From assembly GCF_036365525.1 (NCBI RefSeq), contig NC_090373.1, forward strand, positions 56,201,339-56,265,338: a stretch of 64,000 nucleotides of DNA, given 5' to 3'. The translations under genes and the position numbers were made by a program. The DNA comes from Heterodontus francisci (taxonomy: Eukaryota). Positions 1-64,000 of the stretch are shown here, in pieces; the stretch's first letter is position 1, and each line of letters starts with the position of its first letter. The notes below the pieces were generated by a model that saw only the letters and a list, made by a program, of their open reading frames with translations, made no database searches and had not been told where the DNA came from.

Positions 1-230
1 CTCTGACTGACAGCAGGCTGTCCGTGGCTCAGCTTTGATTGGCGGCTCTCCTATTAAAGTGCACACTGGACGGAGACGGGACCTGCATCTGACGGATGGC
101 GGACGTGTGTCTGTGATTGGTCACTGCCTATGACTGACAGAGGGCTGCCTGGATGGGTTGAGCGCTGATTGGCAGTTCACGGAGCAGGTGCGCCGGGATT
201 GGCCACCCCCTCCTGTTTTCACGTGGTTCA
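1..230. promoter_or_regulatory. CpG-containing promoter-like cluster (4 CCAAT boxes, 2 TGACTGACAG decamers, E-box)
   Basis: ATTGG at 38, 116, 168, 198, each reading RCCAATC on the minus strand; TGACTGACAG at 4-13 and 131-140; CACGTG at 220-225; unusually many CpGs for this window. Confidence 0.5.
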
Positions 231-254
231 GGGTGTGAACAGGAATGGCTGCTG

Positions 255-918
255 TGGGGGAGAGGGAGAGAGAGGCCGAGGGGACAGGAGGCACACAGGC
301 AGAGATGCGGAGCGGAGGAAGCATAGTGAGAGTCAGGCAGCCCTTAAACCAGCACCGGCCCAGGGAGCAGAGTGGGGGGAGAGGGGGATGGACACATAGG
401 GGGAGTGGGAGAGGTGGATGGACACACAGAGACAGGAAAGGAGTACAGCTACAGAGACGGGAGACAGATGAACATGGGGATGGTTGAGGGGGCTGGACAC
501 AGGGGGACAGAGGATGGACACAGAGTGGGGAGAAGGAGATGGACACAGAGGGGCAAAGGGGGATGGACACACAGGGAGAGGATGGACACAGAGTAGGGAG
601 AAAGCACAGAGGGGCAGAAGAGGATGGACACAGAGTGGGGGAGAGAGGGTTGCACACAGAGGGAGGAGAGGGGGATGGACACACAGTGGGCAGAGGGGGG
701 ATGGACACAGGGGGAGAAGGGAATGGACACAGGGTGGAGGAAAGGAGGTTGGACACAGAGAGACAAGGGAGAGAGGGTAGAGGGGGATGGACACAGTGTG
801 GGGGGTTACAGGGGGATGGACATGGTGGGGGAGAGGAGGATGGACACGGGGGGGGGGCGGGGCTGGTACTCAGAGAGGGGAGAGGCGAGATGGACACAGA
901 GAGGGGGAGAGAGAGAAA
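255..918 (+). repeat. G/A-rich degenerate minisatellite, core GGATGGACACAG
   Basis: Roughly 20 imperfect copies of (G)GATGGACACA(G) separated by G/A runs; explains the low-complexity ORFs in all frames at 121-1000. Confidence 0.9.
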
Positions 919-1299
919 GGTCACGATTATTCCTGGCAGATCAACATCTATCCAAATTCTCCGCATTGCTATATTAAGAGTGCAGGCAGACATTGACTAG
1001 TTGTGCACGCACAAACAATGCCAGGTATCCCGCTAAATAGGGAGAAATGTGTTTTACATCGGACCGTGTTTTGATGGCATTAGGTTGGCTATACACCTTA
1101 CATACAAATTAACTGTCTCCATGTCCGTGGCTTAATCAATAATTTTGTCAAATGTCTATGCTCCAACATGTTAGTGCCTATCCCTGTACCGGCAGCAGTC
1201 CTGGACTTAATTTGGAAGATGTCAGGGTTCACCTTCCCACCACCATCCCACCCAATTATATGTTCTCCCCGCCTCCAAACCCGATGTGGGTGAGGGCAT

Positions 1300-1566
1300 A
1301 AACCCCCCTCCCCCTTTGTTTCTTTACTAGTCCTAGTACCACTCCCTTTGGCTTTGTACCTTGAAACATTTTGTCATTTAATCTGTCCTGCCCTCCACCC
1401 TATCACAGATTTTCCCTTTTGTTCTTCTTTCCCCCTCCCCCTGTCACTTTCTCAAAACCTGTTACATTTCTAACTTTTGACAGTTCTGATGAAAGACGTT
1501 AACTCTGTTTTACTCTCCACAGGTGCTGCCTGACCTGCTGAACATTTCCAACATTTTCTGTTTTTG
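1300..1566 (+). mobile_element. Penelope-like element 3' fragment, hammerhead region internally deleted
   Basis: CAGTTCTGATGAAAG-ACGTTAACTCTG...GCTGCCTGACCTGCTGA...TTTTCTGTTTT, same family as 21546-21680 and 17778-18322. Confidence 0.7.
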
Positions 1567-1699
1567 TGTGTGAATACTCCATTAGCCTTTTTAATTATTT
1601 TTGTACCCATTGACTAGCTTATAGATCCCTAAATCTCCCTCCTCTTTCACCTAGCTATTTAGAAAATACTCTGATCTATTTCTCTTGAGTCCAAAGTGG

Positions 1700-1830
1700 A
1701 TGACCTCACACTTTTCCACATGAACTCCATCTGCCAGTTTTGTCACTCAATCTATCAATGTCCCTTTGCAACTTTTTGCTTCCATCTACATAATTTACTG
1801 TACCACCTAACTTTGTGTCATCAGAAAATC
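1700..1830 (-). mobile_element. CR1 LINE RT fragment
   Basis: ORF 1706-1924 contains FSDDTKLGGTVN...KLQRDIDRLSD. Confidence 0.75.
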
Positions 1831-1859
1831 GGAAAATAATATCAAATGGGATACAAACA

Positions 1860-4368
1860 GTGTGAAGGGCACAGAGGGCACAAAATTCTTGAACTACATT
1901 CAAGAGAACTTTTTCAGCCAGCATGTAACAAGCCCAACGAGAGGTGGTGCAATTCTGGATATAGTCTTAGGAAATGAAGCTAGGCAAGTGGATGAAGTAG
2001 CAGTGGGTGACCATAATGCAGTTAGTTTCAGCATAATCACGGAAAAGGACAAATAAAGAACAGGAGTAAAAGTTCTAAATTAGGAGAAGGGAAATTTTAC
2101 GAAGTTAAGAGGTAATCTGGCGAAAGTGGACTGGATACAGCTACTTGAAGGAAAATCAGTGACAAACCAGCGGGAGGCATTCAAAAGTGAAATTCTACAG
2201 GCACTGTGTAGACATGTCCCCACAAAGATAGTGTTGTACTGCCAAATCTAGAGGCCCCCGGTTACCTAGAAGTATACAGGGTGGTAAGATAAAGCAGAAA
2301 AAGAAAGTTTATGACGGTCACAAAAAACTTAATACTTTAGAAAGCCTAGAGGACTATAGAAAGTGCAGGGGGGTTCAAAAATGAAATTAGGAAAGCAAAG
2401 AGAGGACATGAAAAATTATTGTTAGGTAAAAATCAAGGAAAACCCAAAGATGTGTTTTATCAGTACATTAAGAGCAAGAGGATAACTAAGGAAAGGGTAG
2501 GGCCTATCAGAGATGTACAAGGGAACTTACGCGTGGATGCAGAAGATGTGGGAGGGTTCTTAATGAGTACTTTGTCCTTGTCTTCACAAAGGAGAGGGTT
2601 GATGCAGATATTGTAGTAAAAGAGGAGTGTGAAATATTAGATATGATAAGCATAATGAGAGAGGAAGTACCAGAGGGTCTGACATCCCTGAAAGTGGATA
2701 AATCACCAGGGCTGGATGGATTGTATCCCAGGTTGTTAAAGGAAAGCCAGGGAGAAAATGCCAAATGCTCTGAGGATCATCTTCAAATCCTCACATGATA
2801 CAGGCGAGCTACCAGAGGATTGGAGGTTTGTAAACGTTGTACCCTTGTTTAAAAAGGATAGGCTAAATAATTATAGGCCGTCTGTCTGACCTTGGTGGTA
2901 GGCAAATTATTAGAATCAATTCTGAGAGATAGGATAAACTGCCACATAGAAAGGCATGGATTAATCAGGGATAGTCAGCGTGGATTTGTTAAGGGAAGGT
3001 CATGTCTTACTAACTTAATTGAATTTTTTGAGGAAGTAACAAGGAGTATTGATGAGGATAGTGCAGTTGATGTGGTCTACATGGATTTTAGTAAGGCATT
3101 TGACAAGGTCCCACATGGAAGGTGGGTGAGAAAAATATAAGCCCATGGGATACAGGGGAATGTGGCAAGTTGGATCCAAAATTGGCTCAGTGACAGGAAA
3201 TGAAGGGTAATGGTCGACGGATGTTTTTGCAAATGGAAGGCAGCTTCCAGTGGCGTTCGACAGGGCTCAGTATTGGGTCCCTTGCTGTTTGTAGTATATA
3301 TTGACTCTTAAATGCACTCTGAAATAGCCTAACAAGCCACTCCGTTCAAGGGCAATTAGGGATGGGCAATAAATGCTGGCCTAGCCAGCGATGCCCACAT
3401 CACATGAACGAATTAAAAAAATGAATGATTTGGACTTAATTGTGGGAGGCATGATGCAAAAATTGGCCATGTAGTTGATAGTGAAAAGGATAGCTGTAGA
3501 CTCCAGAATGATATCAATGGTTTGGTTGAGTGGGCGGAAAAGTGGCAAATGGAATTCAATCCAGAGAAGCGTGAGGTAATACATTTGGGGAGAGCAAACA
3601 AAACGAGGGAATACACAATAAATGAGAGGACATTGAGAGGGGTAGAAGAAGTGAGAGACCTTGGAGTGCATGTCCACAGTTCCCTGAAGGTGGCAGAGCA
3701 TCAAGATAAAGTGGTGAAGAAGGCAGATGGAATGCTTTCCTTTATTGGCCAATGTATAGAATACAAAAGCAGGGATGTAATGCTGTAACTATATAAAATA
3801 CTAGTTAGGTCACAGTTGGAGTATTGCATACAGTTCTGGTCACCACATTACAGGAAGGACATAATTGCTCTGGAGAGAGTACAGAGGAGATTTACAAGAA
3901 TGTTGCCAGGACTTGAAAGTTGCAGCTACAAGGAAAGATTGGATAGGCTAGGGTTGTTTTCCTTAGAACAGAGGAGGCTGAGAGGTGACTTAATTGAGGT
4001 ATACAAAATTATGAGTGGCCGAAATAGAGAGGACAGGACGGACCTGTTTTGCCTAGCAGAGAGATCAATTACAGGGGGCACAGATTTAAGGTGGTTGGTA
4101 GCAGGATTAGCGGGGACATGAGCAAAAACTTCTTCACCCAGAGGGTGGTAGGTGTCTGGAATTCACTGCCCAGATCAGTGGTGGAGGCAGAAACCGTCAA
4201 CTCATTTAAAAGGTACCTGGACCTGCACCTGAAGTGCTGTAACCTGCAAGGCAATGAACCAGGTGCCGGAAGGTGGGATTAGATTGGGCAGCTAGTTTTT
4301 TCAGCCGGCGCAGACACGATGGGCAGAATGGCCTCTTTCTGTGCCGTAAGTTTTCTTTGATTCTATGG
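1860..4368 (+). mobile_element. Decayed CR1 LINE (end of endonuclease, RT, 3' UTR)
   Basis: PTRGGAILDIVL, GRSCLTNLIEFFEEVT, VDVVYMDFSKAFDKVPH, WAEKWQMEFNPEK, LERVQRRFTRMLPGL; frameshifts and stops; ends in TTCTATG-type tail. Confidence 0.92.
3302..3421 (+). mobile_element. 5'-truncated bipartite SINE inserted into the CR1
   Basis: Interrupts the CR1 'YIND' codons; TGAAATAGCCTA...CAAGGGCAATTAGGGATGGGCAATAAATGCTGGCC...A6 matches 12735-13020. Confidence 0.75.
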
Positions 4369-4374
4369 CTTCTC

Positions 4375-5450
4375 CTCCTGCTCCCGCACCATTACCACTG
4401 ATGCCACCCAGGTATCTATCCTTGGCTCTCTCTTATTACTCGTTTACATGCTGTTCCTCAGCAACATTATACAAAAACACAGCTTCAGTTTCCACATGTA
4501 CTGTGATGACACTGAGGTCTATCAAGCCACGATTTCTCTAAACTCCTCCGCTGTCTCTATTTTGTCAGACTGCTTGTCCAGCATCCAATTCTGGATGAAC
4601 AGAAATTTTTTCCAATTAAATACTGGGAAGACCAAAGCCAATGTCTTCAGTTCCTGCTACAAACTCCGTTCCCTAGCCACTGACTCCACCCTCTCTCTGG
4701 CAACTGTCTGAGGCGGAACCAGATTGTTCGCAACCTTGGTGTCATATTTGACTCCCGAGATGAGCTTCAAACCACATAGCCGTGCCTATTTCCACCTCCA
4801 TAACATCGCCTGACTCCACCCCTGCCTCACCTCATCTGCTGCTGAAGACTTCATCGATGTCTTTGTTACCTCTAGACTAGATTATTCCAACACAGTGCTG
4901 GCTGGCCTCCCACATTCCACCTTCCATACCCTTGATGTGATCCAAAATTCTGCTGCTCGTATCCTAGCTTGCACCATGACCTGTTCACCCATCACCCCTG
5001 TGCTCACTAACAAGATTGGCTCACGGTTAAGCAAAGCCTCGATTTTAAAATTCTCATCCTTGTTTTCAAATACTCCATGGCCTTGCCTCTCCCTACCTCT
5101 GTAATCTCTACCAGCCCCACAACCTTCCGAGATATCCGTGGTTCTCTAATTCTGGCCCCTTGATTATTCCCGAGAGTAACCGTTATACCATTGATGGCCA
5201 TGTCTTCAGCTACCAAGGCCCTATATTCTGGAATTCCCTCCCTGCACCTCTCCGGTTCGTTAACTCTCTTTCCACCTTTAAGTCACTCCTTAAAACCTAC
5301 TTCTTTGATCAAGCTTTTGGTCATCTGCCCTATTATCTCTGTATGTGACTCAATATCAAATTTTGCTTTATAACATTACTGTTAAGTATCTTGGGACAAT
5401 TATTACATTACAGGCATCATATATCTACAAGTTGTATTTGTTGCTGTTGA
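4375..5450 (+). mobile_element. Decayed L2-clade LINE 3' part
   Basis: FHMYCDDTEVY, LSDCLSSIQFWM, QLNTGKTK, IQNSAARIL, WNSLPAPLR...FKSLLKTYFFDQAF; TGT-rich tail. Confidence 0.85.
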
Positions 5451-5524
5451 AAGTTATAAATTCATCAGTTTTCATGATGGAGCTACATTGTTATACATTG
5501 GGAATTGCTGAAAATAGAGACATG

Positions 5525-5560
5525 TTGTCGAAGCTTTTCGTCTTGCGCTCATCAGGACAA
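5525..5560 (-). ncRNA. Minimal type I hammerhead ribozyme motif (left arm)
   Basis: Minus strand reads TTGTC CTGATGA GCGCAAGAC GAA AAGCTT C GACAA: intact core, stem I TTGTC/GACAA, weak stem II. Confidence 0.65.
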
Positions 5561-5877
5561 TACGCAAGAATAACCAATGTAAGGGAAAGCAACAACTTAT
5601 ACTGCATGATAAAAGAATGCTGACTGGTTGGCAGTTAACTCTGATTGATAGAGGCACTGCCATGGAGAATGCACCAGTGTACGGTGACTGACAGATAAAC
5701 CAGTCAGCTTGACTCTGATTGGTCAAGGCATTGCCCTGAGGAATGAACCAGCGAATGGCTGTCAATTATTTTGTTCAGCTGAAACAGGCGCAATGTGTGT
5801 ACATGTTCTTTCTGTCTGCACTCTCTTCTCATGGAGTATAAGTTGTCGTTTTCCCTTACATTGGTTATTCTTGCGTA

Positions 5878-5913
5878 TTGTCCTGATGAGTGCAAGACGA
5901 AAAGCTTCGACAA
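5878..5913 (+). ncRNA. Minimal type I hammerhead ribozyme motif (right arm)
   Basis: TTGTC CTGATGA GT-GCAAG-AC GAA AAGCTT C GACAA: CUGAUGA/GAAA core, 5-bp stem I, 2-bp stem II, palindromic stem III AAGCTT, predicted cleavage after C5908. Confidence 0.75.
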
Positions 5914-6068
5914 AATGTCTCTATTTTCAGCAATTCTCAAGTTCTGTACTACCAAACGACTATTTGTTATACATTATTCTTCACTGGACACCATTGAAAG
6001 TTACACACCAATGGACCATCACTGCATATCTATGAAAGTTACATGTCACAAGTCCATTTATGCACACC

Positions 6069-6855
6069 GGGCAGAATTTAGTGAAGCTGGTGGAGCTCCC
6101 AGCATCAGGCCAAAAAGGCAGTGGGAGTCCCACCTCAGCCATTCGGAGACCCCCCCCCACCACCCCACCACCGGCTCTATTTAATGGCACAAGGGCAATT
6201 AACAGCCCAGCACCGAGATCTCTGTCCCTTTAAAGATGGGGATCCTGCCTCCAAGAGCTGCCGGCCAATCAAAGGGCTGGCAGCTAAGTAGTATCAGCAG
6301 CGCCATTGTAAGCGGTGGGCACTGCCTGTACTGCAGGAGGCCTGGGAACTAGACCCTGTGCTGGAGACCCGGACCTCAGGTCAAGTGAGGTGGGGTCACC
6401 AGAACTAGTCCGGTAAGCCCCAGCAATGGAGGGAGGGACAGTGGGCGTTGAGTGCAAGGGGAGGGGTGTTCAGGCAGGTGGGTTGTATTCCATCATGGGT
6501 CCTTCATGGGCCACACATTGTCCACAGAGGAGGGCCCCCCCTAAACCCCCACCCTGCAGGGATGCCACCTCATTTTACTGCACAACCTCCCGACATGGCA
6601 GAAGCCTGCCCCTCCCGCCGCTGACTAAATTTCAGCGGCAGTAGGAAGAGGCCCTTAAATGGCTGATAATAGGCCTCTTAAGGGCCTCAATTGGCCTCTG
6701 GGCGGGTAGACTATCATCGGCCTATCCCGCCCCGACTAAATTGTGGTATGAAGGAAGACGACGGGCCCTCTACCTCCCCCCCCAACCTCCCGCTGCAATT
6801 CTGTGGGCCCGCCCACTTCCGAGTGCATCTCCAGGGTCTCATGAAATCCAGCCCC
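6069..6855. mobile_element. Non-autonomous DNA transposon (MITE, PIF/Harbinger-like TIRs)
   Basis: Ends GGGCAGAATTT ... AAATCCAGCCC; internal blocks match 16584-17141 in inverted orientation. Confidence 0.7.
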
Positions 6856-6926
6856 AAGGAAAGCTACAGACCAACAGACCATTCGCTAATGACTACTCAC
6901 TGGATACTTCTAAAGGTTATACCTAC

Positions 6927-7128
6927 CGATCCACGATTACTGGAGACTTTTCAGATTCACTCGCTATGATGGAGGCAGTAATGTAATTGCCCAAAGCATA
7001 AAAAGCCCGTCGAATGAGAGGTGGCTTTACATCAAACGTTTTTCTCAAGTGGCCAATGCAGTCTGGTGGAGACTTCAGAAGTGTTGCTTGAATAGAGTCT
7101 CTTAAAGCCTCAGTCAATGTACTTTTTC
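6927..7128 (-). CDS. CMPK2: CMPK2 (UMP-CMP kinase 2) exon 3, 202 nt
   Basis: ctatag|GA AAA AGT...GAT CG|gtaggt; (G)KSTLTEALRDSIQATLLKSPPDCIGHLRKTFDVKPPLIRRAFYALGNYITASIIASESEKSPVIVDR completes the P-loop EGLDATGKS and the DR motif. Confidence 0.95.
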
Positions 7129-7379
7129 CTATAGATCAATAACGGGGTTAAAGGTTATGCCCATAACACACATACAGCAGTTCTATTTAATTGCCTGTTA
7201 TTCACTTAAAAGGCACATACTACATATAACCAGAGACTTTCACAGCATTAAGCAAGGAAAATATATGGGTTTTAAAATTCTACGTGGTCAACGACCTAAC
7301 AGCCAAGTAGATAGATGGATTATCTTGCTGAACCATATAAGACAGAAGGTCCCAGGTAAGATTGTCACTCTGTGTTGAT

Positions 7380-7915
7380 TTAGTTGGCAGGACCGTATCT
7401 TCAATGCAGAAGTCCTTGAGGCGGCCAACATCCCCAGCATATATACCCTACTGAGCCAGCGGTGCTTGAGATGGCTTGGCCATGTGAGCCGCATGGAAGA
7501 TGGCAGGATCCCCAAGGACGCATTGTACAGCGAGCTCGTCACTGGTATCAGACCCATCGGCCATCCATGTCTCCGCTTTAAAAACGTCTGCAAACGCGAC
7601 ATGAAGTCCTGTGACATTGATCGCAAGTCATGGGAGTCAGTTGCCAGCGATCGCCAGAGCTGGCGGACAGCCATAAAGGCGGGACTAAAGAGTGGCGAGT
7701 CAAAGAGACTTAGCAGTTGGCAGGAAAAAAGACAGAAGCGCAAGGGGAGAGCCAACTGTGTAACAGCCCCGACAAACAAATTTCTCTGCAGCACCTGTGG
7801 AAGAGCCTGTCACTCTAGAATTGGCCTTTATAGCCACTCCAGGCGCTGCTTCACAAACCACTGACCACCTCCAGGCGCTTACCCCTTGTCTCTTGAGACA
7901 AGGAGGCCAAAGAGA
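7380..7915 (+). mobile_element. RTE-clade LINE 3' fragment
   Basis: LRWLGHVSRMEDGRIPKDALYSEL...CSTCGRACHSRIGLYSH (C2H2-like end); same family as 54296-56707. Confidence 0.9.
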
Positions 7916-8254
7916 GGGTTAGAAGACATTACAACTGCCTAAAGAAAAAGAACAGCCAGGGTTTCCACTCTGCTTCCTAAGAAACAATCCCAAATGGTGC
8001 AGGTATGTATTTGTTGGGTGAGGAGCAACTGACAGACAGCTGTGATGCCTTTTATCATTGAATAGCCTGCCAAAACTCACTATCTTGGATTGTATGCACA
8101 TAGCGACACCTGTGCGAGGTGCCCTGACATGATTCAGTATCGGTCGGAGAGGAGGGGAAAACTGTTCTACCCCTCACCCGCGCAAGTATATTCTGAGGAA
8201 CTGAATGCTGTCAATGAAATGAGTAAAATCTCAGTTGAAAGGTTTTCAGGATTT

Positions 8255-9850
8255 TTTTTAGTCATTCGGGGCATATGGGTGTCATTGGCTAGGCCATTTA
8301 TTGCTCTTGAGAAGGTGGTGGTGAATTGCCTTCTTGAACCGCTGCAGTCCTTGGGGTGTAGGTATACCCACATTGCTGTTAGGAAGCGAGTTCCAGGATC
8401 TTGACCCAGCAACAGTGAAGGAACAGCGATATAGTTCCAAATCAGGATGGTGTGTGGCTGGGAGGAGAACTTGCAGGTGGTGGTGTTCCCATGCATCTGC
8501 TGCCCTTGTCTTTCTAGGTGGTAGAGGTCATGGGTTTGGAAGGTGCCGTTGAAGCAGCCTTGGTGAGTAGCTGCAGTACATCATGTAGGTGGTACACACT
8601 GCTGCCACTGTGGGTCGATGGTGGAGGGATTGAATCTTGAAGGTGGTGGATGGGGTGCCGATCAAGTGGGCTGCTTTGTTCTGGATGGTGTTGAGCTTCT
8701 TGAGTGTTGTTAGAGCTGCACACATCCAGGCAAGTGGAGAGTATTCCATCACACTCCTGACTTGTGCCTTGTAGATGGTGGACAGGCTTTGGGGAGTCAG
8801 GAGGTGAGCTACTCGCCACAGAATTTCCAGCCTCTGACCTGCTCTTGTAGCCACAGTACTTATGAGGCTGGACCAGTTCAGGTTCTGGACAATGGTAACC
8901 CCCAGGATGTTGATAGTGGGGGATTAGCGATGGTAATGCCATTGAAGATCAAGGGGAGATGGTCAGATTTTCTCTCGTTTGAGATGGTCATTGCCTGGCA
9001 CTTGTGTGGCACAAATGTTACTTGCCACTTATCAGCCCAAGCCTGGATGTTGTCTAGGTCTTGCTGCATAGTGACATGTGCTGCTTCAGTATCTGAGGAG
9101 TCGGGAATCATGCTGAACATTGTGCAATCATCAGCGAACAGACCCACCTGGAGTGAAGTCATTGATAAAGTATCTGTAGATAGTTGGGCCTAGGACACTA
9201 CCCTGAGGAACTCCTGCAGTGATGTCCTGAGAGTGAGATGATTGACCTCCAACAACCACAACCATCTTCCTTTGTGCTAAATATGATTCCAACCAACTGA
9301 GAGTTTTCCCCTTGGTTCCCATTGACTCCAGTTTTGCTAGAGCACCTTGATGCCATACTCGGTCAAATGCTGCCTTGATGTCAAGGGCAGTCGCTCTCAC
9401 CTCACCTCTGGAGTTCAGCTCTTTTGCCCATGTTTGGGCCAAGGCTGTAATGAGGTCAGGAGCTGAGTGGCCCTGGCGGAACCGAAACTGAGCGTCACTG
9501 AGCACGTTATTGCTGACCAAGTACCGCTTGATAACACTGTCGACAACACATTCCTGATGATCGTGAGTAGGGCGGTAACTGGCCAGGTTGAATTTGTCCT
9601 GCTTTTTGTGCACAGGACATACCTGGGCAATTTTCCACATTGCCTGGTGGCTAGTTCTGGAGCACAAGCCTTCAGTACTATTGCCGGTATGTTGTCAGGG
9701 CCCATAGCCTTTGCAGTATCCAACGCCTTCAGCCGTTTCTTGATATCACATGGAGTGAATTGGATTGGCTGAAGACTGGCATCTGTGATGCTGGGGACCT
9801 CAGGAGGAGGCTGAGATGGATCATCCACTCAGTACTTCTGGTCAAAGATG
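8255..9850 (-). mobile_element. Decayed CR1/L2-group LINE (family with CAAGGGCAATTAGGGATGGG tail)
   Basis: DIKAAFDRVWHQG, AGVPQGSVLGP, LFADDCT, WADKWQVTF, YKAQVRSVMEYS. Confidence 0.9.
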
Positions 9851-10195
9851 GATCTACCTGAACAAATAGTGTTACGATTTAATTCACTTATTTGTTATTC
9901 TTAAAGTAGTTGTTGAAACCTATTTCGTTGATTTAATCACTCCTAACACTGTTAGGGCAGCCAATATGAGTCTGATGATATCTGACACTTAAACTTTAGA
10001 AGAGTTTAGTTACACTACATTAATGGAACTAGCTCCTTCAATGGTAGACTGCCCTGTTTTGCATGCTGGGAATAGTATAGGAATTTTATACAGTACTAAT
10101 TTACACAGACGGTTGAACTGAACTCACAGCAGACTTTGTGAAGAATGGTATGTATTCCAGTTGTGTAAATTATAAAACAGCCTGCTGTTTCTTAC

Positions 10196-10310
10196 CTGTT
10201 GCATCAAGTCCTTCTATCACAATTACTGGAAGTGGGCCCTTTCTGGAAGTCCTGTCGCATTGATTTGCTATTTGCAGAACATCCTTGACTTTGGGAATCA
10301 TACCTACACA
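10196..10310 (-). CDS. CMPK2: CMPK2 exon 2, 115 nt
   Basis: catcaaag|TGT...ACA G|gtaaga; CVGMIPKVKDVLQIANQCDRTSRKGPLPVIVIEGLDAT(G); phases fit exons 1 and 3. Confidence 0.95.
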
Positions 10311-12224
10311 CTTTGATGAGCAGAAATACAAACACAGCATTCAATATAAGAGGAATTTTCAGAACAGTCTGTAAATCATTGTTATTTTTTGTAGATTTTG
10401 GTGTCTGAATGCTATTGCTTAGCGCTGTTACCTTTTTATAAAAATTGTGTTTAGTAAAAAAAAAAATGACACTATCAAAAAAAGTTATGCTTTCACCGCA
10501 CCCTTTAAGGAGCACATTATCTTAGTTGGAGGAGTCCATTGTCGATCATATTGCATGGCACAGGATCTCAGAATTCAGATTCATGCAGTCAAAGTCTATG
10601 ACATGGAATCTCCCTCGTGAGGAAGCCAATCTCCCCATGACAGTGAAGGTGAAGCATGGAGTTTATTCATGTTGCTCTTTCATACAGTATACCCTGATGA
10701 CCATTTTCAGTGTGAGATTGACCTTAGGGCAGGCCACTGGCAAACCCACCCTCTCAGCCAAGCATGGTATATGCATCAAATAAGTCAAGAATGTGGAAGG
10801 AAAGAAAATACCTTAAAGAGGGAGAGAATTCCAAAGTTTCACAACCCTTTGAGAGAAAACATTTCTCCTCATCTCTGGCCTAAAAGGGCGACCCCTAATT
10901 TTAAAACAGGTCAAAACATATCAATAAGTTTTCCCACTTACAGAAACAGCCAATTAGATACTCTATTTGTCTCCCAGAATAAAGCACACCCAACCAGATT
11001 TCCTTAATAAACCACAAAATTATCCATTCATTATAAAACCAAGTCTTAACCAATAATGAAGTAAATATATATGCAAATAGAAATATTAAAGACCAGTATT
11101 ATTATCCTAGCCCTCATGCATATGCACACATATATCCAAAAATCAGTTACCAGGAAAAAAAGAAATTTTTTTACAGCTGTTTCAAAGGAATAAAAGGATT
11201 TTAAAAAAACATATACTGAAACGAAGATTTGGAAGTTCTTTGGTTTGGCGGGATGTTCCAAAGTTGAATAGTTGGATGCCACTCAGAGTCTTTCCAGGCG
11301 AAGTTGATAAACAGTCTGTTTTGGGTAGATGGTCAAAAAAAGTCAACTGCAGAAGCTTCACATAGGTCTTTCATCAGGTATACAGCAACAGGTGTCAATT
11401 CTTACACATTCGGTTCAAATCTTTTAAAGATGCAAGGTTTCTGCAAACATTCAGGATTTCTTAAAACACAGGAATCAACAGCACAGTGCAGGGATTTGTC
11501 AGAGACAAGAGGAAATAGGAATCTGCCACATTTGAAATACAGGGTTTCTTCTCAAGAGATGCCAGATGCCTTTCCAAAAGAAAGGTGGGCAGTTTTTCTC
11601 CTCTCCAGGCAGAAACAACAATTGACTGTTTTAACAGTTCAAACTGAAACTAAACTTTTTGTCACTTGCTTGTAAACATCTGTCCCTTCAGGTCAGAAAG
11701 CAACCCCCCTGTTGGGTTCTTTGTAAACAGATGTTTTCCAGTAACCGTTTACATTCCACTCTCAGGTCAAATTCAGTCCCAAACCCTTTTTCTTTTAAAA
11801 ATAAACACAAAGTTCAGCCATCTCCAGATGATTCAGTGTCCACAAAATCCTTTTTTAGTTTTTTGAAAATATAGATTCCCAAGTTTTAACAAAAAATGGA
11901 ACTCTCGTAATAGCAGATTCTGCCTGATCTGCTGAGTGTTTCCAGCATTTTCTGTTTTTATTAAAGGAGATTTCATATTTTGCTGTCCAGGAGCTGAGCT
12001 GCCCGAAAACTACAGGATTGCAACACTGTACCCTTTAAAGTAGAGATATTCAGCCTGCAGTCCAAATCTGTTCCAGTTCCCAATTTTATCCGATCGGCAG
12101 TGTTGTGCCTTATAACTGTTCCTTCCTGCTCCCAACACAGAAAATAAGGCAAAGCACTATTTGAGAAGTGCTCATCTCTGAATAACAAGCAGAAACATCT
12201 AATTTGTGATCATTTTAAATATTT

Positions 12225-12495
12225 TTTTTAAATTCATGGGATTTGAGCATTGCTGGCAAGGCCAGTATTTATTATTCATCCTTAATTGCCTTTGAGAAGG
12301 TGGTGGTGAGTCACCTTGTTGAACCGCTACAGTCTTTGTGGTTTAGATACACCTATAATACTATTACATATGGATTTCCAGGAATTTGGCAAAGTGACAA
12401 TGAAGGAATAGCAATATATTTCCAAGTAATGATGGTGTGATGTGGAGAGGAACTTGCAGGTGATGGTGTTCCCGTGTGCATTCTGCCCTTGCCTG
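12225..12495 (-). mobile_element. LINE 3' end fragment (same family as 8255-9850)
   Basis: CATGGGATTTGAGCATTGCTGGC...GAGAAGGTGGTGGTGAG...GAACTTGCAGGTG. Confidence 0.75.
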
Positions 12496-12734
12496 CACAT
12501 TCCCTGAGTACTACCACAACTGCCTCTCACCCATCACCTGGGTCCTGATGCTGCTGCCTGTTCCCTGCCCACAGCTGCAAAGACAAAGGAGGTTTAAAAA
12601 TAACAGAATATGCAGAGGAGGTAAAAGGGAAACTGAAAAGCCTGAGAGAAACAAGTAGAACAAAAAAACAGATAGAAATGAAGGCAAGATATAGAGAGAC
12701 AAAAATGAAGGAGAGGCAGAAGTGAAGAGATAGA

Positions 12735-13022
12735 AAAAAATTCAATTAATAAAAAATCTGGAATTGAAAGCTAACCTCAGTAATGATGTCACAAAACTAT
12801 CATCGATTTTTAAAAAAACCCACCTGGTTCACTAATGTCCTTTAGGGAAGGAAATCTGCCGTCCTTACCTGGTCTGGCCTACATGTGGCTCCAGACCAAC
12901 AGCAATGTGATTGACTCTTAACTGCCCTCTGAAATGGCCTAGCTCAGTTACCTTCTCAAGGGCAATTAGGGATGGGCTACAAATGACGGCCTTGTAAGCA
13001 ATGCCCACATCCCATGAAAGGA
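12735..13022 (+). mobile_element. Bipartite SINE (LINE 5' segment joined to LINE 3' tail), head truncated
   Basis: Matches the minus strand of 50230-50440, then jumps to the CAAGGGCAATTAGGGATGGG...CCCACATCCCATGAA tail. Confidence 0.8.
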
Positions 13023-13253
13023 TGAAAAGTCGTGAGAAGAGACAGAAGTGTAGGAGTGGAGAGACAGAAGTGAAGATAGTGGAAATGGGTCAAGAATTTA
13101 AAGAAAGACAATATAGGTTGTGATTTGACGATGATGTTCCTGGGTTTAAAAGCAAATTCACCAATGTACTAGTGATGACGTAAAGGTGGGCTCTTCAAAA
13201 CATTGAACGCACCTGCTTTAAAGAATCATAAAAACACGTATACTACTGACCTA

Positions 13254-13413
13254 AATAAAAACAAGAAATGCTGGAACCACTCAGCCGGTCTGGCAGCATC
13301 TGTGGAAAGAGAAGCAGAGTTACTCTGCATCTCTTTCCACAGATGCTGCCAGACCTGCTGAGTGGTTCCAGCATTTCTTGTTTTTATTTCAAGCATCCGC
13401 GGTATTTTGCTTT
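13254..13413. mobile_element. Penelope-derived hairpin insertion, 15-bp TSD
   Basis: 68-bp inverted arms at 13253-13320 and 13322-13389 (2 mismatches); TATACTACTGACCTA at 13239-13253 and 13414-13428. Confidence 0.88.
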
Positions 13414-13429
13414 TATACTACTGACCTAC

Positions 13430-14047
13430 CTCTTCTAAAACACCATAAGCATCTTCATACTTGCAGAATACAACTGAGTTTTTGATGTTTAACACAGACG
13501 GATGAAGCTCTGGTCTTCCAGCCACAGAGACACAGTTTCTGAAGATCTCTCTCTCCTGCCCACCAGTGACCAGCCTGAGTCTCTGCCATATTCTGCCCCC
13601 ATCATCCCTCGTGTAGCTGCAGAGACTTGTCTGCCCACTTTTACGGACCAGATCCTGCAAGAGACGCTCTGTGTCCTTATAATTTTGATCGTCTTGAACC
13701 AAAAACCCCTTGATCAAAGATCCCTCCTTGTTTGGGGAAAATGCCAGCAGTTCCATAACGCGGCACCTTTCAGGCAGCCTTGTCAGTTTGTCTTGCAGAT
13801 GGACATAAGATTCTGCACCTTGAATCCTGTTTTCAGACGCGATGCAAACCGAATACGTTTGACCGCGGGTGAGGAGTTGGTGCAAACGGGAATTCTCATC
13901 CCAGGGCCCCTCAGAAGTTGGGTTTAGAGCAAAATAAAGTGGCTCTGAGTTACTGGGGCACTCGATTGCAAAGACCCTTTTAGCCCATTCCTTATACAGA
14001 GCCGATCCGAGTGACTGGGCCATCTCCAGGCTACAGCGGACATTCAT
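13430..14047 (-). CDS. CMPK2: CMPK2 exon 1 coding part, 618 nt
   Basis: ATG at 14047 with in-frame TGA upstream at 14095-14093; FAIECP..LYFAL, TYSVCI, GFLVQD, GRIWQRL, LHPSVLNIKNSVVF...VLEE|gtaggt resembles the vertebrate CMPK2 N-terminal domain. Confidence 0.9.
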
Positions 14048-14109
14048 TCTCGCCACAGTAACTGGCGATCGGTGGCACTGACACGGCCTGAGTCAGTTCC
14101 CCACCCAAG

Positions 14110-14250
14110 AGCACTTGAAATCAACACTGAAACTGCTGGGGCTGCGGAATCGAAAGCCAGCCGTCGGTAAACAAACGTGACGTTTGCAAAGTGAAAGCGC
14201 GCACAGCTATGTAAAAGCCTGAGTGAGATCCCGGAGAAATGAAAGCTAAA
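14110..14250 (-). promoter_or_regulatory. CMPK2 proximal promoter with IRF/ISRE-like sites
   Basis: Plus-strand ACTGAAACT (~14126), GGAATCGAAAG (14146), AAAGTGAAAG (14188), GAGAAATGAAAG (14234); CRE-like palindrome CAAACGTGACGTTTG (14172-14186); CpG-rich. Confidence 0.7.
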
Positions 14251-14537
14251 GGCATCTCCTTCCCAGACTCTCCCACACTCTTCCTTTCTACACATGGAGT
14301 TTGCCACCTTAAATAACAAGCCTAACACTCAAAACACAACACATTAGCAGCGGCATCAGGATCACGGGATCATGGCTGCAGTTCTGGCTATTTCGTTTCT
14401 CAAGGAATTTTTTTACAGCAAACCTTAATAACATAAGGCCCCATGAATTGGGACGAATTGATAGCTCTATCAAAGAGCCAGCACAGGCACAATGGACAGA
14501 ATGGCCTCATTCTGTGTTGTATCATGCTATGATTCTA

Positions 14538-15698
14538 TGGGAGCTAAACTGGATAGCCCCCAAAACCTGGCATGGGAATCTGGATGTACTAGTAACCCAT
14601 GCCTGTTGACTGCAGGCAGCCCAGTGCTGCCCGTTGCTTTAAACAATTTCAGCATCCATCCATCACGAACCATACTGATTGGCTGGATGCCTGAGCAGAA
14701 GGCCAATATGGTGAGTGGCTAGCACCAGTTAAAGCTAGCCTGCATTACTTAAAACTAGCCTGTACCTCATAAAGGGGACAGTCATTGTGGCTGGAGCAGG
14801 TGTTGGCAGTACTGTGGGAACTGAATCTGACCTGGGAAAGACAGAAGAATGGCACAACATGGGAGAAAGTGAGCTCCGTGGGTTTTGGACACTACACTGA
14901 AAGCCTTGGTGGAGGAGGTGGAAAGGTGGAGAGATGTCCTGTATTCGGATGAGGCTGTCCAGATATATGCTCAGAAGGCAGTGGGAGCAGATAGGCATTG
15001 AGGTCGATGCCAGGAGCCAAACCCCGAGGACCTGGATGCAGTGCCGCAAGAAGTTCAATGATCTCACACAAATGAGTAAGGTCTGTGAATGTACCTTCAA
15101 ATGCCATATCCTACCAACTGCATCACTAGCCTCAGGCACTGCCCAAATTACTACACCCACGTCACTCACCTACCAACAATCTATTAATTAGAACTCATAC
15201 CTGGCATTTATATGTTACACCGCACCCTCACACACTGAGCACTGCTGCAAGCCTCACACCAACATCTCATAGCTTTCACATACTGCCAGTTATTCAACTA
15301 TGACAGCCACATCAGCAAAACAGGTTGCACAATACTCACATACACACTTCCTTCTCATGCAGGACAAGATGATGCAAAATCAGAGGTAGCATGAGTTAAC
15401 CAGAGGGGAACAGCCATGCCTGCATATCTTGACCTCCTCATTATTGGGACACCCATTGCTGAGGATGTGGCCAGTGAAGGCACTGAAACCATTGAAAATA
15501 ACAGTATTTTCATACTGAATCCTCCTTCTTATAGTCCACCTCCCCCTTTTCCCACACTGTCTTCTGATTTATAAGCTGCAGATGGTGTAAGCATATAAGC
15601 TTACTTTTCCCCCTGCCCCCACCACAAACTTACCCTTGTGCCTTTCTCCTTTCAGATACCCAGGAAGTGCAACCTGGCCCAAAAGTGGAGGAACGATA
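14538..15698 (+). mobile_element. Decayed PIF/Harbinger element with Myb/SANT-like ORF remnant
   Basis: ~14849-15080 encodes, across a stop and a frameshift, LKALVEEVERWRDVLY...RRQWEQIGIEVDARSQTPRTWMQCRKKFNDL. Confidence 0.7.
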
Positions 15699-15701
15699 AC
15701 A

Positions 15702-16040
15702 AGTGGTTAGCACCGCAGCCTCACAGCTCCAGCGACCTGGGTTCGGTTCTGGGTACTGCCTGTGTGGAGTTTGCAAGTTCTCCCTGTGACCGCGTGGGTT
15801 TCCTCCGGGTGCTCCGGTTTCCTCCCACATGCCAAAGACTTGCGGGTTGATAGGTAAATTGGCCATTATAAAAATTGCCCCTAGTGTAGGTAGGTGGTAG
15901 GAGAATTGGGGGAAGGTGGTGATGTGAGAGGGAAAAATGGGATTAATATAGGATTAGTATAAAATGGGTGGTTGATGGTCGGCACGGATTTGGTGGGCCA
16001 AAGGGCCTGTTTCGGTGCTGTATGACTCCATGACTTTCTA
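15702..16040 (+). mobile_element. tRNA-derived V-SINE (HE1-like)
   Basis: AGTGGTTAGCAC, B-box-like GGTTCGGTTC, V-domain GTGTGGAGTTTGC..GTGGGTTTCCTCCGGGTGCTCCGGTTTCCTCCCAC, CR1-like tail. Confidence 0.88.
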
Positions 16041-16144
16041 GTTAAACATGAATACAAAAGTGAAATACTGTGGCTGCAGAAAATCTGGAATTAAATCAGA
16101 AAATGCTGGAAAGACTCAGCAGGTCTGGCAGCATCTGTGAAGAG

Positions 16145-17777
16145 TGTCATACACATGCAAGGAGCAATTATGTACTATAAAGATCACCTGAGGAATTGTA
16201 CTCCTAAAATGGACACTTTTGCTGCAAGACAAAATGGAGTAAGAGGTCAGGTGACCTCTCCTCTACTGCGAATACACATAGTAACTGCTTGAACTCTGAA
16301 CCAGGCATCACGTCTGGTCAAGTATTGAAGAAAGCATTAGAAATGTAAATGGCCCATTCAATGTTAACGGCTACCTTTTTCAACCGGTTGAACTAACAAT
16401 GACTTTGTAGTCATAGAGTCTCCAGACTCAAAGTCGGAATAATAATTGTGGAAAAAACATCACAATATCAAGATGGCATAGAGACGAGCAACATCCAAAT
16501 CTATTGTCTAACAATGGCCATGCATTCAAACCATTCATGAAAATAGAATGAGAGAGAAACCTTGGTCACCTGACAGAAACAAAGGGCTGAATTTTATGGA
16601 CCCCCTCTTGAGATGGGGTCGGAGGCCGTGGGTAGGGGGGGTGAGGAGGGGGGACGGCCCATAGAATTGCGCTGGGAGGCAAGGGTGAAGGGCCCATCGC
16701 CAAGCGATTTTGCTGGGGTGGGATAGGCCAACGACGGCCTTCCCAACTAGAGGCCAATTGAGGCCCTTAAGTGACCTATTAACAGCCACTTAAGGTCCGC
16801 TTCCCCCCACTGCTGGGATTTAACCAATGGTGGGTTGCCTCCACCACGCGGGGAGGGTGCCAAGTAATACAAGACACAGTCCCTGTGGGTTTGGGGGGAT
16901 CCCTCCTCCATGGGCAATCTGTGGCCCATGGAGGGCCCTGCTGGCAAAACCTCCACTTCTATGGACCCCCCTCCACCTGGACTTCACGCTCCTGGTGGCG
17001 CTGCCAACACTGCTGAGCTGCAGGCCCTGTGATTGGCTGACAGCTCTTGGAGACAGGATCCCCATCTTTAAAGGCACAGAGATACCGGCGCCAGAAACTT
17101 CGCTTCTGGAACAACCCCACCAGCTGCACAAAATCCAGCCCCAAGTCTCTGATAAAAAGGTTTTATTTAATAAGACACATTGCTGAGCCAGAAAGCCAGG
17201 AGGCTGAGAGAGATCTATTCCAGCAAAGAAGAGGACTCTACCCGAATACCATTTTTAAGACTACCTCGAGGCAGAAACGGAAAGTGACCTTGAAAACTCC
17301 CTACCTGAGAGATTGTAATAGGATTCTTCGCCACCGGACTAGGACTGAGATTTTACCCAAAGATGTCTGCAGCAAAGCATCCATCCACTTAAAACTTTCC
17401 AGGTTTGACTTCAGTGAATCATGAAGAAAAAAAACAGGCTTGCGCGTTCAAATTTTCCTCCCAGGAAAACAAACAAGGTTTCACAACAAACTTTTTTTTT
17501 AGAAATACCAAACCTAAATGCATGCTATCTTTTAATCTCTATCTTTTCTTGTGTCTGTGCATGTGTGTGTGAGTTGGTGAAGTTGCAAATTTTCAGATTT
17601 TTTTGGTGAATAAGCGTGCATCTTTCTTTAAACCTATGAGAAAATCTGTCACTTGTCTGTTTATTGACCATTAAAACGCTCAAAGGTTAAACACATTTCT
17701 AATCAAACCACTGTCTGTGGTCAGTTGAGAGGTGAAATAGGAGAATCATCCCTATCATCGCCCATCTGTCCATAACA
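16145..17777 (+). mobile_element. Solo LTR, 4-bp TSD AGAG
   Basis: TGTCAT...CATAACA termini; AGAG at 16141-16144 and 17778-17781; 3' part resembles 35130-35350. Confidence 0.8.
16584..17141. mobile_element. MITE (PIF/Harbinger-like) nested in the solo LTR
   Basis: TIRs GGGCTGAATTTT / AAAATCCAGCCC; inverted homolog of 6069-6855. Confidence 0.75.
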
Positions 17778-18344
17778 AGAGAGAAACAGAGTTAACATTT
17801 CGGGTTGATAACCTTTTGTCAGAATTATAAAAAGTTAGAGATGTAACAATTTTTAAGCTGGTACAGAGACAGGGAAAAGGGAGAGGGAAAGAACAAAAGG
17901 AAACAACTGTGATAAGGTGGAAGGCAGAAGAGATTAAATGACCAAAGGGATAATGGTGCAAGGCAAAAGGAGATGGTAATGGGACAAGTAAAGAAACAAA
18001 TGATTTTTCTAGAGGAGGTGTAAATGGGAAACCCAGAGTCATCACCAACAGCTGCAGCCCAAAAACAATATAAAAATGGGGACAGAGGTAATGATCTGAA
18101 ATTGTTGAACTCAAGGCTGAATGTGGAAGGCTGTAAAGTGACCAATCAAAAATTGAGGTGCTGTTGCTCGAGCTTATGTTGCGCTTCATTGGAACTGTGT
18201 AGGAGGCCGAGGACAGAGAGGTCAGAGTGGGAATGGGGCAAAGAACTAAAATGACAGGAGACCGGACAGTCGGGTCATGTGTGCAGACTGAATGGAGGTG
18301 TTCTATAAAGTGGTTATCCAAATAAACATGATTCAGTTAATAGT

Positions 18345-19965
18345 TAATCATAATCATTTAAAAATGATTTACCTTTAACAAATCCATGCTGGCTGTCCTT
18401 TATTAGTCCATGCTTGTCCAAGTGGCGTTAATTTTCTCCCAGATTATTGTTTCTGAAAGCTTCCCCACCACTGACATTAAAATGAGTGGCCTGTAATTGC
18501 TAGATTTATCCTTCTCCACTTTTTTGGAACAAGGGGGTCACATTTGCAACCTTCCAATCCTTTGGCACCACTCTGTATCTAAGGAGGATTGGAAGATGAT
18601 GGCCAACACCTCTGCAATTTCTACTCTTACTTCTCTCAGCAACCTAGAATGCATCCCATCCAGACCCAGTGACTTATTCACTTTAAGTGCTGCCAGCCTT
18701 CCTAGTAGCGTTTCTTTATCTATTTTTATCTCATCCAGTATCCTGGTAACCTTCTCATTTACCATAACTTTGGAAAAGTCTTCTTCCTTGGTAAACACCA
18801 ATCCAAAGTATTGATTTATTACCTCAGCCATGCCTTCTATCTCCAACAATAGATCTCCATTTTGGTCCCTAATTGGCCTCACTGCTCCTCTACTAAACAT
18901 TTTACTGTTAACATGCCTTGTTCAATTCCTTGTTATGTTAGCCGACGATCAACTATTATTTTGTTGCCTCTCTTATTTCCTTTCTCACTTCTCCTCTACT
19001 TTTTATATACACCTTGATTCTCCCTTGTATTATCAAGCTGATATCTGTCCTACAGCACCTTTTCTGCTTCATCATACTCTCTAACTCCTCTATTATCCAG
19101 AGAGCTCTGGATTTGGTTTCCCTCCCTTTTCCTGTTGTGAGAGTGTGCCTAGACTGTACCTGAGCCATCTCCTTTTTAAAGACTCCATTCCATTTCTGTC
19201 TGCCAGTCCTTGATTCCAATTTACCTAGGCCAGATCCCACCCCAATTCACTGGAATTAGCCCTCCTCCGGTCAAGTATTTTTATTTGAGATTGCACTTTT
19301 TTCTTCTCCATAACTAATCTAAACCTGATGATACTATGATCACTATTCTTGAGATGCTCCTCCACTGTGTCATTCTCCATTCGATGCACTTCATTTCCCA
19401 GGGCTCCTCCTTATTGAACAGGAAACATACAGAACGAGCAAATTCTCCTGAACATGCTTCAGAAATTCTTCCCCTTCCCTGCCCTTAACACAATCCCCAT
19501 TCAATATTGGGCAGTTAAACTCTTTTATTATACCCATTATTACTATATAGTTCTTGTGCCTCAGTCATTTCTTTGCAAATCTACTCCTCTATTTCCTTCC
19601 CCCTATTTGGTACTGAAAAAATCCATCAAGTAGAATAATTGCTCCTTTATTGTTTCTTAGCCCTGACCAAATAGATTTTGTGTTTGACCCTCAAGGACAT
19701 TCTCTCATTCTAGTAATGCAATATTTTCCTTCATCAAAACTGCTACCCCACCTCCTTTTTTTTCCCCTTTCCTATCTTTCCTGACTACCTTGTACCCAGG
19801 AATATTAAGCATCCAATCCTGCTCTATATTGACACTAGATCATATTCCCGCATATCTATTTGTGCCTGCAGCTCACCAACCTTATTAACCACATTTACAC
19901 ATGCACTCCAAATCTACTTTAGACCTCATTGTATTTTCTATGATCCCACCTAATTCTGGAAAACA
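18345..19965 (-). mobile_element. Old CR1 LINE fragment
   Basis: AEVINQYFGLVFTKEE, KSLGLDGMHSRLLREV, IAEVLAIIFQSSLD. Confidence 0.8.
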
Positions 19966-21046
19966 TTTGATGCTTGTATAGAAATAGAGCGGTTTGAAGG
20001 CAAAGCAAAGGGACTGACACAAAAATAGACAGTGGGATAGAAGCAGATTTACAGGAAGAGGGATATAAACCCTAAGGTTCTGATTCTGCAGAAATTGGGG
20101 ATGTGCATTCCATGATGTAGTGGAGCAGGGTGGGGTGTTCACTTGTCTGGCCCAATTTTCCTCATTTCTCCTTCTTAATGTGTTCTACTTCTAGGTCAAA
20201 GCTGCAAATAACCACATGTAGAGGAACTCTGCTGGAGATTTTTTGTTATATAGAGCAGTATTGTCCAATTGGATTTTGACGTTCGCCAAACTTATGTATT
20301 CACCACATGATACAAAAAAATGCAATATTAATAAAACAAATTTGCCATCTTTTCAAAATAGGTTTGGAGTTTTAAACCGGCAGTAATCAAAACCAATGCA
20401 GTCACTACCAGAGTCAGGAGAACAGCTTCAAAAGGGTTTTGCAATCCAAGCGTTCATCAAAGCATGCCTGCTGTATATACTCTCAAAGGATGGTGACAAT
20501 CTGTTCATCAAAGTGTTCAGTTTCTGATAGTGTGCTCCAGTTAATTTAAAAAAAAATTTTCTTCAAGAGTAAACTGTCTGTATATTATCAGAATTATTAT
20601 ATTAGGATACTCAGGGAGGGAAAAGAATTGACAAATCTCTACGTATTGGCTTCTGTGCTCTGACACTTGCCATGCTTATGCTCTGTCGCCTGCCATTCTG
20701 AGCACAGTGTCTGGACATTTAATACACCTTTGCCTCATGGCCAACCTCCTATAATATCTCCTTTTATGCCTGTAGCACCATATTCCTTTCAATTTCTTGT
20801 TTCAACGGGTCTATTAAGAAGAAGGCTGGACACATTTGGATGTTGCTGCATGCCCCAGTTTGCCAAAATTGCACATTTCAACCCTCATTGGCAGTCATGC
20901 AGCACTGTCTGTCATTCAACTGTTCAACTACCTCAACTGTTTTGTGAAAACTGCCAACTACCAGCTAAACAAAACCAAGTACTTCAGTTAGCATCCCCTG
21001 TGTCACTAGATTCCCCGAGAAAGTTTTGAGAGCAATCAGGCCCTGT

Positions 21047-21295
21047 CATAGAACATAGAACATAGAACAGTACAGCACAGTAAAGGCCCTTCGGCCCACG
21101 ATGTTGTGCCGACCCTTTAACCTACTCGAAGATCAAACTACTTACATACCCTTCATTCTACTATCATCCATGTACCTATCCAAGAGTCGCTTAAATGTCC
21201 CTAATGTATCTGCTTCTACTACCACCGCTGGCAGTGCATTCCACGCACCCACCACTCTGTGTAAAGAACCTACCTCTGACATCTCCCCTAAACTT
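21047..21295 (-). mobile_element. CR1 3' end with (CATAGAA)3 tail
   Basis: CATAGAACATAGAACATAGAAC...AGGCCCTTCGGCCCAC...GCATTCCACGCACCCACCACTCT. Confidence 0.8.
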
Positions 21296-21545
21296 CTGTC
21301 CTTCTGAAGTACTTTCAAAGTGCTTCACCAAGAGATCCCACAGATCTAAATGTATCGGCATTAGAGGCACCCAGAGAGAACAGAGAGAACAGGAACAGAG
21401 AAGGTAACAAACGGTGGACTATTTTTCTTGTTTCACTGAGCAAGTGGCCCTTCAGCTTCCATGTCACTAGAAATCCGACAACTGAACTATACGCTGAAAT
21501 ACATAGTCGTGGTCTGACCAATATGTGACTTTCACAATTTGGTTG

Positions 21546-21580
21546 ATTCTGATGAAAAGTCATCGACCTGAAATGTTAAT
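21546..21580 (+). ncRNA. Minimal hammerhead ribozyme motif (core intact, stems imperfect)
   Basis: CUGAUGA-A, stem II AAGTC/GACCT, GAAA, decayed palindrome A(C>T)GT, stem I ATT/AAT. Confidence 0.55.
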
Positions 21581-21680
21581 TCTGTTTTTCTCTCCACCAC
21601 TGCTGCCAGACCTGCTGAGTATTTCCAACACTTTTTATTTTTATTTCAGATTTTCAGCACCTGCAGTATTTTGCATTTAT
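21546..21680 (+). mobile_element. Short Penelope-derived repeat starting at a hammerhead motif
   Basis: ATT CTGATGA AAAGTC ATC GACCT GAAATGTT AAT followed by the family body CTGCCAGACCTGCTGAGTATTTCCA. Confidence 0.8.
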
Positions 21681-22794
21681 CTTCGCAGTTGATTATTCCT
21701 TGCTCAATTATGGATGGATGACAAATAGTGGTCTGCAAGTGACACACATACTCATTCCCACTACTGCAAATTTAACAAAACTCAGTTATTGTGTGGCTCT
21801 AAAAATGAACAGCATCACATCTCCACATCTGTGGCCGATTCGCTACAAGTGGCGAGTGGCAAGTGTATTGGACAACACTGATATAGAAGACCATGGAATA
21901 AATGGCAATGTCATGGTCCGATGGAAAGGAATCCCAAAGCAGCGAACAAGCACAGAACAATTTTGTCCCATGAAGACTGTGAATGGCACCATTAAGACAA
22001 TGGCCATTCAGTTACAGGAGTCTCTCATTGGCAGTTTTGACAGACTGAGTGATATTTGGGAAAACTAGTATCATTGATACCCCATGGACTGTCCTTATAT
22101 AGATTATTGCAATGGCAGGAGAAGGGTCTAAGGAGGTGGCCTTCACTCGAGAAGTCAGTACAGGCTCCCACTCCAGTCAAAGGATTGAGGAATGGGCAAA
22201 TGCTGGCAGCCACTGTGTTGTGAAATGTGGCTTCAGCTGTTGCAGGTATACTGAATGACACAGCATGCACAGGTGCAAAGCTACAAGGCTTGGTAACATA
22301 CAGTAACCTCCCAACAAAGTTCTTCCTCCTACTTGGAGCACTTTGCCAGTCTTAAATTGAGGAATAGTAAAAACACACCACACGGGGCCAACATGGGAAA
22401 GCGCAAACATAAGGTGACCTTTTCAGTCATTTTTGCCTGGATACAGTGTGTTGGGTTGGATTTTGGCAAGATTCTAAAAGCTCTAAGAGGCAATATAGGT
22501 TGCATTGGAGGGAATGTGTGGCACATTCAGAGGAATGCCAGAATAATTCCTTTCATACCACAACCGCAGGCGAACAGTTGCAGGGAGTGTTTGTTTTAGG
22601 ACAAATGCACGCATCTATGATAGGCCAGTACCAAAGTTACAGAATCTGAGGATTCTCTACCCGGCTACAGAATGTCTCCAGAATGCCTGTTGTAGTTTAA
22701 TCATCGCGGCAACTGAAAGCTACAATGGAAAAGGCATGAATTGTCTACAAGTATGAGTCGAGGAGCTTCAGGAAGCTGATGAAATCGATTATTA

Positions 22795-22890
22795 TTTACA
22801 CTTTCGATTTCTGTTCTAATGAAATGAAACCTTGCCTGCACAATCAGTGGACGCCACGCACTCTCTTTACGTCATGGATTGTATAAATAC
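22795..22890 (+). promoter_or_regulatory. RSAD2 promoter: two ISRE-like sites, CRE-like site, TATA box
   Basis: ACTTTCGATTTC 22800-22811; GAAATGAAAC 22821-22830; TTACGTCA 22867-22874; TATAAA 22882-22887, 80 nt before the ATG. Confidence 0.8.
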
Positions 22891-22966
22891 TCCTAACCGG
22901 ACCAAAACATCAACAATCACAGAACCCCGAGTAAGAAACACTTAAGAAATCGCTCGTGGAAAAAAC

Positions 22967-23273
22967 ATGTATGTGGTGGTTATTTGTATTAAATTTCTGC
23001 TGCAGGCTTGCATCGCCAAGGTGAGCGAAATCTCAGGGTGGCTGATGAAGCTCATAGCCTTGGGGAAATTTGGGATCAGTGAGCGGAGGTGGGAAAGCGT
23101 GAAGAGGAGCGAGGCGAGGAGCAGGGAGCGGACTACCACTCCCACCAGCGTCAATTACCACTTTACCCGCCAGTGCAACTACAAGTGCGGCTTCTGTTTC
23201 CACACCGCGAAGACATCTTTTGTGTTGCCCCTGGAAGAAGCCAAAAGAGGGCTGAAGCTATTAAAGGAAGCCG
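22967..23273 (+). CDS. RSAD2: RSAD2/viperin exon 1, 307 nt
   Basis: Hydrophobic N-terminus, then [39 protein letters not shown] (radical SAM CxxxCxxC); G|gtaagc donor. Confidence 0.97.
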
Positions 23274-23739
23274 GTAAGCAGCAGTAGCGGAATCCGCTGC
23301 CAGCATTGCAATGCATAATAATGTGCAAATTGTTGCACAAGCAAAATTATAGGGGAATTAACGCTCTCCATGTATAATTAATAATAGCCCGTGAAACTTC
23401 TATATCTTTACATTACAACGTTATGACAACGAATGGGATCCATTATATCGTATCTAAAAATTATCGGGTATGAATGACAGTTGTTTAATTTAAAATTGCT
23501 CCTTTTAGTAAGAGATTTTTTTTAACATTTGCAACAGACACAAGTGTGTAGCAGGTACAGCTATGGGAAAAGTACATGTCACTGTACAGTAGCAATGTGT
23601 ATTGGGGAGGGAGAAAAAGATTGGAATAGAGTCGGGGCTTGTTTGGCCAAATAAACTGTCGGCTACAGCCAGCAATTAGTTACATTGTCGGGGTAATGAT
23701 ATAAAGTGCTTTAAGAAACAGAGTGCAGTGGGAGAAAGT

Positions 23740-23879
23740 GCAACTTTTTCTGCAGCACCTGTGGAAGAGTCTGTCACTCTAGCATTGGCCTTTATAGCCA
23801 CTCCAGGCGCTGCTCCACACACCACTGACCACCTCCAGGTGCTTACCCATTGTCTCTCGAGATAAGGAGGCCAAAGAAG
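23740..23879 (+). mobile_element. Short RTE 3' fragment flanked by a 75-bp direct duplication
   Basis: Matches the end of the 7380-7915 RTE; 23665-23739 repeated at 23880-23954 with 3 mismatches. Confidence 0.88.
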
Positions 23880-24527
23880 ACAGACAGCAATTAGTTTCAT
23901 TGTCGGGGTAATGATATAAAGTGCTTTAAGAAACAGAGTACAGTGGGAGAAAGTCATGCCCAAAATGTTTCGTGCTCCAGACAGACTATCACAAGTGTCA
24001 GCCTGGTTCAGGAAATCAGTCATGGTACTTGGCTCCGCACAGGAAGTCATGGGCGTGTCCGTTCGACATCCAACATCCATCTCTCAACCAGCTTTATTTT
24101 CCTGTGTTTTAGCACTGCGGAATTTACCCTGGAAGTATGCTGATAGCTATAGCTGTTCCCGTTCATTGGTGAACTGAAAATATTAGATTTCCATTATTTG
24201 TTTAATTACTGAACTGGAAGACTCACTTAAATGAACCTTTCCTAGAGTATTCCTCTAAAATACATGATGGTTGGCTACGGCAGTTAATAATGTGGTCACT
24301 GTTCACCCAACCTTATCACATTTCAGAGACAAATTTACTGATGTAATGTAATCATTGTTGTAATGTAATTAATCATGTACGCCATCTACTTTATTAATGA
24401 TCTGGAGTCTGGGTCCCCTTTTTCTAACAGCACTATGAGACAAAGGTTGGGCAGGATCATATTGATAGTGTTAACTGTTGATATCTCAAGATTCGATTCA
24501 AAGCATGTTTTTTTTTGCCTTGCCCAG

Positions 24528-24689
24528 GTATGGAGAAGATTAATTTTTCGGGAGGAGAACCTTTTCTGCACAATCGTGGGGAGTTTCTAGGGAAGCTGGT
24601 CCAGTACTGTAAACAGGAGCTGAAACTGCCCAGTGTCAGCGTTGTGAGCAATGGGAGTCGGATCACAGAGAAATGGTTTAAAAACTATG
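24528..24689 (+). CDS. RSAD2: RSAD2 exon 2, 162 nt
   Basis: cccag|GT ATG...TAT G|gtaatt; [54 protein letters not shown] (GGE motif). Confidence 0.97.
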
Positions 24690-24821
24690 GTAATTTGTTT
24701 TTTGCCTATATTCAGGTCTGGGATTAGGAGTGCAAGTGTGTATATATTATATTTGGATTACAGTTTACATTCTAACTAAATGCTGCTGAAAGCAATTACA
24801 ATTAAACAAATGTATGTAAAT

Positions 24822-25572
24822 ACGAACATATGAATTAGGAGCAGGAGTAGGTCACTCGGCCCCTCGAGCCTGCTCCGCCACTCAATATGTTCATGGCTGA
24901 ACTGCTTACTCCACATTACCACCTACCCCCGATAACCTTTCGCCCCCTTTCTCATCAAGAATCTATCTACATAAAATAAAAGCAAAATACTGCAGATGCT
25001 GGAAATCTGAAATACAAACAAGAAATGCTTGAAATACTCAGCAGGTCTGGCAGCATTTGTGGAGAGAGAAGCAGAGTTAATGTTTCAGGTCAGTGACCCT
25101 TCAACAGAACTGAATCTATCTACCTCTGCCTTAAACATATTCAAAGACTCTGCTTCCACCGCCTTTTGAGGAAGAGAGTTCCAAAGACTCACGACCCTCT
25201 GAGAGAAAAAATTTCTCCTCATCTCTGTCTTAAATGGGCGACCCCTTATTTTTGAACAGTGATCCCTGGTTCTAGATTCTCCCACAAGGGGAAACATCTT
25301 TTCCACATCCACCCTGTCAAGACCCCTCAGGATCTTATATGTTTCAATCAAGTCGCTTCTTACTCTTCTAAATTCCAGCGAATACAAGCCTAGCCTGTCC
25401 AATCTTTCCTCATAAATTCCAGTTATCAGTCTACTAAACCTTCTCCGAACTGCTTCCAATGCATTTACATCATTCCTTAAATAAGGAGACCAATATTGTG
25501 CACAGTACCCATATTTGGTCTCACCAATGTCCTGTATAGCTGAAGCATAACCTCCCTACTTTTGTATTCAAT
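24822..25572 (-). mobile_element. CR1 LINE 3' fragment interrupted by a Penelope-derived repeat
   Basis: YEERLDRLGLYSLEFRRVRSDLIETYKILRG...FFSQRVVSLWNSLP. Confidence 0.85.
24971..25111 (-). mobile_element. Short Penelope-derived repeat, 12-bp TSD, mutated hammerhead at its 5' end
   Basis: GAATCTATCTAC at 24959-24970 and 25112-25123; minus strand begins AGTT CTGTTGA AGGGTCACTGACCT GAAACATT AACT. Confidence 0.85.
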
Positions 25573-26265
25573 TATGTAAGGATAAAGTACGTTCCTTACG
25601 ACACATTTGATAACTATACTGTTTGATGTGGAATTAAGCCACATAGACCAAGAAGCTGGTCTCAACACTCTGATGTCTAGTTTCATGGGGGAGCTAACAG
25701 GATAGCTGGCACCTGTAGAACCAAAACCGAACAAGATGCCAGTCCCTTCAATACTAGCCCTCCAGAGAAAACTGGTTGGGGCGGAATATTTGTTAAGTGT
25801 ATGTTAACAATTCTAAGGGCAGAATATCTTTCCTGCATCCATTTATTCAACATGTTGAACTCATGAAAACTGGAGCTGACTATAAGAATGAACTCCTGAG
25901 TTACATAATACTACATATACTCATCATCCCATTAAAAAAAGTTCATTAATATCACACCAAGTGCTCTAATGTATTGTACCGTGGACATTGGACAATCTAT
26001 CTCAATAATTCCCCACAAAGGGGCTCCCAGTTTTACTGGGGTAAGTGGAGAGGTGTCAAACATAGATGAGGCACCTTGTCTGAGAGAAGTGACTTCTGCA
26101 ACCAGCTTGGTTACAGAGCAGAATTTGTAGGGGTGAGGACTGCCTTTTTGTAACATGATATTAGGTAGTTTTCTAAGCTTTAATGCGGAAAGCAGAATTG
26201 ACAACTGTTATCCAGTTTTAAAAATTGTATTGCTCAAAGCTTAATATCAAACATTCATGTTACAG

Positions 26266-26495
26266 GTAAGGATTTGGACATTCTGGCTGTTTCATGTGAC
26301 AGTTTTGAAGAAGACACCAATCGTCTGATAGGCCGTGGGCAAGGGAACAAAAATCACATTGAGAACCTCCTCAAGGTCAGACTGTGGTGCAAAGATTACA
26401 AAGTGGCTTTTAAAATCAACTCTGTCATCAACAGATACAATGTTGAGGAGGATATGAATGAACAAATCAGGATATTGAATCCAGTAAGATGGAAG
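26266..26495 (+). CDS. RSAD2: RSAD2 exon 3, 230 nt
   Basis: ttacag|GT AAG GAT...TGG AAG|gtaatt; [27 protein letters not shown]...[11 protein letters not shown]...LNPVRWK. Confidence 0.97.
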
Positions 26496-26653
26496 GTAAT
26501 TTAATTAATTCACATATCTTGATATTGTAAGTTACAAGCCATGAAATATAAGAACATGGGGCATTGGGGATAGAATTCCATTGTAACTGTGGTGGGGAGA
26601 ATTGCTATTTTGGGTAGCACCAAAATCCTGAGCCAGTGAGGGAAGGCTGTGCT

Positions 26654-26755
26654 ATAAAAACAGAAAGTGCTGGAAATACTCAGCAGGTTGGGCAGTATCT
26701 GTGGAGAGAGAAACAGAGTTAAAGTTTCAGGTCGATGACCTTTCATCCGAACTCT
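26654..26755 (-). mobile_element. Short Penelope-derived repeat with hammerhead motif (core mutated to CGGATGA)
   Basis: Minus strand: AGAGTT CGGATGA AAGGTCATCGACCT GAAACTTT AACTCT. Confidence 0.75.
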
Positions 26756-26984
26756 ACTGCTTACCAGAATATGTGGAAAAAAACAGTTTGAGCACATGTC
26801 TGAGAGCATTCCTCAGCTTCCTTCGAATTGCTCATTCGGAGACCTGGTGCAGACACAATGGGCAGAATGGCCTCCTTCTGCGTTGTTACAATTCTGTGAT
26901 TGCGAATCCACCTTGCTTAATCTGATGAATTCAGTGGAAGCTACACCAGCTGAGAGCAACTGAGGATCTTACTGTTGCCATGAG

Positions 26985-28395
26985 AACAACAACAGCAACT
27001 TTTATTTATACAGTGCCTTTAATGTAATAAATGTCCCAAGGCACTTTACAGGAGCATTATAAAACAAAGTATGACACCAAGCCACAAATAAAGATATTAG
27101 ATCAGATGACCAAAAGCTTGGTCAAAGGTGCAGAGGTGGAGATGTGTAGGGTTTCCAGAGCTTGGGGCCGAGGCAACTGAAGGCGTTGCCACCAATGGTG
27201 GAACAATTAAAATCAGGAAAGCTCAAGAGACCAGAATTAGAGGAGCACAGATATCTTGGAAGGTTGTGGGGCTGGCGGAGGTTACCGAGATAGGGAGGGG
27301 CAAAGCCATGGAGGGATTTGAAAACAAGTATGAGAATTTTAAAATCAAGATGTTGCTTGACTCGGAGCCAATGTAGGTCAGCGAGCAAGGGGTGATAGGG
27401 GAACAGGACTTGGTGTGAGTTAAGACACGGGCAGCAGAGTTTTGGAAGACCTCAAATTTACGGAAAGTAGAATGTGGGAGACCAGCCAGCAGTGCGTTGG
27501 AAATAGTAAAATCTAGAAGTAACGAAGATATGAATGAGAGTTTCAGCAGCAGATGGGCTGAGACAGGGGCGACGCCGGGTGATGTTGTTGAAATGGAAAT
27601 AGGCGGTCATAGTGATGGCATGAATATGAGGTCGGAAGCTGATCTCAGGGTCAAATGTGACATCGAGGTTGCAAACAGACTGGCTTAATCCCAGACAATT
27701 GTCAGGGAGAGGGATGAAGTTGGTAGCTAGGGAATGGAGTTTGGAGCAGGGACCGAAAACAATGGCTTCAGTCTTCCCAATATTTAATTGGTGGCAATTT
27801 CCATTCATCCAGTACTGGATGTCAGATAAGCAGTCTGATAATTTAGCAACAGTGGAGGAGTCGAGAGAAGTGGTGATAAAGTTGAGTGTCGTCAGCATAT
27901 ATGTGAAACTGATGCCTTTGGATGATGGCATCAAGGGGCAGCATCTAGATATGAATTATGAGGGGGCCAAGGATAGATCCTCAGGGGACACCAGAGGTAA
28001 CAATGTGGGAGCAGGAAGAGAAGTCATTGTAAGTGATTCTCTGGATATAATTAGATAGATAAGAACATTCCCACCCAGCTGGATGATGGTTGAGAGGCGT
28101 TAGAAGTGGAGAGGTGTGATCAACCATGTCAAAGGCTGCAGACATGTTGAGAAGGATGAGGAGGGAAAGTTTACCTTTGTCATAGTCGCATGGGATGTAA
28201 TTTGTGACTTTGTAAGAGCTGATTCGGTACTGTGACAAGGGTGGAAACCTGATCGAAGGGATTCAAACATGGTGTTCCGGGAAAGTGGGAACAGAATTGG
28301 GAGGTGACAACACGTTCAAGGACTTTGAAGAGGAAAGGGAGGTTGGAGATGGGACGGTAGTTTGCAAGGACAGTGGGATCAAGGGTTTTTTTGTG
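26985..28395 (-). mobile_element. L2-clade LINE fragment
   Basis: LLNMSAAFDMVDH, LSDCLSDIQYWM..QLNIGKTEAIVF, LADLHWLRVKQHLDFKIL; CAA-repeat tail. Confidence 0.88.
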
Positions 28396-29057
28396 GAGAG
28401 TTTATTGGTTCAGGAAGAAATGTGACAATTGGGAAGACCTGTTAAAAAATGGGTCTTCTTGGCTTCCGGTTTTGGTTACAACTGACTGCACAAAAACAGT
28501 ATGAAAGCATGCTTCATGTCTTGGCTGTAGTCTAGAATTAATTTTCAAACCTAGGTAACATATCTTTAATATGGTAATGTGTTTAGGTTACCATTAGAGA
28601 ATGGTGGAGAGCTATTTAGAATTGTAGTAAAGCTAATTCTGTAGTATTCAATGCATTGTCTTTGTTGTGTGTTTGAATATTGATGGCTTCATGAGAGCCA
28701 CGTGCTTTGAATCTCAATGTTCAATTTGAGTTGTGCTCTGCTTATTTAGTGGTGATCATTACTGAAGTCTATTTTTGACATATACCTCTTCTAGCAGAAT
28801 ATGTATATGCTTTAAAAATAAAGAAGTCCACTAAAGGGGCAGGGAAAGCAAAGTTTCATTTGGAATATCATATTGTGTTTAGATGTGAATGTGTTCATAC
28901 ATAGATTTTGAATTGAAATTGCAACGAGTGAGTTACATCAGAAAGTTCTACTTTCAGCTGTGGTGATAGTCGAACCATCAGGTGCTGACGGGTGTGTAGC
29001 CTGAATGATAATGCGGGATTTTGCTGGTGATATTGTAATTGATGGTTCATCGGGTTC

Positions 29058-29420
29058 TTAGATTAGATTAGATTAGATTAGAGATACAGCACTGAAACAG
29101 GCCCTTCGGCCCACCGAGTCTGTGCCGAACATCAACCACCCATTTATACTAATCCTACACTAGTCCCATATTACTACCAAACACCCCCACCTGTTCCTAT
29201 ATTTCCCTACCACCTACCTATACTAGTGACAATTTATAATGGCCAATTTACCTATCAACCTGCAAGTCTTTTGGCTTGTGGGAGGAAACCGGAGCACCCG
29301 GAGAAAACCCACGCAGACACAGGGAGAACTTGCAAACTCCACACAGGCAGTACCCGGAATCGAACCCGGGTCCTTGGAGCTGCGAGGCTGCGGTGCTAAC
29401 CACTGCGCCACTGTGCCGCC
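29058..29420 (-). mobile_element. tRNA-derived V-SINE (HE1-like), full length
   Basis: Minus strand: GGCGGCACAGTGGCGCAGTGG (A box), GGTTCGATTCC (B box), V-domain; (TAGAT)n tail as read on the plus strand. Confidence 0.9.
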
Positions 29421-29777
29421 CATCTTCTTTTGGATCTGTGACCTGCGTTTAAATCCTGCTGAAAATGATCGAATGAATGAATATGCCCTTTCCCTGTGGT
29501 TGTAAGAATGAAAGTGTATGAAATTTGTTTTTACCAGCTTCGATCTGTTGGGTTCAAATGCACAACAAAATACTGCTCATAACTTCGCACTAAGTAGCAA
29601 TAATTAGGCAGCTTTATTTAGATAGGCCACAGGAACAGCTGGCATAAGAAAAACAGACAAAATACACTATATAATCTCTGAGGTTACTGGAGAACACATT
29701 CTGGATGCATCACATGAGTAGGTATGTTTGAGATAATGAGTTGTGTATAATGAATATATTTATTTTATTCGCTGCAG

Positions 29778-29927
29778 GTATTCCAGTGCTTGTTGATTGA
29801 AGGGGAGAATGCTGGAGAAGAAGCTCTCAGACATGCAGAAACATTTATTGTCAGCAGCAAAGACTTTCAGAGATTTTTGGATCAGCATAAAGAGATCAAG
29901 TGCCTCGTGCCTGAATCTAATGAGAAG
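29778..29927 (+). CDS. RSAD2: RSAD2 exon 4, 150 nt
   Basis: ctgcag|GTA TTC CAG...GAG AAG|gtaaga; [23 protein letters not shown]...LVPESNEK. Confidence 0.97.
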
Positions 29928-30249
29928 GTAAGATATGTGGGAATAGAATCAGAACTGGTAGTACCACTTGATTAGTGACATTAGATGAGGGAAGCTTAAT
30001 GGGCTTCCCTTTTACAGTTATGACCACCAGCAGTCAGCTTCCACCCTCTTTAAAAGTGATTCATTTGAGCACATCTTCTATCACAGTGTTAGTTTTGTTC
30101 TTTGCTAAAGGCAGCTAGCAGTGGACCTGATGCTCAATATGACAGCTGCAGTCACATCTGGGACTCTGAGTCCATCATTATGAGAACAATAAAAATGCAT
30201 CTCTAAGTCTGAAGAGATGATTGTATACTTTTGTGATTTCAAATGAAAA

Positions 30250-30930
30250 AAACTTGTATTTATATATCGCCTTTAACATAATAAAACATCCCAAGGCGTT
30301 TCACAGAGACATTAGAAAACAAAATATGACACTGAGCCACAGAAGGAGATATTAGAGCAGATGACCCAAAGCTTGGTCAAAGAGTTTTAAGGAGTGTCTT
30401 AAGAAGAGGAAAGTGAAGTAGAGAGGCGGAGAGGTTTAGGGAGAGAATTCCAGAGCTTAAGGCCTCGGCAGCTGAAGGCACAGCCACCAATGTTGGTGCA
30501 ATTAAATCGGGAATTAGAGGAGCCCAGATATCTTGAGAGTTATAGGGCTGGAGGAGATTACGGAGACAGGGAGGGGCCAGGCCATGGAAAAAGTTGAAAA
30601 CGAGGAGAGTTTTAAAATTGTGGTGTTGTTTAACCAGGAGACAATGTAGGTCAGTGAATACATGGGTGATAGGTGAATGACATTTGGTGAGAGTTAGGAC
30701 ACGGGCAGCAGAGTTTTCAATGACCTCAAGTTTACGGAGGGTAGAATGTGGGATGCCAGCTGTGAGTACGTTGGAATAGACAAGTCTGAAGGTAACAAAG
30801 GCATAGATAAAAGTTTCAGAAGCAGAAGAGCTAAGGTAGGGGCAGAGATGGGCAATGTTACTGAGGTGGAATAGGCGATCCTAGTGATGGTGCAGATATA
30901 TGGTTGAAAGCTCATTTCTGGGTCAAAAAA
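30250..30930 (-). mobile_element. L2-clade LINE 3' fragment
   Basis: Closely parallels 27000-27660 (CCCAAGGC..TCACAG, AGCTTGGTCAAAG, GACACGGGCAGCAGAGTTTT). Confidence 0.8.
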
Positions 30931-31326
30931 GATGAAAGTTGATCGCTCCGATGATTCCTGCCTGGAGTGACAAAGATTGATCTGAAAATGGAGGCACAGC
31001 CATAGCACATCCATATACCTAGATTGCAATAAGTACTGTTGCTGGAGTGCATGCTTCTGCAAAATCTAAGAATTGTTGTAAGTCCTTGTCCCATTTTATG
31101 TTGTGACCTATTGTTGGCCTTTACAGCTGTCAGCCGGTCCACATTGAGGATATTAATATTATACTTGAACATTTTCCTGGCTTTCTTCTTATGTTTTATG
31201 TCTTTGTGTTGTTTTCATTGGTGTGTTTTGTACACATTCCTGTCGAATTGATTTTAAGAAATTGGCATTTCTGTTGAACAATTAACATAGCCATGGTCCC
31301 AATTCATGTTTGTGTTCTCTCCACAG

Positions 31327-31359
31327 ATGCGGGATTCCTACCTCATCCTTGATGAATAT
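31327..31359 (+). CDS. RSAD2: RSAD2 exon 5, 33-nt micro-exon
   Basis: ctctccacag|ATG CGG GAT TCC TAC CTC ATC CTT GAT GAA TAT|gtaagt = MRDSYLILDEY. Confidence 0.96.
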
Positions 31360-32897
31360 GTAAGTACTGTATTATTACACCAGACGGAATACAATGCTCC
31401 ACTGTCAAGTCCCCACTGTTACTGCCTGTATAATAAAAGTGCATATAGAATGTGCTCCTGCACATTCATTTCTATTAAAAAAATTATTATAACAGGACAC
31501 TGTATGAGAACAATTCATTTATAGAGGGTGTTGGAAGCAAATTCAAAGTAACCTTCAGAAGGGAATTAGATATATACTTCAAATTTGAAGACTATGTGGA
31601 AAGTGCAGGGAATGGGACTAACTGGATAGCTGTTTTCAAGAGCCAACATAGACATATTGAGCTGAATGACCTCTGTCATATATGATTCTATACAATTATA
31701 TTTTATGCAATTGCAGAGAGAGTGTGAGGACTATAGTTGATTCCACATGTAACAATGTTGTGCTAACATCCATTTTTATTAATACTGTACACTACTCAGT
31801 CCAGTACGGCAAGATATTTAAAAACAATTTACAATGATTTCTAGATCTGAGAAATGTGGGTGAGTGAAAGTACGAGAGGACATGATTACATTATTAAAAG
31901 GAGAATGATAGGTGCTTGTGTGAATGGCTTCCAAAACTATATCCGTCATTATACATACGACAGGCCTAATACAAATATTTGCAAATATTCAAATTCTGTT
32001 TTCATTGGAAACATACCAAACCTTTTGACACAGCAGAGATAATCTGAAGGTCAAGACTGCACAGAAAATTGTAAAGTTTATTTTGTCTTCTGAAGTCATA
32101 TTTTAAAAATTGAAATAGATGACAGGAACTGTTACACTGATATTTATTTATTATACGAAAGGCATGTAAATATAATAGGTGTAGTTCTAGGCTTCTTTGG
32201 ATACATTTTTGTTGTCACACTGCGATGAAGTAACACTGTTATGATCCTGTGCAGATGACATCACAATGAAGCTCAATTGTTTCTCATGTGTACCAGTTTC
32301 CAGATATTGAAAATAAAAGACTCAAAATTGCAAGAATATACAAGAGTCTTCTTGTTCAGAGCTTGACTGTCCAAGTTTACTGAAAACTCCCCAAACATAC
32401 AAATAAACCTTTAAATTTGTTCAAATTCTCAGAATATAATGAATCCACTGAGCACTGGCAAATAAAGTGCGCACACAAACACACATGAATTATCAAATTG
32501 GTGCACCTTAAAATCTGACTTTAACTTTCAAATAATTTATGAAAAGTATCAAGTTCACAGTTTTTACTTGTTGCAGAAACAAGAACAGTGGCACACTGGA
32601 AATTACTTAAACAGTGGAGTAAAACAGGCAATGTCGAAAAACACACCTGTTTTACGACCTGCCCAATTATTCTTTCCATTGAAGTCAATGTATAAAGGGA
32701 GGCTGATTCAATGTTGCCCATTTTACATCATGACTGAAGTTGAAAGTTCAAACCATTATCACCTCTGGAATAAATAGAGGATACAACTCAGAGGTGATCC
32801 AATCAATGGATCTGACAGATGATACATACTAATATAGTTTATGTAAGAATTTTATACTTCCATATTTTTATCTTTCCTCTTTCTTAATATTTTTCAG

Positions 32898-33062
32898 ATG
32901 CGTTTCCTAGATTGCACCCAAGGCAGGAAAGATCCATCCAAATCTATCTTGGATGTAGGCGTTGACAATGCTATTAAATTTAGTGGATTTGATGAGAGGA
33001 TGTTTTTAAAACGTGGTGGTAAATATATATGGAGCAAAGCAGATATGCATTTGGAATGGTAA
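32898..33062 (+). CDS. RSAD2: RSAD2 exon 6 coding part, 165 nt incl. TAA
   Basis: ttttcag|ATG; [54 protein letters not shown] with the conserved terminal Trp; total CDS 1047 nt = 348 aa. Confidence 0.97.
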
Positions 33063-33654
33063 TTGTAGACTGCTGCTCTACATTCATGCTTGTTATGAAC
33101 AGTGTTCATTGCTATTCTTCTGACTTATGCATTCAATAAGTGACTCTGATCCTTTTCTGAGTATCATTGTCCGCAACTGGCAACATTCTGATTTCTTTTT
33201 ACGATTAAATATTTCAGTATTTTGGGCTATTTTAATTGTCCAAAAGAATATGGCACTCAATGCTGTATCCTTTCAACTACACCAGAGTTACACACAGCAA
33301 TATGGGACGCATGTAAAATCAATGCACTCGTTTGCAGTGAAGTGTGGCATTTACAACAATGGAGCAAAACATGATTACAAAAGATTTTCTTTATATGTTT
33401 TGCAATCTTTTCTGAAATGCCTTTATACTGATAAGATTTTTACTGCCTGGATTGTAATGTATTGAAAACCTGTTTGAGCTAAAGTTTAGGAGAAAGATCT
33501 GATGTGTATCGCCCACCCAGGAAAAAAAACATTGTTGTCATGCAGGATACTGTCTATTACCACATCTGAAAAGAATAGTCAATTGTGATAAGGCCTAATA
33601 GATTTTGTGAGATTGGCTGTATTTTTGAATGGTTTATATTTTATTACATTTCAA

Positions 33655-34138
33655 ACATGGGTGCAGCTCCAACAACACTCAAGAAGCTCGACACCATCCA
33701 GGACAAAGCAGCCCGCTTGATTGGCACCCCATCTACACCATTCACTCCCTCCACCACCGATGCACAGTGGTAGCAGTGTGTACCATCTACAAGATGCACT
33801 GCAGCAAAGCATCAAGGGTCCTTAGGCAGCACCTTCCAAGCCCGCAATCTCTACCAACTAGGACAAGGGCAGCAAATACATGGGAACACCACCACCTGCA
33901 AGTTCCCCTCCAAGTCACACGCCATCCTGACTTGGAACTATATTGCCGTTCCTTCACTGTCACTGGGTCAAAATCCTGGAACTCCCTTCCTAACAGCACT
34001 GTGGGTGTACCTACCCCACTTGGACTGCAACGGTTCAAGAAGGCAGCTCACCACCACCTTCTCAAGGGCAATTAGGGATGGGTAATAAATGCTGGCCTGG
34101 CCAGCAACGCCCACATCCCATGAATGAATTAAAAAAAA
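33655..34138 (+). mobile_element. LINE 3' fragment within the probable RSAD2 3' UTR
   Basis: MGAAPTTLKKLDTIQDKAARLIG...FKKAAHHHLLKGN, then tail CAAGGGCAATTAGGGATGGGTAATAAATGCTGGCC...A8. Confidence 0.88.
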
Positions 34139-34374
34139 CAGTGTACAAGCTGATCTGGAAGAACTACTAAAATGTTTCATTAATGGTCCAGGTATTAAAA
34201 AAATTAAAAATCTTCAAAAAACATTTTTTAAGCAAAAGATCAAAGACTGGTTGTCACATTGATATAGTGTGGTGTATATTTTCAATGTGGCATTTATGTA
34301 CAATACAGAAAACTGTTATTTGTACTTTGTTGTATATTAATGTAGGTTTTATTTTTATATATTGTGTGAATTTT

Positions 34375-34380
34375 ATTAAA
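34375..34380 (+). terminator. Candidate RSAD2 polyadenylation signal (ATTAAA)
   Basis: Preceded by a U-rich tract with several TGTA motifs (34290-34375), followed by a CA and TGTTCTGT. Confidence 0.4.
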
Positions 34381-34449
34381 ACATGACAAGGCTGTCAAAG
34401 TATATACCGTCTGTTCTGTCAGTTCCTAATGAATAATCACTTTACTATT

Positions 34450-35350
34450 TATCATGCTCGTATGAAGTGCAGCGATGAAAATACAGAACCCAAAATAAAG
34501 AGTTATAAAAATTGACTTTTCCTTTACAAAAGTGTGCTATAAAATGGCCTGCCGAAGGTCAAACAATCTGGCCCTGTATATTAAAGCTGTCTTACTGTCT
34601 GGTACAGACAAAAGGATACATTCCAAGCTAAGAGGTGTCAATTACACCCATCCTGAACCCATCAAGAAACATTTTTGAACTGAATGGGTTCTTCTGAAAC
34701 AAGGAAGGTGTGAAGTAGCCACATCCTGGTCCATTGTTGGTCACCACAGGGAGGGGCTCTGCATCTCCTAACAAAGGCAACATGTGAAAGATTTTGACCT
34801 TAAAAAGTAGCCCTCTGGAGAGAGAGAGAGATATCAGAATAAACATCACAAAAGCCTGTCCAGCCAAGAGCTGTAAGAGATCCAGCAAAAGCCAAAGAAG
34901 GAGTCCAGCCATGAATTCTACACTTCAACTTATTACAGCAGAGAACTGAAAGTGATCACCACCTCAGACTGAAGTCTCAACCACCAGGAAAATCTACAGC
35001 AACTGAGGCCTGAAATTTTAAAAGGGAAATCATCCTCCAAGAAGATTCAACAGGTTTGCCCTAACCCCAACCCCAACCTCACTTCAAACCACTTACCCTT
35101 TTCTTCTCTATCTATTCTTGTATGTGTGCATGTGAGTGAATGCATGTGTGGGTGCAGTTGAGATCATTTTGGGAATGAATATTGCTCAATAGTTAACCTT
35201 CTGTTTTAAACCTATAAGAAAACCTGTCGCTGTCTTATTTGACAAATTAAACACAAGAGGTTAAAACCCTAGTAACAAAAACACTTGCTGTGGTTAGTTG
35301 GGAGGTGAACAGTGGGAACCACCCACACCCCTTACCACCTGGCCATAACA
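34450..35350 (+). mobile_element. Solo LTR, 4-bp TSD TATT
   Basis: T(A)TCATG...CATAACA termini; TATT at 34446-34449 and 35351-35354; 3' part similar to 17550-17777. Confidence 0.7.
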
Positions 35351-36259
35351 TATTAAATTGTGGCCACTTGTTTGAGCAGAAATGCATACTTGTCAGAAGT
35401 CCATCATCACTTATTTATACCACATATGTCACTGTTCCAGCAGTGGTTTACTTTTTCGTTTAAGGCACTTTTGGGAATATTTTGCTACAACCTGAGTCCC
35501 AGTTTGTTTGGAGTGTCTATTTCCACCAATGTATCAGTCACTGAGTTGGAAGCAGGCAGGACTTACAGCAAACAGCAGGAGTAGTGGTTTATTTCAATCT
35601 TGGCAGTATGCAGAGATACAGTGGGAAGAGTGGATATTTCCTTCACTACTAATTTAATATGTTACTAAGCCAAATACATAAAATCAAAAAGATGATTAAT
35701 AAAAGTGTAATTACAAAAGAAAATATAGGATCATTTATCTCTCTTATTTTCTTTTGTACTCACCTGCCATTATTTTCTGTTGAGAACTCAAATTTTCTCA
35801 GATTTTCAGGACTGCCTTTTTCTCTCTTGGTCTGTGTCTTTTACTAATGAGCTCTCCTATTCTTGCCACCTTATTTTCACTCAGATCCTACTTGCACCCT
35901 CTTGCAATGACTTGCTTTATGTTTTTCTCATTGTTTTACCTTATTGCGCCGTACATATGAATGAAACTTTATCTTTTGGTCTTTGCTTCCCTCGTTTGTC
36001 TCTCTTACCTGCTATTTTTTGTCTCCCTCCCTGTCCTGGTCCAATTTTCCCCTTTTCATTTACCTCTCTTTCACTGTTCTCTTTAAAATGTTTTACATCA
36101 CTATTTTCTGGTCAACTCTTTATTTGCTGATCAGCTATCATTACATTTCTTTCTATCCATCTCTGTGAATATTCACCGTGTCCATGGTGGCCTTATGCTG
36201 AAACCTTGTAGCAAATTATCCATTCCACTACATTACTAGGAATAGCCTCAATCCAAATA

Positions 36260-36690
36260 GTCATAGAGTCATAGAATTATAGAGCACAGAAACAGGCCCT
36301 TTGGCCAAATGTGTCTGCGCAGACCATCAAGCACCCATCCAATCTAATCCCATTTTCCTGCACTAGACCCATAACCTTGTATGATATGGCATTTCAAGTG
36401 CTCATCTAAATACTTCTTAAATGTTGTGAGGGTTCCTGCCTCCAACAGGCAGTGTGTTCCAGATTTCAACCACCTTCTGGGTGAAAAAGTTTTTCCCCAA
36501 CTCCCCTCTAAACCTCCTGCTCCTTACCTTAAATTTATGCTCCCCGGTTATTGACCCCTCCACTAAGGGAAAAAATTTCTTCCTATCTTTCCTATCAATG
36601 CCCCTCATAATTTTGTATACCTCAATCAGGTCCCCACTCAGCCTTCGCTGCTCCAAGGAAAACAACCCCAGCCCATCCAGTCTCTCTTAC
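36260..36690 (-). mobile_element. CR1 3' end
   Basis: FSLEQRRLSGDLIEVYKIMRG...FFTQKVVEIWNTLP; CATAGAGT tail. Confidence 0.88.
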
Positions 36691-36707
36691 TCTTCACTTG
36701 CAGAGGT

Positions 36708-37978
36708 AGGGATTAATCAGGGTTAGTATGGCTTTGTCAGGGGGAGATCGTGTCTAACAAACTTGTTTGAATTTTTTGAGGAGGTAAATGATGGTAAAGC
36801 AGGTGATGTAGTCTACTTGAACTTCAATAAGGCTTTTGATAAGGTCCTGCATGGGAGATTGGTTCAGAAGGTAAGAGCCCATGGGATCCAAGGCAATTTG
36901 GCAAATTGGATCCAAAATTGGCTGTGGCAGGAGGCAGAGAGTGATGGTCGAAGGTTGTTTTTGCGAGTGGAAGCCAGTGACCAGTGGTGTACCGCAGGGA
37001 TCTGTGCTGGGACCCTTGCTGTTTGCAGTGTACATTAATGATTTAGACGTGAATATAGGAGGTATGATCAGTAAGTTCGCAGATGACACGAAAATTGTTG
37101 GTGTTGTAAATAGTGAGGAGGAAAGCCTTAGATTACAGGACGATATAGATGAGCTGAGCAGTGGAAAATGGAATTTAATCCTGAGAAGTGTAAGGTGATG
37201 CATTTTGGGAGGACTAACAAGGCAAGGGAATATACAATGGATGGTAGGACCCTAGGAAGTACAGAGGGTCAGAGGGACCTTGGTGTACTTGTCCATAGAT
37301 CACTGAAGGTAGCAGCACAGGTAGATAAGGTGGTTAGGAAGGCATATGGGATACTTGCCTTTATTAGCCAAGGCGTAGAATATAAGAGCAGGAAGGTTAT
37401 GAAGGAGCTGTATAAAACGCTAGTTAGGCCATAGCTGGAGTACTATGTACAGTTCTGGTCACCGCACTATAGGAAGGTTGTGATTGCACTGGGTAGGGTG
37501 CAGAGGAGATTCACCAGGATGTTGCATGGGATGGATCATTTCAACTATGAAGAGAGACTGGATAGGCTAGGATTGTTTCCCTTAGAGCAGATAAGGCTGA
37601 GGTAGGACCTGATTGAGGTATACAAAATTATGAGGGGCATTGATAGGATAGATAAGAAACTTTTTCCCTTAGTGGTGGGATCAATAACCAGGGGGCATAG
37701 ATTTAAGATAAGGGGCAGGAGATTTAGAGGGGATTTAAAGAATTTTTTTTTCACCCAGAGTGTGGTTGGAATCTGGAACACACTACCTGAAGGGGTGGTA
37801 GAGGCAGGAACCCTCACAACATTTAAGAAGTATTTAGATGAGCACTTGAAACACCATAGCATACAAGGCTACCAGCCAAGTGCTGGAAAATGGGATTAGA
37901 ATAGATGGATGCTTGATGGCCGGCACAGACACGATAGGCCGAAGGGCCTGTTTCGGTGCTGTATAACTCTATGACTCT
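36708..37978 (+). mobile_element. CR1 RT and 3' end
   Basis: FNKAFDKV, SGVPQGSVLGPLLFAVYINDL, KFADDTK, MEFNPEKCKVMHFG; CTCTATGA tail. Confidence 0.92.
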
Positions 37979-38559
37979 AATTCTGTTGAGGGTAAATTTC
38001 TTTTCAGGTAATAATACACTTGACCTTTCATTTAATTAATATTAAGCAGAGCTTCTCCACTGTATTTTCATGAGGTGAGCCACAGAACTTCCAGAAAAAT
38101 TGCATCAATTAAGTTATGGGAGACAAGCAGGTGAACCCCTGCAAAAATCCATCCTCCAGCTGAGTGATTCCAGCATTTTCTGCTGTTGTTTCCAATTTCT
38201 AGCATCTGCAGATTTTGTTTTACATTTTGTTCACTCTGCTAAACACTGGAATCCTCATCATTCCTCGAAGAAGATAGCCTGGAATTTTCTCTATGGGTGC
38301 ACATTTGGCATAACATTATTTAGAATCTGCGCTCGTGGAAGTTGAGAAACTTCTAATGTGAATTATACTTATGTGATTAAAATGTATTCAAAGAAACAAA
38401 AGGTACAGTGCAAGTCCCAGTGAGCACTTTTTAAAAATATGTTCAACAAATTTCAATAAAACACCAGAAAAAAAAACTTGGTTTCCTGCTGCACCCGAAA
38501 ATCTGGTCATGCTTTGAAGAGACCCTCTGAGCAAGAGAACAAGTGTTATTTAGGAGTGG

Positions 38560-38915
38560 TACCATTAGAAAAGTGAAGGCTGAGGAGTGACCTATAGATG
38601 TCTTTAAGATTACCACCAGGTCAATAGGGTAGATGTAGAAAAAATATTTCCATTTACAGGGAAGTCCAAAACTAAGGGGTCATAAATATAGGATACCAGA
38701 GAGCAGTTAGGATGTGAAACTTCTTACCACAAGGAATAGTTGAGGCAAATAGCAAGAATGCATTTAAGGGAAAGCTAGATAAGTACATGAGGGAAAATGG
38801 AATAGAAGGATATGTTGATAGTGTTAGATGTAGTTGGTGGTAGAGGGCTCGTGAAGAATAAACATCAGCATGGACGTGTTGGACCAAATGGCCTGTTTCT
38901 GTGCTGTACATTCGA
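38560..38915 (+). mobile_element. Old CR1 3' fragment
   Basis: GAAGGCTGAGGAGTGACCT...GGACCAAATGGCCTGTTTCTGTGCTGTA. Confidence 0.7.
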
Positions 38916-39179
38916 TATTATTATGGTCGGAGAGATCAAGAGTTTTGTAAGTATTGTACTTGCATGCAAGATTCTGCACTTTCCTTAGGCCAAATATTTA
39001 ATTTGGGTCCAGATTGCATGTGGCTGGGCACAAACAGGCTGGAAATTCCATGCCCTCAATAGTTTTCCAGGTTGACCCACTCCAACAGCCAACACTGTCA
39101 GAGGGTTCCAATACCACAAATACTCCTTCAAGACTCTCTCCTTCAGATAGCACTATGTTCTTTGCACCTCTGAAAAGTG

Positions 39180-40372
39180 TTCAATTCCAGAGATGAGGCG
39201 AGAGTGACTTCCTGTGACACCACAGCAATGCTTGTGGCATCAACGAGCCCCAACAAAGTTGAGGTCAGCGGTAATCGGGGGGAGACTCTCCACTGGTTGG
39301 AGTCATACCTAGCACAAAGGAAGATGATTGTGGTTGTTGGAGATCAATCATCTCAGCTCTAGGACATCGTTGCAGGAGTTCCTCAGGATATTGTCCTAGG
39401 CCCAATCATCTTCAACTGCTTCATCAATGACCTTTCTTCAATCATAAGGTCAGAAGTGGGGATGTTCACCAATGGTTGCACAGTGTTCAGTACTACTTAT
39501 AACTCCTCAGATACTGAAGCAGTCCGTACGCACATGCAGCAAGACCTGGACAATATCCATGCTTGGGCTGATAAGTGGCAGGTAACATTCACGCCACACA
39601 AGTGCCAGGCAATGACCATCTCAAACAAGAGAGAATCTAACCACCTCACCCTGACAGTCAATGGCATTACCATTGCTGAATTCCCCACCATCAACATCCT
39701 GCGGGTTACCATTGCTGAATTCCCCAACATCAACATCCTGCGGGTTACCATTGACACTTAATTGGACTAGCCATATAAATACTGTGGATGCAACATCAGG
39801 TCAGACGCTGGGAATTTTGTGGCGAGTAACTCACCTCCTGATTCCCCAAAGTCTGCCACATGGCACAAGTCAGGAGTGTGATTGAATACTCTCCACTTGC
39901 CTGGATGGGTGCAGTTCCACCAGCACTCAAGTAGCTCAACACCATCCAAGACAAAGCAGCCCAATGTTTGGCACCCCATCCACTAGCTTAAAAATTCACT
40001 CTGTCCACTTCTGGCACACTGTAGCAGCAGTGTGTACCATGCACAAGATACAGTGCAGCAACATGCCAAGCCTTCTTTTGACTGCACCTTCCAAACCCGC
40101 AAACTCTACCACCTAGAAGAACAAGGGCTGCAGACACATGGGAACACCACTCACTACCTGCAAGTTCCCCTTCAAGCCACTCACCATCCTGACTTGGAAC
40201 TATATCACCCGCTGGGTCAAAATCCTGGAATGCCCTTCGTAACAGCACTGTGGCGGTACCTACATCAGATGGACTGCAGCGGTTAGGTGACTCACCTACA
40301 CTTTCTCAAGGGCAATTCGGGACAACAGGCCTAGCCAGCAATGCTCACATCCCAAGAACGAATTTAAAAAAC
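39180..40372 (+). mobile_element. CR1/L2-group LINE fragment with internal 39-bp tandem duplication
   Basis: WLESYLAQRKMIVVVG, WADKWQVTF; unit TTACCATTGCTGAATTCCCCA(C/A)CATCAACATCCTGCGGG twice at 39667-39744. Confidence 0.88.
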
Positions 40373-40469
40373 TAGTCTTAATCTCTGCTCTAATGGAGCC
40401 CCAGTTGCATTGCCTAAATATTGTAATAGTTGTGTCCTTATGGGTTAGATTAAAAAAAACATTCATTCC

Positions 40470-41103
40470 CACGATTTAACTCCGAGGGGCCGGTATCAGC
40501 GCCAAAGCTTGGATCATTCTCACAAGGGGAAGGCGGAGCGGAGTCCCATTCAAACCTGCAACAACAGCGATAATCCTACCCATATACTAAACCAAGCTCA
40601 AGCCACTGTCACCTGGTAACCTGGGCAGGATACACGGGGCGAGCGAGGTGACAGCTGCTAATCAACCATTCAGCACCGGGCTCGAGACACCGCCGCTTAG
40701 GAACGGCACCCACGTCGCGTTCTAGCCGCCGCCTAGCAACGGAGCACCCGGTGTTCCATTCCAATTGTCCCGCTCCCTCTGAGGGGCTTCTCTCCCTCTC
40801 CCTCTCCCTGTTCCTGTTCCATGGTGGCTGGGCTTTCATTGGCTGGAGTTGCAGCAAGCGCAGGCCAGAGGGGGTGGCTGCCGATGCTGCCAGTGACGTA
40901 GCCGGCCGCTGATGGAGTGCAATCGGTGTCGCGGTTGTACTGGCGGATGGAGCCGGTACCACCTTTATAGACAATAGAGAGAACCAGACAAAAAGGTTTC
41001 GAGTCTGGGTAAAGGAGATTGGAAAGAAGGGGAAAAAAAACCCTTTCCGGGTCGGCTTCTGCCTCGACAGGTTTTGAGACTGAGCCTAACCAAAGAGACA
41101 AAG
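40470..41103 (+). promoter_or_regulatory. CpG-island promoter and probable non-coding first exon of the downstream gene (RNF144A by synteny, not confirmed)
   Basis: Densest CpG cluster in the window; X-box-like GTCACCTGGTAAC (40608) and GCCGCCTAGCAAC (40728), ATTGG 40838, TGACGT 40894; candidate donor AAG|GTGGGT after 41103. Confidence 0.6.
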
Positions 41104-41867
41104 GTGGGTCTTGCGTGTTTTTATTTTAAAAGCGCTGTGTGCGTGTGGGGTGTTGAGTTAGGTCGGGAATCTGAAGTAATCCACGGTTTGGATCCGCTCT
41201 CATTGCCCTTTATGCAAATAGCAACTTTATCGCCGAAGCGGTCTGGAATGTGGCATGATTGTTTTTGCCAGGGGGACGCTAAGCAATGTCTGCACCCAAT
41301 GCATTGTATTCCCCGCACTGGGACCTCTCCAACCAGTCGAAGCCGTCTTTGCAACATGTTCCTTCCATTGTATCAATACTTAGTTAAGACTACAGTTAGA
41401 GGCGATTTTGGCACAAAGGAAATGCTGCCCAAGATTTTAACATTTCTTTGTAATGTCCTTTGTCGCCTAACATTGGGTATCTCAATTGTAACATCTGCTA
41501 AATGACAAAGGTGGCGTGCAACAATGGTAACCAGATTACTTAGTACATTTCTCTTCAGCTACATATTTCCGTTAAACCAAAAAAATGCACTGAATGGTTA
41601 CATAAGGAAGTGAATATACATTGCAAAATTGATTCCGTTTTTAGCTTTAGGTTGCATGCAACGATCGAGGTGCCAGGTCCTTATTAAAATCGGGCCTTTA
41701 GATGGCATACTTGGTAGGTTTTGTCTCCGCCACCTTAATTGGGGGCATTGCAGAAAATAGCATTACTAATTAATGTCTTCCTGATTTTTATTTTTTATTT
41801 TTCGGTTTATACAAATTAACAATTCCTGGAAAATAACGTGTCTTAGGTCGCTTGTTTTGTTCTGCAG

Positions 41868-41932
41868 ACTATTAAATTATTGTATGACTTGTAGATCATG
41901 ATGTCTATATTGAGTTTGCCAGTATCTACCAG
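41868..41932 (+). other. Candidate 65-nt 5' UTR exon
   Basis: Pyrimidine-rich TTGTTTTGTTCTGCAG acceptor and CAG|GTATGT donor, 0.8 kb after the CpG island. Confidence 0.4.
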
Positions 41933-42410
41933 GTATGTTTTTAAATTTTAATATTAATAAATGAACTTTCATAGAAGAAATGTGTATTTAGAAATATAGT
42001 TTGTAGGTAGTATGCAAAATTTGCTTTCAATGAGAGGTAATTAATATTGAACATTGTTGCCATTTAAAAGGCTGCATATAAATCCTTAGTGTGAATTTTA
42101 ATTTATAAATGTATTCACATTGTTGCTGTGCAAGTCTCACTTTTTTTTTAAAAAAAAGCTTCTCCCCTAATATTCTGAAGGGATGGTATCATGCTAGGTT
42201 ATGGTTCAACAGGCACTGATTGGCTTCAAGTATCTTATTCAAGCTGTCAGTCTTAAGGTGCAAGTCTAGATAACAACAACTAGCTTTTGAGAGAACATTT
42301 AGAATGAGTGGTCAAAAGATGGATTTTGATAAGGTTTTTAAAGTGGCAAGAAAAGTGGAAAGACTGGAGGGGGTTCAGTTTGGAAGTTAGAGTAGGCCCG
42401 AGATTGCTGA

Positions 42411-42411
<1 letters not shown>

Positions 42412-42447
<36 letters not shown>
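42412..42447 (+). repeat. (TG)18 microsatellite
   Basis: Perfect TG run. Confidence 0.95.
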
Positions 42448-42448
<1 letters not shown>

Positions 42449-43221
42449 CGATGGATTTTGAAGATGAGGAGAATTTGAAATTTTACTCAATGGAAACAGA
42501 GTGGGAGGGTTTCTAATAAGTTTAATTTCTTAGTGATATACCAGACCATTTACTATCTTGTAGATACTAACACTCTTCTAAGTACTTTCTAGCAATAGTA
42601 TGTTGAGTAATGCTCCTTCAATCATGCCAGGCAAAGTTTACAGACTATACACAGTCTGGTGCTCTGATTGATTTGGAAGCTCAGAGCACTACTGTGTATT
42701 CACTAACAAGCATGTCATGCTTCATGAGTATGTAGTGGTGCTCTAAATCTTAGCGGTAACCTGTGCAACTATGATAACTTGGTCATGCACATATTATACC
42801 TAGCTACTGTTGCATCATTCAGTGATTCGAAGATTTAGAATTGTGCTGGTAGGATGGTGCAAATAGTGAGCTTGTTGAGTTGTGTCAGATGTTGTTGATA
42901 CAAGGTAGCAGACTGGCGTTAGACTGAGTCGATCTCAGTGGGATCAACACTGTCAGATGATTTACTCACTGGTGGTTCTACAATGGCACTTTCTTGCAGC
43001 ATTTACACTGTTGTGAAAATCCTGATCTAGCATAAATGCAAACTGGATTGTAAAGCATTTGTATAATTAGTGTCTCAAGAGAGTGACATTCAAACAGATC
43101 GCTTATGTATTTTGCTCTCCCATTTACAATAGCTGCTGCTGCCAATTCAAATTCAAGCTTGTTGGAAACATTAAAAAAAAAATTATTTGCTTGTTGGAGG
43201 CCATTTGGTGCAGGGTTGCTT

Positions 43222-44285
43222 AGCGTAGTGTCCTAGGCCCAACCATCTTCAGCTGCTTCATCAATGACATTCCTTCCATCATAAGTGGGGATCTTTGGTA
43301 ATTGCACAGTTCAGTCCCATTCACAGTTCCTCAGATACTGAGGCAGACTGTGCATGCATGCTGCAAGACCTGAACTGTATCGAGGCTTGGGCTTGATAAG
43401 TGGCAAGTAATATTTGTGTCACATCAAGTGTCAGGAAATGACCATCTCCAACAAGAGAAAATCTAACCATCTCCACCTGATACTCAAGGGCATTACCATC
43501 TTTGAATCCCCCACCAACATCCTAGGTCATTGTTGATGAAAAACTTCACTGGACCAGCTATGTAAATACTGTGGCTACAGGAGCAGTTCAGAGATTGGAT
43601 ATTCTGTGATAAGTGACTCACCTTTGTCACCCCAAAGTCTTTTCACCACCCTACAAGGCATGTCAGGAATGTGATGGAATACACTCCAGTTGTCTGGATG
43701 AATGCAGCTCCCGCAATACTCGAGGCTCATCACCATCCAGGAGAAAGCAGAACCCTTAATCAGCACTGTATCCACCACCTTAAATATTCACTCCCTCCAC
43801 CACAAGAACAATATGGTTTCAGTGTGTACCATCTACAGGATGCACTGCAGCAACTTGCCAAAGTTTCTTCCACAGCCCCTACCAAACTTGTGGCCTCTAC
43901 CACATAGAACAGAAACATTTCTAGTGCAGAAGTATGCCATTCGGCCCATTATGTCTGTGCTGACCAAAAAGGAGCTATCCAACCTAATCCCACTTTTCAG
44001 CTATTGGTACGTGACCCTGTTGGTTATGGCACTTCAAGTGCATATCCAAGTAAAAGGACAAGGGCAGCAGGCAACTCCATGTTCCCTGACAAGTCACACA
44101 CCATCCTTACTTGGAAATATAACTCCATTCCTTCATTGTTGCTGGGTTGAAATCCTGGAATTCCCTCCTTAATTTCACCAAACAGACTGCAGAAGGTAGC
44201 TCACTAACACCTTCTCAAGGGTAATTAGGAATGAGCACTAAATGCTTGTCTTGCTAGCAATGCCCACATCCCATGAATTAATAAA
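43222..44285 (+). mobile_element. Old CR1/L2-group LINE 3' fragment (with a short CR1 tail piece at ~43902-44050)
   Basis: GTCCTAGGCCCAACCATCTTCAGCTGCTTCATCAATGAC...CAAGGGTAATTAGG...CCCACATCCCATGAA. Confidence 0.8.
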
Positions 44286-44552
44286 TAAAAATATTTCACA
44301 AGTCTGTGTCTTCCCAGTTGGCTTGTTGCAAAGAGTGTATAGGCGTGCAGAGTAATAGGATAGATTTTTCTTCGGTAAGGGTGTCAAGGGCCGTGGAGCT
44401 ACGGTGGATAAATAGCATTGAGGTGCAGTTCAGCCGTGATAAAGTTGAATGTTGGAGAAGATTTGGGCTGAGTCATTTACTCTGTTCCTAGTACGGTTCC
44501 CTTCTATCTATAATACGTTTAAAGTCATGTGTATAGAGTGTACATTTTGTAA

Positions 44553-44835
44553 CATGAGATGTTAAACCAAGGCCTCATCTGCCCTCTCAGATGGACGTAA
44601 ATGATCCCTTGGCACTATTTGAACAACTGGAGAATATCCTAGTCAATATTTATCCTTTAACCAACATCACTAAAACAGCTTATATGATATCTGCTGTTTG
44701 TAGGACTTACGGCTAGTTAGGGCTTCTGCAGTTCCTACATTACAGTAGTGACTACACTTCCAAGTACTTTGTTAGCTGTAAAGCACTTTGGAATATCCTA
44801 AAGTTATGAAAGATAGTATATAAATGAAAGTCGTC
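44553..44835 (+). mobile_element. Deu-domain SINE fragment (SacSINE1/AmnSINE1-like)
   Basis: GAGATGTTAAACCAAGGCC...GATCCCTTGGCACTATTTGAA...GTAAAGCACTTTGG...TATATAAATG resembles the Deu core and L2-type tail as I recall them. Confidence 0.6.
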
Positions 44836-45439
44836 TTACCTCATGTAATACCTTCCCTGTCACCTGTTGTTTATTGCACCCCAAATTATTATTAAACAGC
44901 ATGTTTTCCAACTCTGTGAGTACACCACAGGAGATTGGCAAGGGTTATGTTCTTCAGTTTTAAATAAAATTTAGTTATGTGCCAGGACAGGTGCTGAGCC
45001 AGCCCAGTGTCATACTTGCAGTATCACACAATTTTACGTCATGGCACAGTCATGCCAGGGACCAAGGTCAGACCACAATCAGCAGTTTCTGAGCCCCAGG
45101 AAATGTTGGATCTTTACAGGCATAGGATGAACAGAGGAAAGCAAGTTTTATATTCTGAAGTGTGTTGATTGAGCAAGACTTGTGCATCTGGAGTTGACAC
45201 CAGTGGCAGCAATGTTAAAAGGCTTTCTATTTCTTATATTGCCAACAGATTAGCCTAAAGAAAAATGAAGCTGTGGGATACTGTAATTGAAACAAAATGC
45301 TGAAAGGCACCAAAGTAGTATCTAACATTGTACCACCTTTTCTTTCTCTCGTTCCTTCATTTTTTGGTGATATCCAGGATGATTCTGCAATCATTTTTTT
45401 TTCTTTTTCACTATATGGCAATTACAAATTGTATAATTA

Positions 45440-45780
45440 GGGCGGCACAGTGGTTAGCACCGCAGCCTCACAGCTCCAGCAACCCGGGTTCAATTCCGGG
45501 TACTGCCTGTGTGGAGTTTGGAAGTTCTCCCTGTGTCTACGTGGGTTTCCGCCGGGTGTTCCGGTTTCCTCCCACATGCCAAAGACTTGCAGGTTGATAG
45601 GTAAATTGGCCCTTAGCAATTGCCCCTAGTATAGGTAGGTGGTAGGGAAATATAGGGACAGGTGGGGGTGTGGTAGGAATATGGAATTAGTGTAGGATTA
45701 GTATAAATGGGTGGTTGATGGTCGGCACAGACTCGGTGGGCCGAAGGGCCTGTTTCAGTGCTGTATCTCTAAACTAAACT
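45440..45780 (+). mobile_element. tRNA-derived V-SINE (HE1-like)
   Basis: GGGCGGCACAGTGGTTAGCAC, GGTTCAATTCC, V-domain, GGGCCGAAGGGCCTGTTTCAGTGCTGTATCTCTAAACTAAACT tail. Confidence 0.9.
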
Positions 45781-45915
45781 ATACATTTAAGATGTACAGT
45801 AAAAAGGACCTGATTCAACAGTAATTTAGTTGTTCAGTGCAATTTTTTCTTAATGCATTATGCATGAGGGGAAAATTCCACCCCACGAACTTAAAATGTG
45901 TTGCTTGTCAAACGT

Positions 45916-45968
45916 TAATGTATTTGTGCTTTGGCACTGTTAGAATTTTTGCAAAGTACCTCATTAGG
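45916..45968. repeat. ~53-nt dispersed repeat, copy 1 (stem-loop)
   Basis: TAATGTATTTGTGCTTTGGCACTGTTAGAATTTTTGCAAAGTACCTCATTAGG; copy 2 at 52487-52540. Confidence 0.8.
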
Positions 45969-47934
45969 GGATAATCATGATGGTATGTGTATGGAGGAGG
46001 TGTGAGGGGGTTGACAAAGATGACTAATTATTTTGACACAAGCCAAAGCAGAGTACTTGGTACTTGCGAGTCACAACTTGATGTGACTACCTTCACATAT
46101 CATGCCTTGGAGTTAATTATTGGAGATTGCAGGGTTTAAAAATTACTCTTACACAGTAATGTTACACGAATGCAAGTGATATGAATATAATCCTGAAAAC
46201 AATTGCATTGACATGATAGCAGCTCCCCTGAACTTTAAACTTCAAGGGCCCATTGGGATCAGTGGCAGTATGAAACAACTTTCATTGAAAAGGAATGCTA
46301 CAGGATCGAACATTTCTCATGGGACATACCGAGGTCAGTTCAATATTCTGCTGTTTGAGCTAGTTCAGTGCTGAGATGGGTCATCTAATTTGTCTTTCAG
46401 TTTCTCTCCTGTTTGCTTTGCTTTTGTTCACCTGTTAATGTCTTAACCTTTCTTTGGCCAGTTCTGTTACTCACTTTAATTCTACATGTTTTTTTCTCTC
46501 TCAATGGCAAAAGGGGAAATTGGAATGTTTAAGAAAAAATGAAAAGTAACCATTCCCCAGCACCAAAATTGAGTGAGTGGGGCCTTTGAGTTTCAGATTC
46601 TTTTGCTGTGGCCCTAGCGCTGTGATACTTAACATCTATACTTATTGATACCGGAATGTTCGCTCCTTTAATGTGTTGAACATAAATAATGTGTTCTAGG
46701 TGAACTTCATTACCGTAGTAATGTGAGTATAATGTATTTATAATGCATGTAATGTGTGAGTTGCTTTAATAAGTTGTATATGTGCGAAGTTAAAATTGAT
46801 TAGGAAAAGCCCCCTGCGAGGTATTATTTAAAGGGCACACCACTTTGTTGAAGCCACAGGCTTTTATTTTATACTCCTTAGCACTATACCTCATATCTGT
46901 GGAAGTAGTTTTGGTGCTTCAACTGAGGTGCTTGCAGACATGAAGCCTTATTCTGTCACAACGTCTACATGCACTTGAGCTACATTTCACCACTTCCCCC
47001 CCACCCCACCCCCCACCATCTTCCCACAATAATTCTAATGAAAGCCAATATAACTGAAATAAAGTACTGCTACACAATTAGTTTTGTTTTAAGATATCAA
47101 AATAAAATATTAAAATGTTCCCTTTCCCCTTGCCTAAACTGGCTAAATTGCAAGCAGCAAAGAAATGCTCCATGTGACTTATTAATGTGCTCATCTGCCT
47201 GAGTGAAATGGAGTGACTTGAAAGTTGAACTGGGCAAAAGGGATTGCTCTTCAATTTTGCATTACACTGCATTTTAGGCTCATGAAAGCTGAAAATTATG
47301 TCCATAAATATGTTTGCAACAGGTCTATTGTTCGACAGGCAGAAATCTTGTTCCTGCCTGAAACTAAAACTTGTGCTAATCATCATCTGACATTTAACTG
47401 CTCCTCTATCATGATCAGATCCTTTCTCCCTTCATTTTTGCTGTATTTCCTGTATGCATGTGAATGCAAACACATGCAAAAAAGTCTTGTTTTTGCTCAT
47501 GTGTGTACATGTTTTATCACCAAGTTTGTTATAATCTATTGTTTATACTGGGCATATTTCTTCTCTCTCCTCTGTCTTCCTTTTACTTACTGTTTTCCTC
47601 CTGGTTTCTGTGTGTTTCTTTCTTTGGCTTTTATCATTGCTTTTTTTTTCTTCCTGCTGTTTTTCTCCCATTCTTTACCTTATTTTTACTTCCTGAGATG
47701 CTGCTATCCTTGATACCAAGGTAATTGCACTGCAGTGAAGTAGTTAGATTTTCTGATCATATACCCAATCACATAGATGTTCTGAGAACCTTTAGATGTG
47801 TAATCATAGTTTTCCTGGGAACTATGAACATGAGGCTAATTCTGTGTCTGTATTGCTAACAAGAATACGATAAAATCATGAGGTCCTATGAGGATAGAAG
47901 CATCGATAATCTCTCAGATCTTGAACAGAACAAG

Positions 47935-50543
47935 TGCTGTTAGGAAGGGAGTTCCAGGTTTTTGACCCATTGACAATGAAAGGATGGTGATACAGTTCCA
48001 AGTCAGGATGATGTGTGGTTTGGAGGGGAACTTGCAGGTGGTGATGTTCTTATGCGTCTGCTGCCCTTGTCCTTCCAGGTGGTAGAGGTCATGGGTTTGG
48101 AAGGTGCTGTCAAAGGAGGCTTGGTGAGTTGCTGCAGTGTGCCTTGTAGATGGCACACACTGCTGCTACTGTGCACCCATGGTGAGGGGGAATGAATGTT
48201 TTAAAGTGGTGGTTGAGGTGCTGATTAAGTGGGCTCCTTTGTCTTGGGTGGTTTTGAGCTTCTTTAGTGCTGTTGGAGCTGCACCCATCCAGGCCAGTGG
48301 AAAGTATTCCACTACGCTCCAGACTTGTGCCCTGTAGATGATGGAGAGGCTTTGGGGAGTCAGGCGGTGAGTTACTCACCACAGAATTCCCATCCTGTGA
48401 CCTACACTTGTAGCCATTGTATTTATATGGGGGTCAAGTTAAGTTTCTGGTCATTGGTAACCCCGCAGGATCTTGACGGGGGAATCGGTGATGGTAATGC
48501 CGTTGAATGTCAAGGTGGAGATGGTTAGATTCTCTCTTAATGGAGAAGATCATTTGCTTGGCAGTTATATGGTGCAAATGTTACTTGACCTTATCAGCCT
48601 GGATGTTGTCCAGGTCTTGCTTCATGTGGATACGGACTGCTTCTGTATCTGAGGATTTTAAATGGTGCTGAACGCTGCAGTCATCAGCAAACATCCCTAC
48701 CTCTGACCTTATGTTAAAGGGAAGTAACTGAAGATGGTTGGGCCCCAGCTACTATCCTGAGGAACTCCTGCAGTGATGTCCTACAGCTGAGATAATTGGC
48801 CTCCAACAACCACAACCATTTTCTTTTGCGCCAGGTATGATTCCAACTAGCGGAGAGTTCCCCCCCCCCCCCCCGATTCCCATTGACTTCAATTTTGCTC
48901 GGGCTCGGGCATTTGTGATACTGTGGACTTCAGGAGGAGGCCGAGATGCATCACCCACTTGGCATTTCTGGCAGAAGATGGTCGCAAATGTTTCAGCCTT
49001 GTCTTTTGTATGAACATGCTGGGCTCTGCCATCATTAAGAATAGGATGTTTGTGGAACTGCCTCCAATTAATTGTCCATCACCATTCATGACTGCAGAGC
49101 TTTAATCTGATCTGTTAGTTGTGGGATCGCTTTGCTTTGTCTATTGCATGCTGCTTCTGCTGTTCAGCATGCACGTAGTCCTGTGTTGTAGTTTCACCAG
49201 GTTGACACCACATTTTTAGGTATGCCTGTTACCCCTGGCATACTCTCTTGCACAGCTCGTTGAACCAAGGTTGATCCCCTGGCTAGATGGTAATGGTAAA
49301 GTGAGGAATCTGCCAGGCCACATGATTACAGATTGTGGTTGAATACAATTCTGCTGTTGCTGCTGATGGCCCACAGTGCCTCACGGATGCCCAGTTTTGA
49401 GCTGCTAGATTTGATCTGAATCTATCCCATTTAGCATGGCTGTAGTGCAGAATTGGACGATGGAGGCTATCCTCAGTATGAAGACATCTCCACAAGGGTT
49501 GTGCGGTGGGCATTCCTACCAATACGTTCATGGACAGATGTGTCTGCAACAGATATATTAGTGAGGGGGAGGTCAAGTAGGTTTTTCCCTCTTGGTTCTC
49601 TCACCACGTGCTGCAGACACGGTCTGGAAGATATGTCCTTCAGGACTTGACTAGCTTGATCAGTAGTGGTGCTACCAAACCCTTTTGGTGATGGACATTG
49701 AAGTCCCCCACCCAGAGTACATTCTGTGCCCTTGCCACCCTCAGTGCTTCTTCCAAGTTCAACATGGAGGAGCACTGATTAATCAGCTGAGGGAGGGTGG
49801 TAGTTGGTAATCAGCAGGAGGTTTACTTGCCCATTTTGTCCTGATGCCATGAGACTTCATGGGATCCAGAGACAATATTGAGGACTCCCAGGGCCACTCC
49901 CCCCAACTATATATCGCTGTGCTACCACCACCTCTAATGGGTCTGTCCAGCCAGTGGGACAGGACTGACCCAGGGATGGTGACGGAGCAGTCTGGGACAT
50001 TGGCTGGAAGGTATGGTTCTGTGATTATGACTGTCAGGCTGTTGCTTGACTGGTCTGTGGGACATCTCCCCCAATTGTGGCACAAGACCCCAGATGTTAG
50101 TGAGGAGGACTTTGCAGGGTCGACTGGGCAGGGTGTGGCTTTGTTGTTTCCGTTGCCTTGTTAATGCCAACTGGTTCGTCTGGTTTTATTCTTCTCCTTT
50201 TCTCTAGTGGTTTGATATAACTTGGTGGATTGCTAAGCCATTTCAGAGGGCAGTTATGAGTCAGCCACATTGCTGTGGGTCTGGAGTTGCATGTAGGCCA
50301 GACTGGGTAAAGACGGCAGATTTCCTTCCCTGAAGGCATTAGTGAACCAAATGTTTTTTTACGACAATCCAGTAGTTTCATGGTCACCATTACTGAGACT
50401 AGCTTTTTTAAATTTCAGATTTATTAACTAATTGAATTTAAATTCCTTGAGCTGGCGTGGTGCGATTTGAACTTGCACCTCCAGAGCATTAGTCTGGGCC
50501 TGTGAATTACGTCTAATAACATTACCACTACGCTACCATTTCC
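47935..50543 (-). mobile_element. LINE with tRNA-like 5' head, endonuclease and internally deleted RT
   Basis: A box TAGCGTAGTGG (50535-50525), B box GTTCAAATC (50472-50464); KVLLTNIWGL, VIITEPYL, DRPIRGGG, PRGKNLLDL, then RT and 3' sequence of the family at 8255-9850. Confidence 0.8.
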
Positions 50544-50610
50544 GTTGGGAAGAGAAAACTTGATGTACATAGGGTAAATTAATAAATGTCTGAAATTACA
50601 GCTTTCTGAT

Positions 50611-51190
50611 CAGGGGTTCTCTACCTTGTTGCTTCTGAGGACCAGCTACCATGTTGTAAAAATTCCACAGACTCCTGTAACCTAATACAAGTATTTTTTC
50701 CATATAAAAATTAGTTATGTTATTAAATATATATTTATTTTTGTTTTACTTCATGTGAAACTTGTTGCTGGTACTGAGTAACAATTCTGTCAAGACTGAG
50801 AGATGTCTTTGTAAGCCCATGTTAATTGAGGAATCCTGCTATCTTTTTGATGCTGATAACCTCAATATACTCCCTGTTGGTACCCAAAACTGGTGTATCT
50901 CTCTCTGCACCAGGTCACGTAGTTCTGCAATGTCTGAAGCACAATGATAACCCTCAGCCTGATTCCACTGTAATTGCTGCACTGATTGGCTTTGCATAAC
51001 CCATTCAAACCGCTAACGAAACTGAATAACCAGATTGATCACATCTAATGCAGACAAAGATTATTGGCCAGGAAGGCGGTAGATTGACACAATAGATAAA
51101 ACACGAGTTTCTATTGGTTATTTTTAGCAGGCCCTTTGAAAACTTCTTATAGACCCCTAAGGGGCATTGGACCCCAGTTGAGAACCACAG
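50611..51190. mobile_element. hAT (Charlie-like) non-autonomous DNA transposon
   Basis: TIRs CAGGGGTTCTC / GAGAACCACAG; flanks TTCTGAT and TTCTAGAT fit an NTCTAGAN-type 8-bp TSD with one deletion. Confidence 0.7.
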
Positions 51191-51404
51191 TTCTAGATAA
51201 TCTGTCAGTATGTTTTAAGTTCCAGGGTTTTACAGGAAAGCGACGGTCGTCAGGAAAAATGTGAAAGCAATAACAGAAAAGGGAAATCCGCTGTAAAGCT
51301 GCAGAGATAAGTGAAAACAGAAATTTTGAATGTAAAGCTAAAAGTATATTGCTTCAAATAAAATCTATAAGTTTCCATTACTTTAAAAAAAAACTTGTAT
51401 CTTG

Positions 51405-51672
51405 TTTAATTAAAACTAAAGTCTGGAAATATGCTCAGGTCAGGCAGCACCTGTGAAGACAGAAACAGTCAGTGTTTCAGGTTGATGACCTGACATCACA
51501 AGAAGATGATGTTGGTGATGAACAGCTTTTAAGCAAGTATGGAGGCAGGAAAAGAACAAAAGGGCATGTCTGTGATGGGATGGAGGGCAGAAGTGATCAA
51601 ATGCCAAAAAAGATAATGGTGCAAGGCAAAAACAGGTGATAATGGCCCAACAAAAGATGGGTCCAGAGCAAA
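51405..51672 (-). mobile_element. Old Penelope-like 3' fragment
   Basis: CTGGAAATATGCTCAGGTCAGGCAGCACCTGTG...GATAATGGTGCAAGGCAAAA parallels 17780-18010. Confidence 0.7.
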
Positions 51673-52486
51673 TATCTTATATTCTGATGTTTGAGTCTTA
51701 GCCTGAAATCACTCACTGTTTAAGTAAGCTACCAGAGAATCACTACCATCCAAGGACCAAACCCAGCAACAGCCAGTACCGATGGGTGAGATGGCACATA
51801 AATAGTGGGGGGAAAAGACCTCCGCCTTTGTCACATTTTAAATCTATTTGCCATCTGCAATAATATTTAGTTTCCAATCTGTGTCCCTTCAGATGCAGTC
51901 TTGTTCAGTAATTACATTTTATTCCATGTCGATCAAATTCTCTCTGGAACGCTATGGGTCTCATGTTGTGGTGACCAAGAGATTGTTGTTTTATGTGGAA
52001 TGCAACTGGTCAGAGTTGAATGGTGCAGATTGCAAATTCAGATTGATATATCCTGAAGTTTTGTTGCATTTCAGAGCTTTATTTTTCCTGTGATTACTCA
52101 CTTTCTTCACACTTGCCTCTGGTCAAATAAATTAAGTGAAGTCCAGCAAATTATATATTGTCTATTGAAACAGAAAGTTTAGTAGACCAAATGACATTCT
52201 CATTCCACACTTAAGTTCTTGAGTGTTTTGAAACGCTGCATTTCACTGTCACTGACTCATTGAGAGGAATTACTTTAGTTCAGTTCTCTGATTTGGAATG
52301 TGCCACTCAAGAAGACCCACTAATGGGTGATTGAGGGGTGTGGAGTAAAATGCCGTATAATTTTCTGTGCCAAGGAAGAACAGTTACTGTAAAATATTTT
52401 GTATAAATTGTTGCTTTTTGCATGTTTGCAGAGGTTTTTTTTTTACTGAAATAGCAAAAGTAAAATAGGAGATACTGAGGATACAC

Positions 52487-52540
52487 TAATGTATTTGTGT
52501 TTTGGCACTGTTGAGAATTTCTGTAAAGTACCTAATTAGG
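52487..52540. repeat. ~53-nt dispersed repeat, copy 2
   Basis: 4 substitutions and 1 inserted base relative to 45916-45968. Confidence 0.8.
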
Positions 52541-53411
52541 AAGACTGCTGTGATTGAAGACTGTATGCAAGATTTCAGTTAACACTGCAGAGTTTCTAAA
52601 TTTGGAGAGGAGAGAAATCAAGCCAAGCCTAGGGTTGAACTGAGGCCTATTAGCAAATCCTGTTCCTTGGGAACGGCTTTAGGATTGGCACTTTCTGTAA
52701 GTCCAAAAGCAGAATTTGGCAATGTCCCCTACTACAGCTACTACTCTATTAACAGGCTACCTGCAGGAAGCTGCTGGAGATGACAGATGTGTAGCAGAGA
52801 GCCTGAAAAATTCAAACCAGTGACTGCTCACTGCAAACACCATAGGTTTCTGTGAGATCAGTTTTATTATCCTTACAAATTTTGCCACAATGCCAAATGG
52901 TGCTGGTACCTAAGATGCTCCAAATACATAAAATTATTCCTCAATATTGCATTAAAAACACAGATTTAAAACTGGGTTTTTGACTACCTTAGGCAGTCTT
53001 AAGTGCTTAAACAGCTAAAGTATTTCTTAATAAAGTGGGCCTGGCTTATGCCCTAAACTGAAAGAACGGAGTTGTAATTTCCCACTGTTTGATGGTTTAC
53101 ATAATCTAGTGTGTGCATTACTGGATGTATTGAAATGTCTGTTCTGTAGGATGGGTAGTCTATTTTTTTTATATATTTTTAAAAAGCAACTATTCTGGCT
53201 CTAGCAGACACTTAATAATTGCAGTCTATGATCAAGGCCAATATTTGATGCAGCGATGCTAAATACTGAATGATCTCCCAAAAAGGATAACATCATTATA
53301 TCCTGCAAAGGTGTCCTCTAAAGACCCGAATCAGTGTTATCTGAAGATGCCCAATTCCAGACATTTAGGCGCCAAGTCAAAATTTCCCAATTTGCCTGCA
53401 CATAGTGTCAT

Positions 53412-54133
53412 GGGCCAGAATGAACGTAAAAATAATGGAGAGGCCAGTGGTGCTCACTGTTGTTTATGCGCAAAGCAGCCAGCAACTTCAGATGAGCATA
53501 GAAGAACAGTTAAATGTGAAAATCCAGAAGTTGCTGTCTGAGATACTGTGCTCCCCCGTAAGCTGTGAGAAAACGGCATCTCCCTGTCTGGCTTCCCGTT
53601 CAAATATATTGAACAGCGTGAAGTCCTTGTACTGACATTGTAGATGCAGACCAAACTCGCCACAAAAAGTTAGTTCTCGGCCATTTCAGTCTAACTACAC
53701 TTTGTAATGATGTAATAAGTTTTAATTACTGTCAAACAACCTCTCTGTCACTGAAAATAAAGTTTTTTACAAATGCCAAGTCTCATTCCTTCTGCTTTTA
53801 ATTATTGATGGGGAGTTTTTAATAAAAGTTTTTGTCTGTCAATTCAATCTTTCCTCTTTTTATTTTGCTTCTGTACCTAATTTGACATTGAATTCATTAT
53901 TCTAATTTATACTTCCTCATTCGTGCTCTGCGCTGTTCATTGAGAATTTTTCAAGTGATTGTTTAAAGAGATACAAAGTTACTTGCCCTCTTCACACAGG
54001 TCCCAGATGCCCTGTAGAGGATACTATGCTGTTAAACCTCTTCCACTTGGAGCAACTTGCCATGCAAAAACTCATGGAAATTAAATAGGCAAGGGCAAAT
54101 CATCTGTTTGTCAGTAACAGTAAATTCTGATCC
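53412..54133. mobile_element. Probable Harbinger-like MITE
   Basis: Imperfect TIRs GGGCCAGAAT / AAATTCTGATCC. Confidence 0.45.
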
Positions 54134-54295
54134 AATAACAGCTGATGTCTGAATTTGCCTTATGAGGAATATATGGATAGGGATTGGATTATGAGCAATG
54201 ATTAGGTAAATTGGGCATGTACTATCTTAAAAAAAGAGAAGGTTAAGAGGTGAAATGGTCGCTGTTTTTAGGATTCTAAAGGGACTAGATAATAT

Positions 54296-56707
54296 CTCTT
54301 TCTCTCTTTGGCCTCCTTGTCTCGAGAGACAATGGGTAAGCGCCTGGAGGTGGTCAGTGGTTTGTGGAGAAGCGCCTGGAGTGGCTGTAAAGGCCAATTC
54401 TAGAGTGACAGACTCTTCCACAGGTGCTGCAGATAAAATTGGTTGTCAGGGCTGTTACACAGTTGGCTCTCTCCTTGCGCTTCTGTCTTTTTTCCTGCCA
54501 ACTGCTAAGTCTCTTCGACTCGCCATGCTTTAGCCCCGCCTTTATGGTTGCCCGCCATAATCGCTGGCAACTGACTCCCACGACTTGTGATCAATGTCAC
54601 AGGACTTCATGTCGCGTTTGCAGACATCTTTAAAGCGGAGCCATGGACGGCCGGTGGGTCTGGTACCAGTGACCAGCTCGCTGTACAATGTGTCCTTGGG
54701 GATCCTGCCATCTTCCATGCAGCTCACATGGCCAAGCCATCTCAGGCGCCACTGGCTTAGTAGGGTGTATATGCTGGGGATGTTGGCCGCCTCGAGGACG
54801 TCTGTGTTGGCGATACGGTCCTGCCACCTGATGCCAAGGATTCTCCTGAGGCAGCGAAGATGGAATGAATTGAGACGTCGCTCTTGGCTGACGTACGTTG
54901 TCCAGGCCTCGCTGCCATAGAGCAAGGTACTGAGGACACAGGCTTGATACACTTGGACTTTTGTGTTCTGTGTCAGTGCGCCATTTTCCCACACTCTCTT
55001 GGCCAGTCTGGACGTAGCAGAGGAAGCTCGTTTAATTCTGCATCGATAGACAGGTTACTGGTGATAGTTGAGCCTAGGTAGGTGAACTCTTGAACCACTT
55101 CCAGAGTGTGATCGCCGATACTGATAGATGGGGCATTTCTGACGTCCTGTCCCATGATGTTCGTTTTCTTGAGGCTGATGGTTAGACCAAATTCATTGCA
55201 GGCAGCCGCAAACCTGTCGATGAGTCTCTGCAGACGCTCTTCAGTGTGCGATGTTAATGCAGCATTGTCAGCAAAGAGGAGTTCCCTGATGAGGACCTTC
55301 CATACTTTGGTCTTCGCTTTTAGACGGGCAAGGTTGAACAACCTGCCACCTGATCTTGTGTGGAGGAAAATTCCTTCTTCTGAGGATTTGAATGCATGTG
55401 AGAGCAGCAGGGAGAAGAAGATCCCAAACAGTGTAGGTGCGAGAACACAGCCCTGTTTCACGCCACTCAGGATAGGAAAGGGGTCTGATGAGGCACCGCT
55501 ATGCTGAATTGTGCCTTTCATATGGTCATGGAATGAGATGATGATACTTAGTAGCTTTGGTGGGCATCCAATCTTTTCTAGTAGTCTGAAGAGACCGCTT
55601 CTGCTGATGAGGTCAAAGGCTTTGGTGAGATCAATGAAAGCAACGTAGAGGGGCATCTGTTCACGGCATTTCTCCTGTTGCTGGCGAAGGGAGACACAGC
55701 ATGTCAATGGTGGATCTCTCTGCTCGAAAGCCACACTGTGCCTCAGGATAGACACGCTCAGCCAGCTTCTGCAGCCTGTTTAAAGCGACACGAGCGAAGA
55801 CCTGCCCCACTATGCTGAGCAAGGAGATTCCACGGTAGTTGTTGCAGTCACCGCGGTCACCCTTATTCTTTTAGAGGGTGATGATATTGGCATCGCGCAT
55901 GTCCTGTGGTACTGCTCCCTCATCCCTGCACAGGCAAAGCAGTTCGTGCAGAGCTGAGAGTATAGCAGGCTTGGCACTGTTGATGATTTCAGGGGTAATG
56001 CCGTCCTTCCCAGGGGCTTTTCCACTGGCTAGGGAATCAATGGCATCACTGAGTTCCGATTTTGTTGGCTGTATGTCAAGCTCATCCATGACTGGCAGAG
56101 ACAGGGTTGCATTGAGGGCGGTCTCAGTGACAACATTCTCCCTGGAGTACAGTTCTAGGTAGTGTTCCACCCAGCGGTCCATTTGTTTGCGTTGGTCAGT
56201 GATTGTGTCCCCTGATTTAGATTTGAGGGGCAGGAGGCGATTTTCCTGATGTTTGGCCCAAAAGCTCTCTTAATGCTATCATACATTCCTCTGATGTTTC
56301 CGGTGTCAGAGGCCAGCTGAATATGACTGCAAAGGTGTTGCCAGTAGTCATTTGCGCAGCGCCTGGCTGTTCTTTGTGCAGCGCTTCTGGCTGCTTTAAG
56401 TGCTATGGATGTTAACTTGCTGGGTGCTTTCTTGTAGTTCAACAGTGCAATGCACTTAGCTTCTATGACAGGTTCCAGCTCTTCAAAGTGAGATTGAAAC
56501 CAGTCTGCTTTCTGCTTCACACGTTTGCTATAGGTAGTCATTGCTGAGTCATAGATGGCATCTCTGATGTGGGCCAAGTTGGTCTCTGCATCCCCTGTGG
56601 GAGTGTTTTGAAGTGCTTTTTCAAGTGAATTTAGAAATTTGTGTAACAGCTGTGGATGAGAAATTCTGCTAGTGTTGATGTGCGGGCGGCCCTTCTGCTT
56701 GGAGTGA
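54296..56707 (-). mobile_element. RTE-clade LINE, 5'-truncated, 19-bp TSD, inserted in an old CR1 fragment
   Basis: AFIDLTKAFDL, GVKQGCVLAPTLF, LLFADNAAL, LLYGSEAWT, LRWLGHV; TAAAGGGACTAGATAATAT at 54277-54295 and 56708-56726. Confidence 0.95.
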
Positions 56708-56827
56708 TAAAGGGACTAGATAATATAAACCAGGACAAGCTATTTCTACTTGTAGAACAGTAGAACCAGAGGATATGGCCTGGGCGGTGGCGGAAGGGTA
56801 AATTCAAAATTAATTTGCAGAAATAAT

Positions 56828-57912
56828 GTGCTGAATTTTAATCTGCAGGAGCATATGAGTTTGGGAGGGGGTAACGGATTAAAACTGGCAAAAATTACAA
56901 TATGTCAGGAAGTTGATTCCAGTCCTCTGACTTCTGCATTTCAGTGGAGTGTGTTTGGCTGCGTGTGCACGACCCCTTCCGGAGAGGCAGGTTGTCAGTC
57001 ACCGTATGTTGATTGCTCAATTGGAGCACTATTTTAATATACTTTTCAGTTTAAAGTCAGGTCCGCATTAATGGTCCAAGTAAAATTTTAATGTTGTGCA
57101 AGGCCAGTTTTTTCAATGCACAATACCTTTTAAGTATTTTTGCGTGGCAGCGCATGCGGAGTACTTAATCTGAAACAAGGTCCGCACTGTACAGTCCAAG
57201 CTGCTGTGCGCCAACGCCTGCAAACATCTTAACAGGAACGTTGGTGCAAGGACTTCGCAGTCTTCATTCACCTTGCTTTCACTGTCAAGTTTCACGAACA
57301 GTGGCAATTGAGGCAAGTAAATTAACCTTGGATATATGCCAATAAATACTCAGGACTCACAGTTGCTTTCTTACCTGCTAGTGCAAAAGACTTTGTTTAC
57401 AGTAGTTTTGCTGAGAAGTTACTTTGTACACTTCAGGTTTATACCATCACATTAGGATGGGTGTGGCTTATGCTGCCTTCGATTGGACCTTAGATGTGGA
57501 CTAAGATGACCAGCAACAGCGTTTGCAACCTGCTGGTCGCAGACCTGTAGCTGCATGGAACAGAGGCGACCAGCAGAGAGGTGCAACTCGCAGGAAAACA
57601 GTTTCTACAGGCAGAGGCGCAGTTTCTTTGACATGTTTGAACACCAGTGTCTCAGGAGGTTCAGGTTATCATGTCAGATGGTGTCAGATATCTACAGCTT
57701 CCTAGAAGATCTGCTGTGTGCTGGACCTGGTGGCCATGCATTAGCAGTGACTCAGAGTCACCATTGCCCTCAACCTTTTTGCCTCTAGATCTGTTCAGGG
57801 CTCAGTTGCTGAAGCATTCAGGATCTCTTAGTCGGCTACCTACAAATGCATAAGGTAGGTGACGGATGGGTTGTTTACCAGGGTCGCCAATTCTGTGAAC
57901 TTTGCCTGCAGT
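56828..57912 (+). mobile_element. Decayed PIF/Harbinger transposon with transposase N-terminal remnant
   Basis: ~57560-57905: FYRQRRSFFDMFEHQCLRRFRLS...GGHAL / VTIALNLFASRSVQG...IS*SATYKCIR*VTDGLF (HARBI1-like); truncated by a CR1. Confidence 0.75.
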
Positions 57913-57914
57913 GA

Positions 57915-60900
57915 CACAAGAACACAAGAAATAGGAGCAGGAGTAGACCAGATGGCCCATCAAACCTGCTCCGCCATTCAAAACAATCATGGCTGATCTT
58001 AGGATTCAACTCCACTTTCCCCCACGCTCGCCAGATCCCTCGATTCCCCGAGAGAGCAAAAATCTGTCTATCTCAGCCTTAAATATATTCAACGATGGAG
58101 CATCCACAACCCTCAGGATAGAGAATTCCAAAGATTCACAATCCTTTGAGTGAAGTAATTTCTTCTCATTACAGTCCTAAATGATCGGCCCCTTATCCTG
58201 AGACTGTACCCCTGTGATTTAGATTCCCCGACCAGTGGAACTATTCTCTCAGTTTTTACCCTATCCAGCCCCTTCAGAATCTTGTATGTTTCAATGAGAT
58301 CACCTCCCATTCTTCTAAACTCCAGAGGATATAGGCCCAATTTACTTAGTCTCTCATCAGAGGACAATCCCCTCATCTCAGGGACCAATCTAGTGAACCT
58401 TTGCTCCTCTGCCACCAATGCAAATTCATCCTTTCTTAAACGTGGAGACCAAAACTGCACACAGTATTCCAGATGTGGTCTCACCAAAGCCTTGTACAAT
58501 TGTAGCAATACATCCTTATTCCTGTACTCCAATCCCCTTGCAATAAAGGCCAACATGCTATTTGCCTTCCTAATTGCTTGCTGTACCTGCATGTTAGCTT
58601 TCTGCGTTCTTTGTACAAACGCACCCAGTCTCTTTGAACATGGACACTTACAAGTTTTACACCTTTTAAAACAAAAATCTGTTTTTCTATTCTTACGACC
58701 AAAATGAACAACGTCCTACTTCCCCACATTGTACTCCATCTGCCATCTTGTTGCCCGCTCACTTAATCTGTCTGTATCTTTTTGCAGCCTCAGTATCCTC
58801 CTCACCAGTTTATATTTCCACCTATCTTTGTATCATCAGCAAACTTAGATACATTACTCCCTGTCTCTTCATCTAAGTCATTAATATAGATTGTAAATAG
58901 CTGAGGCCCCAACACTGATCCTTGCAACACTCCACTATTTACTGCTTGCCAACTTGAAAATGCCCTGTTTATGCCCACTCGTTGTTTCCTGTCTGCTAAC
59001 CAATCTATCCATGCCAATATATTACCCCCCAACTCCCTGAGCCTTTATCTTGCCAATTAACCTTTTGTGTAGCACTTTATCGAATGCCTTTTGGTAATAC
59101 AGGTATACTACACCTACTGGTTCCCCTTTATCTACCTAACTAGTTACATCCTCAAAAAACTAATAAATTTGTCAGACTGGAATTCCTTTAGGAAAACCCT
59201 ATCAACTTGTTCTAATCATACTGTGCTTTCCTAAGTGCATTATTAAGACTTCCTCAATAAGAGATTCCAGCATTATTCCAATGACTAACTGGTCTGTAGT
59301 TCACTTTTCTCTCTCTCCTTCCTTTCTTGAAAAGCGGTGTAACATTTGCCAAATCCCAATTTGATAGGACCATTCCCGAATCTAAGGAATTTTTTTTTTG
59401 CAAACATTGTAAGCTTTTTTAATCTAATACTATCCTTAACTTCCTGAATGAGCCACGGATGGGTCATTCTGGCTGAGTTTTTGATTTTCAAAGGAATGTA
59501 TTCTTGTTGAACATTTTGAATTGTTTCCCAGTGGATCTTTTACTATGACATTACTTATTAACCCTGCTTCATTACACAGTACTAGATCCGAGATAGCTTT
59601 ATCCCTAGTTGGCTCCACAATGTATTGCTCCAAGAAACAGTTCTGAAAACATTCTACAGACTCATCTTCTAGACTACTCCTGCCAGTTTAATGGTCCCAG
59701 TCTATATGAAGATTAAACTCCCCCACAGTTATTACATTGTCTTTGTTACAAGCTCCAATAATTTCTTGTTTAATGTTCTGTCCAATGGTATAACTATTGT
59801 TAGGGGGCCTATAAACTACTCACACCAATGTTTTCTGATGCTCACTATTCCTAATTTCCACCCATACTGACTCTACTCCATGATCTTCTGAGGCCAGATC
59901 CTTCCTCACATCATCCTTTACCACCAGTGCTACCCCTCCTCCTTTTGCTATTCTGTCTGTCTTTCTGAAATATTGTGTATCCTGGAATATTTATTTCCCA
60001 ACCTTGATCACCATGTAATCATGTCTCTGTGATGGCAATTGGATCTAAATCATGTACCTCTATTTGTGCCACTAGTTCATCTATCTTATTGCAGATGCTT
60101 CCTGCATTCAAATATAGAATCTTTAATTTCACTTTTTTGCTTCTATTCCCTTCGATGACCTTATTTGCTGATGTACAATTTCTGTTAAACTCTCTTTCCC
60201 TTCCTGTCCCATTCTGTTTGTCTTTACCCACAATGCTATACTGTTCTGATACCTTGGCCATTCTCTTTGGATTTCTAAATCTCACCTCTCCCGAACCCTC
60301 CCCCCACTCTGTTAGTTCACAACCTCTAGTCTTATCTGCTGGCTCACTCTTGAGTTTTTATACACTGTCCCTTCCATTCACACCCTGATTATCATTATCC
60401 TTATTACTATATTGCTCTCTTGTTTTCTCCTTTCTCTTTAAATTATCACACCTTCCCTCACTTGATCGCTCGACCCCACTATTTAGTTAAAAGCCCTTTC
60501 GACTGCCCTAGTTATACGACTTGCCAGAACACTGGTCCCAGCACGGTTCAGGTGTAGACCGTCCCAATGGTACAGCTCCCACTTTGCCCAGTACTGGTGC
60601 TAATGCCCCAATGAATCGAAAGCCATTTCTGCCACACCGATCTTTGAGCCACGCATTTAACTGTTTAATCTCATTTACACTATGACAATTTTCTCGTGGC
60701 TCAGGTAATAACCCAGAGATTATTACTTTTGAGGTTCTGCTTTTTAATTTAGCTGCTCATACTCCCTATGCAGAACCTCTTTCCTAGTCCTATCTATGTC
60801 ATTGGTACCCACATGGATCACAACAACTGGATCCTCCCCCTCTCATTGCATGTTTCTCTCCAGCCCTGAGCATATGTCTCGAACCTTTGCACCAGGCAGG

Positions 60901-61125
60901 CAACACAGCCTTCTGGACTCTCTCTCTCTCTCTTGGCTGCATAGTGTCAATCCCCCTCACTATACTGTCCCTTACTACCACTACATTCCTATTTACTCCT
61001 CCCACTTGAATGGCTTCCTGTACCACAGTGGCATGGTCAGGGTGCTCATCCATACAAGCAGAAAGAACTTCAAACCTGTTGGCCAATTGCAAGGGCTGAG
61101 CCTGCTCCACTCTCGCCCCTGCCCT
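57915..61125 (-). mobile_element. Long decayed CR1 LINE with esterase-type ORF1 remnant
   Basis: ORF1 LANRFEVL...VVVVRDSIVRGID; EN LYLNAGSICNK..IAITET, EPTRDKAISDLVL; RT GSVLGPQLFTIYINDL, KFADDTK; CAAGAA tail. Confidence 0.92.
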
Positions 61126-61211
61126 CTCTCTGCCCCCTGCGCCCTCGTTCACAGTCTCTCCCCGCCCCCCTGCAGTATTTTGCTTTGAAATGAAAAAGTA
61201 GATGCTTCCAG

Positions 61212-61997
61212 TGTTATGATCCCTGTGGAGACCACTAAGAACCTAAAATAATCGAATCCACTGACTGACCCCAATTTAGGAAACAAAAACCAAACTTACA
61301 AGATTTCACTTTTATAAATTTTACTTTCACACTCAAACCAAAACCAACATAAATTACATGCGCTAACAGTTAAACCACGATTGATCTATCTACATCTTAA
61401 CGGTTGTACATTAACTATCTAATGCTACAAGGATGCATCTCTCCTTTAGCAGTCCTGTCAGCCGAATGATGCCGAACCTTCACAAAGTCCTTCAGGTCTT
61501 TGAGCTTTTCAGCTGGATCTCCAGATTCCGGTCTGCCAAGTTGCAAACGCCACTCGATGGCAGTTTCTCTGCAATCCAACCCCACCGATACTATCACCAC
61601 CAAAACTGTACCCTGTTCCGTAACCTCCGTGGTTTTGCTCACAACAGTCCTGGTGGTGTAGCTTCACTGGTTGCCTTACCCAATTCTTTATGGCCTCAAA
61701 CAACCATAGCAGCTTGTACTTTCCAAAGGTCAGCTTCCAGAAAACAGGTTCTAATTCAAATAACTTGTCTTTTTAAACAACAACTACCACCTTTTCAGCT
61801 GGATTCACCCTCTCTTTCCCCCGCCTGCCGGAGTTGTCTTGTAAGACTGAAACCTAAGCTCCAGTCACATGTCTCTGGTTTAAAAAAAAAACTTTTGTTA
61901 ACCTGGTTCTGACCGCCTAGAACCTTGAAGCCTTTCGTTTCATTTTCAAACCAGGGTCCATCTCGAAAAACGACGCTTTGAATCCATAGTTACAGCA
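61212..61997. mobile_element. Possible solo LTR
   Basis: Begins TGTTATGATCCCTGTG, like 32237 TGTTATGATCCTGTG; ends near GTTACAGCA; TSD unclear. Confidence 0.4.
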
Positions 61998-62069
61998 CCC
62001 AGCAGGTCAGCTGCACACAATACTGTCCGCGAGGACTCCATCACACCAGTATTTAAGGTAATGTTGGTA

Positions 62070-62602
62070 TTTTTATTATTCATTCATGGGATGTGAGCAT
62101 CGCTGGCTCGGACAGCATTTATTGCCCATCCCCAATTGCCCTTGAGAAGGTGGTGGTGAACTGCCTTTTTGAACCACTGCAGTCCATATGGGGTAGGTAC
62201 ACCCACAGTGCTCTTAGGAAGGGAGTTTCAGGATTTTGACCCAGCGACACTGAAGGAGCGACAATGTAGTTCCAAGGCAGGAATGCGTGTCTCTTGGAGG
62301 GGAACTTGCAGATGGTAGTGTTCCCATGCAACTGCTGCCCTTGTCCTTCTAGGTGGTAGAGCTCGTGGGTTTGAAAGGTGCTGTCGAAGGAGCCTTGGTG
62401 CATTGCTGCAGTGCATCTTGTAGATGGTACACACTGCTGTGTCGGTGATGGAGGGAGTGAATGTTTGTGAATGGTGTGCCAATCAAGTGGGCTGCTTTGT
62501 CCTGGATGGTGTTGAGCTTCTTGAGTGTTGTTGGAGCTGCACCCATCCAGGTAAGTGGAGAGTATTCCATCACACTCCTGACTTGTGCCTTGTAGATGGT
62601 GG
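62070..62602 (-). mobile_element. CR1/L2-group LINE 3' fragment
   Basis: STIYKAQVRSVMEYSPLTWMGAAPTTLKKL; family tail. Confidence 0.88.
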
Positions 62603-62619
62603 ATGACATGGAAGAGATA

Positions 62620-62855
62620 TAGGGCAGAGAGCAGAGAAACAGGGTTGTGAGGCTGTGGAATACATTACTAGACTTGATAATTGAACCGGAGACCATGTCA
62701 ACATTTAATAGGCTAGATAAGTGGTTGAAAGAAAAATAAACAAAGGGATATGGGAACAGGGCTGGCATTTGGAATTAAGACTACTTATGTGGAGGATAAA
62801 CACCAACATGGATTGGCTGGGCCAATGGCCTCTTTCCATGTTGTAATTTCTATAT
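62620..62855 (+). mobile_element. Old CR1 3' fragment
   Basis: AGGGTTGTGAGGCTGTGGAAT...GCTGGGCCAATGGCCTCTTTCC. Confidence 0.6.
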
Positions 62856-63980
62856 AACTACTACATTTCCACTCAACTGAAAGTATAATAAAGCTTTCAA
62901 ATCCTAAAATCTTAAGTTGATGTTTGTTAATTGCCACAGCTATAATCCATATTTGTGAACTGCTTTTGAACATTTGGTTTAAAGGGCATTCAATATATAA
63001 TTGTGGACCAGTTCAATACTTTTTATGATAATGTGGCAATAGAAAATTCATTCATAAGAACTCTTTCCAGTATATCGACGATTCAGCCTTTCCCACACAG
63101 AGTAATGGACCTGCAGAGTAAATTCCCAACAACTGCAATTAATACTGTGGTGATTCATTCCTTTGCAAAAGTTTGGATGAGTATTTGCTTAAGTGCTGGG
63201 TTAAAGTACAGACAGATGATCAGATACTGCAATATTGGCATACACTTGTTCCTGTACTGCTGGCGCTGATTGGCAATCTCATTCAGAGATGTGCCATCTG
63301 TGAAAAGCAATGTCCAGGGTTAAAGAATGGAGATCAATAGCTCGACATGCTAGCATTTTGCTTGATTATCTTTGGGAAAAATTTTGTAATATGTTCTTGA
63401 AAGACATTGAGTAAGTGGGGTAGAAACTAAGATAGTGAAGATCGTACATGATTGTCAGAGAAAAGGGTGGGCTTGGTGGGCTGAATGGCCCTTTCTTCCC
63501 TAAGATGTTTTCTTATATACGTATTTCTCATGCAGCAGTGTTGGAACAGTTCCTTTGAATAATTAAACGGTGTATCAAAGGCAGTGTGAATTGGATCAGC
63601 CTGTGGGCCTCATGCTGTGCACCTCTGTCATATATTGGAAGGAAGTTATTCAGTAGTGGAATAAGAGGTAATGCTTCTCTTGAAAGTGTTTTTAACCTTG
63701 ACTGGGAAAAGCAGCTCTCTTCATCCAACGTAATCCACTTTAGATCTTTAGCCAGTTTACTGTGTAACAGTATGATGACTTGTTAAATTTAAATCCTCTG
63801 CATTCTTTCTGGTCTTTGCAGCTTTCAAAATATAAACATTTTTGATCACATAGCATCTGTAGAATTGACTTTATGTTCAATTCTAATAAAACTGACAGAA
63901 TTCATATGGACAATCTACTTCCCAGTATTCAGAATGGAAAAAATAAACATCCCTTTACTTTTCATTTTGTTGCAGACAAT

Positions 63981-64000
63981 GGGCTGGATTTTGTTGAGCT
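63981..64000. mobile_element. Start of another GGGCTGGATTTT-TIR MITE (cut by window edge)
   Basis: GGGCTGGATTTT is the exact reverse complement of the 17130-17141 TIR. Confidence 0.45.

Follow-up and report, generated by a model that had tools for sequence, protein, structure and literature searches.

Head-to-head fragments of a Penelope-like element in a CMPK2 intron of Heterodontus francisci, with a likely pseudoknot in their hammerhead motifs

The insert and its host gene

The stretch of Heterodontus francisci DNA analysed here, hereafter the window, spans 64,000 nucleotides of contig NC_090373.1. Its minus strand carries CMPK2-like exons that end near 13430, 10196, and 6925, located by peptide motifs that we take to be those of CMPK2, and two further exons lie ~2.4-2.6 and 4.7 kb before window position 1. 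The exon ~2.4 kb before the window matches the Pfam family Thymidylate_kin (E 1.2e-5, just below the curated cut-off), and the Pfam search gave no match for three host exons. RSAD2/viperin (PDB match E 2.7e-37) stands head-to-head with the gene, with CMPK2 at ~13418-14092 (-) and RSAD2 at ~23100 and 26200-26500 (+), ~9 kb apart. The same head-to-head arrangement of CMPK2 and RSAD2 occurs in other vertebrates. The gene name thus rests on the Thymidylate_kin domain, the RSAD2 neighbour, and the peptide motifs.

Exon 3 is found in one piece within longer contigs of 4/4 sequencing runs, whose RNA nature is a guess. Contigs of the same four runs, likewise guessed to be RNA, cover the repeat along with numerous further copies. 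Two unique bins of the intron are left without coverage; this pattern says nothing on the insert locus or on editing. Because exon 3 is followed by the exon ~2.4 kb before the window, the insert lies in intron 3, in agreement with the first-pass annotation, which had put it in a CMPK2 intron; since the minus strand encodes the gene, it is the left-hand one of the two ribozymes that has sense orientation in the pre-mRNA. Going by gene anatomy, exon 3 would be spliced to exon 4 across the insert.

The insert itself is 464 nt long (5500-5963) and is bounded on both sides by a 12-bp target site duplication (TSD); its ends are ambiguous, since TSD and element overlap by 2 nt on the left and by up to 4 nt on the right. 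Two inverted arms (5498-5624 and 5814-5940) of 127 nt are 92% complementary, with 10 mismatches and a longest perfect run of 41 nt, and a 23-nt tail (5941-5963) has no partner in the other arm. For the whole insert, the computed folding energy is -253 kcal/mol (z -20). The layout described from the letters alone therefore stands. The 189-nt spacer is also present, but proves to be the continuation of the left arm (ORF end and 3' UTR), and the nested repeat seen within it is a genuine perfect 11-bp pairing that is specific to this copy: both halves occur in 0/28 other copies, and the family majority is complementary at 9/11 positions. Promoter-like motifs lie in the pLTR (Table 1), where two to three CCAAT boxes survive within the final 330 nt of 23/28 family copies. 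The repeated boxes are borne by a degenerate 74-nt tandem duplication of the pLTR (5635-5684 and 5709-5758) that many family copies share. A sigma-70 promoter scan, a model that does not apply to this organism, stayed at chance level.

Table 1. Features of the insert and its surroundings (window coordinates).
Feature	Positions	Strand	Remarks
Left TSD, 12 bp, TTGTTATACATT	5488-5499		Identical to 5964-5975
Right TSD, 12 bp, TTGTTATACATT	5964-5975		Identical to 5488-5499
Long arm: ~340 last nt of PLE unit minus tail (reference -362..-23)	5498-5820	-	82-90% match to 3' end of family copies
Short arm: final 149 nt of PLE unit, tail included (reference -148..0)	5815-5963	+	Family match
38 terminal codons of PLE ORF (GIY-YIG domain end, CRQKEHVHTLRLFQ...) and stop	5704-5820	-	Homologues finish in LCRQKEFVFSL
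ORF codons 1 to ~7 (MSLFSAI), stopping at tail-less 3' end class	5498-5523	-	Family copies
ORF codons 1-16 (MSLFSAILKFCTTKRL)	5915-5963	+	In full-length copies the tail continues into the ORF
Inversion junction	5815-5820		GCA exact in both arms; 5/6 nt with one mismatch
Putative pLTR promoter-like motifs	5597-5722	-	CCAAT box intact 5718-5722; decayed 5644-5648, 5623-5627; TATAA 5597-5601
Nested 11-bp perfect inverted repeat	5619-5629 / 5698-5708		This copy only
Predicted hammerhead 1, sense in CMPK2 pre-mRNA	5525-5569	-	Pseudoknot strand 5569-5563; stem I 5560-5556/5529-5525; core 5555-5549; G10.1 5548; loop II 5547-5541; C11.1 5540; GAA; AAGCUU; C17 5530
Predicted hammerhead 2	5869-5913	+	Pseudoknot strand 5869-5875; stem I 5878-5882/5909-5913; core CTGATGA 5883-5889; G10.1 5890; loop II 5891-5897; C11.1 5898; GAA; AAGCUU 5902-5907; C17 5908
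CMPK2 exon 3	6925-7130	-	Insert in next intron; exon 4 outside window

Other repeats share the window. A second hammerhead family is represented by four decayed copies, at 21549 (+) and at 26749, 25107, and 17822 (-), with a regular stem II (CTGATGA-AAGGTC...GACCT-GAAA), and the insert belongs to a distinct family, as had been proposed. Intron 1 of CMPK2 holds, at 13239-13428, a 137-nt palindrome (13253-13389, 96%) that has a tail of ~25 nt on one side and a TSD of 14-15 bp. This palindrome, which is tighter than the insert, derives from the second family; its arms start at most 1 nt from that family's predicted cut site, itself palindromic. It sits ~15 nt inside the intron, and its TSD duplicates part of the splice-donor region. 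A different repeat forms a 433-nt inverted pair (36264-36688 and 37550-37979; 84%) with its members 862 nt apart.

A Penelope-like element and its head-to-head insertions

A genome search with the insert gave 5,027 first-look candidates. At 38 of the 40 scored places, only query 1-321 or a part of it is matched, and upstream of that segment the similarity among the copies retrieved extends for as much as another 1 kb, in sequence that reads as a GIY-YIG domain (NVIYEFQCQCDARYIGR) preceded by reverse transcriptase (RT) motifs. The suggested origin from a Penelope-like element (PLE) is borne out by these copies, which continue into a GIY-YIG/RT ORF. The same observation speaks against the suggestion that the family is non-autonomous. 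An RT probe drew 22,692 genome candidates, and the insert's 3' end lies in cis at 28/29 other RT-selected loci fetched; a probe for the 5' end drew 147 candidates only, which reflects 5' truncation of the family. The hammerhead core pattern has 1,583 exact occurrences in the 6.0-Gb genome against 0 for a reversed control; corrected by the 23/90 unselected arms that match this pattern, the genome would hold about 6,200 arms, in round terms some 6,000 end copies.

Near-full-length copies (L098 and L102) are organized as tail-ORF-pLTR-tail over ~2.8 kb, and the full ORF is intact in none of 10 long loci, where all frames are broken. The pLTR overlaps the start of the ORF: the hammerhead or the tail continues into it in L066/L094, L095, L096, L097, and L098, and in full-length copies what follows the hammerhead is the ORF start MSLFSAILKFCTTKRL, of which the tail forms part. 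In the short arm of the insert, the ATG of this start lies 6 nt past the predicted cut, and the tail is the final part of the 16-codon ORF start. A similar N-terminus is found in the homologue P0013 and in relatives from metagenomes. RVT_1 is present in 11/14 protein homologues, and GIY-YIG is listed for 11-13% of the members of Atlas look-alikes. Family copies combine RT motifs and a VIY...YIG domain in cis, the arrangement of a single-ORF EN+ PLE; Pfam run on the family's own fragments gave a weak RT match (E 0.022) and no GIY-YIG match on the EN fragments. The insert retains just the last 38 and the first 16 ORF codons. According to the available part of PMC8557442, a CX2-5CxxC zinc-finger motif in the linker separates Neptune/Nematis from Penelope/Poseidon; this motif is absent before GIY-YIG in all 15 rows of our protein alignment. 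Because the homologues do not have it, the sequence points to placement in the Penelope/Poseidon clade.

The head-to-head arrangement is common in the family. Of 29 insertions sampled by way of the core pattern, 13 show both 3' ends in this orientation; such sampling favours two-armed insertions. Five pairs with both cores exact (10 cores) are found among the first 100 listed of the 1,583 cores, and no same-strand neighbouring cores within 5 kb occur among these 100. Over all loci, 38 distinct paired insertions remain once L066, L071, and L080 are dropped as inner pairings of L094, L098, and L097, which are already in the count. All 38 differ in arm lengths. The tail is present on exactly one arm in 36; both arms are tail-less in two, and also in L106/L107, which stand outside the count as their ends touch the locus edges. 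No tail-to-tail orientation was seen among the 38. TSDs of ~12 bp are common (score at least 9 in 26/38), and stricter outside-only windows support them in 10/41 cases against 2/300 controls. Since the labels longer and shorter are unreliable for interrupted arms, the position of the tail was taken from 25 uninterrupted junctions: it is on the shorter arm in 13, on the longer arm in 11, and absent in one. The 3' ends are bimodal (n=145, including a few 5' pLTRs or overlapping loci), with 69 at 0..-7 and 59 at -19..-30, and none of the 145 falls at the ribozyme cut site, -55.

The one-tail pattern best fits priming from both target strands. In the portion of PMC11167929 available to us, a PLE protein cuts and extends both strands in vitro, uses unprocessed RNA, and starts reverse transcription at two internal RNA sites, one at either boundary of the tail; together with the one-tail rule, these findings suggest a staggered cut whose two strands prime separate cDNAs, each from a start site of its own. 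We infer the priming, cDNA-joining, and cleavage steps as follows. The element protein would cut both strands of an AT-rich target ~12 nt apart, and uncleaved element RNA would be reverse-transcribed from each 3'-OH, with one start at the tail end and the other 20-30 nt before it. Both cDNAs would end early, here at 323 and 149 nt, and would then be joined at a short microhomology, here GCA. Clear microhomology at only ~7 of the 25 direct junctions weakens this model, and many junctions have 0-22 unaligned bases. A literature search for twin priming in Penelope elements found no relevant report.

An alternative that we consider unlikely is self-priming, in which a cDNA or antisense RNA would fold back and copy itself and the endonuclease would later trim one tail. 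Proposals in PMC3846280 and PMC8557442 come close to it, as far as their available text goes, and it would suit both the head-to-head orientation, the sole one seen, and the slightly greater likeness of arms from the same insertion (0.899, n=25) than of arms from different insertions (0.886, n=6,189 pairs). A fold-back copy, however, cannot hold a tail that is missing from the long arm, which is the situation here and in 13/25 clean junctions, and the arms begin at very different positions with no central palindrome. Tail and arm-length statistics thus tell apart the two models of PLE inverted ends, and priming from both target strands is the reading that we prefer.

Two further observations concern these loci. 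Besides their duplicated inverted arms, L024, L117, and L029 contain non-duplicated inverted pieces 0-9 nt from the main body, which resemble LINE-1 twin-priming inversions. Directly past the tail, the first bases frequently agree with what comes next in the element itself (here 5964-5972, TTGT, 4 nt), which may reflect pairing of target and template at priming.

The hammerhead motif and its setting in CMPK2

Each arm carries, pointing outward, the string TTGTC-CTGATGA-G(7 nt)C-GAA-AAGCTT-C-GACAA. The first-pass annotation had recognized these as two opposed hammerheads of the minimal type I with a palindromic helix III, and most of that reading is upheld: an intact core, a 5-bp stem I, and the palindrome AAGCTT are present on both strands, with predicted cuts after C17 at 5908 on the plus strand and after the complement of G5530 on the minus strand. 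The type I core (CUGANGA / GAAA / UH, with G10.1-C11.1 and A15.1-U16.1) is shared by both arms and the family majority. Helix III is incomplete in the monomer. Stem II fares differently. Its G10.1-C11.1 pair is real, but no helix follows: a single pair (G5890-C5898 on the plus strand) closes a 7-nt loop in all five families compared, in place of the regular multi-pair helix II of a minimal PLE hammerhead. The first-pass annotation had missed that this loop pairs with a strand upstream.

The comparison includes 79 related PLE loci on metagenome contigs, which add four more families. These four have the geometry and N-terminus of the window family and differ from it in stem I and loop II; the helix III palindrome, AAGCUU here, is AACGUU in L141 and AAAAGCUUU, with one extra A, in L134. 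In each of the five families, loop II is complementary at 7/7 positions to an upstream strand that ends 7-9 nt before the core, and the helix length of 6-7 bp is kept. Both sides of this helix change at four positions, each loop pairs best with its own strand, and shuffling gives p 0.001-0.013 per family. In a gap-free alignment of seven rows from three independent families, all 98 cells pair (100%), and covariation is 0.64, compared with 0.29 after shuffling and no more than 0.16 after sliding, the structure having been drawn from the same sequences. L134 and L138 were left out of this alignment because MAFFT put them out of register, and they were counted by script instead. Stem I changes on both sides at 5/5 pairs in the seven rows, and such changes are seen across the five families as well. 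The upstream helix is broken in some decayed copies (L174, L179, L200, and L210). Stem I and the core have no nucleotide in common with it, so it is best read as a pseudoknot, and the sequences indicate that this conserved pseudoknot likely takes the place of stem II in the folded hammerhead.

A rather improbable alternative is that this helix has been conserved as an off-switch, blocking the ribozyme instead of bracing it. A nested-only folding program, unable to model pseudoknots, draws the helix as a plain hairpin (P 0.74-1.0) without stem I, as the off-switch would predict, and the computed monomer ribozyme fold lies 2-11 kcal/mol above the minimum. The absence of any overlap with stem I or the core, the covariation of both helices, and the preservation of a 6-7 bp length and a 7-9 nt offset in five families argue instead for the bracing pseudoknot, as does the fast ribozyme with a 1-bp stem II and a 6-bp pseudoknot described in the accessible text of PMC3088659. 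With the pseudoknot as brace, a second copy in an intact tandem would supply the 6-bp helix III, and cleavage by the hammerhead would fall 6 nt upstream of the ORF's AUG.

The window contains no Rfam match at the gathering score, and no hammerhead is reported at E 10 in 5400-6100; the pseudoknot may explain why Rfam misses PLE hammerheads. Short-stem-III hammerheads are reportedly the subject of work by Lunse et al. Among the texts that a literature search covered, none assigned a pseudoknot to PLE hammerheads.

Some of the relatives vary the motif. In the metagenome family of L198 (L142-L210), most copies have TTGAAGA for CTGAAGA (C3 to U) and keep G8, stem I, and the pseudoknot; being common to many copies, the change may be a family trait and not decay. 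In the window family, as in that of L198, 3-6 nt separate the predicted cut from the start codon; in L138 (1288-1440) and L141 (122-250) a short duplication after the hammerhead widens this distance to 41-45 nt.

The family majority preserves the core and stem I, and copies decay chiefly at CpG (25% vs 3-6%), with core and stem I both kept in 21/90 unselected arms. The insert's arms diverge from the family majority by just 2.7% and 4.5% (median 6.5%), which makes intact cores unsurprising. Substitutions are fewer in the core (3.4%) than in the flanks (6.3%, p 0.016), which could hint at selection, although alignment noise and search bias are also possible sources of the difference.

In read-through RNA of either strand, the prediction has the one sense ribozyme paired along its whole length with the antisense arm, as had been anticipated: the probability of stem I is ~0, and forming the ribozyme costs a predicted ~66 kcal/mol. 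The CMPK2 pre-mRNA has its antisense arm transcribed first, and no second sense copy is near to complete helix III. Cutting of the pre-mRNA is not expected, since the sense ribozyme is predicted to be buried, and an effect of the insert on CMPK2 is unlikely in light of these models. The earlier idea of a regulated on/off switch is not supported: the hairpin is a by-product of insertion geometry that recurs in dozens of copies of a family decaying by CpG loss. A special role for the double-stranded RNA in CMPK2 fares no better in a window that has 29 inverted pairs of at least 100 nt; that the arm duplex, with its 41-bp longest perfect run, serves as an editing substrate is nonetheless plausible.

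That the hairpin has been co-opted to regulate CMPK2, through dsRNA sensing, editing, or conditional cleavage, is very improbable. Both of its cores are intact, against the 21/90 unselected arms noted above, and of the window's long inverted pairs only the 137-nt palindrome is more closely spaced; yet intact cores are what arms so near the family majority should have, 10 of the first 100 listed cores sit in head-to-head pairs, and intronic RNA is ordinarily removed in the nucleus. We regard the insertion as an ordinary PLE footprint, probably without meaning for CMPK2. Least probable of all is a fixed, MITE-like non-autonomous family whose 464-nt unit is moved by a PLE partner: a perfect TSD does surround the whole unit, and the two-arm layout of L002 is similar at 85%, but L002 departs from the insert at several bases of the junction and in the end point of its long arm, arm lengths differ in all 38 paired insertions, the nested repeat is this copy's own, the spacer is PLE ORF/UTR sequence, and no set of many copies with the same ends and junction was found.

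Overall, we are confident that the insert consists of two 3' fragments of an abundant RT + GIY-YIG PLE, set head-to-head, likely in one event and likely inert in the CMPK2 intron, whose hammerhead likely has a conserved pseudoknot replacing stem II.

Comparison with known elements and ribozymes

Inverted PLE structures such as this one are described in the available parts of PMC3846280, PMC8557442, and PMC2377424. Closest in form are Pen2a_Av-type insertions of EN+ PLEs (PMC3846280, with the scheme of PMC8557442; both seen in part), which are likewise head-to-head and 5'-truncated, with a tail at one end and a TSD of ~10 bp; in these, too, pLTR and tail hold the first ORF codons, and the pLTR has a TATA-like motif. 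The insert differs in being two short stubs with no ORF between them, in its tail class of 20-30 nt instead of 30-40, and in its 12-bp TSD. Non-LTR retrozymes, as presented in the part of bioRxiv 10.64898/2026.07.22.740005 that was available, are similarly non-coding, hammerhead-bearing derivatives of PLE pLTRs. They are, however, head-to-tail tandems of units that each have a hammerhead, whereas the insert is head-to-head and has no fixed unit. The insert was rejected as a retrozyme, as its two copies are opposed and no same-strand cores lie within 5 kb of each other among the first 100 listed.

PAc, the Poseidon element of Anolis carolinensis (PMC11167929, available in part), resembles the family in its RT with C-terminal GIY-YIG, its hammerhead at the pLTR-ORF junction, and its two 3' end classes inside the ORF, neither of which falls at the ribozyme cut. 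PAc is cut 26 nt past the start codon, and its RT starts 111-118 nt into the ORF; the family here has its predicted cut 6 nt upstream of the AUG and its ends ~20-49 nt into the ORF. The portion available makes no mention of a pseudoknot.

With the minimal metazoan PLE hammerheads of PMC4209133, again as far as the accessible text extends, the motif shares type I topology, a helix I of 4-6 bp, the G10.1-C11.1 pair, and a palindromic helix III that suits dimers; opposite-strand hammerhead pairs 100-700 bp apart are reported there for Schistosoma. Those ribozymes have low activity, a long helix II (6-8 bp in the examples), and an extra base after A9, unlike the motif here, which has a 1-bp helix II, no extra base, and a loop II paired upstream. 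In this last respect it is like the pseudoknot-stabilized hammerheads (PMC3088659; PDB 8YDC, PMC11300833; partial texts), where a helix of ~6 bp replaces helix II. A natural case with a 1-bp stem II is among them, and such pseudoknots are known to be fast in microbial hammerheads. In 8YDC, the partner of the pseudoknot is the loop of an extra stem-loop, helix IV. These ribozymes differ from the motif here in having a complete helix III and working as monomers, and the word Penelope is absent from PMC11300833.

The covariation-supported variant, as a predicted ribozyme, thus joins two known designs, and its pseudoknot bears on whether and how PLE hammerheads cut. If the prediction is true, constructs ending at stem I lack the brace, and part of the poor in vitro activity of PLE hammerheads could be explained. 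More broadly, we lean towards the view that an animal Penelope/Poseidon branch may possess a hybrid hammerhead, with a 1-bp stem II, a 6-7 bp pseudoknot with a strand lying 7-9 nt upstream of the core, and a helix III supplied by a second copy, that would cut before the start codon, and that the one-tail rule would reflect twin priming from two RNA start sites.
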